From contig OZ024747.1 in NCBI GenBank assembly GCA_964016885.1, positions 63,302,001 through 63,366,000 on the forward strand: a DNA stretch of 64,000 nt, read 5' to 3'. Source of the DNA: Eledone cirrhosa (Eukaryota). Shown piece after piece: positions 1 to 64,000 of this stretch. The position numbers and the translations under genes were made by a program. Every line of letters starts with the position of its first letter. Within the stretch, counting starts at the first letter, position 1. The notes below the pieces were generated by a model that ran no database searches, had not been told where the DNA came from, and was given only the letters and a program-made list of their open reading frames with translations.

Positions 1-1381
1 GGGAATGTAAACGTTAAAATGACAATGATGAGGATATATATATATATTAGAAAAATGGTTCTCCGAGACCCAGGTCACATCTATTCATTTGCAATTCCAG
101 ATTTTCCCAATTCCACCTGTTTTTGAATTGTTATTGAATAATCTTTCATTCAAGCAACATATTAACAAGAACAAGCTTCTGAAGCCCTAATAATTATATA
201 GTTTCAAACTTGATTAAATTTGAAGTGAAGCAGCAGGTTTCTGTGAAAGTTTAATCCATAATCACCATATAGTTGGATATATTGATATTTCATTCGATAT
301 ATATAAAATGAATAGTATTTGTTCCCAGTTGGGTTAAACGTCCTCCATAGGGATTTGAAATTCCTTCTCTGGGAGCCAAGTGCCTGCCATTTTGAGAATT
401 GTTGTATTAGATACTCATAGCTTTTCTGCTAATTCTATTCGAATATTTAAAACTTTATTTATTGTCTTGTAGCTTAAAAATAGTATAATCAATATGTATT
501 CTCCATTTATTATTAATATACATTCTTCTGTTACTTTGAACACTAATATCTAGATCTTATACATATATATATGTATATGTCTATATATATATATATATGC
601 ATACATATACACAAACACATACACACACACACAAACACACACATACACACACACACACATATATATATATACTTACATACTTCATTTTTTGCATTAATGT
701 CACAAAAGCAGTTATTTATTTCTAGAATTGCTATTATTTATTCAGCTCTACCTTTCATCATTCCCTTACTTATGTAATACCAACTTTAAAAGAATACATC
801 TCGGATATTTTCAGACAAGTTCTCTTTGGCTTTTAGGGAAGTATTTTGGCCTCAGCACAAATATATTTCAGTTATGGATACTTGAACTTTTCTTGTTTTT
901 ATATTTATTTGGAGGGGATGCCAGCCTCTTAGTGTCTAAATACATACAAACTTTCTTCAAAATAATCCTCTTATATTCATGTCTACTTTCTTCCTTTATT
1001 CAGCTTCTACACATTAACCATGTCATATCATGAAGCTACAATGATCTATGTTAAAACAGAATACATTCTCTGTAAGACAATGTGAAATAGTGTTCAAGTA
1101 GCTAAATTTAGTGTGATACAAGTTATTTCTACAAGCTATGAAATATGTTTACATAGCTCTAGCAATGTAAATACTTAGCTTTGCAGAACAATTTATATTT
1201 TTGGAACTATTTCTGGTACAAATAGTTTCAAAATAAATATGAGTTTAATAAGAAGCATTCGTACTGATTAATGCCTTGACTATAGACATCTCTATTCAGC
1301 TCCAAATGTCCTGTACCACCTGAGATAGCAAAATATTTTTGAAAAGTATAAATCAGCCCTATGACTGTATTACATTAAACA

Positions 1382-1688
1382 TTAACCCTTTAGTTACCAA
1401 TTTGGCTAAAACTGGCTCTGGTTCTATGGAATAACAACGACCCATTTTAAATCAAAATCTTCCAACATAACTTTATATTATAACCTTGGTGGATCCGCTG
1501 GAAGGAATGTTTGAGGAGTCTTCCCTCATTATCCTCTCAGGAATAAGTGGGTGAAGAAGAAGAATCTTACATTAACTTACTATCTTAGTAATGAAAAAAT
1601 TAATAATTTTAGTAAATCCCTCAAAATTCTTCATTAATTAATTAAAACAGAGTGCATTTTAGGAGAAATGCTGTCTTGAAAGGGTTAA
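1382..1688. mobile_element. piggyBac-like MITE (family 2), carrying an inserted RTE 3'-end fragment at about 1490-1565
   Basis: TTAA-CCCTTT ... AAAGGG-TTAA ends; the internal segment matches the RTE tails at 7475-7545 and 19285-19380. Confidence 0.6.
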
Positions 1689-1940
1689 TGTCCTTTCTAA
1701 TATTACAAATTTTCACAACGATTTAGATGGTAAAGATAATCTAAACATTTTAATTTACAATCCTGTTTGTTAGACACTTTCTGCTATTATTAAATCATGT
1801 TAAGAGTTATGACTACAGCTGGAAATATACTTTATGTTGTATAATCAGAGCCAACGTTATTGCTTTGGCCATAAACTAGGCTGCTATCACCCACAATTCA
1901 GAAGAGAAGATGTTTACATCTTTTAACTACCAAACTACAT

Positions 1941-2173
1941 TTAACCCTTTAGTATTTAAACCGACCATATCTGGCCAGAATTCTCTCACTTCTTTCTGCT
2001 TAAACAGGCCATAACTGGCCACTCATACTGACGTTAAGGTATTGTTCTTAAAATAAATAACATCAGAATCTCATAGATTTAATATTATGTGAGATAATTA
2101 TATAAGATCAAACCTTTACCACAAAAATACTATCATAGATATATATACAGTAAGGTAAATGCTAAAAGGTTAA
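1941..2173 (+). mobile_element. piggyBac-like MITE family 1 (~220 bp)
   Basis: TTAA TSD, TIR CCCTTTAG(C/T)ATTTA; six related copies in the window. Confidence 0.8.
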
Positions 2174-3868
2174 GTACTCCTGGTTCTGTGATATTAAAAT
2201 GATTATATATATATATATAATTTTACTAAACATTTGTAGATATTTTAGTTAATTTTAAATTCTTTGCCTTTCATTGTTTTGAGATCCATATTTAAAGTAC
2301 CAATGTAGGGAAGTTAGAATGGAAGGATTGTTAAAGAGTTGAATGTAATGCTTTGTGATGTCTGGTCCTGCTTTATGCATTCCAAGTTCAGATCCTTTCT
2401 CCTGCCAGGAGTTGCAACAGCAGCATTTGAAATATCAAAGGAAACGTTTCCATCAATGTATGATGGTTGGCTATAATCCTTTTTCATTTTTTAAATGCTG
2501 GAAATGGTATATAAAGACTTTTGGATCTCCTATGTGATTTATCGTTATTCCTTATGGTATATATATATATATTATGATGTGACAATTTTCATAGCTCAAA
2601 CAACAAATAGTTGTTGTTTTTGTTACTGTTGTCTTTATATTGTTGCTGAGCAATAGTTTGTAATGAAATTTTATTGTGTTTAAAATCCTGTGTTTTAGCT
2701 TAGCCATAAAATGGTTACTCTCAATAGCAGAAACCATTTAATATTGATTCTATTTCCCGTGTTTATTACATTAACAATTCTGCATATTTTATATTATTTT
2801 TCTGCCCATCTATACCAACTCCTTAACAACTGTTTCATGGAAAAAAAAATATAAATTTTTCTTTCTGTGACTTTTGCTGTTTCCCCTCAGACATTTTACA
2901 TTTTATTTTATTTCAATCTTTTCATTTATTTTGCACTTTCATCTATATCTCATCATCTAACTGTAACTCTTTCTTTTACACACACACACACACATACCTA
3001 TTCAGTTGTTCACACAGACACTTACACAAACACATTTTCTCTTCTCTTCCCATCATTGTCTCTCACATGTACAAACACTCTCACCGTATTTTATGCTCTC
3101 TCTCTCCCCAACACACATACAACTATTTTGTCTGCTCCTTATCCTTTTATTAAAAGGATTTTTCTTTAAATTCTGTTATTTTTTTCATGCTTTTACATAT
3201 AATTTGTCATGTTGTTAGTTGATGTAAAACGATGTTGCCATTACACTATTTTCTCATCTTTTCCTCACTAATTTCCTCTCCTTTTCATTACATTATATTT
3301 CCATTCTTTCCTTCTTCCTTTCTATTGTATCATGACGTGTTTAAAGCTTATAATATTCCTTGATTTTTCGTTGTCATTTTACTCTGACACATTCCATAAC
3401 AACATCAATATACATCTGTCCTCTGCTGCAATAAATTGTCGTATTTTTAGATATTTCTTCACCATCCATCTGTTCATCCCTATAATAAATTTTCTTTTTC
3501 ATAGATATTTCTTCCTGTGATTTGTAGAGTTTTAGATATGTTTTGTGCTTTTTTTACCTTTTTTTTTTTTTTAAAATACATTTCCAGTTTAATTTTTCTG
3601 TAACCTACTAAACAGAATGATTTCAAATAAACCACCGTTTTATGGTGAAATAAAATAGGATTTTTATCTGGAATCTGAAACATTCTAAAGATCTATCTCA
3701 AATATATCCCAATGACTTAAAGATGGTAAAAAAGAAATGTGAGAGAAATTTAAGAGCTATTTGTAAGATTGTATAAAAGATTGTATTTCTTAAGCTTGGT
3801 TTAATAATATTGGCTACACATATATTTGTGCTTGGTGCAATTCAGATGTGCTTGGAAAACTACTACTT

Positions 3869-3902
<34 letters not shown>

Positions 3903-4430
3903 CGCCACCACCACCACCACCTCTACTACTTCTAATAATAATTAACATGATAGAATCCTACCTCCATGGTTTCTTTGGAATAATCCTTTCTTTACAATAT
4001 CGAAAATGATGATATTTTGAGTGAAAACATACGGTTAAGACACCGTTTACACAGTAAAAATATATTTTGTGACACGCAAAAACAATTTGTGGAGCTGCGA
4101 TATGTTTATCATTTATATTATTCAAATATTTTCAGAAAGCAGAAACTTCATGACCAAAGGTTTAAGGTGCTTAAAATATTGTCTCACAGGAGTTTTATCC
4201 CATTTTCTAAAGCAATATCTTATATTATTAGTCCAGGATTATAACACTGTTTGCATCTCTCTCTTTCCCAACTATAATAGAATAATCTTGGCAAAGAATA
4301 AAGAGCCAAGATTGCCTATAATAATTTTGTTTTTTCTTTCTTTTCAAAAGTTTTAACTTTGATAACTCAACCAAAAGTGTGATAGACTTCTTTAAAACTG
4401 TCTGATAGATATACAAGAAGAAATTGCAGG

Positions 4431-4463
<33 letters not shown>

Positions 4464-4464
<1 letters not shown>

Positions 4465-4663
4465 TAACCCTTTAGCATTTACATTACTCTATATTTGCTA
4501 TTGTATTTTCACAGTAAAGGCATTATCTCACATAATATCAAATCTATGAGATGTTGATATTATTTATGTTGAGAACAACACCTTAGTATGAGCAGCCAGT
4601 TTGAACAAAAAGAGGTGAGAGAATTCTGGCCATATATGCCTGGTTTAAATGTTAAAGGGGTAA
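4464..4663 (-). mobile_element. piggyBac-like MITE family 1, nested in a LINE/SINE (CAT)n tail
   Basis: Reverse copy of 1941-2173; splits (CAT)n 4431-4463 from TGTCCATTTTCCATGCTAG at 4664. Confidence 0.75.
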
Positions 4664-4910
4664 TGTCCATTTTCCATGCTAGGATAGCTAGAACTGGCTA
4701 TCCCTTAGTGAGACAAATGGCTGGAGTACCATGTTTCACTCACACTGCTGATTTTGGCTTGGTTTCTACTGCTGAATGCCCTTCCTAATGCCAACCACAT
4801 TTACAGTGTGTGCTGGGTCCTTTTTGTCATGTCACCTATACAAACATTTTACAGTGTGGACTGGGCACTTTTGGTCATGACTCCTACACGACCACTTTAC
4901 AGTGGCTATG
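4664..4910 (-). mobile_element. Degenerate RTE 3'UTR-type tail element
   Basis: Shares GCCCTTCCTAA..CCAACC..TTTACAGTG..TGCTGGG motifs with 53766-54020. Confidence 0.6.
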
Positions 4911-5661
4911 TTAAGAAATGCATTTCACAACCACGTGTTTTCAAGATCACTCCTACTACCACAAGAAGTTGACTACTACTGAAGCCTCAAGTTGACTAAT
5001 ATCTTTAATTGAAATGTGTTAGACAAAAACTAGAGAAGTACATGATATTAAAATTAGGAAGACTATACTGTGGGAAGTTTGCAACATATTGGTTATGCAA
5101 TGAAAATGGAGAAATTTTGCTATTTTAAAAATATATTTTCCAATTTCATAAATTTGCTCATTAAATATTATTTTTTTAATTGAGTAAGCTAACAGATAAA
5201 CACTTTTGAATACCTTTAACTAAACATGTAATTAGAATATTTATAATTTTTAAATTAATTAATTTTTTTGAAGATTAATTAAACACATATGCTCCCAGGT
5301 GGATAGAAGTCTCCTCTCCCTTATAATGTAATACCCTTTAACCAACAAGGAGTTACCACCCCCAAGCAGTTCTCAGAAATTCCCAGTTGTGTAGAGCAGT
5401 GTTCAGGCACTAGGAACAGAGTTTTTTACACTGATGGAATTAAATAGGGCATCTTAGATAATATTGTTTCTTTTGTATTTCTATATGTTAAATCAAATAT
5501 GTTTTCCAAAATTTTCTCTCACCTATAGTTTTCTTGCCCCAAAATAATAATGACTGATTATCAAAACTGATTGCTCATCAAACTGGTAGATCTAACCAAT
5601 ACCAGTTATATATTGAGCAACTCTAATATATGCATATATATGTATGTATGTATGTATATTG

Positions 5662-5960
5662 TGTCAGGTCATTCTTCAGCGCTACTGGTAACATGTAACC
5701 CAGTTCAACCTGAGCATGGTCAGGTCGTTGGTGGCTAAACCAGCAACCCCACCAAGCTTGCTTGATGAGGAGGGTGATTTTGGACACCCTGCGGGATGAA
5801 AAACAAAACCCGTCAAAGGGCAGAGGAACTCAGGAGAGTCAATGGCCATCCAATAAAGTTTTTTTATTTTTTATTTCTTTTTTTGTGGGGCGAGAGACTC
5901 CTAGTCTTCATTATGACATCTCTCTAGGAGAAGGTTACTATGATATAAAACCTGTGGCTT
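5662..5960 (+). mobile_element. RTE 5'UTR-like element fragment
   Basis: Homologous to 56325-56525 and 51770-51989 (GCAACCCCACCAAG...GAGGAGGGTGA...AAAACAAAACC.GTCAAAGGG; CTAGGAGAAGG). The RTE 5'UTR assignment is from recalled motif similarity. Confidence 0.5.
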
Positions 5961-7273
5961 GGTTTGCATCCAGTGATCTAGATCAGTTCTTCTTTTTGGG
6001 TAAAGGAATGTTCAGAAAGTGGGATTGGTTCCATACAAAGCTTTTCCTCACTTAAAAAGTTTCAAGCACAGACATTGCTTGATATGTGACATTTTTTGGT
6101 GATGCATGACATTGCTGGCCATAGGCAAGTCCCTAGCAGAACTAAAAAGGCATGTCTGTGATGTTCATGCTTAAGTATCAAGCGATGGCATTACTCAAAA
6201 TTGAGTTGCAGCCATCATGCATGTACATACATGTCCATTTCTGTGCCTGTATTTATGTTCCATATGTTAGTGGTTCGTTGACAAAAGTGATTGATAGAAT
6301 ATGTACCAGACTTGAAAACATAAGTCCTGGGGGTGACGTAATAATCTAAATTAAAACGATACCCCAGCATGATTGCAGCCTAATGACTGAAACCTATGAA
6401 AAATTAAAGTACAGTAATCCAGAACATAAATAGATACACTCAACACAACTTTTTTTTCACAAAACCTATTAATAATGGTAAACACAGCTATTACAATGTT
6501 AATTAGAAAAACATCATCTTGTTTATTAATTGTAAAGAAAAATATACTTTTTTATAAATCAAAGGAAATTTTCTAATGCTTTAATATTTTCTACCTGAGA
6601 AATATAGTTTTATTATGAGTTTGTAGTTTGTTTCTTAATGTATATAGGACAAATAATTTGATAAATGTTGGCCTAAAGCAGTGTAGTTTAAGGCTAAATC
6701 TATTATATATTTAATTGTGTTTGTATTCATTCTGAGTAAAATTTCTACAATGATTCACTTTCATCCCTCCACGATTGATAAAAAAACTACTCACATCATA
6801 TTGGAGTCTGATTCAATCAACTATCCTCATTGTCGAGAAAATTGACTTATCTTAGCAACTAATACAAATAATATATTTCATAAGTCTCCTTTTATGACTA
6901 CTTTCCATGCTGGCATGTGTTGGATTTAGTTACTGTTTTAGTTACAGTTCTTATTTAGTTACTGCTCTCTTAGACTGGTCAGAGGACAGCATCTCATTCA
7001 TATGTTCCATTCATGGCATGGAACATACCAATAGATAATAAAATTAAACTGTTTACAGAGTTTACTTGGGTGCATTTTATTATGGCACTGGAAGAGTTGT
7101 CATGATTTCAACAATAATAAAGTGTGTACAGTCATCTGAGTCCAAATCCCACTTCCTTCTGCTGGAAGATGTGACCAGAAGCTTGCATCAGCAATGGAAT
7201 GACCAACAGAAACATTTTTCCTTATTCCAATCTGGCATTTCACTCCTTATCTTTACGCGCACATGCACGCGCG

Positions 7274-7276
<3 letters not shown>

Positions 7277-7355
<79 letters not shown>

Positions 7356-7367
7356 CTCTCTCTCTCT
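7277..7367. repeat. (CA)n-(CT)n microsatellite
   Basis: Direct reading. Confidence 0.95.
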
Positions 7368-7638
7368 TCATTTTATTTAACAGTTACAACATATTCTACA
7401 TTGATAGTATTAAATCTTAACATCATATAACAATTTAGCAGTAAATATCTAAAAACAGATACAATAGCTTCTGATAGGACCTGCTGGAAGGAGTGTTTGA
7501 GGTATTTGCCCTCATGACACTCAGAAATAAATGAGTGAAGAAGAAGGGGGTTATTAATTGAATTGTTTATAGCATCTTTACTAGTGGACAGATCATTAAA
7601 AAATGTTGTAGTATTAGAATATATAATTGTTAATATAT

Positions 7639-8020
7639 AATTGTTTCTATTTTTGGTACAAGGACAGCAATTATCCGAGTGCATTACTGGTGCTTTATCC
7701 ACCCCATAAGGATGAGAGGCAAAGTTAACATCGGTGGGATTTGAAATCAGAACGGCCATAACTCTATGCTGCAAAGCATGGTGTCTGATGCTCTACCGAT
7801 TCTGCCAATCCACTGCCTTCTTAATATATAATTGTTTCTACTTATTTGGCACAAGGCCAGCAATTACCCAGTACATTACAGATACTTTATTTTATCGACC
7901 CCGTAAGGATGAAAGACAAAGTTAACCTCGGCGGGATTTGAACTCAGAATGGCAAGGGCCGTAACTCTATATGTCAAAGCATGGCGTCCAACCCTCTGCC
8001 TGTACTGCCAATCCACTGCC
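7639..8020 (-). mobile_element. Head-to-tail dimer of tRNA-derived SINE family A (7639-7817, 7830-8020)
   Basis: Reverse complement of the 57257-57446 consensus: A box TGGCAGNANCGG, B box GAGTTCAAATCC, central GCCTTTCATCCTTACGGGGTCGATAAAA. Confidence 0.85.
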
Positions 8021-8490
8021 TTCTTAATATATAATGTAATGTGGCCATAATCCTGTTTGTACTTCTCAGGAATGCCTAGTTAATGCAATTTCATGTGGTA
8101 CAGGACGTTAAGAATAAATTTGTCTTATTTACAAACTACATACATTTTACCATTTCTTAATCAGTCATCATAAAATAATATTTAGTGAAGATGATGACTT
8201 ATTTAATTTGGGAAAAAATTCAATAGATGATTGTTTTCCAAATAATTAATAAATGAATGAGTCTGATCAATTGAATAATGGGGAGAAAATGAAAGCAAAG
8301 GCTAATTAATTGGAAAAATTTTAATTAAAATTTATCCAATTAAGAAAAAAGTTTAAACACACTTTACCAAAGGGAGTCAATTAGATATCTTTCTCATTAT
8401 CTGATTGAACATTTTCTAAACACTCACATATACATATATACATACATACACATATAGATATATACATACATACATATATACATGTTTATA

Positions 8491-8664
8491 TACAGGTAAA
8501 ATTCCGTTATAACGGATACCATTATAACAACATTTTTTTCATTCCCCGAGGTAATAACTAACAAACGCTTGATTCTTTTCAGTTGATCTTGTTACAATGT
8601 ATTTTTTGTCACAATGAATTTTTATTATACCCCGTGGATTTTGTAATAACAGAATTTCAATGTA
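8491..8664. mobile_element. Tc1/pogo (Tigger-like) MITE
   Basis: TA-CAG(G)TAAAATTCCGTTATAAC ... GTAATAACAGAATTTCAATG-TA imperfect TIRs, TA TSD. Confidence 0.65.
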
Positions 8665-8859
8665 TATATATAAGGTGGAAAGGAGAGTAGACAGGAAAAG
8701 AGAGAACTTATTCAAAAAGTCTTTGTCTATATCATTAATTCAAACAATCGACTACTATAATAATAATAATAATAATGTATGTATATGTATATATTTATCT
8801 ACATATGTATGAATTTAGAGATCAATCTCATCCTAGAAGTGTCATTTTAGCCTTTCAAA

Positions 8860-9025
8860 ATTACACAAAAGCTGTTGAATTCACATTTATCTGTAATTTC
8901 CTTGTACCAATATTTTGCTTTAGTCTTTGTGACCTGGTCTCTGACAAAGTTCCACATCTAGTTACACAATAGAATATTTTGTCACCAGGAAATAAATGTA
9001 AAGTGAATTTAACATTTTTTGTATT
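8860..9025. repeat. Old imperfect palindrome next to a (TA)n/(TG)n tract, with a decayed hammerhead-like motif at 8933-8989 (+)
   Basis: GAATTCACATTTAT / ATAAATGT..GTGAATT arms; CCTGGT..CTGACAA...GAAT..GTC-ACCAGG followed by AATAAA. Confidence 0.35.
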
Positions 9026-9038
9026 TTTTAATATATAA

Positions 9039-9109
<71 letters not shown>

Positions 9110-9523
9110 CCATCCCATGCACATGTGGGAAAGTGGATATAAATTTATGATTACATATATATATATATGTATGTATATATGCTTGTTCCACAAAAACAAA
9201 ATGCCTCAAGTATTTCCTGTAAAGTGGTTGGCATTAGGAAGGACCTGGTCATTCAACTGTCATAACTCTTCCATCACATGCCAGTATGGAAAGCAGATGT
9301 AAAATGGGATGACGATGATGATGATTTTTTTGCATTTTGTGCCATCATTCTGAGAAACCTTAAGGAATTTGAGTCATTAACCACAAGGAATGATTTATAA
9401 ACATTTTCAAAATTTTAATATTGATTCTTCAAATTATTCTGCCTGAAATTATAAAGTTGAATTTGTTTTAAATTTGTCAGTTAATAGTACATTTATATTT
9501 AAACATATTTTTTTCTTTTTCAG

Positions 9524-9553
9524 ATGAAAAGAAAGACCACCAGGAAAGAATTG
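9524..9553 (+). CDS. Candidate 30-nt micro-exon (xDEKKDHQERI)
   Basis: Strong polypyrimidine acceptor TTTTTTCTTTTTCAG, purine-rich open 30 nt, GTAATA donor; no partner exon identified. Confidence 0.25.
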
Positions 9554-9914
9554 GTAATAGAAAAATACATTTTTATTGATTCTTATATAAATTTCAAGAT
9601 ATTAGTTTTAGTGTTTGTAGAAAAAATTATATACTTGAAAAAATTTTTCCTACTAACACTGGTGATGTGTCAAAAAAAAAAAAGAAAATTTTAAAATATG
9701 TTTAAAAAAAGCCTAGAAAACCATTCCTTATTTTGTAGAATTCATATTATAATTTCTATTTTTTCTATGTGACTTTTCAGTCAAGATAAATTTAAAGATT
9801 TAAAATGAATAATATTAATTATATGAGTATATTACATTGGCAAAAATTAACAGTTACAAAGAGTTTACTTTGCTAAAACTATATATATATATATATAAAT
9901 ATATATATATTTTC

Positions 9915-10220
9915 TATACTTTGGGAGGGTCATGCTGTCAAGAAAAACACACACATACATAATAGTTTTCACTTCAATTTATTAAATTTCCAGTTGTTTG
10001 GTTGAATAACCATATGGTTGTTTGTTTATTATCAAAGCTGTCACACATTCTGTGACCCCTCAGCCACTAATTTGTTATTTTGTGTCTCTCCTTTGTTCTG
10101 TCCTACACTCTCTTGTGTTTGTGTTTTATGACACCAGCCAACTGGAAATTTGTAATAAATCGAAGTGAAAACCAACAGGTGCATGTGTTTTTATTGGCAG
10201 TAGGGCCCTCCCATAGTATA
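9915..10220. repeat. Inverted repeat element (arms 9915-9996 and 10139-10220) next to (TA)n; family relatives at 43017-43135, 45578-45720, 48611-48706
   Basis: TATACTTTGGGAGGGTCATGCTGTCAA...GTTTTCACTTC..TTTCCAGTTG mirrored on the opposite strand. Confidence 0.7.
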
Positions 10221-10442
10221 ACAATATTTTATATAATGTGGAAAGTAATATAAGGCTAAACAATGCAAAATGGACGATAAGATGAAGGTAATCATTGTTT
10301 TGTTTTGTTGCTGTTATTTATTTTACCCTGTTTCAACAGATAAGAAATCTTGCAAAACAAATACAATATATATATATATGTCCCAAGGTTCTGATACCAT
10401 CAACACCATAAACACAGAGCTGGCATATTTAAGAACTGACTA

Positions 10443-10498
10443 ACTGCCTGATGAGGTCATAGCCATTCAATGGCTATCATCGAAATATATATAGCAGT
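10443..10498 (+). ncRNA. Type I minimal hammerhead ribozyme motif with intact core
   Basis: Stem I ACUGC/GCAGU; CUGAUGA 10448-10454; stem II GGUC-AUAGCCAU/AUGGCUAU-CAUC; GAAA 10482-10485; palindromic stem III AUAUAUAU; AUA site, predicted cut after 10493; AATAAA follows; insert 10379-10543 lies between (TA)n tracts. Confidence 0.85.
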
Positions 10499-10939
10499 AA
10501 ATAAAGGATTATGAGTTCATGCAATTGACTTAGGTTTCGTCACTATATATATATATACCATAAGCACCACTTCTTTCAGGGTTGTGTTATTGTTCTTACT
10601 GTTAGGTCTTGCTGCAGCTTTAGACAAAGCAGCAAACATCTCCCAGAATGGTCGATCTGCTATAGTTTTTTTTCCACATCTGTCTAACTGGTTCCTGTGT
10701 GTCAGGGGTGTTCCAGAAATGTTCAGAACTAGGTGTTTTTGAGCTTTTTCTTTCTCTATTTTACCTTCTCCAGTGTCAATGATATTGCAGTCTTTGCATG
10801 TTGAGTGGTTGACAGGTGTAAAATGTGATACACCAAACAAATCTGATACAGCACCACTGTGTTTTATAGCAGCTCAAATTTTCATCTGTGATGTAGCCAT
10901 CCCAAATTTTGTTCAACTACACTGAAAAAGTGTAGATAG

Positions 10940-11200
10940 AATTGGCAAATCCAAGAAATGCCCCAGGCAGTAGAAACTCTAGAACTGCCCCAGGCAGTAC
11001 AAACTCTGGAACCGATCCAGACAGTACAAGCCCTACAACTGATCCAGGCAGTACAAACCCTAGTACTGCCCCAGGCAGTAGAAACCCTAGAACTGATCCA
11101 GGCTGGACACTCTTTAGAGCTGACTTAGTTTGTGCAAACTCTAAAACTTACTTAGACAATACAAATATAAGAACTGCTCCATGCAGTGCAAAAACTAGAG
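10940..11200. repeat. 30-bp minisatellite (~8 degenerate units, CCAGGCAGTA(G/C)AAAC(T/C)CTAGAACTG..)
   Basis: 30-bp periodicity, giving the 10-aa repeat ORF 10942-11211. Confidence 0.85.
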
Positions 11201-11571
11201 CTCATTGTTGAAGTGCTTTCATTTTCAAAAGCTTTTCATATTTATTAGCTAATTAACAATTTTCATTATGTCTATTGATTTCTTATTTTCATTGTTCCTG
11301 AAAACCTGATTAAATATATGGCACTCACATGAAAGTAAATAATTAACTTTAAATAGCAATGTTTTCTATACTTTGTCTTTTGTAAATATTTTAATGTTTC
11401 TAGAAATTAGTAAGATGTCCTATTTACAACTTTCACTCGAAGAATTATTTTCTTCAGATCTTTAAATAATTATTGTGGTTGGTGAAAAAAGAACGGAATA
11501 TTAGAACTCTGGCAAAATGTCTTACTGTGTTTAGTTACCTCCTCCTTGTTACATGGTTCAAGTATTATATA

Positions 11572-14500
11572 ATCATCATTATCATCATCATCATTATCAT
11601 CATTGTTTTATGTCCATTTTTCCTCCTTCTCATCTGATCATCATCATCATCATCTCATCATGATCACCATCATTGTTTTATATACATCTTCATCATCATC
11701 ATCACCATCATTCTTTTATGTCCATTTTCATCATCATCATCATCATCACCATCATTCTTTTACGGCCATTTTTCATCATCATTATCATCATTATCATCAT
11801 CTGATCATCATCATCATCAACATCATCATTGTTTTGCGTCCATTTTTCAATAACGTGCATTGATTAGCTGAGTCTTCTCTGGTACAGCATTTTTTGTTTG
11901 TTTCTTTCCTTTGTCATCTCCTTTGTGAAGTGTAGTTACTTGAGGTCAGAGTTGACCATCTCTGTGGGGTGTAGTTACTTGAGGTTAGAGATGACCATCT
12001 CTGTGAGGTGTAGTTACTTGAAGTTAGAGTTGACCATCTCTGTGGGGTGTAGTTACTTGAGGTTAGAGATGACCATCTCTGTGAGGTGTAGTTACTTGAG
12101 GTTAGAGTTGACCATCTCTGTGGGGTGTAGTTACTTGAGGTTAGAGTTGACCATCTCTGTGGGGTGTAGTTACCTGAGGTTAGAGTTGACCATCTCTGTG
12201 GGGTGTAGTTACCTGAGGTTAGAGTTGACCATCTCTGTGGGGTGTAGTTACTTGAGGTTAGAGTTGACCATCTCTGTGGGGTGTAGTTACCTGAGGTTAG
12301 AGTTGACCATCTCTGTGGGGTGTAGTTACCTGAGGTTAGAGTTGACCATCTCTGTGGGGTGTAGTTACTTGAGGTTAGAGTTGACCATCTCTGTGGGGTG
12401 TAGTTACTTGAGGTTAGAGTTGACCATCTCTGTGGGGTGTAGTTACTGTGGTTAGAGTTGACCATCTCTGTGGGGTGTAGTTACTTAAGGTCAGAGTTGA
12501 CCATCTCTGTGGGGTGTAGTTACTTGAGGTTAGAGTTGACCATCTCTGTGGGGTGTAGTTACCTGAGGTTAGAGTTGACCATCTCTGTGGGGTGTAGTTA
12601 CCTGAGGTTAGAGTTGACCATCTCTGTGGGGTGTAGTTACTTGAGGTCAGAGTTGACCATCTCTGTGAGGTGTAGTTACCTGAGGTTAGAGTTGACCATC
12701 TCTGTGGGGTGTAGTTACCTGAGGTTAGAGTTGACCATCTCTGTGGGGTGTAGTTACCTGAGGTTAGAGTTGACCATCTCTGTGGGGTGTAGTTACCTGA
12801 GGTTAGAGTTGACCATCTCTGTGGGGTGTAGTTACCTGAGGTTAGAGTTGACCATCTCTGTGGGGTGTAGTTACCTGATATTAGAGTTGACCATCTCTGT
12901 GGGGTGTAGTTACCTGAGGTTAGAGTTGACCATCTCTGTGGGGTGTAGTTACCTGAGGTTAGAGTTGACCATCTCTGTGGGGTGTAGTTACCTGAAGTAA
13001 GAGTTGACCATCTCTGTGGGGTGTAGTTACCTGAGAAGAGTTGACCATCTCTGTGAGGTGTAGTTACCTGAGGTTAGAGTTGACCATATCTGTGGGGTGT
13101 AGTTACCTGAGGTTAGAGTTGACCATCTCTGTGAGGTGTAGTTACCTGAGGTTAGAGTTGACCATCTCTGTGAGGTGTAGTTACTTGAAGTCAGAGTTGA
13201 CCATCTCTGTAGGGTGTAGTTACCTGAGGTTAGAGTTGACCATCTCTGTGGGGTGTAGTTACCTGAGGTTAGAGTTGACCATCTCTGTGGGGTGTAGTTA
13301 CTTGAGGTTAGAGTTGACCATCTCTGTCAGGTGTAGTTACTTGAGGTTAGAGTTGACCATCTCTGTGGGGTGTAGTTACCTGAGGTTAGAGTTGGCCATC
13401 TCTGTGAGGTGTAGTTACTTGAGGTCAGAGTTGACCATCTCTATCAGCTGTAGTTACTTGAGGTCAGAGTTGACCATCTCTGTGGGGTGTAGTTACTTGA
13501 GGTCAGAGTTGACCATCTCTGTGGGGTGTAGTTACTTGAGGTCAGAGTTGACCATCTCTGTGGTGTGTAGTTACCTGAGGTTAGATTTGACCATCTCTGT
13601 GAGGTGTAGTTACCTGAGGTTAGAGTTGACCATCTCTGTGGGGTGTAGTTACTTGAGGTTAGAGTTGACCATCTCTGTCAGGTGTACTTACTTGAGGTTA
13701 AAGTGGACCATCTCTGTGGGGTGTAGTTACTTGAGGTTAGAGTTGACCATCTCTGTGAGGTGTAGTTACCTGAGGTTAGAGTTGACCATCTCTGTGGGGT
13801 GTAGTTACCTGAGGTTAGAGTTGACCATCTCTGTGAGGTGTAGTTACCTGAGGTTAGAGTTGACCATCTCTGTGGGGTGTAGTTACCTGAGGTTAGAGTT
13901 GACCATCTCTGTGGGGTGTAGTTACCTGAGGTCAGAGTTGACCATCTCTGTGAGGTGTAGTTACCTGAGGTAAGAGTTGACCATCTCTGTGGGGTGTAGT
14001 TACCTGAGGTTAGAGTTGACCATCTCTGTGGTGTGTAGTTACTTGAGGTTAGAGTTGACCATCTCTGTGGATTGTAGTTACCTGAGGTTAGAGTTGACCA
14101 TCTCTGTGGTGTGTAGTTACCTGAGGTTAGAGTTGACCATCTCTGTGGATGGTAGTTACCTGAGGTTAGAGTTGACCATCTCTGTGGAGTGTAGTTACCT
14201 GAGGTTAGAGTTGACCATCTCTGTGGATGGTAGTTACCTGAGGTTAGAGTTGACCATCTCTGTGGATTGTAGTTACCTGAGGTTAGAGTTGACCATCTCT
14301 GTCAGGTGTAGTTACCTGAGGTTAGAGTTGACCATCTCTGTGGGGTGTAGTTACCTGAGGTCAGAGTTGACCATCTCTGTCAGGTGTAGTTACCTGAGGT
14401 TAGAGTTGACCATCTCTGTGGGGTGTAGTTACCTGAGGTCAGAGTTGACCATCTCTGTGGATTGTAGTTACCTGAGGTTAGAGTTGACCATCTCTGTGGT

Positions 14501-17500
14501 GTGTAGTTACTTGAGGTTAGAGTTGACCATCTCTGTGGGGTGTAGTTACCTGAGGTTAGATTTGACCATCTCTGTGGGGTGTAGTTACCTGAGGTTAGAG
14601 TTGACCATCTCTGTGGGGTGTAGTTACCTGAGGTTAGAGTTGACCGTATCTGTGGGGTGTAGTTACCTGAGGTTAGAGTTGACCATCTCTGTGAGGTGTA
14701 GTTACCTGAGGTTAGAGTTGACCATCTCTGTGAGGTGTAGTTACTTGAGGTCAGAGTTGACCATCTCTGTAGGGTGTAGTTACCTGAGGTTAGAGTTGAC
14801 CATCTCTGTGGAGTGTAGTTACTTGAGGTTAGAGTTGACCATCTCTGTCAGGTGTAGTTACTTGAGGTTAGAGTTGACCATCTCTGTGGGGTGTAGTTAC
14901 CTGAGGTTAGAGTTGGCCATCTCTGTGAGGTGTAGTTACTTGAGGTCAGAGTTGACCATCTCTGTGAGGTGTAGTTACTTGAGGTCAGAGTTGACCATCT
15001 CTGTGGGGTGTAGTTACTTGAGGTCAGAGTTGACCATCTCTGTGGGGTGTACTTACTTGAGGTCAGAGTTGACCATCTCTGTGGTGTGTAGTTACCTGAG
15101 GTTAGAGTTGACCATCTCTGTGAGGTGTAGTTACCTGAGGTTAGAGTTGACCATCTCTGTGGGGTGTAGTTACTTGAGGTTAGAGTTGACCATCTCTGTC
15201 AGGTGTAGTTACTTGAGGTTAGAGTTGCCCATCTCTGTGGGGTGTAGTTACCTGAGGTTAGAGTTGGCCATCTCTGTGGGGTGTAGTTACCTGAGGTTAG
15301 AGTTGACCATCTCTGTGGATGGTAGTTACCTGAGGTTAGAGTTGACCATCTCTGTGGGGTGTAGTTACTTGAGGTTAGAGTTGACCATCTCTGTGAGGTG
15401 TAGTTAACTGAGGTTAGAGTTGACCATCTCTGTGGTGTGTAGTTACCTGAGGTTAGAGTTGACCATCTCTGTGGGGTGTAGTTACCTGAGGTTAGAGTTG
15501 ACCATCTCTGTGAGGTGTAGTTACCTGAGGTTAGAGTTGACCATCTCTGTGGGGTGTAGTTACCTGAGGTTAGAGTTGCCCATCTCTGTGGGGTGTAGTT
15601 ACCTGAGGTTAGAGTTGGCCATCTCTGTGGGGTGTAGTTACCTGAGGTCAGAGTTGACCATCTCTGTGAGGTGTAGTTACCTGACGTTAGAGTTGACCAT
15701 CTCTGTGGGGTGTAGTTACCTGGGGTTAGAGTTGACCATCTCTGTGGGGTGTAGTTACCTGAGGTTAGAGTTGACCATCTCTGTGAGGTGTAGTTACCTG
15801 AGGTAAGAGTTGACCATCTCTGTGGGGTGTAGTTACCTGAGGTTAGAGTTGACCATCTCTGTGGTGCGTAGTTACTTGAGGTTAGAGTTGACCATCTCTG
15901 TGGATTGTAGTTACCTGAGGTTAGAGTTGACCATCTCTGTGGTGTGTAGTTACTTGAGGTCAGAGTTGACCATCTATGTGGGGTGTAGTTACCTGAGGAT
16001 AGAGTTGACCATCTCTGTGGTGTGTAGTTACTTGAGGTTAGAGTTGACCATCTCTGTGGAGTGTAGTTACCTGAGGTTAGAGTTGACCATCTCTGTGGAT
16101 GGTAGTTACCTGAGGTTAGAGTTGACCATCTCTGTGGATTGTAGTTACCTGAGGTTAGAGTTGACCCTCTCTGTGGGGTGTAGTTACCTGAGGTCAGAGT
16201 TGACCATCTCTGTCAGGTGTAGTTACCTGAGGTTAGAGTTGACCATCTCTGTGGGGTGTAGTTACCTGAGGTCAGAGTTGACCATCTCTGTGGATTGTAG
16301 TTACCTGAGGTTAGAGTTGACCATCTCTGTGGTGTGTAGTTACTTGAGGTTAGAGTTGACCATCTCTGTGGGGTGTAGTTACCTGAGGTTAGATTTGACC
16401 ATCTCTGTGGGGTGTAGTTACCTGAGGTTAGAGTTGACCATCTCTGTGGGGTGTAGTTACCTGAGGTTAGATTTGACCATCTCTGTGGGGTGTAGTTACC
16501 TGAGGTTAGAGTTGACCATCTCTGTGGGGTGTAGTTACTTGAGGTTAGAGTTGACCATCTCTGTGAGGTGTAGTTACTTGAGGTCAGAGTTGACCATCTC
16601 TGTGGGGTGTAGTTACCTGAGGTTAGAGTTGACCATCTCTGTGGGGTGTAGTTACCTGAGGTCAGAGTTGACCATCTCTGTGGAGTGTAGTTACCTGAAG
16701 TTAGAGTTGACCATCTCTGTGAGGTGTAGTTACCTGAAGTTAGAGTTGACCATCTCTGTGGGGTGTAGTTACCTGAGGTTAGAGTTGACCATCTCTGTGA
16801 GGTATAGTTACCTGAAGCTAGAGTTGACCATCTCTGTGAGGTGTAGTTACTTGAGGTTAGAGTTGACCATCTCTGTGAGGTGTAGTTACCTGAGGTTAGA
16901 GTTGACCATCTCTGTGGGGTGTAGTTACCTGAAGTTAGAGTTGACCATCTCTGTGGAGTGTAGTTACCTGAGGTTAGAGTTGACCATCTCTGTGAGGTGT
17001 AGTTACTGAGGTCAGAGTTGACCATCTCTGTGGGGTGTAGTTACCTGAGGTTAGAGTTGACCATCTCTGTGGTGTGTAGTTACTTGAGGTTAGAGTTGAC
17101 CATCTCTGTGAGGTGTAGTTACTGAGGTCAGAGTTGACCATCTCTGTGGGGTGTAGTTACCTGAGGTTAGAGTTGACCATCTCTGTGGGGTGTAGTTACC
17201 TGAGGTTAGAGTTGACCATCTCTGTGGGGTGTAGTTACCTGAGGTTAGAGTTGACCATCTCTGTGGGGTGTAGTTACCTGAGGTTAGAGTTGACCATCTC
17301 TGTGGGGTGTAGTTACCTGAGGTTAGAGTTGGCCATCTATGTGGTGTGTAGTTACCTGAGGTTAGAGTAGACCATCTCTGTGGGGTGTAGTTACCTGAGG
17401 TTAGAGTTGACCATCTATGTGGTGTGTAGTTACCTGAGGTTAGAGTAGACCATCTCTGTGAAGTGTAGTTACCTGAGGTTAGAGTTGACCATCTATGTGG

Positions 17501-18365
17501 TGTGTAGTTACCTGAGGTTAGAGTTGACCATCTCTGTGAGGTGTAGTTACCTCAGGTTAGAGTTGACCATCTCTGTGGGGTGTAGTTACCTGAGGTTAGA
17601 GTTGACCATCTCTGTGGGGTGTAGTTACCTGAGGTTAGAGTTGGCCATCTATGTGGTGTGTAGTTACCTGAGGTTAGAGTAGACCATCTCTGTGGGGTGT
17701 AGTTACCTGAGGTTAGAGTTGACCATCTATGTGGTGTGTAGTTACTTGAGGTCAGAGTTGACCATCTCTGTGAAGTGTAGTTACATGAGGTTAGAGTTGA
17801 CCATCTATGTGGTGTGTAGTTACCTGAGGTTAGAGTTGACCATCTCTGTGGGGTGTAGTTACCTGAGGTTAGAGTTGACCATCTCTGTGAGGTGTAGTTA
17901 CCTGAGGTTAGAGTTGACCATCTCTGTGAGGTGTAGTTACTTGAGGTCAGAGTTGACCATCTCTGTGGGGTGTAGTTACTTGAGGTCAGAGTTGATCACC
18001 TTTGTAGGATGTAGTTATCATCTCTACCACCACCTTTGGCTAGTGGAGTTACTTGATGTCAGTGTTCACCACCTTTGTCCTTTTCTTTTTTGATCTGTTA
18101 CTTTTATGACTTTTTCTGCTTGGAACTCCTGGAATCTCCTCATTACATCACCATACCAACACAAATGTTCTCTCCTGTAGTTAACATCTGATTCCTTCTC
18201 TGTTCATTTTACCATTGGATGTGTAATGTTAGTGAGCATGAATTAGTGTAATGTTAGTGAGCATGTTGTTCATGCATTACACATCCAATGGTGCATGCTA
18301 AATTCATTTCACTCCAATCTTCACACATTCTCCCCATTCACTGCCCATGTTCCACTTTGCATGAA
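11572..18365 (-). mobile_element. Degenerate 3' part of an RTE LINE interrupted by the 39-bp array; (GAT)n tail at 11572-11830
   Basis: Minus-strand translation 18365-18140 (SGTWAVNGENV*RLE*NEFSMHHWMCN...GIRC*LQER/LCWYGDVMR) matches the 54066 ORF; 11960-11870 (EMVNSDLK*LHFTKEMTKE...AVPEKTQ) matches the 55284 ORF; ends GGACGCAAAACAATGATGATG. Confidence 0.8.
11925..18010. repeat. 39-bp minisatellite, ~156 units, consensus GTTGACCATCTCTGTGGGGTGTAGTTAC(C/T)TGAGGTTAGA
   Basis: Direct reading; homogeneous units with shared variant positions and a few 1-2 nt indels (near 12447, 13035, 17006, 17122). Confidence 0.98.
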
Positions 18366-18931
18366 TTAAGTTTACTTGCTCTCTCTCTGTCACCCTCTCT
18401 CACCCCCTCCTCTCTTTCTCCACCCACCCTCTCACCCCCTCTCTACCCACCCTCTCACCCCCTCTCTACAGATTTGATAAACTAATTTATCTGTGATGTA
18501 AATTCAGCACAATGTAATATCTCTAATTGTCCCATTGTGAAGATATTGAGAAATTTAAAGTTATGTAATCAACGAAGTATCCAATAGGATTACTGGTAAT
18601 TTACTGCAAATAATTGGTGGAAAAGAGAAATGTAATTCTTAGAAAGAACAGATTATATCAGAATTTGTGGCAGACAGAGATAATGCTACCAATAAGACAT
18701 TATATGGTGCTGCCTGTGCAAAATATTTAGTTTTGAAGCTACTTTAATGGAACTTTAACTAGGATCGTTGTCTACTAAACTTTATTAAAGACTGCCAATA
18801 TCAAGTTTTGATTTCACTGTGGATTTACTGATAGGAAATTAGATTGTCACTAGATCTTAGTTTTAATGACTTACATTTAGGTTTACAAGAGAGAGAGAGA
18901 AAGACAGAGAGAAAGTGCAAGAAAGAAATAG

Positions 18932-18975
<44 letters not shown>

Positions 18976-19264
18976 CAAGAGAGAGAGAGAGAGTGAGAGA
19001 AATTTCATGTGAGAAACGAGACAGCTAGATAGATAGCAAGAGATATAAATATAAGAGATTGTATGAGAAGTTTAAGAAGTTAGAGGAGATGATTGGTATC
19101 AACAATTGTCTCATTACAAATATTGGAAGTGAGAAATATATATATGGTGGTTAGGGTCAGTGTGTCTCAGTTAACAGAAATGTGTGGCATGCAGTTAATT
19201 CGTTTCATAATTCTATTCAGATTGTAATAGATCTGACAGTGTTAAAGCTTGACGTCAATTCTGG

Positions 19265-19545
19265 GACTACTACTACTACTACTTCTCCTTCTCTCATCCT
19301 CCTAATCCGCCCACTTATTCCTGAGAGGGTCGTGGAGGCAGACTCCTTAACCACTCCTTCCTGTGGGTCCTGTCAGAAGCAACCAACCATCTCCAGCTGG
19401 ATCCCCAAGCAAGACCAGACAACCTCATGGATGTTATCCAACCATCTTGCTCGAGGTCTCCTGCTGGGTCTCCTGCTTGTTGTTATGCCTACGTCCCTTC
19501 TTCTGATTACAGAATGCTGAAGCTGGCGCATTACTGCACCTGGAA
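19265..19545 (-). mobile_element. RTE (Expander/Rex3-like) C-terminal fragment with internal deletion and (AGT)n/(AGA)n tail
   Basis: Minus translation RRPSRRPRARWLDNIHEVVWSCLGI...ASDRTHRKEWLRSLPPRPSQE*. Confidence 0.75.
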
Positions 19546-19591
19546 CATGTCATTTAAAAATTTGTTGAATTGTTAGTAAATGAGTGAGAAA

Positions 19592-19852
19592 TACGAAGGG
19601 GCTTCAAAATATTTATGGAAAAGAAAGAGATAAGGTTGAAGATGATCCCCAGTTGAAGATGTAATAAAAGCTGCTTTGACATGGTTTAAATCACATGGCT
19701 CTCAATTTTACACAGAGGACTTAAAGGCTGGTATCAATGCTTGCAAGAAGCGTATTGACTTAGATGGAGCATATGTTGAAAAATAAATATCATAACTTAA
19801 ACCGTTTTTTCCAACTGTGTTTTTTCCATGAACGTTTTGAAACCCCCTCGTA
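19592..19852 (+). mobile_element. Internally deleted mariner element
   Basis: TA-CGA(A)GGGGCTTCAAAA..TTATGGAAAA / TTTTCCATGAACGTTTTGAAACCCCCTCG-TA TIRs; transposase C-terminus TWFKSHGSQFY...KRIDLDGAYVEK*. Confidence 0.85.
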
Positions 19853-21423
19853 CATAGGTAATTTGTTAGATAAAACAATTTAGCGTGTTGCTTCAAATTT
19901 TCCAAAATACGGAGCTGAAGTGATAATGGATAAGAATTAAAATGTCGAAAAGTGTTGATTAAATGGAAGTAAGAATTGAAATAAATAGGAAAGCTGCTGG
20001 TCTTGGTGATGAAGTTTGTATAACCAGCACAAATGCAAATTGTCAACCATTGACACATCTAGTGTCCTTGGTTCTTAGTCTGCTATTTTTCTCTTCTAAA
20101 TTGAGATGAAAGCATTGTACCTAAGAAAGGAACCCTAGTGTAGCAGATATCATTGGATTTTCTTCATGTTAGCACTTTTACTATCTTGTCTACCTAGAGA
20201 TATGTTGTCCAACCAAGGTTCTATAGTTAGCCTAGTCCTTTTCTTCATTCTCTATCTTTTTTTTTAAATCTTACTTGTAATAAACTTAACATCCACTTTG
20301 GTGGAAAGGAACCTAGTTGTTAAATGAAGAATACCTGTATTGTTTTACCTCACAACATAATTTAGTCAGATTTTTTAATGCTGATTAATGTTAACACAAA
20401 CATATCTATATTTTTGTTTGATGTGGATGGCATACCTGTATAATTTATATAAAAAGCATTTTATTTTATGCTATTTTTAAATATTTTCATAATGCTATGT
20501 TCAGTATATCTAAAACTTTTCAATGTTAGAAAGTTTTGAGAAAGTAGTATATGTTTATGATATTATCAATCCTACCAGAGTGTAGGATTGATATATATAT
20601 ATTTCTAAGTTAAGTAAATGGAATGAAGCAGAATAATATATCTGATAGAGTACCATAATTATATGATAGGTCAAGACATAAGACCATAAGTGGAGTTCTC
20701 TCACCACTTATCTAGCATAATGTTAGATAAAGAGGCCCTATTTATCATACTGTATCATCCTGTAAAGTAGATTCCATATCATTATTAAACTAACTAAAAA
20801 TGACAAGGAAAGATTTCTGCCTTTATAAAACTTTGTAAAACACAAAACATCATACAAAAAAAAAAATGGCATATCATTTTATTATTATAAATTTGGTGGT
20901 GGAAATGGATATTTTTACAGAGTGTAAATGTGAATTTTAAACAAGATAGGATATTACATGTGTAGCTTTTAGAAATATCCTTATTTTTAACTCTTATATC
21001 TTAATACAACTATAATTATCCAGCTGTGCTGGTCAGTAGTTTAAATACTGGACCGAACATCTATCATAAATTACATACCATTATTATTTGGACTTCAAAA
21101 TAATCGAATATCTAAGAAATTATCCTAGCAATTTTAACTATATGGAATATATCGATTTTGACAATGAGTATTCTTGTTGTTCAATCATTGGCAAAGCCTG
21201 CACATGAAATTAATGTGGGATCCGCTGAGCCTTCCATAAACATGTTCATCCTTAACATAACTCTCAGAAAGATCCAGCATGAGATCTAATGTGTGCTATA
21301 GTAGGAAAGCCATATAAAGGAAGAATCAGCAGACAACTAATTCTAATATTTAAACTTCAAAAAAATGACAGGGAAAGTTGACTACAATCTGATTGGAAAA
21401 AGGAGCTCAGAGAGCTGTTATAA

Positions 21424-21857
21424 ATATTGTTTCTACTTTGGACACAAGGCCAGCAATTTGAAGGTGAGAGGAAAAGACGATGAATTCGACCCCAGTGCAT
21501 TACGGGTACTTGTTTTATCTACCCTGCATGGTTGAAAGGCTAAGCTAATCTCAACAGGATCTGAACTCAGAAAGTAAAGGGATGTAACTATATACTGCAG
21601 AGAATTTAGTCCAATGCTCTACTGATACTGCCAAAAGTTGAAACAAATATTGGTTTCTGATTTAGGTACAAGGCTAACAATTTTGGGTGAGGGGAAAGTC
21701 GATTAAATTGACCCCTGTGAATTACTGATACTTGTTTTATATACAGTACATGGTTGAAAGGCAAAGTTAATCTCGGTGGGATCTGAACTCATAACGTAAA
21801 GGGCCATAACTATATCCCACAAAGCATATTGTCCAATGTACTATTGATACTGCCAAG
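21424..21857 (-). mobile_element. Tandem dimer of SINE family A (degenerate)
   Basis: Two copies of CACAAGGCCAGCAATT...GAAAGGC...GGATCTGAACTC...TACTGCC. Confidence 0.75.
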
Positions 21858-22204
21858 GCTTGAAACTAATATTAAAAAAGCATTCTATCCAACATTCCAA
21901 TGATTCTGCCAGTTTGTGGCTTACAATTTAATTTCAGTCAGCAGTTCAACATACTTTAAATTTAACCAGCTGGATCTCTTGATAAACTAATTAATATTAT
22001 CATCGTTATAATTAATACTACCATATAAACATTATATGTGGATATAATATGTTAAGATATTTTTGATGTATTGAAACTAATTTAATATTTCAATTAATCT
22101 CATTCATTAATGTTTAAACCATATTTAGCAAACTTTCTAAAATATTAAAGATAGCTAAATATATCTATCTTTCCTCATCTCCTCTCTATTCATTTACCTG
22201 TGTT

Positions 22205-22226
22205 TTTATATATATGTTTGTATATA

Positions 22227-22308
<82 letters not shown>

Positions 22309-22346
22309 TATGTATATGCATATGTGCATATATGTATATATATGTA

Positions 22347-22379
<33 letters not shown>

Positions 22380-22455
22380 GTGTGTACATTTATATGCATA
22401 TATATATATGTGTATGTATATTTATATGTATATACATATATATATATATAGTATA
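22205..22455. repeat. Compound (TA)n/(TG)n microsatellite; similar tracts at 33545-33865, 33984-34110, 35796-35980, 39748-40000, 46335-46555, 46955-47550, 48470-48612
   Basis: Direct reading; source of the YI/CV/HT-repeat ORFs. Confidence 0.95.
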
Positions 22456-22769
22456 TACTATGGTAAATTACAGTGGATTTCAAACTAATATTCAATAATA
22501 TACAAAAATATCTATAATTCAAAGTAGGACATAAAGTTTAGGTGTTTTATTTTGATATTTATTGATTTCCTGTAGAAACTGATGAAATAAAAAGTTTACA
22601 TTTTCTTTTAAAAACTCCATATTTTACTAAAAATGTTATTAAAAATCTTCAAGTTAGATACTTTTTAGAGGTGCGTGGCCTGGTTATTTGTTGACACCTT
22701 GAAAGTAATTGATGATGAAAGGGAATTGACCTCTATTGGTTTTGACAATTAGTGTGTAAAGCTGTTTGA

Positions 22770-23060
22770 TCAATGGAACAGCCTACTTGTGAAAGAATAT
22801 GTGCAAATGGCAGAGCATTCCACTGACATGTCTATTTTAAATGTAATTCTCAGACAGGTTAGATGTAGTAAACTAAGTTATAAGCCTCACCCAATACATT
22901 ACTGGTGCAATCCATTGTATGGGCTTCCACACAGTTTCTGTCTGCCTAATTTCACTCACAACCCAAGGTTATATAGTAAATGTAACTGTCCTAAGATGCC
23001 ATACAGTGGAATAGAAACCAGGACCTAATGTTTGGAAAACTAACTTAGTAACCATTTGCC
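22770..23060 (-). mobile_element. Degenerate tRNA-derived SINE (family B-like)
   Basis: Minus-strand head with GGTTTCTATTCC B-box-like and CATCTTAGGACAG core-like motifs. Confidence 0.45.
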
Positions 23061-23079
23061 TATGTTGCATCCCCAAATA

Positions 23080-23422
23080 ACAATTTCTGATTTAGGCATA
23101 AGGCCAATAATTTTGGTGGGGAGGAGAAAGTCAATTAAATCAACCCCAGTGCATTACTTATACTTTGTTATCGACCCCATAAGGATGAACATCAAAGCTA
23201 ACCGTGGCAAGATTTGAACTCAGAAAATAAAGGGCCGTAACTCAAAGCAGTGAAGCATGTTGTCCAATGCTCTAATGATATTGGTTTCTGATTCAGGCAC
23301 AAGGCAGGCCCGTAAGGATGAAAGGCATATCTAACCTCGGCGGGATTTGAACTCAGAACATAAAGGGCCATAACTCTATGCTGTGAAGCATGTTGTCAAA
23401 TACTCTACTGATACTGCCAATA
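23080..23422 (-). mobile_element. Tandem dimer of SINE family A (second copy internally deleted)
   Basis: GGATGAA..CAAAGCTAACC..GGC..GATTTGAACTCAGAA present twice. Confidence 0.75.
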
Positions 23423-24879
23423 CATCTTGCTAAATCATAAATGTAAAACATGATAAATGTAATCCATAAATGATAAATGCAAAACAAATTGAACAGATTT
23501 TTATTTTAACGGGTTAAAATGACTTGCCTTAATTTAAATGCTTCCTTTCCCATCGTTATTTCATATCAAGTCACTTGCCAAATAAATACAACTCCATAAA
23601 ATGAATGTTCTATTTGCAAAAATTAATTTTTTAGTTATTTAATCCATGAAATAAAATAGAGTTTTCAAATCTGTTTAATATGTAACATTCATGATTTCTG
23701 TTAAACAGGTTTATCTTATATAGTTAATTTATATTTGAAGATTGATAAATAAAGATAGAAAGTAAAAAGTGATTAGGTCCACATGAGTAGTTACATTCCA
23801 AATAATGTTGCTTTCATGTTGGGGAATCTGATTGTGTTGTAAACAACAGCTTACTTTGAAATCATGGAGAAAATTTCTGAAAATAATAGTAAAAACATAC
23901 AATACATTGATATCTGTGATGAATGTGTATTAATGTAAATATGTTTAACTTGTTTGTGCGTGAGCATCTGTATGGATATGTGTGTATGCACACACATATA
24001 TATATATATAAAGTGTATACTGACATATTCATGTGTGTATGTGTGTGTCTGCATGTATATATAAATACATATATGTGCATATATATATATATATATAAAG
24101 TGTATGTTGACATATTCATATGTTTCTGTATATGAATGTATGTATGTGTGTGCAAATATATATATTTATATATATAGTGAGTGTGTGTGTAGTTGTGAGA
24201 GCTTCAAATGTTGTTTAGGTTGCTATATAAATGAGAGCAACTTGCCTTTTATCTAACATGCTTTCAGCAAAATCTTGCCACTACCACTACTCAAAAAATA
24301 ATCTAATATTAGAAATATTAGAAATATTAGAAACTATATCAGCAACGTTTCCAAGTATATATACCTTATATTTCATCCACTGTTGCTTTACTTTAACACA
24401 AACTTCAACTTCATAATTTCAATGAAATTTTCTAATTACAAATGAATAAAAAAATTTTCAAAGATTTCTGATTTCCATTCACTGCACATGTTCCTGCAAT
24501 TTAGGAAGTTGTGTCAGAAATCTTTGAACAACAAAAGCCTAAGAAAGTCTAAAAGGCATTTCTTTGATTATTGAAGCTGTAAGTTTTACAAGGCATATTT
24601 TGTATTCCATTCAAAACTGGCAAAACTGAGTTTTTTCAGTCAATCTCTAGAACTATATATTTCTTCAAGAAAGCAATTTTTTTTTAATGCACATACTTCT
24701 AACACAGCATATTTTGTCAATATATATCAATACCTTCATCACCGTCACCATCATATTATATTCAATATTTGTTCTGCTTGTATGGGTTAGGCATTAGGCT
24801 GATTACCTTTAGCACAGTGTCTTGTCACTTCTTGCATTCTTTTGTCACCACCTTCATGAGGTTCAGCTTCCTGTGATCA

Positions 24880-25350
24880 GTTCTTCCTCTATCTCCCCGC
24901 CCCATCACTGTCTTGAATCCCCCTCACCTCTCCTCCTGCCTTCCTCTCCACTTTCCTCACATCTTCCCCTGTGTGCCTCACTCCTTCCTGTCCCCCTACC
25001 CCTCTTTCCCCCCACTTCCTCGAACTACTTCCACTTCCCCCACATCTTCTGTCTCCCCACACTTTCCTCACTTAATCCCAAACTTCTTTGTCTCCCTCCT
25101 TCTTCTGTCTAGCCTCATGTCATTGTCTACCCCTTCTCCATTGTGTACTCCCCTCTCTCTTCCTACTTCTTGTATTCTTCTCCCCATTTTCCTAACTCCT
25201 CCCACTTCCTGTATTCCCCTCTACTCTCCTGTCCCCTCCTATTTTCCTGTTTCCTTCCTCTTTCCTGTCTCCTGTCACTTCCTTCATATGGCTCCTCTAT
25301 ATCTACCACTCCTTATCTATGCTTCCCTTTCTGTAAACCCCTCCTTTATA
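24880..25350. repeat. Pyrimidine-rich low-complexity tract
   Basis: About 470 bp dominated by C/T on the + strand. Confidence 0.85.
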
Positions 25351-25704
25351 TATTTAAATATTTATTTACAATTACTTAATATTAACAGCTTCTCAGGTAA
25401 CTATTTACCTCCAATTAGGGGGAACTCCTCCTACTTTCATAGTTAAACACCTATCAATTCTACTTAATGAAAGTCAAAATATTATTCAGCAATGATTTCT
25501 AATTTCTTCCTACAATGTCTAAAATATGTTGGGTAGGGCAAGTTGGTTATATTAACCTAGTATTTTACTGGTTCTTTATTTTATCAAACCCTGAAGAATG
25601 AAAGGCAAAGTTGCCCTTGGTGTAATTTGAAATAAGAATGTATAGGGCTGTAACTAAATACCACAAAATATTTTGCGTAATGCTCTAATGATTCTTCCAG
25701 CCTT

Positions 25705-26310
25705 TATAGGAACAAATAATATTAGATTTTGACATAGAAAATGTATTTATTTTATTAATTGAGAAGAAAGAATGGAATGTAAAATAAGAAAATATAAAAG
25801 AAAAAAACGAAAAGGAAAGGAAAGGCAGGAGTTCTAATGTCGCAGAAGAATGGGGAGAGGGAGGGTGATTGGTCTCTGCACCCCACAGACAGGACCACAA
25901 AAGCATTCCTGCAGACAACAGCCAGAGACACCCACTTCAACAGCCATCCCACCTCATGGAGCTCCTTCATCAGATGGTCCACTGACGTTCCAATGTTGTG
26001 GAGAATTTTGGTAGTACAGGGTCCAAGTATGCCTGAGGTCTTGATGGCAGCCAGTGCTGATGGGAAAGTGGCCGGAAAATCCCCGGTATTTGTTTATTTT
26101 CCTTTCCTCACAATAGCGTGCTGCAATATTGGGGTTTGTGGCTGAAGTGAGTAAGTTGGAGGTGGAAAACCTGTTACAACATGTGGTGGCCCAGATCAGA
26201 GATCTACTTCCTTTAAACGGGAAGAGGGTGATTCCATCAGGGTGCTTGCTGTGTCTGTGGTCAAGGCCTGCAGGATGCTCTTTGATGGATGAAAGTGCCA
26301 GATTCAAGAG
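25705..26310 (-). mobile_element. 3' end of a CRE-like non-LTR retrotransposon (restriction-like endonuclease domain plus 3'UTR), frameshifted
   Basis: PAGLDHRHSKHPDGITLFPFKGSRSLIWATTC...AARYCEERKINKY resembles the R/HPDG..WD.T REL motif; ends VSLAVVCRNAF; the 3'UTR recurs at 50695-50860. Confidence 0.7.
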
Positions 26311-26544
26311 ACAAACAGTGTTTCATTCTTTTATTAGTATAAAAGATAGATAAAATAAACATCAGACATTGAAAAATAAGTATTTAGAGTCAATACAATT
26401 AACTACATCCTTTCAATATAGAGCACATCATGGCTGCAATCTAGTTACTGAAACCAGCAAACGAATAACAGAATTCACATTGTGTGTTTTATTTTGAAAT
26501 CTGGTGATTATAATTTTACCCCTTTCTAGGGAAGATACATGCCA

Positions 26545-26800
26545 TGTTAGGTAGGGTGCTGAACTCAGGTTTGTATGGCCATGAGTTTGATTTCTGGATT
26601 GAGCAGTAAATTTTATCCTTGAACAAAACACTTTATTTCATATTGCTTCAGTCCATTCAGCTAGCAAAAATGAGTTGTACCAGGAGTTCAAGAGTGTTAT
26701 GTGTTATGATGCTGAATCTCCCTGAGAACGATATTAATTGTGCACTCATCTGTAGATTACTCACACTCTTACACAGTGATTTCATGAACAGGCAGTTCCA
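26545..26800 (+). mobile_element. Degenerate SINE family B
   Basis: TCCTTGAACAAAACACTTTATTTCATATTGCTTCAGT matches 62192-62227. Confidence 0.65.
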
Positions 26801-27058
26801 ATGACAACACTTTCTAGCTGCTAAAGAAAAGTTAAACAACAAAACAATCAACAAAATCACAGTTTAATAAAAATGTTTAAAATATTTTTATTATCATATA
26901 AGAAATATATATATATATACATATTTTATTTAGGTGTGTAATAACAGTTACAGGGGCATGTCATTCGAAGCACTCAATGCTTTCATGATGTCTATTTCGT
27001 TTGGGTTGTATTCCAATGTTTCAATCTCTTTTTCTCCCTCTTTATATATATATATATA

Positions 27059-27704
27059 CGGCTTAATTCGGGCTATTTGTTTACAAACAAACCAAACATT
27101 ATAATAAATGTTCAGTAAACTCATACATACATATATATATGTGTGCATGTATGTATAAATATACATACTACTGTACGTCTGTATAGATATATGTATGTAC
27201 GTATACATACTTCTATTTAAGTAACAGCCGTACTAAGAGTGAGAAATGAAATTTCGTTTCATTCTTTTCCATTTATTGTTTTCGCTACGCCTGGCTGACT
27301 AACTCACTCGATATGCAAATTAGGCTGCTCAGCTGTTAATATGCATAAGGAAAGTATATACTTTCAAACGTTCAATCATCTGACAGGAAGGTATACAATG
27401 CTGACGATAGCTAATAAGCTTGAAACTAGTTTATCGTTCCTTTGTCAGTGTTGAACAAAAGGGCAACGATGGTTGCCGAACACTGTGCGGCTTAATTCGG
27501 GCTGTTTGTTTACAAACAAACCAAACATTATAATAAATGATCGGTAAACCCATATGTACATATATATATGTGTGCATGTATGTATATATATATACATACT
27601 ACTGTACGTCTGTATACATATATGTATGTACGTATACATACTTATATTTAAGTATCAGCTGTACTAAGAGTGAGAAATGAAATTTCGTTTCATTCTTTTC
27701 CATT

Positions 27705-27707
<3 letters not shown>
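27059..27707 (+). mobile_element. 1.5-unit direct tandem (period 429 bp) between (TA)n tracts; retrozyme or Penelope pLTR-like
   Basis: 27059-27276 is repeated at 27488-27707; hammerhead motif in the unique middle. Confidence 0.7.
27395..27437 (+). ncRNA. Type I minimal hammerhead motif (core intact, stem I weakened)
   Basis: ACAAUG-CUGACGA-U AGCU AAUA AGCU U-GAAA-CUAG-UU-UAUCGU; palindromic AACUAGUU stem III. Confidence 0.7.
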
Positions 27708-27748
<41 letters not shown>

Positions 27749-27791
27749 TATAGTTAAAAGAATAGAGGTGTAACACACAAGTTATTATATG

Positions 27792-28148
27792 TTGGTAAAC
27801 GGAATAGAAAATGCTGACAAATTGTTCACAGTGAAAAATAGTTTAATTAGGAATAAATGCGAATTAGTAATTGTATTGGTTAGTATTCAGTTTTGGTTTT
27901 AAGTTTTACCGGTTGCGCATTTCTAATGCTTTTCAAAAATAATTTTGAGATAGAGCGTCCGTGATGTTTGCTCAAACATCACGGACGCTCTATCTCAAAA
28001 TTATTTTTGAAAAGCATTTAGAAATGCGCAACCGGTAAAACTTAAAACCAAAACTGAATACTAACCAATACAATTACTAATTCGCATTTATTCCTAATTA
28101 AACTATTTTTCACTGTGAACAATTTGTCACCATTTTCTATTCCGTTTA

Positions 28149-28152
<4 letters not shown>
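27792..28152. repeat. Near-perfect palindrome (~179-bp arms, 2-nt spacer at 27971-27972) between (TA)n tracts; decayed hammerhead in each arm
   Basis: One substitution and one 1-nt indel seen between arms; TTGAAAA-GCATTT AG AAATGC-GCAA-CCGG-TA at 28007-28037. Confidence 0.9.
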
Positions 28153-28198
<46 letters not shown>

Positions 28199-29152
28199 TG
28201 TATATATATATACACAGGGTGTCCCCCAATAATGTATACTCAACAGCAAAACCAAAAAAAAATGCATGTGAACTTCTGCAGTTTCTGCCTATTATATTCC
28301 AATCACAAAGCATTGATCAACTCAATGCTACAGTAGAAGATACTTGCATAAGATCGTGTACTGTAGGACTGAACACAGAACTATGTGGTTGCTAAACAAA
28401 CTCCTTAACCACACAGCCATACCTGCACCTGTTTATTTATTGATTGATTGATTCTATTTATTAGGTATTTACAGATAAGTATAATCAAGTTAATTAATTG
28501 CTGTTTTTCTCAGAATGCTAAAGCAATTAGCTTGGTTTCGAGTAGTATTACTCAATGATGTTCATTTTGTAGGAAGGAGGTAAAGTTTAAAATGTAGATA
28601 ATATTTCTGCACATATCTATTTCCCTTTTGATTTCGTTGGTTTTTGAAATTTTTTTCCATAATTTATTTCGTCTCTTTGTCAAAGTAAATATGTTTAAAA
28701 TTTAGCCTGCAGGTTTGAAAACATTTCTCTGCTATATACCCGATTCTTGATAATAATTATATTATTGAAACATGTATAGCTATCATTTCTTGAAGAGAAG
28801 AAAAAAAATATTCTTGCATTTATGGTATTTGTTTAAGTAAAATAAATAATTCTTTGATCGTATGTTAATGTTTCTTCTTCTTTGTTTTTTTTTTTGTTTT
28901 TTTTTTTATTTATTTATTTATTTTTTTTTCGCAATAATTTTCCAGTTAATTCTGTGTAACATTTGAAGATAGCAATTTCTAGTTTTATGTAATCAAATAT
29001 TACCACATGGTATTTCATTTCATTTTTCTCTGCATGAAATTAATGGAATATTCTGGGAAGACAACACATATTTACACACAAATACATGCATACATAGTCA
29101 CATAAACATAAATACATACACACACACGCACACACATATATATATATATATA

Positions 29153-29336
29153 TAACAAAGAAAGTGTGGTAAGATACCAGGTGGACTATAACGCACCAGA
29201 GTACTCGATACTTAGGGTAGTAGAGTGAGTAATAGGAAAAAAGTCAAGACCCCTGATGGCTGAGCTCCAGCCGTTTCAGATCTAGCTGTCGAAATGGCTG
29301 GAGCTCAGCCAACGGGGTCCTGACTCTTTTCCTATA
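29153..29336. mobile_element. (TA)n-embedded element with a terminal ~100-bp hairpin (29232-29335); copies at 49013-49205 and 55860-55998
   Basis: Shared GATACCAGGTGGAC..CAGAGTACTCGATA body followed by a fold-back containing GAAA(C/T)GGCTG GAGCT CAGCC. Confidence 0.8.
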
Positions 29337-29423
29337 CATATATATATATAGTTCAAGGGGACAACTAACAGGGGCACAAAAAGTCTTATTAGTTTCACAC
29401 TTTATATTGGAAAGAGGAAAGAA

Positions 29424-29461
29424 AGTTCGATGTGTCGGGCTGAAGTCCTTCTTTAGGAGTA
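29424..29461 (-). ncRNA. Decayed Penelope-type minimal hammerhead
   Basis: Minus strand CTC-CTAAAGA-A-GGACT TC AGCCC-GACA-CATC-GAA, a few substitutions from CTGAAGAAGGGCTTCAGCCCGAAACGTC. Confidence 0.5.
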
Positions 29462-29792
29462 CAAAGAGAAACAGGATCTAAATGGGAAAACAGAAAAAAT
29501 GTCCAGTAAAGATACAAAAAAAATACGGAAATGAAGAGAAAAACAAGAAAGCCATTAGGTAGTCTTGGTAAAGAGTAGGAACGCAAAGTGGAGTGTGTGT
29601 GTATTAGTATCGTTATATGTGTGATTGTAAATGTAAGTTTAAACTGTGTGATTTTAAAGGTAAATTGTGTAAAGTAACAAAGATAGTGAGTGTATGTGTA
29701 TATCCATGTGTTAGGGGTAGTGGACATGTACATGTGAGTGAATGTAAGTTTGAATGTGTGTACTGCTTATGTGTGTTGAAGTAATTTTGTGT

Positions 29793-29836
<44 letters not shown>

Positions 29837-29946
29837 GTGATACAGTTTGAGTAGAGCTCCCATAATGGAGTAAATAACCAACTGGTAATATCCAGTTTTC
29901 TCCACAAATGGATGAGATATTCTAGCCACATTGAAACTCTTGTAGC

Positions 29947-29998
<52 letters not shown>

Positions 29999-30097
29999 AT
30001 ATACCTACTTATATATATATATATCGTGGCTGGCAATTATAGCCTATATGTCTGTCTCTACTCACTTCTGAGATTGGATTGTATACTTCCAGTTTTG

Positions 30098-30156
<59 letters not shown>

Positions 30157-30361
30157 TATGAGAGAGAGAGCCAGAGAGAAAGTGTATGATAGTTTCATGT
30201 GTTTGCATTAAAATTACAACTTTTTTTCAAGAATTTAGTTTTTGACATGTTTGTCTTTCCTCTATGTCAATAGTAGAAACCATGTACTGTGGCGGAATTT
30301 ACTAGAAAGAAGGAAGAGGAAATAATGCAAATTTGGGTAGATATTGTCAGAGAAGACACTA

Positions 30362-30790
30362 TTTAGACATAGGTCCTCCTGTGTTGAATAACACATTGAG
30401 GAGCAACTTTCTTCCAGTACACACTATCCATTTCTACTCTTTCACATCTGTTCCACATGAGATTGATGGCTTTGAAATGTCTGTTGCTAGGTGACCTTTG
30501 GTCTGCCTGTTTTCCATCTGCATCCTGGAGAGGCACAAGTAACAGCTGTTTTTAAGTATAGCTGATCAGGTAGATGGGGTATGCAGCCAGCTAATTCAAG
30601 TTGTTACTCTGTAATTATTTCTTTCAGCAGAATCTCTTCATTTGTAAGTTAGCCTCACCAGGTGACCTTCATAATCTTCCTGAGGCACTGTTGATAGAAT
30701 ATCAATTATTACATGTGAATGATTCACAAAAGATCATACCTCTTGGAACCACAAAATTTGTAAGAAGTGAAAGGATGGACAGTAGTCCTG
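30362..30790 (-). mobile_element. Degenerate RTE-clade LINE C-terminal fragment
   Basis: FYQQCLRKIMKVTW*..LTNEEIL...LAGCIPHLP...TGRPKVT*QQTF...WKKVAPQC..HRRT, with stops and frameshifts. Confidence 0.7.
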
Positions 30791-30810
30791 CAAATTTAAT
30801 GTACATAAAT

Positions 30811-31064
30811 GGAGGTGCCACGGCAAAAAAGCACCCAGCCCACACTGTAAAGTGGACGTGTAGGCGCCACGAAAAAGCACCCAGCACTCACTGTAAATGA
30901 GGTTGGTGTTAGGAAGGGCATCCAGCTGTAGAAATCAAGCCAAATCAGTACCTGTATGAGCAAGGCATGGTCAGCCGACCAGACACTGCCCACAACAGGA
31001 CAAGCCGTCTAACCCATGCTAGCATGGAAGAACGGACGTAAAACGGTGATGATGATGATGATGA
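30811..31064 (+). mobile_element. Young 5'-truncated RTE 3'UTR with (GAT)n tail
   Basis: Near-identical to the reverse complement of 53766-54020. Confidence 0.9.
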
Positions 31065-31069
31065 AATAT

Positions 31070-31220
31070 AGGCAGTAAATTGTTAAAATGCTGGATAGAA
31101 TGGTTCACAGTTGTCTTTCTGCTTCTTTGCACTCTGAGTTCAAACCTGACCAAGTTCAACGTTTTGCCTTTCATCCTTTTGAGTTGGTTAAATAAAGAAC
31201 CAAACCAGTACTGGAGTCAA
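31070..31220 (+). mobile_element. Degenerate SINE family A
   Basis: CTGAGTTCAAACC B box and TTTGCCTTTCATCCTTT core. Confidence 0.65.
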
Positions 31221-31991
31221 TATTTCCATTATATGTATATCCTCCTCCTCCTTCTTCTAAAAGAAATTGGTGGTGTTCAGACCTGGACAGGGATGGACCC
31301 CACCAGGCCCAAATGCCCAGAGTATACAGCATATCATTAAGGCATCTCTACAACTCAGTACGAATTAAGTGTCCATCGATGTCATATAATGTAAATGTAA
31401 AAGAATTTGCATTATCAATGTTTCTGATAATAATATTTATATGAATTTATTTTTAAAATTAGAAAATGCTCTCATCTGTTTTTGTGTTTATTTTATGTAT
31501 TATTTTGTAAAGTTGTATTTTTCATCTTCCTCCATTTATTGTGTCATGTGAAATAGTTCATATGTAGTTCAACTGACAAATAAATTGCAATGTATTTATA
31601 GAACTTCCTTTTTTGACACTCACGTATATCATAATATCATTTTATAAAACTAATCATGCATTTTACATAAACTTTAATTAATACTTGATACCTGAAAAAT
31701 ATATTTTAATTGCATTAAATAGCACTGACTTTTGTTGAATTAACAACCAAATATTGTGTGTGTATATATATATATATATGCATAACTATGTGCAGTTGTG
31801 CATGTGTGGTATACACACACACACACACATATATATATAGGTGTTGTATATATACATAACTATGTGCTATTGTGTATGTGTGTGTGTATGTGTGTGTATA
31901 TATATATATATCACGATAAATTAATGGAGCCATAGACTCTCGCTATTCCCTGTCAGTAGTGTGCTCAAAGCAGAAGGAATCCCGAGCTCTT

Positions 31992-32207
31992 TATAATACA
32001 ATATGTTGAAAAGATAACACACTAGAGAGAGAGATAGTGCACCATCAATCAAACAGGGAAAAACCACCATGAATTTATACTTTTAATTATTGTGTGTCTA
32101 CTCTGCCTTCCATGGGCTATAGATTCCATACACTGGTGGTTTTTCCCTGTTTGATTGATGGTGCACTATCTCTCTATCTAGTGTGTTATCTTTTCAACAT
32201 ATTGTAT

Positions 32208-32211
<4 letters not shown>
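31992..32211. repeat. Inverted repeat (78-bp arms 31992-32069 and 32134-32211, 64-bp spacer) next to (TA)n
   Basis: Arms nearly identical as reverse complements. Confidence 0.9.
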
Positions 32212-32241
<30 letters not shown>

Positions 32242-32796
32242 TGTAGAAATTCATATACCAATATTATGAACAAAAATACATCTAAGTAATATAAATGAAA
32301 ACATAATTGACCATACAATTATCTTTTAATAAAGCTCAATAAAACCTTAAATTATGAATGTAACACTGAGTGTTTAACTCTATTTTCTTGCTAAAGCATT
32401 AATTAAACTTTCAAGCTCCATGACATGGTTTATATGCATCATGGTATCTGTCTTTTCAGGAACCATGTTTTATAGCCAGGTGCTCTCCCTGCTAACAACC
32501 CCTATTTTGTCTCCTCTTATGACATGCAGGCATATGATCTACCTATACAAATGTAGATACACATGGCATTAAGTTATGAACCAAGAAAAGGAATAGAGAT
32601 AATATATAAATACACTTAATATTCATTTTATACAATCAGATGAAAATATATTTATTATTTTCTTAAAAATATCAATGTTAGGTCTTTTAAATTTGCAAAG
32701 ATCTTTCTGTTATTTCCAGAACACATAAAAGGATCTGGACATGTTAACTCTAGGCTAATAATAAGAATACTAGGAAGAACAAAGAATGTTACATAC

Positions 32797-32871
32797 TGAA
32801 TTTTGCCTTCTTTTTTTAAACAGATATACAGAATCTTGTGGCCTCCCTTGCTGAGCTCCAACACAGACTAT
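32797..32871 (-). CDS. Candidate 75-nt exon (IVCVGAQQGRPQDSVYLFKKRRQNS)
   Basis: Acceptor CCTCTTCATTTGCAG, open phase-0 frame, donor GTATGT; no homology recognised. Confidence 0.25.
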
Positions 32872-33975
32872 CTGCAAATGAAGAGGATGTGTTCTTTCTG
32901 AGACATTTTCTTCGTTCTAAGGATATCCAGCTTTTATTAAGGGTTTGTATTTAATTTTGAAACCACACACAAGTAGAATCTATTCTCTTAGTTTGATTGC
33001 TGCCTTCAAAATAACCACGCCTAACCTAAGGTGGTCACAATTCTGCTAAATCCTGCAATTTCAACAGAAATCAATACAAAATTGTCAATTTATTTAAAAC
33101 AATAAGGCAAATGTAGTGCTTTTTAAAAAACTACCAATACTAAAAGAGATGGGGAAATAATCTTTTGCTAGCTGAGACATCTTAAAACTGTACAAAATTA
33201 GAGATAAATGTAAAATTATTCTGCCAGTTGGCAAACTTATCATCATCAAATTTTGGTCCATGTTTGATTTCTTCATTTTGGTATTTATTTCAATATTTTT
33301 TCTACTTCATTTTTGTTCTTCTGTTTTGTACCGTGCGGTTATATTGTCAGTATTCAGCTAAATTGTGATCACCCTAGAGGTAAACTTTAGCAAATTTGTA
33401 TTCTAGATTTAGTATGGGGAGTCAAAATTATTGGTAAATATAACTGGAAGACAGAAGGGTTGACAAAGATAATGACAGGTTAGTGGTATTAAAACGAAAT
33501 GTTGATGTTAGCACATTAGCTATATATATATCTCCCCCAGATAATGATATATATATATATATGTGTGTATATATATGTATATATGTATCATCACCATCAC
33601 TGTTTCACGTCCATTCTTCCACGCTAGATGGGTTATATGTATATATATATATGTATATATATATATATACTTATATCTATAGACATGTATATATATATAT
33701 ATGTTTATATGTTTATATATATATATGTTTATATATGTGTGTGTATATATATATATGTGTATATTATATATACATACACATGTTTATATATATGTTTATA
33801 TATACATGTATATGTTTATGTATATATATATACACATGTTTATATATATATATATATATATAATTTTCTGAGGAAAAATTTGTAATTATGAAAAAAATGA
33901 GCCCTCGATATATAAACATAGAAGTAATTTATTTTACTTAAAATACATATGTTTAGATGCCATGTACATTTAGTA

Positions 33976-34114
<139 letters not shown>

Positions 34115-34507
34115 AGAGAAAGAGGGGGGAAGTTTAACAGCTCAAGGAAAGAGAAGTAGAGATATAGGATCGAATATATTACTACTAAAATACGGAGGAA
34201 AAAAACAATACATTTAGAATTATTAATACATATTGCTTAGCAAATAATCATCTGTTTGTCTCAGTATATCATTTTGCATTTCCATATTTTTGTCACCAAC
34301 ACTTTATTATATCTGCATATCATTTTTATTTTATCTCTGTATATATATATATATATTTTATGTTATCTATGTATGTATATTGATATTATATTTTATCTCA
34401 CTCAATATATTTTTACTTTATATCATTTTGCTTTTAAATCAGTTTAATGTGCTTGCATCCAGTAACATTTTGGTTCAGTTGCTAACATTCCACATTATTA
34501 AGACTAT

Positions 34508-34543
<36 letters not shown>

Positions 34544-35105
34544 TATAATATATATATATATATATATAAATATAATATTAAAAAAAAAAATATATATATA
34601 TATGAATATAATATATATATATATATTTATATATATGAATATAATATATATATATATATATATATATAAATATAAATATATATATTAGAAGTAACAATAA
34701 CACAGTATGGTTCAAAATAAAGGTGTATATAGACTTATATAAAGTGTGTTTCTTTATAATAGACATACATATGGTCTGTCATTTGCTGTGTTCTTCAATA
34801 AATATTGATATACTTCATAAGTTAAAATACTCAGTGGGATTATATATACGTTTATTATATATAGGTATAACCATACTATATATATGGTTCAATATATATA
34901 TATATTCACAAATATATAAATATATATGTATATATATATAGAGAGAGATAAATATACACGGGCATGTATGATTGTGTATAAAAAATTATATTAATAAAAG
35001 GAATTCCAACTTTGTCTGATTTACTCGTTTTATTTACAATCCTTTAACATTTATAATGGTTTAGAATGAAATAGTATGGTAGAATATTAAATGTTAAGTG
35101 TTAAT

Positions 35106-35144
35106 TGATCAAGTACTTTCATGCTTTCACAATCTTCAGGTTCA
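35106..35144 (-). ncRNA. Minimal hammerhead motif, left arm
   Basis: UGAAC-CUGAAGA-UUGUGAAAGCAU-GAAA-GUAC-UU-GAUCA. Confidence 0.6.
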
Positions 35145-35212
35145 TATTGTGTGGTGACAGTCAAGTTTGCAATTTTCATGAAAATTACAAACTTGACTGT
35201 CACCAGAGAATA

Positions 35213-35251
35213 TGAACCTGAAGATTGCGAAAGCATGAAAGTACTTTTTCA
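35213..35251 (+). ncRNA. Minimal hammerhead motif, right arm
   Basis: UGAAC-CUGAAGA-U UGC GAAA GCA U-GAAA-GUAC-UU-UUUCA; palindromic AAGUACUU stem III. Confidence 0.6.
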
Positions 35252-35383
35252 ATTAACACTTAACATTTAATATTCTACCATACTATTTCATTCTAATACC
35301 ATTATAAATGTTAAAGGATTGTAAATAAAACAAGTAAATCAGACAAAGTTGGAATTCCTTTTATATATATATATATATTTATA

Positions 35384-35439
<56 letters not shown>

Positions 35440-36201
35440 GATATACATATATATATAAACTCACAAATGAATTTATATTGATATACAAATTATCAATGCG
35501 ATGCACCATATCCACTCAAGGTAAATTTGGTGCTAAAATCCCCAAAACAGTGTCCACAATAATGTTATGGATACAACATTTTTAATATCTTGCAAATGAA
35601 TAACAGAATGAGGCCGAACGTTAAAAATATTACTTACATTACATTAGCAATATATAGTTCTAATACAGACCTAGACAATGTTGTCTTTGGTCTTGAGAAA
35701 ACAGAACATTTACCATAATTAAATGGGTAACTAGTAATGTAAAGAAACAAAAACTCATTTGTAGGTTATCTTATTTGATAATATATTAACTGTCCTATAT
35801 ATATATGTATGCATGTATGTATATATGTATGTATATATATATATATATATATATGCATATATGTATGTATGTATATATATATGTGTATATATATATATGT
35901 GTGTATGTATGTATATATATGTGTATGTATATATATATATATATATATATGTGCATGTATATATATATATATATATATACCTTATGTATAGAAATGACTT
36001 CTACAGGACTAGAATTGTATAATTCATATAAAATCATCAGAATATTCCTGATGATTTCATCTGACTGAAACAGTCCTAGTCTCTTAGATATCATTTTTAT
36101 ATATAATAAAGATGCCTATACTCTACCAACGTATTGAATACCTATTTTAAATGTGGTTACCCTCTGCAACACCATACATATATATATATATATATGTATA
36201 A

Positions 36202-36261
<60 letters not shown>

Positions 36262-36384
36262 GGAGGTGAGTTTTATTGTAGTACAATACAGCAATGCAGA
36301 TATCGGATAAGAAGCACTCTACAGTTTGTAGGACTGGAGTATACATAATATATAAGATCAAAAGATGGTTAAATGAGTTCCATG

Positions 36385-36455
36385 TATTTTATTATGCGCA
36401 TTTCAAAAACAAATATCATCATGCAATAACATTTGTGTTTTCATCAGATAAAATA
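36385..36455 (-). ncRNA. Type I hammerhead ribozyme motif with intact core
   Basis: Stem I UAUUUUAU/AUAAAAUA; CUGAUGA; long stem II AAAcACAAAUGUUAUU-GCAU-GAUGAUAUUUGUuUUU; GAAA; palindromic AUGCGCAU stem III; AUA site. Confidence 0.8.
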
Positions 36456-36512
36456 TGTTGATTTAAAACTGCACTATCCACAAGTGTTTTTAACCTTCAT
36501 ATCATGTCCTCC

Positions 36513-36583
36513 TATTTTATCTGATGAACACACAAATGTTATTGCATGATGATATTTGTTTTTGAAATGTGCATAATAAAATA
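36513..36583 (+). ncRNA. Type I hammerhead ribozyme motif with intact core (mirror copy)
   Basis: CUGAUGA 36521-36527, GAAA 36564-36567, predicted cut after 36575, 8-bp stem I. Confidence 0.8.
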
Positions 36584-36611
36584 CATGGAACTCATTTAAC
36601 CATCTTTTGAT

Positions 36612-36658
<47 letters not shown>

Positions 36659-36825
36659 ACAAAAAATGCATTACTAGAGTGGGCCATGGTGTCCCAAATA
36701 TTACTGAAGTGTGAATCCTGATTTAAAAACTTCACCAGGCAGTACTATTATGTTAGGTATGACCTGGGCCAATACTGGCCCAAATCTATGAATGTTATTA
36801 GTTATATAGATATTGTGCATGTGTC

Positions 36826-36871
<46 letters not shown>

Positions 36872-39800
36872 TACATGTGTGTGTGTGTGTGTAGTTACAG
36901 AGAGATAGTGTGTGTGTGTGTGTGTGTGAGAATTAGGGAGATGTGTATATACCTTGCAGTCCTATAATACTGGTGTGCTTTAGTCATATCAATCATTTCT
37001 CCATTTCAGTATCAATCTAATTTATTTCGGTTTTATTCTAACAATCAATATATCTGTCTCTGATATATAACTTTTAACACTTGAGTTAGTATAGCACTTG
37101 TTAAGTCCAATAATTATCTGATACTCTTCTTCATCACAGCATTTAAATATCACTTCATCAAACTGAATCCTCAGAAGTTAAACACTATATTAATATTTTT
37201 GTCAACATCTGACTTGATTTTGTTCTTCTGTCATGTTTGCATTAGCTGTTTTGTATGATTGCATTTGATGGCACATGCGGACTTGAATAGGAAGCTGTAT
37301 TAACTTTAAGAGTCTGACAGGAAGTTAAATTCTGTTCCTTGACAGATTACCAAATACAAAATTTTAGCTCAAACTTCCACCCAATGTTTGATATGTGTTG
37401 GTGGTAGTAATGTGGTAACGATATTAAACTGATGATTGTATTAAATCGCTAATTTCTTCTGACAAATCATCATAATATTCTTCTTTGTTAGATGATGGTT
37501 TAATGGTAAATAACCCTGTCATATGGTAATATTACATCTATGATTATCACTTTAACTATCATCACTTTTACTCTTTTGACACCAAATCATTTAAAGATGT
37601 CCCTAATTCTACAATAGAAAATTGTTTGTTTTAAGGTGTATTTATCCAAAAATCTTCCATCATAATTTTAAGTAAGTATCTTTAAGTTATGTTATAAACA
37701 CAATCTTAACACTTTTGATACCTAACTGCCTGAATCCACAATTAGCTTTATGATACAAAGCTGTTCATTTTAAAGTATTTACATTTATCTCAAAATCTAC
37801 CATTGTAGCTTTAAATAAGAACCTTTAAGTTCTTTTTATTGCTCATCACAAGCAAAGCAATAAAGCCACTAAAATGCAAGGGGTTTTGTACATGAGAAAT
37901 AAACAAGACAGAGAGAACACAATTCAAAGAGAGAGATATTTCAAATATTTCCTTAATAATGGGAATGTTAGTGTTATACTACTAAACTCATTGAAGTTCT
38001 GAATTATTTTGAAAACCATTAGAATATATTCTATTAGAATTATGGTAACAAATATGGTCAGATTATTATTTAGTTACCTATCGTGATTAAATTACACAAA
38101 ATTAAATTTAGACTACGATGACAAAGATATTATCTCTTCTATAGGTTTTAGAATTCCAATGGTTTCTAATAATTTTCATTTTTTATTGCTGGTTCTGAAC
38201 TGTGTATCCATTAATTTAAGACTTACCTTTTCCAATTTGAAGTAGATTTATCCTCTAATCATATTACTTAGAATCTAATGTAATGTTAATTTAATTGAAG
38301 TTTATCTGTATAGTTATTTCAATACGTTGTTTCAATATTTGTTGTTTTCTTTGTCATTACCTGATATTTTTTCTCGCTATCCTAGCAATATGATAATTGT
38401 GTGTTGCTTGCCATCATTTTATTTTTATGAAATCTAATCTCTGTCATCTGAACCTCAGTCTTTCACCATTTCTTTCTTTAGTGTTATAACTTCCATTCCA
38501 GAGGCTGTGGATTGTTGGGACTGTTAAAGATCAGTAAGGGATGTTTTGTGGTATCTGATCTGGTTCTGTACATTCTGAGCTAAAATTCTGCCTCTTTTTG
38601 CGAGGAGTTATGTTTGACAGATAGTATCAGTTTGCTATAGAAGTGATGGCTACATGAAGTTCAGGCTCCATTAACATGTCAAATTCCCTTGGGATTAGAT
38701 GAATATCTATTCCATAATATTTCTATTGATTCCCTCAAAAGGACTATTTCCTTGTCTTCCTGTTCCTGAAATATTTTTCTCTTTTATTCTTCTCTAATAC
38801 TGTGTACATCTTTACATAGCTAATGATCTGGTTGTATGTTTAGAAAATGGAAAGACAAATTATAGAAGGCCTCTTGTCATTGTACACTATTCCAGCAAAA
38901 TGTATAGACCATCCATAGACTAATATTAAATATATATACAAATCTTGTCATTGGTTAGTTTCCAAATTAACTGCAACAATTTTGTTACAATATTTTTAAT
39001 AAAATATACTGCCTGTGAATTTCAATTCCCATTGAAAATATTTAAGATTTTAGATAGATTTAGTAATATAACTTACTTCCACATTATGAAGCTGGTGTGT
39101 TAAAAATATTTTAAAGATTCTTACATAAAATTATGATTGAAAGCTGTTCAACCAATACAAACAATAAAAAAAAGAATAGATTTATATCATCCAACAAGGG
39201 ATGGTTTCTGGTGGTTTGGTATGAAAGGAGTTAAATATGATATTCAATAGACTCAATCATTACAGGAAGAATAATAACGAAAATTTGTGCCTAGAGAATA
39301 TGCCTCTTAATATGTAATATTCTCAAGGACACCATGCACTTTTGAATAGAATATTTAAAATACTTCATCAGAGCTACGGTAAAGACTAATCCAAGAAAAC
39401 ATGCAGTGGGACTTAACACAGAACCTCCTGATTGTGAAGCAAACTTAACTATCCAAATAAACCTAAGAATAAAAGTATATAATCCAATATCCTCCAAGGA
39501 TATTTGCAGCCTTGAAATGTTTCTCCAATTTTCTGTGTGGAAAGTTTTTTCCCATTGATTAGTTTAGATTCTGATTCTATAAAATAAGGAATACCTTATT
39601 AAATGAGATGGTAACTTAGATATGTTCTAGGGGCCAAGAACCTGGTAAATCATTCTCAACATTAGAAGTGTCTAAAGTAATTGAATCAATGTTTGTGTTT
39701 TAGCAGTGTAAATACCTCCATAGCCCTTTCCATACATTCTGTACCTGGTGTGTGTGTGTGTGTATGTATGTATGTATATATGTATGTATGCATACATGCA

Positions 39801-40019
39801 TGTATGCATATATATATATGTATATATATGCATGCATGTATGCATATATATATCTATATATGCATGCATGCATATATGCATATATATATCTATAAATGCA
39901 TGCATGCATATATTCATATATATATGTATATATGCATGCATGTATGCATATATATATGTATATATGCATGCATGCATGTATTTATGCGTATATATATGTA
40001 TGTATGGCTTTGTATATAA

Positions 40020-40498
40020 AATGGACACCTCTGTTGGTTTCCCAAGAGAGACCAGCCACGTCTGTCCAGTGATTCTAATCACTGAGGCATTCTAATCACA
40101 TATTCATAGTATCGGAGTTATGATATCTCAATTCAGAGAAGTGGTGGATCTACTTGGAGTGACTATCTGATCTCCAAACTATGCACTCTGTCGAGTAACG
40201 TTACTCCAAAGACACTTTGGAGGAACCCTATTTCCACTGCTTGTATTTGCGATCATATTATTTCAGTCATTACTCAAGATCATCACCATAGTTAAGGGTT
40301 GGCACATATACAGAATTAAAGATAGCAAGACTGGCTTTTAAACCTACCCCCGTTCTTCTCATTACCAAATGCTGAAGCTGGCACATTACTGCACCAGCTC
40401 CTGCAATTCTTTTACTCAATTCCACTGAAGCAGATGTAAAGGTTCAAGTATTTTGGTGCCACGTTTACGAGTGATGGAAGGCAGGAGGCTGAATTGCA
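40020..40498 (-). mobile_element. Degenerate RTE (Expander/Rex3-like) RT fragment with an inverted 5' piece (40426-40498, +)
   Basis: Minus: ELSKRIAGAGAVMCQL...SLAIFNSVYVPTLNYG...SQIQAVE..FLQSVFGVTLLDRV...LRYYEYVIRMPQ; plus: LKQM*RFKYFGATFTSDGRQEAEL. Confidence 0.8.
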
Positions 40499-40889
40499 TA
40501 ACCTGCTTGTAAAATTAACATATAAGTAGCTGAACATTCAACAAACATGTACTGTAAATGTAATTCTCAGGCAGAGTCTGTGTGATGCAATTAGCAAGGA
40601 TGCTGGACATTTGAGTTAAAGGTACAACCCATCCAATGGGCGTCCATAACAGTTTCCCTCTATCGAAATTCTCTCCTTTTGCTAGTAATGACAATATTGA
40701 CAATTGTCCATGATGTCATGCAGTGGAATTGATTGCAAAGGGACCTTAACCACTGATAAGAAGGTAAATTCAAATAACAAATCTATAATCGAAGTGACAT
40801 AACCTTAATTATGGGATACATGCTATAAACATATGTGAATATCATGTTTTCTAGTTGCTTCTACTCGAATAGGATAGTAGCGAAAACAC

Positions 40890-41010
40890 ATGGCTGGGTG
40901 GTTAGATAATTAGAACCACAATCATGAGGTTAGAAGTTTGATTTCCAGACCGGACAATGCGTTATGTCCTTGAGACAGACACTTTATTCAACGCTGCTCT
41001 TTCTGCCAGG
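40890..41010 (+). mobile_element. Degenerate SINE family B
   Basis: TGGCTGGGTGGTTAG A box, AGTTTGATTTCC B box, TGTCCTTGAGACAGACACTTTATT core. Confidence 0.65.
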
Positions 41011-41555
41011 AGTTGTGACTAGTAGATAATATCAGCTATGTAAAGACCAATGTGTCATTAGTCCAATGTGTTGAAGTGAATCTATAGGGACTTATGCGGA
41101 CTCTAATAATATCACATTTGCTACATCGTGTTAAGTCTGAGATATTTTTTCAAATCATTGGTCCTACTTTTCAACTGTTCTAAATATGATTACACCCTAA
41201 GGTATATCCTTCAATGAGAATGTCATGCCTTTCCTTCTGCCAACTATTTGTGTCATCTTTTATGACATGTAGAGATACAGTGTATTTATTGTAAAGTAGG
41301 TATGCACAGCAAACCTTAAAACAAAGTTAGTTAACAATGTTTTTTTTACCATAAAATTAAATTTGCTTTAACAGTATCTAAAACTTCTGTTATCTTATTT
41401 GACATCTCTGTTACTATTGACAACATTCATCTAACTATACAAATTTGTTCACTATAAATTAATTAATTCCTACTCTCAGTCATCTTTGTTCTTCATAAGT
41501 GACACACATATCAAGTTTATCATCTTGGTCCTTCAAATTACTATATATTCTAGTG

Positions 41556-41748
41556 CAGGCATGTCAAACTGAGGATCCTCCGAGGGCCACATGGCTCACA
41601 TATGTGTTATCTGAGGGCCACACACACATGACAACTAATTGCGCACATTTCAACTAATATTTTTTTATTTTATATTATGCTCGCGCTGTTAAAACCTTTG
41701 TGCAGGCTGCAGATGTGCTTATAAAGAGCCGCATGTTTGACATACCTG
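41556..41748. mobile_element. hAT (Charlie-like) MITE
   Basis: TIRs CAGGCATGTCAAAC / GTTTGACATACCTG; 8-bp flanks TTCTAGTG / ATCTAGGG. Confidence 0.8.
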
Positions 41749-43513
41749 ATCTAGGGCATAAATCACAGTAGATCAGCTGCATTTTCATTTTATATACAAT
41801 ATCCTTGACTCAGTATTTGAGTCACATATTAGGTTTCATAGATAAGTTAGATATAGATTTTATGTCAGTTTTCCTTTATAGAACAAATCTGTGACATATA
41901 TATACAAGCGTATATACGTCATTTGAAAATTAATTATGTAGTAAAGACTTTGATTTCATCTTAGGTACCCAGGAAATGCATCACTTCTTCTATCTGTATA
42001 TATTGTTAATGTTGAAGCTATGACCCAAGCTATGTATACTCCTCCAGCCCATCATCATCATCATCATATGTCTGGCATAGGTTGGACTTTTAAAGCAGTT
42101 TTTACCAATTAAAGAATGCTATAACCTTGCAGTCTCCACGACAGACATCATACTCATCGTGTGGTTCTTTTTGAAGCATTTCATCCAAATGCCTTTCCTT
42201 GTGCCAACTATTTGTGTTATCTTTTATGACATGTAGAGATACAGTGTATTTATTGTAAAATAGGTATGCAGAGCAAACCTTAAAACAAAGTTTATATTCT
42301 ATCAAATTTCACTTATCACTGTTTCTTTCAAAAGGACTATACTCTGCAACTTTGACTTCCTGCATTCTGTGCTAGAAACTGTTCTCTGTCTTCTCTTTCA
42401 AGGAACAAGTATTGATCAGAAACTCCAGCCATTCCCAGCCCCAAAATATTCAAATGATCCTATCCTCACAAAGCCACACTTTATTTGTAACACTATCTTG
42501 GTAACTATATTACAAAAGTGTCATTGCTAAAGTACCAAGAAACTGTTCCTTTCTCATCTGTGTATCATATATATATAATCTCTGTAATGTCTTACATAGA
42601 TCACAGATGAAGATGAAACATGATATTGTTTAAGGATCTAATGTTGGAAACATCTTGTTATAGTTGCTGCTGAGAACAACACTTAGTCACTCATCAAACG
42701 TGACCTTTCAACTCATCAAGCTACTCCACAGACTATATTCTCGTTTATATAGTCACCTTATATCATGGATCTTGTATAATGTTTCCAAACACGAACAGAT
42801 ATATTTCCTTTTCACTTTTGGAACTTCTTTAATTCCATTCCTACATTATCAACTCTTTTCTTTCTCTTTACTTTCTTCCATCACTAATTCCTTTTCTGTT
42901 TTTTTGTTTTACTTCTTACACTCATCATATATTTACTGTCTTACTTTTGATATCGTCTTCATCCTACTTTTAGGAGTTTGCTGTTTTTTTTGTTGTTGTT
43001 TTTCTTTTGTTATATTTGGGTAAGGTCATGTTGTCCTAATATTGCCAAAAATAATAAAACACACTCACTGTTTGGTTTGGATTTTGCTTCAGTTCAGTAT
43101 ATCTTTATATTTTTATAAATAATTTAACTGGCAATCAATGTCTGTCATTAATTGACCAACAGTTAAACAATTACAAATATAAATATAGTTTCTCAAAGTT
43201 CTTTCGTCATACATATTTTTTCTGTAACATCTTCAGTGATTTCTTCCCGTTGTGATTTTTTTTCATAACCTAATCACTCTTTTCTCTTTACATTGCTGTC
43301 ATAGTAACACATTTCTTATCTTTCAACTTATTTTATATTATTTCTCTGTTAAATTTAAATGGTCATTATCTGTTCATCTTCATACTGTCATTCTATACTT
43401 CCCCACCCCTTCTCTCTGCCCCATCACCAACTTACACTTCCTTTCGTTTACCTCTTTTTAAACGGCATTTTGGAGGCCATACCTTATTGTAGGTGAAAGA
43501 TTTTTTTTTTATG

Positions 43514-43729
43514 TTAACCATTTAGCATTTAAACTGGCCATATCCACCCAGAATTCTCTCATCTTCTTCTGTTCAAACTAGCCATAACTGGTCACTCATA
43601 GTGATGTTAAGGTATTGTTCTCAAAATAAATAATATCAAAATCTCATAGATTTGATATTATGTGAGATAAAGCATTTACTGTGAAAATATAATAGTAAAT
43701 ATAGAGTAATGTAAATGCTAAAGGGTTAA
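43514..43729 (+). mobile_element. piggyBac-like MITE family 1
   Basis: TTAA TSD, TIRs, body matches 1941-2173. Confidence 0.85.
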
Positions 43730-43859
43730 ACTATTCATTTCAAACTTTAGCAACTCAAAATTGGAGTGTCATCTGTGCATCTTAAATGCCAGAGAAATAC
43801 AGTATGTCTTTTGTCCTGTATGAAAGTCAACATCAATGTAAAATGTGTATTGTAATAAT

Positions 43860-44255
43860 AGAGACAGGCACACTAGGAATAGAATGTATGTTGTAATAGA
43901 GAGACATACATATTAGGAAGAGAATGTATATTGTTATACAGAGACAGACAGACAAGCAAGATTGTAGAGAAAAATAGAGAAAAACAAACTTGGAAAACTG
44001 TATACTGTAATAGAGAGAGAGAGAGAGAAGCAGACTAACATAACTATAATAAAGAGAGAGAGACTAACAAAACTGTATTTATTTTAAGAGGGAGAGAAAG
44101 AGAGAGAGACTAACAAAACTGTATTTATTTTAAGAGGGAGAGAAAGAGAGAGAGACTAACATAACTGTATTTATTTTAAGAGGGAGAGAAAGAGAGAGAG
44201 ACTAACAAAACTGTATATACTGTAATAAACAGAAAGAGAGAGACTAGAAAGACTA
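43860..44255. repeat. Degenerate GA-rich minisatellite (best units 46 bp, 44057-44215)
   Basis: ACTGTATTTATTTTAAGAGGGAGAGAAAGAGAGAGAGACTAACA x3 plus decayed units. Confidence 0.8.
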
Positions 44256-45249
44256 TATAGTTTAAAAGAAAATCAGACGAACTAGAAAAACAGTGCATCT
44301 GGACGCAATCTAATGTGTGATTAGATAAGATATATAGCAGATGATCAAAGCAACTTAGGTAAAGAGTTATGATCAAAGAAAAAACATCAAAGTGATATTA
44401 TTGTTGTATATGAATGTGTATTATAGATATCTTGGAATAATTGTTGTATATGAATGTATATAGTTAATATGTTGGAATAAAACATGGAAAATAACTTAAT
44501 GACAAAAGAATGAAGAATTAGAAGAACGACAACGATCTACTTTAAAGTGCAAAATAGAACAAGATAAAAAAATCGAAGACTTATTGACATTATTGTGTGT
44601 GTAGAGAGATAGATAGATAGATAGAGAGAGAGAGTATGTGTGTGGGAGAGAGAGAGAGAGTGTGTGTGTGTGGGCGAGACGATCAGATATAAGTGAAAAC
44701 ATACACAGAAGAATTAAAATTGGTATTCTTTAATTCAATTTAATGCCAAATAATATTGAAATATTATTAAATACTAAATTTCCACTGAGACAAAATACTA
44801 AATGGTACATTGTTTACCTAAAACCCCTGTACTTAATGACTTGTTCAAATACATTAACACCATTTGTATGTAACCTTATTAAATGTAAATACATTTAAAA
44901 ACAAATAATTTGAGAATATGTTTTGCCCAACCCGGAATGTATGTCAAATTTAAACAGTAAAAACCTGATTTTTGTACAGTATACTTCAGTTGTTTCTTAT
45001 GTTTTCACTACCAAGGGCACCTTTTATTTAAAAGAATTTACCCCTTAAGTCCCCTCCTTCCCTGCTATAATTAATCTCCTCCTAGGTTTGTTATACATTG
45101 AGAATAACAATCTATAGAGAAAACAGTTTTCATAATCATCATATGATGATGATGATGATGATGAAAACTGTTTATATTTAAAGAAGAATTAATACCCAAT
45201 AGTTTGTGTGTATTGTGTTTTTAATTAGTATTCTTAAAATGTTGAACTT

Positions 45250-45402
45250 AACCCACAGACTACCAGCCTATCCACAGATTACCCACATACCATCTGCCCA
45301 CCCACAGACCATCAGCTCACCCACAGACCACTAGCTCACCCACAGATCACTAGCTTACCCACAGACCATCAGCCCACCCATAGGCCACCAGCTCACCCAC
45401 CC
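45250..45402. repeat. ~19-20-bp minisatellite (CCCACAGACCA(T)CAGCTCA)
   Basis: About 8 units, direct reading. Confidence 0.85.
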
Positions 45403-45853
45403 CAGTATTACTTAGGTGGACTCCAAGTTGAAACCCATTGATATCTTTAGTAAAAGACTAGATCTGGAAGAACCCATCTTTCTTACAGCCATTCCCAGGA
45501 CAAGACTTGGCCATAACACTGCAACCTTTTTAGCAAATCATTTGTATATAAAATGTTGTCAGAAGTTGCTCTATTTGGGGAGGGTTATGTTGTCCTAATA
45601 TCGCCAAAATATAGTAAAACACACTCAGTTTGATTTTCGCTTCAGTATATTTTTATAAATAATTTAGCTGACAATTTGTTTCAACACACAATTTGATATC
45701 AACAACCTTGCAAAACAAACCATTGCCATATTATCATAAGATTTTAATTCAAAGGGAAACCTTTAAAAATCTGTGGTTTTATTTCATAGAACCAGAGCCA
45801 GTTGGTATCAAAACTGTTAAGTACTGACTTGGTCCATAATGACTTTTCTAGCT

Positions 45854-46089
45854 CAGGGCCAGATTTAATGAGGGACAAAGGGGGCAGTTACTTGGGCCCC
45901 CCTGCAGTGGAGAGCCCCACCAGTGACAGCAGCACCAATTTATTTGTGCTCTCAGCTGGGCTTTATTAGTTTTAGGATGGTTAGAGCTTTTAAATTTACA
46001 CGCTGTGTATTCTAATATTTTGTGTAAGAGTGGCCCTGCCCCCTAAACCTGAATTACCCCAGGTGCTCCAAAGTTTAAATCCAGCCCTG
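45854..46089. mobile_element. hAT-type MITE, same family as 53013-53298
   Basis: TIRs CAGGGCCAGATTTAA / TTAAATCCAGCCCTG. Confidence 0.75.
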
Positions 46090-46477
46090 GTCCAGCCCAT
46101 GTTAGCATGGAAAAATAAATGTTAAATGATGATGGAGATCATGATGATGCTGACTACAGCTTTCAATGAGTTTGTCATGTTCTATTTTACTATATTGGTT
46201 TTCATGGAACGGGTCAGCTGAGATTAAGTGTGTTGGTCATGGACAGAGTGGAATGACAGTAACAGGATATAAAGCAATAACTTAGCTGCTCTTTGTCTTC
46301 TAAATCCATCAACTTACTCTTTACCCCTCTTTCTCTCTATATATATATGTGTGTGTGTGTATACATATATGTGTGTGTATACACATATATGTGTGTGTGT
46401 GTGTGTATATATACACACATATGTGTGTGTGTGTGTATATACACAGATATATGTGTGTATGTGTGTATATATACACA

Positions 46478-46556
<79 letters not shown>

Positions 46557-47024
46557 CCTTTCTTATCAAGACTGAAGTAATGTGTTGGTTTTATTATTCT
46601 TTTAGACTGAAGACAATAAACGTTGTCTTATCTGTCCTGTCTCATTATTTATATCTATGTCAATCTATTTCCGTCAAACTTTATACCTTCCATATTTAGG
46701 AAGTTCATATATGTTATTTCGACATCTATTTATCTATATAGTAAATGTAAATATATATTTTTTTATCTGTGTTTTCCTCAAACTATTCTCAGTCCCACAA
46801 TACATAATACTATCCTGAACTGTTCTCAGTCTGACAATATATAATTCTATACCAAACTGTTCTCAACCTCACAGTATATAATAATATTGAGCTTTTTTCA
46901 TTCTCATATTTAATGATTGTTTTTACTCTGGGTTGTGTATTTGTCTACTTATATGCATATATATATATGTGTGTATATATATGTATATATATATTTATAT
47001 ATATATATATATACATATATAATA

Positions 47025-47087
<63 letters not shown>

Positions 47088-47230
47088 TATCATCATCATC
47101 ATCATCATCATCATCATTTTTACGTCTGCTTTTGCTTGCTTGTAAGGGTGGGACAGGTCCTATTCAGCATATATATATATCATCATCATTTCATCATCTT
47201 TATTTTGTATATAATATCTATATGTATATA

Positions 47231-47282
<52 letters not shown>

Positions 47283-47446
47283 TATATATATACATATTAC
47301 ATATAATATATAATATTATATATTATATATATGTATATATAATATATAATATAATATGTATATATAATATATAATATATATATATATATAATATGTATAT
47401 ATATATGTATATATATATATAATATGTATATATGTATATATATATA

Positions 47447-47483
<37 letters not shown>

Positions 47484-47496
47484 GTATATATATAGA

Positions 47497-47550
<54 letters not shown>

Positions 47551-47551
<1 letters not shown>

Positions 47552-48466
47552 TAGCAGTAAAGCCCGGCGTTGCTCGGGGTCGCTCAGTAGCTGTGTTAAA
47601 GTTACAATGTTAAGTTTCTTTCTTGGCTTAAAAACTGTAGTGTCTACTGTGCAGACTTGCATGTGGTGTTTTTGATTAATATTCCCTCAACCAACAATAT
47701 GCCTTATGAAGTTAAGAAAACATAACGATAACCCGAATGTTATAACAAAAGAGGATGCTGGGGATAGAAACTGCACTGGTTATTTATTAACAAAGATCGA
47801 AAATGTAAACACTGCAACGCAGAGAAAAACATTAGCGTAACCAAATTATCAGTTATGTCTGTCTGCACGCCTATATCACCTCTCTGCACGACTATCTGTC
47901 TGCACGCCTATATCACCTCTCTGCACGACTGTCTGTCTGCACGCCTATATCACCTCTCTGCACGACTGTCTGTCTGCACGCCTATATCACCTCTCTGCAC
48001 GACTGTCTGTCTGCACGACTGTCTGTCTGCACGCCTAACGACGAAATATTTGCTTGTTTTACGTAGTCTTTAAATAGACTTGTTTTCAAGTAAAAATATT
48101 GTTTTAAAATGCTTTTAAATGGAAATGAAGCAAAACGGAAGCTTGTGTTCGAACTGATGAATTTTGCTGGCTCGACAACTGTTCGTGTATTGTGTTAATG
48201 TCATTTTAAACGCTGAGAAAGCCAGCGTAATTTTTTACGTAAGACGCTCAATGTAAACAGAACAAAGGGAAATAACTGATAATTTACGCTCAAAAATCGA
48301 TACATTATATTCGATTTCATCACATAGGGTGGGTCAATTTGAAATATTTTTTTTCCGATGTCTTCGCTAGGGCTCAATGTACAAGTATAGCAATTTCGGT
48401 GCAGTTCCGTCAGAGATTCTAAGAGGAGATGTGTGCCAAAAATCGATAGACAGACAGACAACCATA

Positions 48467-48475
<9 letters not shown>
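47551..48475 (-). mobile_element. Non-autonomous Helitron with internal 37-bp minisatellite (47857-48035)
   Basis: Minus-strand 3' end CCCG-AGCAACGC-CGGG hairpin followed by CTAG then T; (CTGT)n near the 5' end; no TSD. Confidence 0.8.
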
Positions 48476-48550
<75 letters not shown>

Positions 48551-48702
48551 ATATGTATATATGTATATATATATGTATAATATATTTAATATAATATGTA
48601 TATATATATATATTGGCAGCATGACCCATCCAGTGTATAACAATATGTGTTTCAACACATGTTTTCAGATAAAAAATCTTGCAAAACAAATACAAAAATG
48701 AA

Positions 48703-48736
<34 letters not shown>

Positions 48737-49012
48737 CTCCAAGATGGCTGACTGGACTGAATACATATGTGCTTTATCTCAAATGCAGGTTCTTCAAATT
48801 CTTAATCATACATATATGTGTGTGTAAGTGTATGTTTACATCTCTATCTTTCTATATCATCTTTTACTTCTCATTCTTTCTTCCAATGAAGGGCTAGGTT
48901 CTGAAATGTTAAGACTCTTTTCCTACTATAACAAGCATCAAACTAATATATATCTTCATTGTACTGTATGACTTTCCATACACTTTTTGCGCACACACAC
49001 ACTCACACATAT

Positions 49013-49205
49013 ATAACAAAGAAGGTGGGGGTAAGATACCAGGTGGACCATAATGCATCAGAGTACTCAATATTTAGGGTAGTAGAGTGAGTAATTGGAA
49101 CAGAGTCAGGACCCCGACAGTTGAGCTCCGGCTGTTTTGACAGCTAGATTTGAGCTGTCGAAACAGCCGGAGCTCAGCTGTCGGTGTCCTGACTCTTTTC
49201 CTATA
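49013..49205. mobile_element. Second copy of the 29153 hairpin-ended element
   Basis: Same body; hairpin 49097-49201 containing GAAAC-AGCCG GAGCT CAGCT-GTC. Confidence 0.8.
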
Positions 49206-49695
49206 TATATATACATTGAATTTTATTTTACAGAAACTGTGTCCTGTTTTTTCCAGCCTGTCAGCACAGATGTACCTCAATACATGCACATGTGTGTGTG
49301 AGTGCATCTGTGTGTGGGTATGTGTGTTGTCCATACTGAATTAAATTTATGTGCCACCACAATACTAGTGATACTAAACCAAGCAGTTACAATGTAGCAG
49401 TAAATATTTAATTAGATTTTCAAATTAAAGATGGCAATAAGAAATACGACATTGTTGTTTTCTAATAATTCACTCTCATAAAATAAGGAAAGGTTGTTAT
49501 TTGAGGTTGTTAATATTATATATAATTTTTATGACAAATTGTTTATGACAATTCTTTAGTAATTTAGTAATATAACTGATTTTCTCATTATTGAGCTTCA
49601 GCTTGGAGTGTAGTATAGCAAACTTTGTTTACATAAAATACTGATGGAAAGTTTTCAGATAATAATTCTATCCAACCCATTCTTGCATCATGATG

Positions 49696-49925
49696 TTAAA
49701 CCTTTAGCATTTACATTACTCTATACATACTATTGTAATTCTTTTTGGTAAAGGCTTTATCCTATATAATTATCTCACAAAATATTGAATCTGTGAGATT
49801 TTAATGTTATTCATTTGGGAACAATACCTTAATGTCAGTATGAGTGGCCAGTTATAGTTGGTTTGAACAGAAAGAGGTGAGAGAATTCTGGCCGGATGTG
49901 GCCGGTTTAAATGCTAAAGGATTAA
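49696..49925 (-). mobile_element. piggyBac-like MITE family 1
   Basis: TTAA TSD, reverse copy of the family. Confidence 0.85.
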
Positions 49926-50099
49926 ACACTTTTAAACAACCGTTTTAGAGCAGTGGGCCACACAGCATGTGATTCATTGTAAGGTGGGCCACGCTAAAAA
50001 ATTCATGGCTATTTAGAAATTAGGCATGTCATTTAGAAAGCCAAATGGGCCGCAGTTTGCCCATGACTGCTTTATAGCAAAAAGATTTGTATCACAGAA

Positions 50100-50310
50100 C
50101 CAAGGGGCTGTGGAGTAGTTTCAAGCAGTTTAGTTTTGGTAGCAGTGGAGACTTCTGACATTCTTGGCCCCCTACTGACTGTTGTCAGGGCAGAGATGGT
50201 TGGCCACAGATACGAGACTGAGTGGCTGTTTCAGTGTGCCTCCCTCGCCATCCTCTGCAGCAGTGCATTCTCCATCCTGTCGGCTGGGACCCAGAGGTGG
50301 AGGGCAAGTT
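50100..50310 (+). mobile_element. Degenerate CRE-like LINE C-terminal fragment
   Basis: FSLVAVETSDILGP (across a frameshift)...ETEWLFQCASLAILCSSAFSIL parallels the end of the 25870-26060 element. Confidence 0.55.
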
Positions 50311-50445
50311 AATTAGTGGTGGAGGATACCCATTCAGAGGTCACTTCTACAATTAAATTAGTTAATATTAAATGAATACAAATATAGTAAACATACGAAT
50401 CTCCTTCAAGCATACAGTTCATGATATAAAAACATTAATATAGAC

Positions 50446-51001
50446 CAGAGGTCCTCAAACTTTTTAGGCTATTTCCCCACCCCACCACCATGTAATACCC
50501 TCAGTACCGTCAACCCTATTTCTAGAGGGACCTGCCTACATGCAAATTGTAAATAATATATAATAAATAAAATCATTAATATATATATAATTTATATATT
50601 ATAATTAATATAATGTATACTATGTACAAATAAATATTAAATATTTTTGTTTTCCTAAATTTATATATAATATATATCATTTGATATTTAATATACAGGG
50701 AATATATCATGTAAATACAGTTTAATAGAAAAAAAAAGAACATTTAGATTGAGAAGAATGGGTGTGAAATAGGAATATATAAAGAAAAAAGAGAAAAAAA
50801 ACCTGAAAAGAGTGGGAATGGCAAGGAATCTGGTGTCACAGAAGAAGGGTGAAGGGAAGGATGATTTGCCTATGGGCCTATGGCATGGCGGCGATGGGGC
50901 TGTGTAGCGCCCCCTGGACCTTTTCAACAAGAAGCCCCTGGACATTTTCACCCCCCCCCCCATTCCTGGAGTGGGGGTAGCACCCAATTTGAGAGCTGCT
51001 G
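50446..51001. mobile_element. hAT-type MITE with a nested CRE 3'UTR fragment (50695-50860)
   Basis: CAGAGGTCCTCAAAC / TTTGAGAGCTGCTG ends; 8-bp TSD ATATAGAC / ATATAGAT. Confidence 0.65.
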
Positions 51002-51430
51002 ATATAGATCCTACAAATCTGATGTCTCTACAGACTCTTTTGTGAAGGATCATAGAAACATACCTTGTGGTCCAGTTTGATCTCCTGAACTTGGGGACCT
51101 ATAATTCATTGAATCCATATTTCAGATTTTTATAACAATACATTTGTAAATTAGAAAAATAATTACTTTTACAACTGTCATAAGTTACAGGCAGAGCTGT
51201 CCTATTAATGTCAGTTAAACCATTTACTAATCAATATTTTAGACTCAAGAGGAGTGTTCAGACAATCATTTCAATTTAACTGGATGGAAAGCATCAATTC
51301 TTTCTTAGAATTATACATACATGCATGCGTACATAGATACACACACACACGCATACGTACATACACACAAATATATGCACACATAGACACATTCATACAT
51401 ATACACATACATACACATATACATTCATGT

Positions 51431-51989
51431 ATGGTGGCTGCCAACTCGTTTTCGAGTACGGCCACTACTTTATATCAATGTAGGAGAACCCCTACCGATG
51501 CGCTGAACAAGTGTGATTTTTTAGTCCAGCCAGCGACTTGAAAACTCTGGTACAAACACTACACTTGTGACAATTATTGACACATAGTGCTGGGCCCATG
51601 GTACCATGTGATGACAAGTGCAGAGAGATCTCCAGATATAAAGCAATGCCTGTGCCGTGAAGCTTTTATAGTGAGCAAAAGCACTGCACAAAGCCAGTCC
51701 CACTATCTTAACCAAGATGATATTTACCAAAAAGAAGAACAAGTCAACATCATTGGATACCATCAGGGTTGCAGGTGTTATATCAAAGTTTTCCTTCTAG
51801 AATTCTGCCTTGACAAAGGCTAAGGGGTCATCTCTCCCGGTGATTTTGGATGGCCATTGACTCTTAAGAGCTCCTTTACCCTTTGACAGGTTTTGTTTTT
51901 AGTCCTGCAGGATGTCCAAAGTCACCCTCCTCACCAAGAAACCTTGGTGGGGTTGCCAGTTTAGTCGCCAACGACCCGACCATGGGACC
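51431..51989 (-). mobile_element. ~550-bp non-coding element with RTE 5'UTR-like head; inverted partner of 56325-56862
   Basis: Near-identical reverse-complement copies (the ORF track gives almost identical translations). Confidence 0.8.
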
Positions 51990-52479
51990 ATGTATACATA
52001 CATACATACAAACATATACACACACACATTCATACATATCGACATACATACATGCAAACACACACATACAAACATACACGCACATACATACATACATTCA
52101 TAAATAGATACATAATGGCTGTCAACTCATTAGTTGTGTATGACCATTACTGCCAAATAATATCTCTATTGATGGTTGTGACTGCTGCAGTGGCTTTTGA
52201 AGCCTGCAATGGACTTGCATGTTTCATTGCATAAAATACATTGAAATTTACTCCTTCCACCATTTGTCTCTTCAGTCTGATCCTGGCCATGATTTTGTAT
52301 TTTTGATGACCTTGTAAGTCCTGACTTATTTGAAAATCCCTGCCATATGTACCACGTGTCAAACTGGCTGCAATGAATTGCTTTTATTTGACCTGTAGAA
52401 TTTCTGCATGCTTACATAGGTGAGTGGTAAAGCCAGCATTTGACAGGCATATTTGGCCACATACATTGCATACAAACTG

Positions 52480-52730
52480 ATGTATAGAGGTCTCCATATG
52501 TTGGCCTATCATAGCTGTTTTGCCATGCATGAAAGTGTTTTATAGGTCCTCTTCAACACAGAATCTCACCACTTGTGTTCATTTATCATCTCCACAGTGA
52601 AATTCAGTGTTTTGAGACCAGCTTTCACTACCTCTGTCCAAATTTTCCTCAGTCTTCCTCTACTGTTTTCCTTTCACTGGGAACTTTTGGTATTTCATCA
52701 CCCATCACTCACCATGCATAACCATTGCAT
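52480..52730 (-). mobile_element. Degenerate RTE C-terminal fragment
   Basis: SRGRLRKIWTEVVKAGLKTLNFTVEMINEHKW*DSVLKRT. Confidence 0.7.
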
Positions 52731-53012
52731 GTGCATGGTTGTTCCATCATGGCATGGAGGAAGAATTCATTATAATGCAAGTCGCTACTTATTTGGAGTC
52801 ACTGTCCATGCCACCCTCATACTGCTGGCATGGTTTCTCCAATTGGATATACTTTCAAACACTAACCTCTTTATAGGTACACTATATTACAAGGTACAGT
52901 ATATTGTGGCACTAACGTTAGACAACTTGAAATTTTAAATGTTGACTTTTAGCATGTAAGGATGCATTTTTACCTGCAACATACCACCAGTCAACAGAAG
53001 AATTGTGATATG

Positions 53013-53298
53013 CAGGGCCAATTTAATGGTGGTGGTGGTGGTGGGGGGGGGGGGCAATTACCCTGGGCCCCTGCAGTGAGAGGCCCTGCCAGCAATGGCT
53101 GCAGCAATTTATTTGTACCCTAAGCTGGGCTTTTTAATTTAAGGATCATAAAAATTTTAGAATTTAATACCTGTATGTATAACTTATCATTTCTAATTAC
53201 TTGCACCAAGCTAACTTTGATATATAAAATTGTGGGGTTTGCTCTGTATTCTAATTTTTTGTGTATGAGAGGTCCCCCAAGTTCTTAATCCAACCCTG
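53013..53298. mobile_element. hAT-type MITE
   Basis: TIRs CAGGGCCAATTTAA / TTAATCCAACCCTG; perfect 8-bp TSD GTGATATG. Confidence 0.85.
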
Positions 53299-53765
53299 GT
53301 GATATGATAAAACAGAAGCCTATATTGTTAAAACACCCAAGAAACGTTCAGGAGGTCAACATAACCTTCACAGGTGTGGGTTATATCAACAACAACTGAA
53401 TTCAGGGATTGGTTTGTTTGCCACATTCTTGGCAAAAATATCTTATTAACTTTCTTCAGATCATTTTTAATTAATTGATTTCTTAATTAGGAGTGAATAT
53501 TGAGCAATTGTAACAATTTTCCAATGGTAAGAATATACAATATGCATATGGTAATTTTCAACTGTAGTATCATTTAAACTTCAACCATAACCTACAAAAA
53601 TATATATCACTACATTCTTTTATGTGAGGGCTTTCTACAATACCATACATTATAAATCATACTTTCATCACAACTTACATTGTCATTTCATGGTATTTCT
53701 TTATACACACAAACTCAGACACACAAGCATATATGCGTATACAGATACATTCATTCATATATATA

Positions 53766-54883
53766 TCATCATCATCATCATCACCGTTTTACGTCCGTTC
53801 TTCCATGCTAGCATGGGTTAGACGGGTTGTCCTGTTGTGGGCAGTGTCTGGTCGGCTGACCATGCCTTGCTCATACAGGAACTGATCTGGCTTGATTTCT
53901 ACAGCTGGATGCCCTTCCTAACACCAACCTCATTTACAGTGAGTGCTGGGTGCTTTTTCGTGGCGCCTACACGTCCACTTTACAGTGTGGGCTGGGTGCT
54001 TTTTTTGCCGTGGCACCTCCACGGCCACCTTGCGGTGGGGGGGGGGGGCATATTGTTTATATGCTTCAGCATGTACCCATGGGAGGTCGGGTACCCTGTA
54101 TTACTGCGTGACGCCAGAAGTCACGGTCGTGTGTCATTGACTTTGAGAGGTGTAGTTGGGTAAATTCGGCTTTTATCACCTCATCCCAAGTCATCTTGGG
54201 TCTCCCCACTCCGCGGTTTCCATCAACTTCTAGTGCTCTGCACCTTTTTATGCAGCTGTCATCCTTCATACGCATCACATGTCCATACCAGCGTAACCGC
54301 CTCTCCTGCACGCAGCATTTGATTCCTCTTATGCTCAGTCTCTCTCTCAATTCCTTTATGCTTTGTCGTTCACGTATATTACTGTTACACATCCATCGGA
54401 GCATGCAGGCTTCGTTTCTCTCTAATCTACGTAAGTCTTCCACCTTCAGCGCCCAGGTCTCACTACCATGCAACATCGCTGTTCGGATACACGCATCATA
54501 CAGTCTGCCTTTCATTTTGAGGGAGAAGCCTTTTGCAGCTAGCAGTGGTAGTAGTTCCCTAAACTTCTTCCATCCCGTTCTTACCCTAGTTATTGTACTT
54601 TCTGAGCACCCACCTCCGTTGCTAATTCGGTCACCTAGGTAGCAGAAGCTGTCTACTGTTTCTACAGGGCCCTCCCAGAGATTGGTGGTACTTGTTTCCT
54701 GTGGCTGTTTGCTTGCTGTTTCAGCACAGCTGCTGCATGTGAATCCTACATTCTTAATTAAGCTTCCTGAGATCCCGCTACATCTCTTGTGTACCCATTG
54801 TTTGCATTTGGGGCAGAGAATGGAGTTCCTACCTACACCTTTCCTACATACTGAGCAAGGCCATTTCCCTTTATATTTCCCAT

Positions 54884-54887
<4 letters not shown>
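53766..54887 (-). mobile_element. 5'-truncated RTE-clade LINE: open C-terminal ORF (54886-54066), 3'UTR and (GAT)n tail
   Basis: Cys/His finger WPCSVCRKGVGRNSILCPKCKQWVHKRC..FTCSSC, VDSFCYLGD, HGSETW, RRLRWYGHVMR, GRPKMTW; truncated at a (TA)n tract. Confidence 0.92.
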
Positions 54888-54917
<30 letters not shown>

Positions 54918-55297
54918 ATAATAATAAATTTGAAGACTAAAATCCAAAGAGGGCTCAATAAGGATAAATATATATCAAATATATAAAAACCGTAGAGCAA
55001 ATATTTATTAAAATAACAGATTAAAGTTTAAGCAAAGAATCGTTGCTTTCACCCTTAACGGGATCTTCTGAAACTAACAAAGTCAATCTGTAAACGCAGA
55101 AGTGGATATTTCAAAAAACATTGCAACCGGAGGAAGACAGGAAGACGATACTTTGGTTCGTGGGAACGTTCGCTGGCAAAGAACGGGAAAAAACGAATAT
55201 AATACGTCATTAATAGGAGCTGTGAAAAACATTTACGCGCAAAGACAGAACCACGTTTATGGTATAAAAGAGGTTGTAGACTAATGTTCTCTTATAT

Positions 55298-55505
55298 ATT
55301 GCCAGTTGAAGGAAGACGTGGTAGAGGTAGACCACGAAAAACATGGGCGGAGGTGGTGAGAACAGACCTCAGATCATTGAAGCTCACGGTGGAGATGACG
55401 AAGGACCATGACGAGTGGAGAGATGCTGTGCTGAATAAGACCCGTCCCACCCTGGCAAGCAGGGAAAAGCAGACGTAAAATGATGATGATGATGATGATG
55501 ATGAT
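55298..55505 (+). mobile_element. RTE 3'-terminal fragment with (GAT)n tail
   Basis: VEGRRGRGRPRKTWAEVVRTDLRSLKLTVEMTKDHDEWRDAVLNKTRP. Confidence 0.88.
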
Positions 55506-55859
55506 ATATATATATATAGTTTTATGTTACTGTTGGTTCACCAACTTGAGCACATGTGTACATATATATATGTGTGTATATATATATATGTGTGTGTGTG
55601 TATATATATATACACACATATATATATGTATATACACACACACACATATATATATATATATACACAGACAGACAGAGAGCGAGTTAGTACTACAACCATA
55701 CTTGAGGCAGGTTGAAAATATGTCCGGTGAAACATGTGTCCTCGAGTATGGTTTGCAGTTTGTTGTGAAAAATAACTCTATACTGAAATCATCAGTTGGA
55801 CTGAGTGCTCTACTTACTATGGATATAACCTCCCAGTTTTTTACCACTATATATATATA

Positions 55860-55998
55860 TCTGAATGGAAGCAGTAAAAACTAGTTAGACCATTACTGAC
55901 CAGAGTACTCGATATTTGGTGTATTGGAGTATGAACTATTCAGGAAAATACAGGACTTTGATAGCTGGAGCCCAGCCATCGAGGTCCTGAATTTTATA
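55860..55998. mobile_element. Diverged relative of the 29153/49013 element with a shorter hairpin (55951-55989)
   Basis: CAGAGTACTCGATA body; CAGGAC..GATAGCTG GAGC CCAGCCATC..GTCCTG hairpin; (TA)n on both sides. Confidence 0.6.
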
Positions 55999-56009
55999 TA
56001 TATACATAT

Positions 56010-56268
56010 ATCTCTAGGGTGGGTAAAATTACCGAGATCCATGGACGAGTTTTCTCCAGCGGTCTCTGTCCCTCATTATCGTTGCCATGTCCTGCGTCTC
56101 CAACAGACCAGTGTCTGTCCTTAGGGCATTAACATCTGTTAACCTTGGTCTTCCTCTTCCAGTGTGTCCATGCAGGGGCTCCCACAGGAGCACTGAGTGC
56201 AGTGTCAACTCTGGATGCTGGTGAACATGTCCAGCTAACCTCAGTCTCCTCTGTGCTACTCTTGAATA
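56010..56268 (-). mobile_element. 3' fragment of another RTE-group LINE family
   Basis: RVAQRRLRLAGHVHQHPE...VLLWEPLHGHTGRGRPRLT...MRDRDRWRKLV. Confidence 0.85.
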
Positions 56269-56324
56269 CATATATATATATATATATATACATGTATATA
56301 TGTATGTATATATATATATAAGTA

Positions 56325-56862
56325 CAACCTGTCTCATGGTTGGGTTGTTGGCGACTAAACTGGCAACCCCACCAAGGTTTCTTGGTGAGGAGGGTGACTT
56401 TGGACATCCTGCAGGACTAAAAACAAAACCTGTCAAAGGGCAAAGGAGCTCTTAAGAGATGACCCCTTAGCCTTTGTGAAGGCAGAATTCTAGGAGAAGG
56501 AAAACTCTGATATAACACCTGCAACCCTGATGGTATCCAATGATGTTGACTTGTTCTTCTTTTTGGTAAATATCATCTTGGTTAAGATAGTGGGACTGGC
56601 TTTGTGCAGTGCCTTTGCTCACTATAAAAGCTTCACGGCACAGGCATTGCTTTATATCTGGAGATCTCTCTGCACTTGCCGTCACATGGTACCATGGGCC
56701 CAGCACTATGTGTCAATAATTGTCACAAGTGTAGTGTTTGTACCAGAGTTTTCATGTCGCTGGCTGGACTAAAGAGTCACACTCGTTCAGCGCACCGGTA
56801 GGGGTTCTCCTACATGGATATAAAGTAGTGGCCATACTCGAAAACGAGTTGGCAGCCACCAT
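56325..56862 (+). mobile_element. ~540-bp element with RTE 5'UTR-like head
   Basis: Inverted copy of 51431-51989; CTAGGAGAAGGAAAACTCTGA motif. Confidence 0.8.
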
Positions 56863-57058
56863 ATATAAGTATATATAGAAGTATATGAGTATATGAGTGT
56901 CTGTGCATGTGTGAATATATATATTTTTATTAACTCAGAATTATACAAGGACTTGCTTACAGGAAACATTTCATAAGCGATAAAGATTTCAGTTTGATAT
57001 ACAGAACTTATATTTTTACCTTAATAACATTTATTTTCAATTATTATTTCACTACTCA

Positions 57059-57446
57059 GGTGGATTGGCAGTATCGGTAGAGGGTCGGACGCCATGCTTT
57101 CCAGCATAGTTACGTCCCTTTACGATCTGAGTTCAAATCCCGCCGAGGTTGACTTTGCCTTTCATCCTTACGGGGTCGATAAAATAAAGTACCAGTAATG
57201 CACTGGGTAATTGCTGGCCTTGTGCCTAAAGTAGAAACAATTATTTCACTACTCAGGGCGGTGGATTGGCAGTAACGGTGGAGGGTCAGACGCCATGCTT
57301 TGACGCATAGTTACGTCCCTTTACGATCTCACTTCAAATCTCGCCGAGGTTGACTTTGCCTTTCATCCTTACGGGGTCGATAAAATAAAGTACCAGTAAT
57401 GCACTGGGTAATTGCTGGCCTTGTGCCTAAAGTAGAAACAATTATT
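57059..57446 (+). mobile_element. Young tandem dimer of tRNA-derived SINE family A
   Basis: A box TGGCAGTATCGG, B box GAGTTCAAATCC; central GACTTTGCCTTTCATCCTTACGGGGTCGATAAAATAAAGTACCAG resembles a Deu/Nin-type SINE domain (from memory). Confidence 0.9.
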
Positions 57447-58298
57447 TCACTACTCAGAGACGAAAACTTTTCTTCCACTTCATTAATTCCGTTTGTCATT
57501 CCATTCATCTTTTTTTTTTGTCATTTCTACTTTATCACTTTTTACATTTGTTTTTGTTTTTTTATTCTTCTCATTCTTTCTCATTGTTTGGTAGCTGTTT
57601 AGACATTTCTTAAAATGAATATCTGTTTAATCTTTAAAGCAGTCTTTTTATTTATAATCTTTTCCAAAAAAAAAAAATACACTTCCAAATGTAAGATCTT
57701 ATATTTCAGAATTAATCATCTATAATTGATCAACATGGTACTGCGAGGAAGTTTTCTGGAATAATTTTTTTTATTAAGATAATGGTATATACAGATGCTA
57801 ACAGTATCCAATCTCCCCCCTGCCATGCCATACACTTTCTTCTCATCCTCATCTTATAGCTATTTCTAAGTCTGTTCATATTTTATGACACAAATACTTT
57901 ATATCATGTTAATTGGTATATGAAAAGATAAAAATATTTAATATTTGAAATGAAAAAAAAATTCACTTTAAGTAATTGAAAATGACACACATATGTGTAT
58001 ATACTTATGCATGTAAATATATTATCAAAACCACCTATATATACATACACTGATCCATCCACACACAGTCATATGTACACACAAACATGTGTGTATATAT
58101 ATATATACTTATACGTGTAAATTCATTATCAGAAACATTGATTTATCTACCTATCTATCTAACTGCCTATCATTTGTTTCTATTATATTTGTGGGGGGTA
58201 AAAAATTCACACTGCTTGATTTAATACCACATCCTGACCCATGGCTACCTCTCTGTTACAAATATTTGAATCAAGTTCCCATCAATAGTATCATTAAT

Positions 58299-58486
58299 TG
58301 TTTCTACGTTAGGCACAAGGCCAGCAATTACCCAGTGTATTACTGGTACTTTATTTTATCAACCCCATAAGGGTGAAAGGCAAAGTTAACCTCGGCGTGA
58401 TTTGAACTCAGAATGGCAAGGGCCGTAACTCTATGCGTCAAAGCATCGCATCCGACCCTCTACCAATACTGCCAATCCACCGCCCT
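58299..58486 (-). mobile_element. Single SINE family A copy with 14-bp TSD
   Basis: ATAGTATCATTAAT at 58285-58298 and 58487-58500. Confidence 0.9.
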
Positions 58487-58589
58487 ATAGTATCATTAAT
58501 GTAATGTCATAACACACCAACATGCCATACAGTTTCCAGCATAAAAAACAGTAGTACAAGGCTAGCTAGAATAGCTCTGCCTTCATTTA

Positions 58590-58881
58590 CTAGCAGAATG
58601 GTCCGGCGTTGCTTGGGATTCTAAACATAGATTGGCATGTTTATCCCTCCTTTCTGAAATAGTTTTGTTGTATATTCACCAATTGATGCAGAAGTCCTAA
58701 TAAAAAGTGAAGTCGCCTTGGGTGAATAGGCAAATAATTTTCCATTAAGACTTTTCAAAAGCATGTAATTGTGTTCCCTCTCTTAGTTGTTGTTGTTTTT
58801 GCTGTTGTCAATCCTTGTGAAATAATTATGTTTGTTTATATTTTGTTATTGTGTATGCAAAAATATCTGTTCACGAATATA

Positions 58882-58937
<56 letters not shown>

Positions 58938-59049
58938 TAACAGATTAAAGTTTAAGCGAAGAATCACTGCTTTCACCCTTAACGGGATCTTCTGAAACTA
59001 AAAAAATTAATCTGTGAACGTAGAAGTAAATATTTCAAAAAATGTTACA

Positions 59050-59091
<42 letters not shown>

Positions 59092-59407
59092 TATATATAC
59101 ATATATACACACACACACAGATAGTGTCATAATGTCATAATGCAGACATACAGATATACAGACAGATGTTATAAGGGCACAACGTTATAACTATGTATCT
59201 GTCTAACAAGACAGACTAATAAAGGCAGAGATCGCTAAACGGCGCCTAATGCGGTCCCTAGGGTATTGAAAATTTGAAATATTCTTTGCTCAAAATACTT
59301 ACACGACCATAAGTATTACATTTGTAAAGTTTGAAAAAAGTCGGTTGGGTGGTTCTTGAGTTTTAGGTAGTCAGACAGACAGACATTCTCTGTTTTAGAT
59401 ATATAGA
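58590..59407 (-). mobile_element. Non-autonomous Helitron
   Basis: Minus strand A|TCTATAT...(CTGT)n ... CCC-AAGCAACGC-CGG hairpin-CTAG|T; ends resemble 47551-48475. Confidence 0.7.
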
Positions 59408-59582
59408 TAAGGGGTCTCCAATCCAATCTAGATCCTCCACATCAATTCTTGGTAATTCATAAACCACATGTCCGATTCCTCTCAAAGTCACATTCTTTAT
59501 CTATAGTCCATGTTTCTTTGGTAGGGTGATAAAGATTGCCTTTTTAATGTCCTAATAGATTACTCCACTGTCATATATTATG

Positions 59583-59798
59583 TTAACGCTTTGGTATTTA
59601 AACTGGCCATATCCGGCCAGAATTCTCTCACCTCTTTCTGTTCAAACCAGCCATAACTGGCTGCTCATACTGACATTAAGGTATTGTTCTCAAAATAAAT
59701 AACAGGAAAATCTCACAGATTCGATATTATGTGAGATAAAGACTTTACCACAAGAATACAATAGTATATATAGAGTAATGTAAACGCTAAAGGGTTAA
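59583..59798 (+). mobile_element. piggyBac-like MITE family 1
   Basis: TTAA TSD, family body. Confidence 0.85.
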
Positions 59799-60141
59799 AT
59801 AGTGTTGTAAGTTAAGAAATTCCTATTTTTCCCAGGGCCTCCAGTAACTCTGTTGTTATTTTGTCTTGACCCGATGCCTTGCAATGTTTCTTTTTATTCA
59901 GTGCGTTACATCCTTGAGGGTGAAAAATTTATCACCCTACCAAAGGAGCCCAGGAGGATCGATCGAACAGGAATTTCCAGATTAGAAATATCTAGTAACC
60001 TAACCACTACTATGCTAGTTGATACATTGATCTTCCACGATCAATTGACCCTCTGAAACAATTGTAAAACAATGAACTAATTAACTACCTACCTCTGACT
60101 TCTGTCTTTTTTTAATTGTTGTATATATACACACACATGTG

Positions 60142-60173
<32 letters not shown>

Positions 60174-60284
60174 TGCTTGGATGTGTCCATAGGCGATATG
60201 GTGGTTGAGCATTCTATGGTCCTTCGGAGCAGAGTAATACGTAATAAATTGTGTTCCGATGCATCACTGATTCTTCGTTTTCCA

Positions 60285-60368
<84 letters not shown>

Positions 60369-61474
60369 CTCTCTCTCTGTAGATATAGATATATATTATA
60401 TGCTAAGTTGAGCTCAGAAAAATTTGAACTCAGATCAAAGAGACCCAGAACAAATATAATGAAGCATTTAATCTGTTACATTAATGACATGCTAGAAATA
60501 ATTATCAGTAGTATTAACTGGGCCTAGTTCATAATAGAAGTGTATATGAAGTTATATACAATATGTTTTTGTATAATCAACATATAAGCCTCACTATGAG
60601 TGTTTTAAACTCATACTATATACAAATGAAAATTACCACCAGGTTTACCATATGCAAAAACGTATATAAACTATAGCTTATTCTTGTCTTAGTATTGAGG
60701 GAGTGAACATCACCAACGATATATAAAAACCCAGAAATACGTGTCTGGCATTTTCACATAGCTACTGAGATATCTGTGACATGAACACAGCTTAAAACCG
60801 GAAAATATTGGTAGGTAGCGTTCAAATTGATAGGGATTAAATTTAGGTGTATGTTATCTTTGATTAGATTCAAGTTTTTCCAAGTTTTTCTTTTAGAGAG
60901 CTAATACACACACATACATACATATATATGTATATATAGAATTAATATACAAAAATGATGAAAGGTTATGTTTTTTTACTGATAAAATATTTAGAAATGT
61001 AGTTGAAAGATGAAGGGAAAAATGTATTTGTATGTTTATTTTACTTTTGATATTTCTCTTTCTCTCTAAATTTATCTTCTCAGCCACAAAACAACCAATA
61101 TTTTCAGATATTTCCATGTCCATATGTTTTTGAAACAATTTATCAGAAACTCCAGTTATCTTCTGCTTATTTTGATTCCCCAGTTTCAGCATATATTTAT
61201 ATCATATTAGCATTCCTGCCATTTAAATCTAAATGGTAACGACAGCAAATTCTTTTTTCATGCTAATAAATAACATGGCATTAATTTTAAATCTTTCAGT
61301 GCCCAGGAAAAAAAAGAGAGATTTTAAGTTTACTATATTAACACATCAAATAAATTGTATACATATTTTTTCAATACAATAAATGTATACTTTGCATTTG
61401 AAAGATTTGAGTAAATCTTAAGATATTATTCAATACTGTATAATGTATAATGTATAAATAATCTGTAATAATAA

Positions 61475-62112
61475 TGATTTCTAACTGGCACAAGGCCAGC
61501 AATATGAAGGAGTGAGGGGAGCTTGATTAAATCAACAGCATTACTTGATTGATACATTATTTTATCAACCCCAGAAGGATGAAAGGCATAGCAGAATATT
61601 TAAAGGGCTGCAAAGAATGTCTCAATGTCCAATGCTCCAATGATTCTACTTATCCACCACTCTTCTATAATCTATAATAATTATAATGGTTTGTAATTCA
61701 AGTACGAGGCCTGTAACTTTAGGTGAGATGTTTGTTTATTTAAAAAAATTCAGTACTTCACTGCTACATTTTTTAATTGACCTTGAAAGATTGAAAGGCA
61801 AAGTTGACCTTAGCAGGATTTGAAATCAGAATGTAAAGAGCCAGTACAAATAACACAAAATATTTTCTTCAATGCTCTAACGATTCTGCTTATCCAGCAC
61901 TCTAATAATAATGATAATAATAATAATGATAATGGTTTCTGATTTAGGCACAAGGCCAACAATTTTGGGAGAGGGGAAAGTCGATTTAATCAACCACAGT
62001 ACATTACTGGTACTATATTTTATTGACCCCTGAAGGATTAAAGGGAGAGCTAACTTTTGGTGGAATTTGAACTCAGAATATAAAGCATGTTGTCCAAGGC
62101 ACTATTGATATT
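61475..62112 (-). mobile_element. Three degenerate head-to-tail SINE family A copies
   Basis: Three repeats of CACAAGGCC...GAAGGATGAAAGGC...CAATGCTC, each with an (ATA)n tail. Confidence 0.7.
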
Positions 62113-62114
62113 GC

Positions 62115-62449
62115 ATGGCTTAGTGGTTAGAGCATTGGCTTTGCAATCGAAAGGTTGTGAGTTCAATTCTCAGACTGGGTGATGTATTGTGTCCTTGAGC
62201 AAGACACTTTATTTCACATTGCTCCAGTTTACTCAGCTGTAGAAATGAGATGATAGGGACTGGGGCCCTATCATTCCACTGCAAAGTGGTCGTGGAGGTG
62301 CCACGGCAAAAAAGCACCCAGCACTCACTGTAAATGAAGTTGGTGTTAGGAAGGGCATCCAGCTGTAGAAATCAAGCCAGAATCTGTTCCCGTCCCACCC
62401 TTACAAGCAGGGAAAAGCAGACGTAAAAATGATGATGATGATGATGATG
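62115..62449 (+). mobile_element. Full-length-looking SINE family B: tRNA head, CORE/V-like domain, RTE-derived tail
   Basis: TGGCTTAGTGGTTAG A box, GAGTTCAATTCT B box, TGTGTCCTTGAGCAAGACACTT; 3' part matches 30811-30945 and 55441-55505. Confidence 0.8.
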
Positions 62450-62881
62450 AATCTACCACCCCACATGAACTAATTAATATAGGGAGAATTTCATTAAAAA
62501 GATAGTTACTAAAGGATTAATAATAGTGTGTAATGTTGGGAAATGATAATATACTCTAAATTTGTCACAATTCGAAAAATTCAATTTAGAGTCTTTTGTT
62601 TAAAACATACAAGGTAACAAAACAAAAGGAACAATTAAATTCCTTCAAAATACATCTTAATTATCTTAAAACCAAAGAACACATTGTACAATGTGAATGC
62701 ATTGTCTGAAAATAAGATTGGATTGTCAGGGTTGGAACTCTTTCATAAAATTCCTGCCTGACCAAATCTAGTGCTACACAGCATGAACAATAAATATAAA
62801 TTAAGGCAATTTTGTTTAACCATTTTGTTACCAGGCCCACCTGAAACCACCACCAATACAAGGCTATTTATGTTAAAGAGT

Positions 62882-63102
62882 TTAACCCTTTAGCATTTAC
62901 ATTACTCTCTAATTACTATTATATTTTCATGGTAAAGGCTTTACCTCACATAATTATCTCACATAATATATCGAATCTATGAGATTTGGATATTATTTAT
63001 TTTGAGAACACTACCTTAACATCAGTATGAGTGGCCAGTTTGAAGAGAAAGAGGTGAGAGAATTTTGACTAGATAAGGCCGGTTCAAATGTTAAAGGGTT
63101 AA
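62882..63102 (-). mobile_element. piggyBac-like MITE family 1
   Basis: TTAA-CCCTTTAGCATTTA ... TGTTAAAGGG-TTAA. Confidence 0.85.
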
Positions 63103-63760
63103 TCTATCTAATTTGATATAGAAATCTCTAAGTTCTGTTCCAAACACCAGATAGATAAGACAATGTCTGTTACATTATTAAATTCTTTCAAATTCTTAAT
63201 TATTTTGAAGACTTTTGGAAAATCCTAGACAATATCTTTCCTTTGAAATATTGTAATGAAAGGTTAATATAATTATATTTAAAGTGTGTTGTTGTTTTTT
63301 TAAATTAAATGATTGAATGCCCAGGGGTTCAACATCTTTGATCATAGGTCTGCTTGATCAGATCTGACCTGAGGATAAAGAACAGCAACTACAACAAAGA
63401 ACTTTGTTTAATATCTTTTCTAAAACTATTTGTAGTTTCTATTTTGTTGTGTGGTTTGATATATATATACAAATATTATACATATATATATGTGTGTGTA
63501 TATATATATACACACACCCATATTATATAATATATGTATAATATTTGTATATATATATACACACACACACCTATCTATCTATCTATATATCACTGTACGA
63601 GAGATGCGATAAATGCTGCAGATCTACTTATGTTGTAATAGAATGTTTTCAATATGATCCATTAATTATGTAAGGTGAATTCAGTGCAATGTTAAAGGAA
63701 ATCAGAATTCTTGAAACAAAGGCATCAGAGTAAGAGATACAGTAAGGGGATATGTAACTG

Positions 63761-63815
<55 letters not shown>

Positions 63816-64000
63816 ATGTGTGTATAAATCAGAGATCATTTATATTACTATATTTTACTTACTACTGCATAGATATCCAAATAAACAACCACATACACAG
63901 AGACAATTGCAGACACACACAATTTCATAATCTCTATATTCCATGCAAATCTTATCCATCCTTATATTTTTGTGTGAAGTCTAGGGAGACGGACATAGTG

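What the first reader, a model, noticed from the sequence alone, without database searches (positions are those of the whole stretch)
11860..18365. 6.1-kb minisatellite born from 13 codons of an RTE LINE C-terminus
On the minus strand the 39-bp unit translates EMVNS(N/D)L(R/K)*LH(P/L)T, aligning to EVVRTDLRSLKLT in the RTE fragment at 55350-55388. Flanks continue the LINE in register: ...RLE*NEFSMHHWMCN...WYGDVMR upstream, KEMTKE...AV.EKT plus the (GAT)n tail downstream. The unit is bounded by GAGGTG/GAGATG (E-V...E-M) microhomology, a plausible seed for slippage. Progenitor, seed and product are all readable in one window.
Basis: partly seen in the sequence, partly recalled or inferred. Interest (0 to 1): 0.75.

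Follow-up and report, generated by a model that had tools for sequence, protein, structure and literature searches.

The report
Minisatellite grown inside a dead LINE
About 158 head-to-tail copies of a 39-letter piece of a jumping gene's coding end sit in register inside one old, broken copy of that gene, and they likely grew on the spot from a short chance repeat; this is a clear but ordinary case of mobile DNA seeding a tandem repeat.

Summary
The array is real: 6,152 bp (11927-18078, minus strand), 158 units of about 39 bp, found at one locus. Collapsed to one unit it aligns collinearly with an RTE-like LINE 3' end across both junctions. The 55.3-kb fragment is a young cousin subfamily (unit 23/39), not the parent; an older subfamily A fits better (28-30/39; downstream flank 77/94 against 55/89). 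GAGGTG and GAGATG lie 42 bp apart, so they cannot alone give a 39-bp unit; the 39-bp-spaced repeat is ACAAAGG, exact at both array ends. First and last units share two rare changes, one a TAA stop, so duplication likely followed decay. Variant maps show 8-, 39- and 47-unit block duplications, pointing to recombination-type growth. Such arrays are common here: 5 of 109 sampled old-copy loci carry other LINE-derived arrays, about the rate of flanking DNA. The scan has noted similar arrays elsewhere in this genome. Side lead: a 30-bp unit from the adjacent LINE segment forms near-identical arrays at 7 loci, likely by copying between sites. Verdict: new member of a known kind, low interest.

The parts
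18079..18375 (-). 5' part of a 5'-truncated, decayed RTE-like LINE copy (subfamily A), C-terminal coding region upstream of the array
   Evidence: nhmmer 18042-18359 against the A profile, E 3.3e-26; tblastn 18356-18273. An orthologous contig in run X4 covers 18147-18381. The 5' end is approximate.
18212..18265 (+). Fold-back rearrangement inside the LINE flank: a 29-bp inverted copy (18240-18212) of the W-M-C-N-V segment, preceded by a 20-bp partial duplicate (18265-18246)
   Evidence: Read directly from the sequence; appears as an insertion in the alignment
18072..18078 (-). Left arm of the 7-bp direct repeat ACAAAGG (10/12 identical over 12 bp with the right arm), at the start of unit 1
   Evidence: 0 of 88 family copies have an exact run of 6 or more at 39-bp offset here; the maximum is 5.
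17967..18078 (-). Three lead units (39, 34, 39 bp) with AAG-GTG heads; unit 1 differs from the last unit at 8 of 39 positions
11927..17966 (-). Bulk array: 155 units, 56 types, mean pairwise difference 6.3%. A TAA stop in the LINE frame is in 151 of 151 full-length units. Block duplications at offsets of 47, 39-40 and 8 units.
11920..11926 (-). Right arm ACAAAGG, where the LINE resumes (T-K-E-M-T-K-E)
11830..11926 (-). Rest of the LINE 3' end; 77/94 identical to subfamily A, 58/91 to B, 55/89 to the 55-kb copy
   Evidence: nhmmer E 4.5e-33
11570..11829 (-). (GAT)n tail interleaved with about five degenerate copies of the LINE's last ~20 bases
   Evidence: TRF periods 3 and 38; sequence
55298..55505 (+).
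   Evidence: 98-99% identical copies at 39 other listed places; unit 22-23/39

Best explanation
This is a single-locus minisatellite sitting in register inside a dead, 5'-truncated copy of an old RTE-like LINE, and it likely arose there after insertion by a duplication between two short repeats 39 bp apart, then likely grew by recombination-type copying of blocks of units. Steps. (1) Shown: the locus is a subfamily-A LINE 3' end with one 39-bp segment repeated 158 times. (2) Shown: the family carries a cryptic repeat at 39-bp spacing (8/12 in the consensus); at this locus it is 10/12 with 7 bp exact. (3) Inferred: misalignment there, by slippage or unequal exchange, made the first doublet after the copy had picked up private mutations. 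(4) Shown: 8-, 39/40- and 47-unit blocks are duplicated, and end units keep ancestral bases. Inferred: growth and homogenisation from the interior by unequal exchange or gene conversion. (5) Inferred: no function; neutral repeat turnover in a genome where such arrays arise often.
For: Collinearity across both junctions. Unit 28-30/39 to subfamily A, 23-25/39 to B, 22-23/39 to the 55-kb copy. 150 of 151 genome-wide matches to a 28-base unit pattern lie in this array; the other is a single-unit LINE copy. No other locus has the 14-mer doubled at 24-54 bp, and there is no family-type 39-bp triplet. First and last units share C15 (1 of 61 A copies) and the stop-making T28 (3 of 61). Block at offset 47 scores 32.5 against a shuffle maximum of 15.9. 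Short-read contigs of run X1 match 17966-18883 without a difference and hold unit contigs at depth 40-448 against 5.3 for the flank. Flanking repeats of about 7 bp are the commonest size in human TE-derived arrays of this class (PMC3389668).
Against: The exact 7-bp arm may be a result of array turnover, not its cause: the bulk units keep the family's G at position 4 (ACAGAG, 144 of 151), so the seed at birth may have been only the weaker imperfect repeat; also 15 of 61 A copies have A there. Exact repeats of 7 bp or more at 20-60 bp spacing occur in 48 of 58 old copies that have no array, so a seed is not sufficient. Shared rare bases in the end units could come from later conversion. The unexpanded site was not seen: the orthologous contig in organism B leaves the window sequence at 18147. 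The offset-39 block (15.8) only equals the shuffle maximum. The subfamily consensus came from copies picked with a pattern taken from this locus, which inflates identity in the unit's 3' half; the flank comparison beyond it is less affected. X1 may be the sample the window was assembled from.
Confidence: 0.82

Rival explanations
1. One reading: a jump between GAGATG and (G/A)AGGTG made a 42-bp unit, then a 3-bp loss gave the 39-bp unit that amplified.
For: Bulk units begin ACA-GAG-ATG, like the downstream E-M codons. Degenerate unit 2 contains a GAGATG.
Against: The two hexamers are 42 bp apart. None of 155 bulk units is 42 bp. Units 1-3 have AAG-GTG heads at 39-bp phase. G-to-A at that position is common in single family copies, 17 of 61, so ATG needs no chimera.
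Confidence: 0.08
2. The doublet was made at insertion by reverse-transcriptase template slippage near the 3' end and expanded later.
For: The same copy has reiterated 3' termini in its tail and a fold-back inversion. Five other old copies carry old 96-108-bp duplications over this region (72-84% alike). PMC3389668 suggests initiation can accompany retrotransposition.
Against: First and last units share two rare changes, including a stop. 0 of 29 young copies hold an array of 3 or more units, and only two hold 2-copy duplications.
Confidence: 0.06
3. The array was imported from another site by ectopic conversion or retrotransposition, as seems likely for the neighbouring 30-bp family.
For: A 30-bp unit from the next LINE segment forms near-identical arrays at 7 loci, so arrays can apparently move in this genome.
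Against: No donor or sister array was found. The unit is as decayed as its own flanks (72-77% against 82% to A) and shares private bases with unit 1.
Confidence: 0.03
4. Assembly artefact that inflates a short repeat.
For: No read set spanning the whole array was examined, so the exact length is unverified.
Against: 56 distinct unit types and non-identical duplicated blocks. High-depth unit contigs in X1.
Confidence: 0.01

Closest known systems
TE-derived single-locus minisatellites in human (Ahmed and Liang 2012, PMC3389668; read parts 1-3 of 4 of the text, supplements not read)
   Same: Unit is a piece of a TE, expanded in place; flanked by a ~7-bp direct repeat, like 300 of their 7,276 arrays; single locus, like 5,747 of 5,932 clusters.
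   Different: Source is an invertebrate RTE-like coding end, not Alu, L1 or ERV; 158 units, where most of theirs have 2-3.
Haber-Louis model / microhomology-mediated tandem duplication (PMC6947457 passages; PMC13167724 abstract and opening; Haber and Louis 1998 itself not read)
   Same: A single-copy segment bounded by a 5-10-bp repeat duplicates, then expands by slippage, conversion or unequal crossing-over.
   Different: Here the pre-duplication state is inferred from paralogous LINE copies, not observed, and the exact arm may postdate the birth.
LINE-derived satellites and TE-derived minisatellites tabulated in reviews: CR1/HinfI of chicken, LINE-1/PROsat, MaLR/Ms6-hm, B1/(GGCAGA)n (PMC6947457 and PMC9659126, passages and tables seen)
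   Same: A tandem repeat made from an internal piece of a retroelement.
   Different: The word RTE occurs 0 times in either main text. This array is one 6-kb locus, not a dispersed or centromeric family.
Octopus RTE LINEs such as RTE-2_OV (Petrosino et al. 2022, PMC9115989, passages)
   Same: Single ORF with endonuclease, RT and a zinc finger; a microsatellite starts at the ORF end. The young cousin subfamily here has the same layout.
   Different: No sequence comparison with RTE-2_OV was made. The finger here scores as PHD-like (Pfam PF00628); theirs is described as C2H2. That this genome is an octopod is an inference from its features and an earlier scan note.

Membership tests
RTE-clade LINE | One long ORF with APE-type endonuclease then RT, no separate ORF1 (definition recalled; also as described in PMC9115989) | tested here: met
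   Tested on the young cousin subfamily, not on subfamily A itself: the 3.1-3.2-kb element in L189 has Exo_endo_phos_2 (E 5e-8) and RVT_1 (E 2e-29) in one frame split by one stop, the ORF starting about 80 bp after the shared 5' end
RTE-clade LINE | Very short 3' UTR ending in a microsatellite | tested here: met
   (GAT)n follows the ORF end in the A consensus, in the 55-kb copy and at this locus
RTE-clade LINE | RT groups with reference RTE elements in a tree | not tested
   No reference RTE sequences at hand. PDB hits are R2 and L1 ORF2p only; atlas clusters are RVT_1+PHD without clade names. Hence 'RTE-like'.
RTE-clade LINE | Target-site duplication around the copy | not tested
   Both ends abut low-complexity sequence; no formal search was run
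TE-derived minisatellite (Ahmed and Liang criteria) | Unit of 20 bp or more, GC of 40% or more, 70% or more like a TE consensus or overlapping a TE | tested here: met
   39 bp; GC 46-48%; 28/39 bulk and 30/39 last unit to the A consensus; embedded in the copy
TE-derived minisatellite (Ahmed and Liang criteria) | Units 95% or more alike | tested here: inconclusive
   96.2% to the array consensus, 93.7% pairwise, TRF 93%: depends on the measure
Haber-Louis / microhomology-mediated duplication | 5-10-bp direct repeat at both ends in unit phase | tested here: met
   ACAAAGG at 18078-18072 and 11926-11920
Haber-Louis / microhomology-mediated duplication | The same repeat present in the unexpanded ancestral allele | tested here: inconclusive
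   The organism-B contig diverges at 18147, before the unit; family copies show at most 5 exact bases
Multi-locus or mobile minisatellite family | Same unit in arrays at other loci | tested here: not met
   (tight patterns; a strongly diverged sister array could be missed)

The most novel reading that the evidence does not exclude
The dead 3' end of this old RTE-like family is a nursery of kilobase minisatellites, and some of them spread between chromosomes by being copied into homologous dead LINE copies or by riding the LINE's 3' tail. The 30-bp unit next to this one sits at 7 loci with one shared rare variant; 3 are in register inside separately decayed copies. The 39-bp array would be a large member that has not yet spread, and the family would be a tagged natural experiment on how arrays are born and move.
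Probability: 0.35. Interest if true: 0.5.

Novelty: new member of a known kind. Interest (0 to 1): 0.24.

Why it matters
The locus itself matters little: it is one more TE-derived minisatellite with no shown function. Its use is as a legible case. Because many unexpanded paralogues give the ancestral sequence, the order of events (insertion, decay, first doublet, interior homogenisation, kilobase block duplication) can be read from one site. It may also be a highly variable marker (untested). The broader point, if it holds, is that arrays of tens to hundreds of units arise in old DNA of this genome at roughly one per 10-13 kb sampled, and that at least one LINE-derived unit seems to move between loci. 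Searches of the paper library found no paper holding octopus, genome, RTE and minisatellite together and two unrelated papers for cephalopod, tandem repeats, minisatellite and genome assembly. The library lacks most subscription papers, and the repeat library of PMC13282606 was not examined.

Tried and rejected
1. The 55-kb fragment as progenitor: rejected. 2. GAGGTG/GAGATG as direct seed: rejected, 42-bp spacing. 3. This 39-bp site as a family hotspot: no second case, nor among 88 copies. An earlier scan note describes another 39-bp LINE-derived array; a look-up by sequence found no look-alike and I could not compare the units. 4. LINE sequence as specially array-prone: 6 arrays in 56.7 kb of old LINE sequence against 16 in 207 kb of flank, 10.6 against 7.7 per 100 kb. 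Two of the 6 (L151, L161 at those coordinates) are not supported as LINE-derived by the unit test and one counted outside (L074) is, so about 5: no clear enrichment. The samples were picked by similarity, not at random. 5. Coding potential: other frames of the array are open for up to 477 codons, which follows from a stop-free 39-bp unit; the LINE frame has a stop in every unit and 4 units shift frame; no evidence of a gene. ORFs outside the array were listed but not searched, so a host intron is neither shown nor excluded. 6. Unexpanded ortholog: run X4 (organism B) holds the unique flank at 28 differences in 432 bases and the LINE 5' part, then runs on for 145 unlike letters at 18147; only one single-unit paralogue contig lies on the units. 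Inconclusive; a hole in contigs proves nothing. RAD runs X5 and X6 did not cover the junction. No RNA holder was listed. 7. Clade assignment by PDB and atlas: uninformative.

Full report
Observation. TRF finds a 39-bp array at 11930-18017 (156.2 copies, 93% matches). On the minus strand it runs from 18078 to 11927, 6,152 bp: three divergent lead units (39, 34, 39 bp), then 155 bulk units, 151 of them 39 bp long. The quoted translations and the (GAT)n tail are present. The window is G000:C7:63302001-63366000 in a 3.0-Gb animal assembly. That it is an octopod is my inference from genome features and an earlier scan note; I did not determine it.

Parent element. A 28-base unit pattern with up to 2 mismatches has 151 matches in the genome, 150 of them in this array. 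The other is a single-unit LINE copy on C6. A 32-base pattern spanning the last unit and the downstream flank matched 161 places, 100 listed. I analysed 88 distinct loci from that list, leaving out the array itself, 2 rows within loci already held, 2 near-identical partner rows and the last 7 rows. They sort into subfamily A (61), B (23) and unassigned (4). The last unit matches A at 30/39, B at 25/39 and the 55-kb fragment at 23/39; the downstream flank matches at 77/94, 58/91 and 55/89. A copies average 81% to their consensus over that part (57 copies), so this copy is a typical old member. The 55-kb fragment belongs to a young subfamily with copies 98-99% identical. A near-full young copy has an endonuclease, an RT and a PHD-like finger in one frame and ends in (GAT)n, the layout described for octopus RTE elements (PMC9115989, passages). 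No RT tree was made, so I write RTE-like.

Collinearity. Collapsed to one unit, the locus aligns to a first consensus of the old copies at 294/417, score 309 against a maximum of 141.5 in 500 shuffles; each of the three parts also beats all shuffles. With the A profile, the upstream side reaches position 398 and the downstream side starts at 363, an overlap of one unit. The upstream flank has a 29-bp inverted copy with a 20-bp partial duplicate and a deletion of about 24 bp; the tail holds about five repeats of the LINE terminus.

Seed. GAGGTG and GAGATG are 42 bp apart in the 55-kb copy and in consensus A, and no bulk unit is 42 bp. At 39-bp spacing the family has an imperfect repeat (8/12 in the consensus). 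At this locus the two ends match at 10/12 with ACAAAGG exact; none of 88 family copies has more than 5 exact bases there. Two cautions: bulk units keep the family's ACAGAG, so the exact arm may have arisen during turnover; and exact 7-bp repeats at 20-60 bp spacing occur in 48 of 58 old copies without arrays.

Timing and growth. First and last units differ at 8 of 39 positions but share two bases that are rare in the family: C15 (1 of 61) and T28 (3 of 61), which makes the TAA stop found in 151 of 151 full units. The simplest reading is a first doublet made after the copy had begun to decay, long before the recent homogenisation (6.3% pairwise in the bulk). The first and last bulk units carry all three ancestral bases at the variable columns; interior units mostly carry none or one. 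A 21-unit block recurs 47 units (1.83 kb) away (score 32.5; maximum of 200 shuffles 15.9), a 7-unit block at offset 8 (19.1), and a weaker one at offset 39-40 (15.8). Difference between units barely rises with distance (2.26 to about 2.5 bases). This fits unequal exchange or conversion better than unit-by-unit slippage, as reviewed in PMC3389668 and PMC6947457.

Independent data. Run X1 has a 988-base contig identical over 17966-18883 and unit contigs at depth 40-448 against 5.3; it may be the source sample. Run X4, labelled as another organism, holds the unique flank at about 94% and the LINE 5' part, so the insertion likely predates that split. Its contig leaves the window sequence at 18147 and no multi-copy unit contigs appear, which is only a weak hint that the array is lineage-specific.

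How unusual. Among 109 old-copy loci, 5 carry other LINE-derived arrays of 4 or more units (28 bp x10, 29 x13, 30 x58, 43 x5, 139 x4), and 5 carry old duplications of 96-108 bp over the same region. Array density inside old LINE sequence is close to that of the flanks (10.6 against 7.7 per 100 kb), and 29 young copies have none; numbers are small and the sample is not random. The scan's earlier, unreviewed notes list eight similar cases in this genome; I use them only as context.

Side lead. The 30 bases just downstream of this unit form arrays at 7 loci on 5 contigs: 25, 58, 9, 249, 135, 8 and 5 units. All share CTGGTC where the A consensus reads CTCATC; that variant was found once in 37 scored A copies, probably in the array-bearing copy, and in two related single copies on C9. 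Three arrays are in register inside A copies whose flanks are 83-85% like the consensus; four lack an in-register upstream flank; a 24-bp deletion unit is shared by several. Independent birth from decayed copies should give different units, as it does for the 39-bp array, so copying between loci is likely. No flank tree was built, and an unseen young source element is not excluded.

Verdict. A real single-locus minisatellite, likely born in place in a dead RTE-like LINE by a known mechanism. New member of a known kind; interest 0.24.

Noticed in passing
L186:1034-2773; L229:6562 to L230:4339; L231; L232:5042-5630; L228:2016-2244; L236; L237: A 30-bp unit (with a 24-bp variant) from the LINE segment just downstream of this unit forms arrays at 7 loci, up to 7.8 kb, all with the same rare variant; likely copied between loci.
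   Followed up: partly
L082, L085, L163, L168, L177: Old 96-108-bp duplications covering the same LINE region in five separate copies; the consensus has an 8-bp repeat CAAGTGGA at about that spacing, a possible built-in hotspot.
   Followed up: partly
L108:1021-1319; L074:1530-1908; L233; L225; L227; window 18212-18291: The W-M-C-N-V segment of the LINE seeds arrays of 28, 29, 16, 31 and 54 bp at five other loci, and is the segment inverted in this copy's flank.
   Followed up: partly
window 4792-4904; L061:1364-1934; L072:67-916; L077; L078; L100: A 48-bp tandem repeat recurs at many loci; a similar motif lies at the 5' end of the young LINE in L189.
   Followed up: no
window 54069-54872 (-): A 268-codon stop-free C-terminal fragment of a further LINE subfamily with a PHD finger (PF00628, E 2e-6); a 98.5% identical copy is in L045.
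   Followed up: partly
window 52507-52753, 24718-24884 (-); 56017-56259 (-): More decayed LINE 3' fragments; the first resembles subfamily A (E 1e-40), the last is a more distant family.
   Followed up: partly
window 10946-11103, 47856-48017, 44051-44216, 45281-45400: Small minisatellites of 27, 37, 46 and 19 bp; the first two have no overlap with the LINE profiles.
   Followed up: no
L106:2566-3020: An 84-bp period array that looks like tandem C2H2 zinc-finger codons.
   Followed up: no
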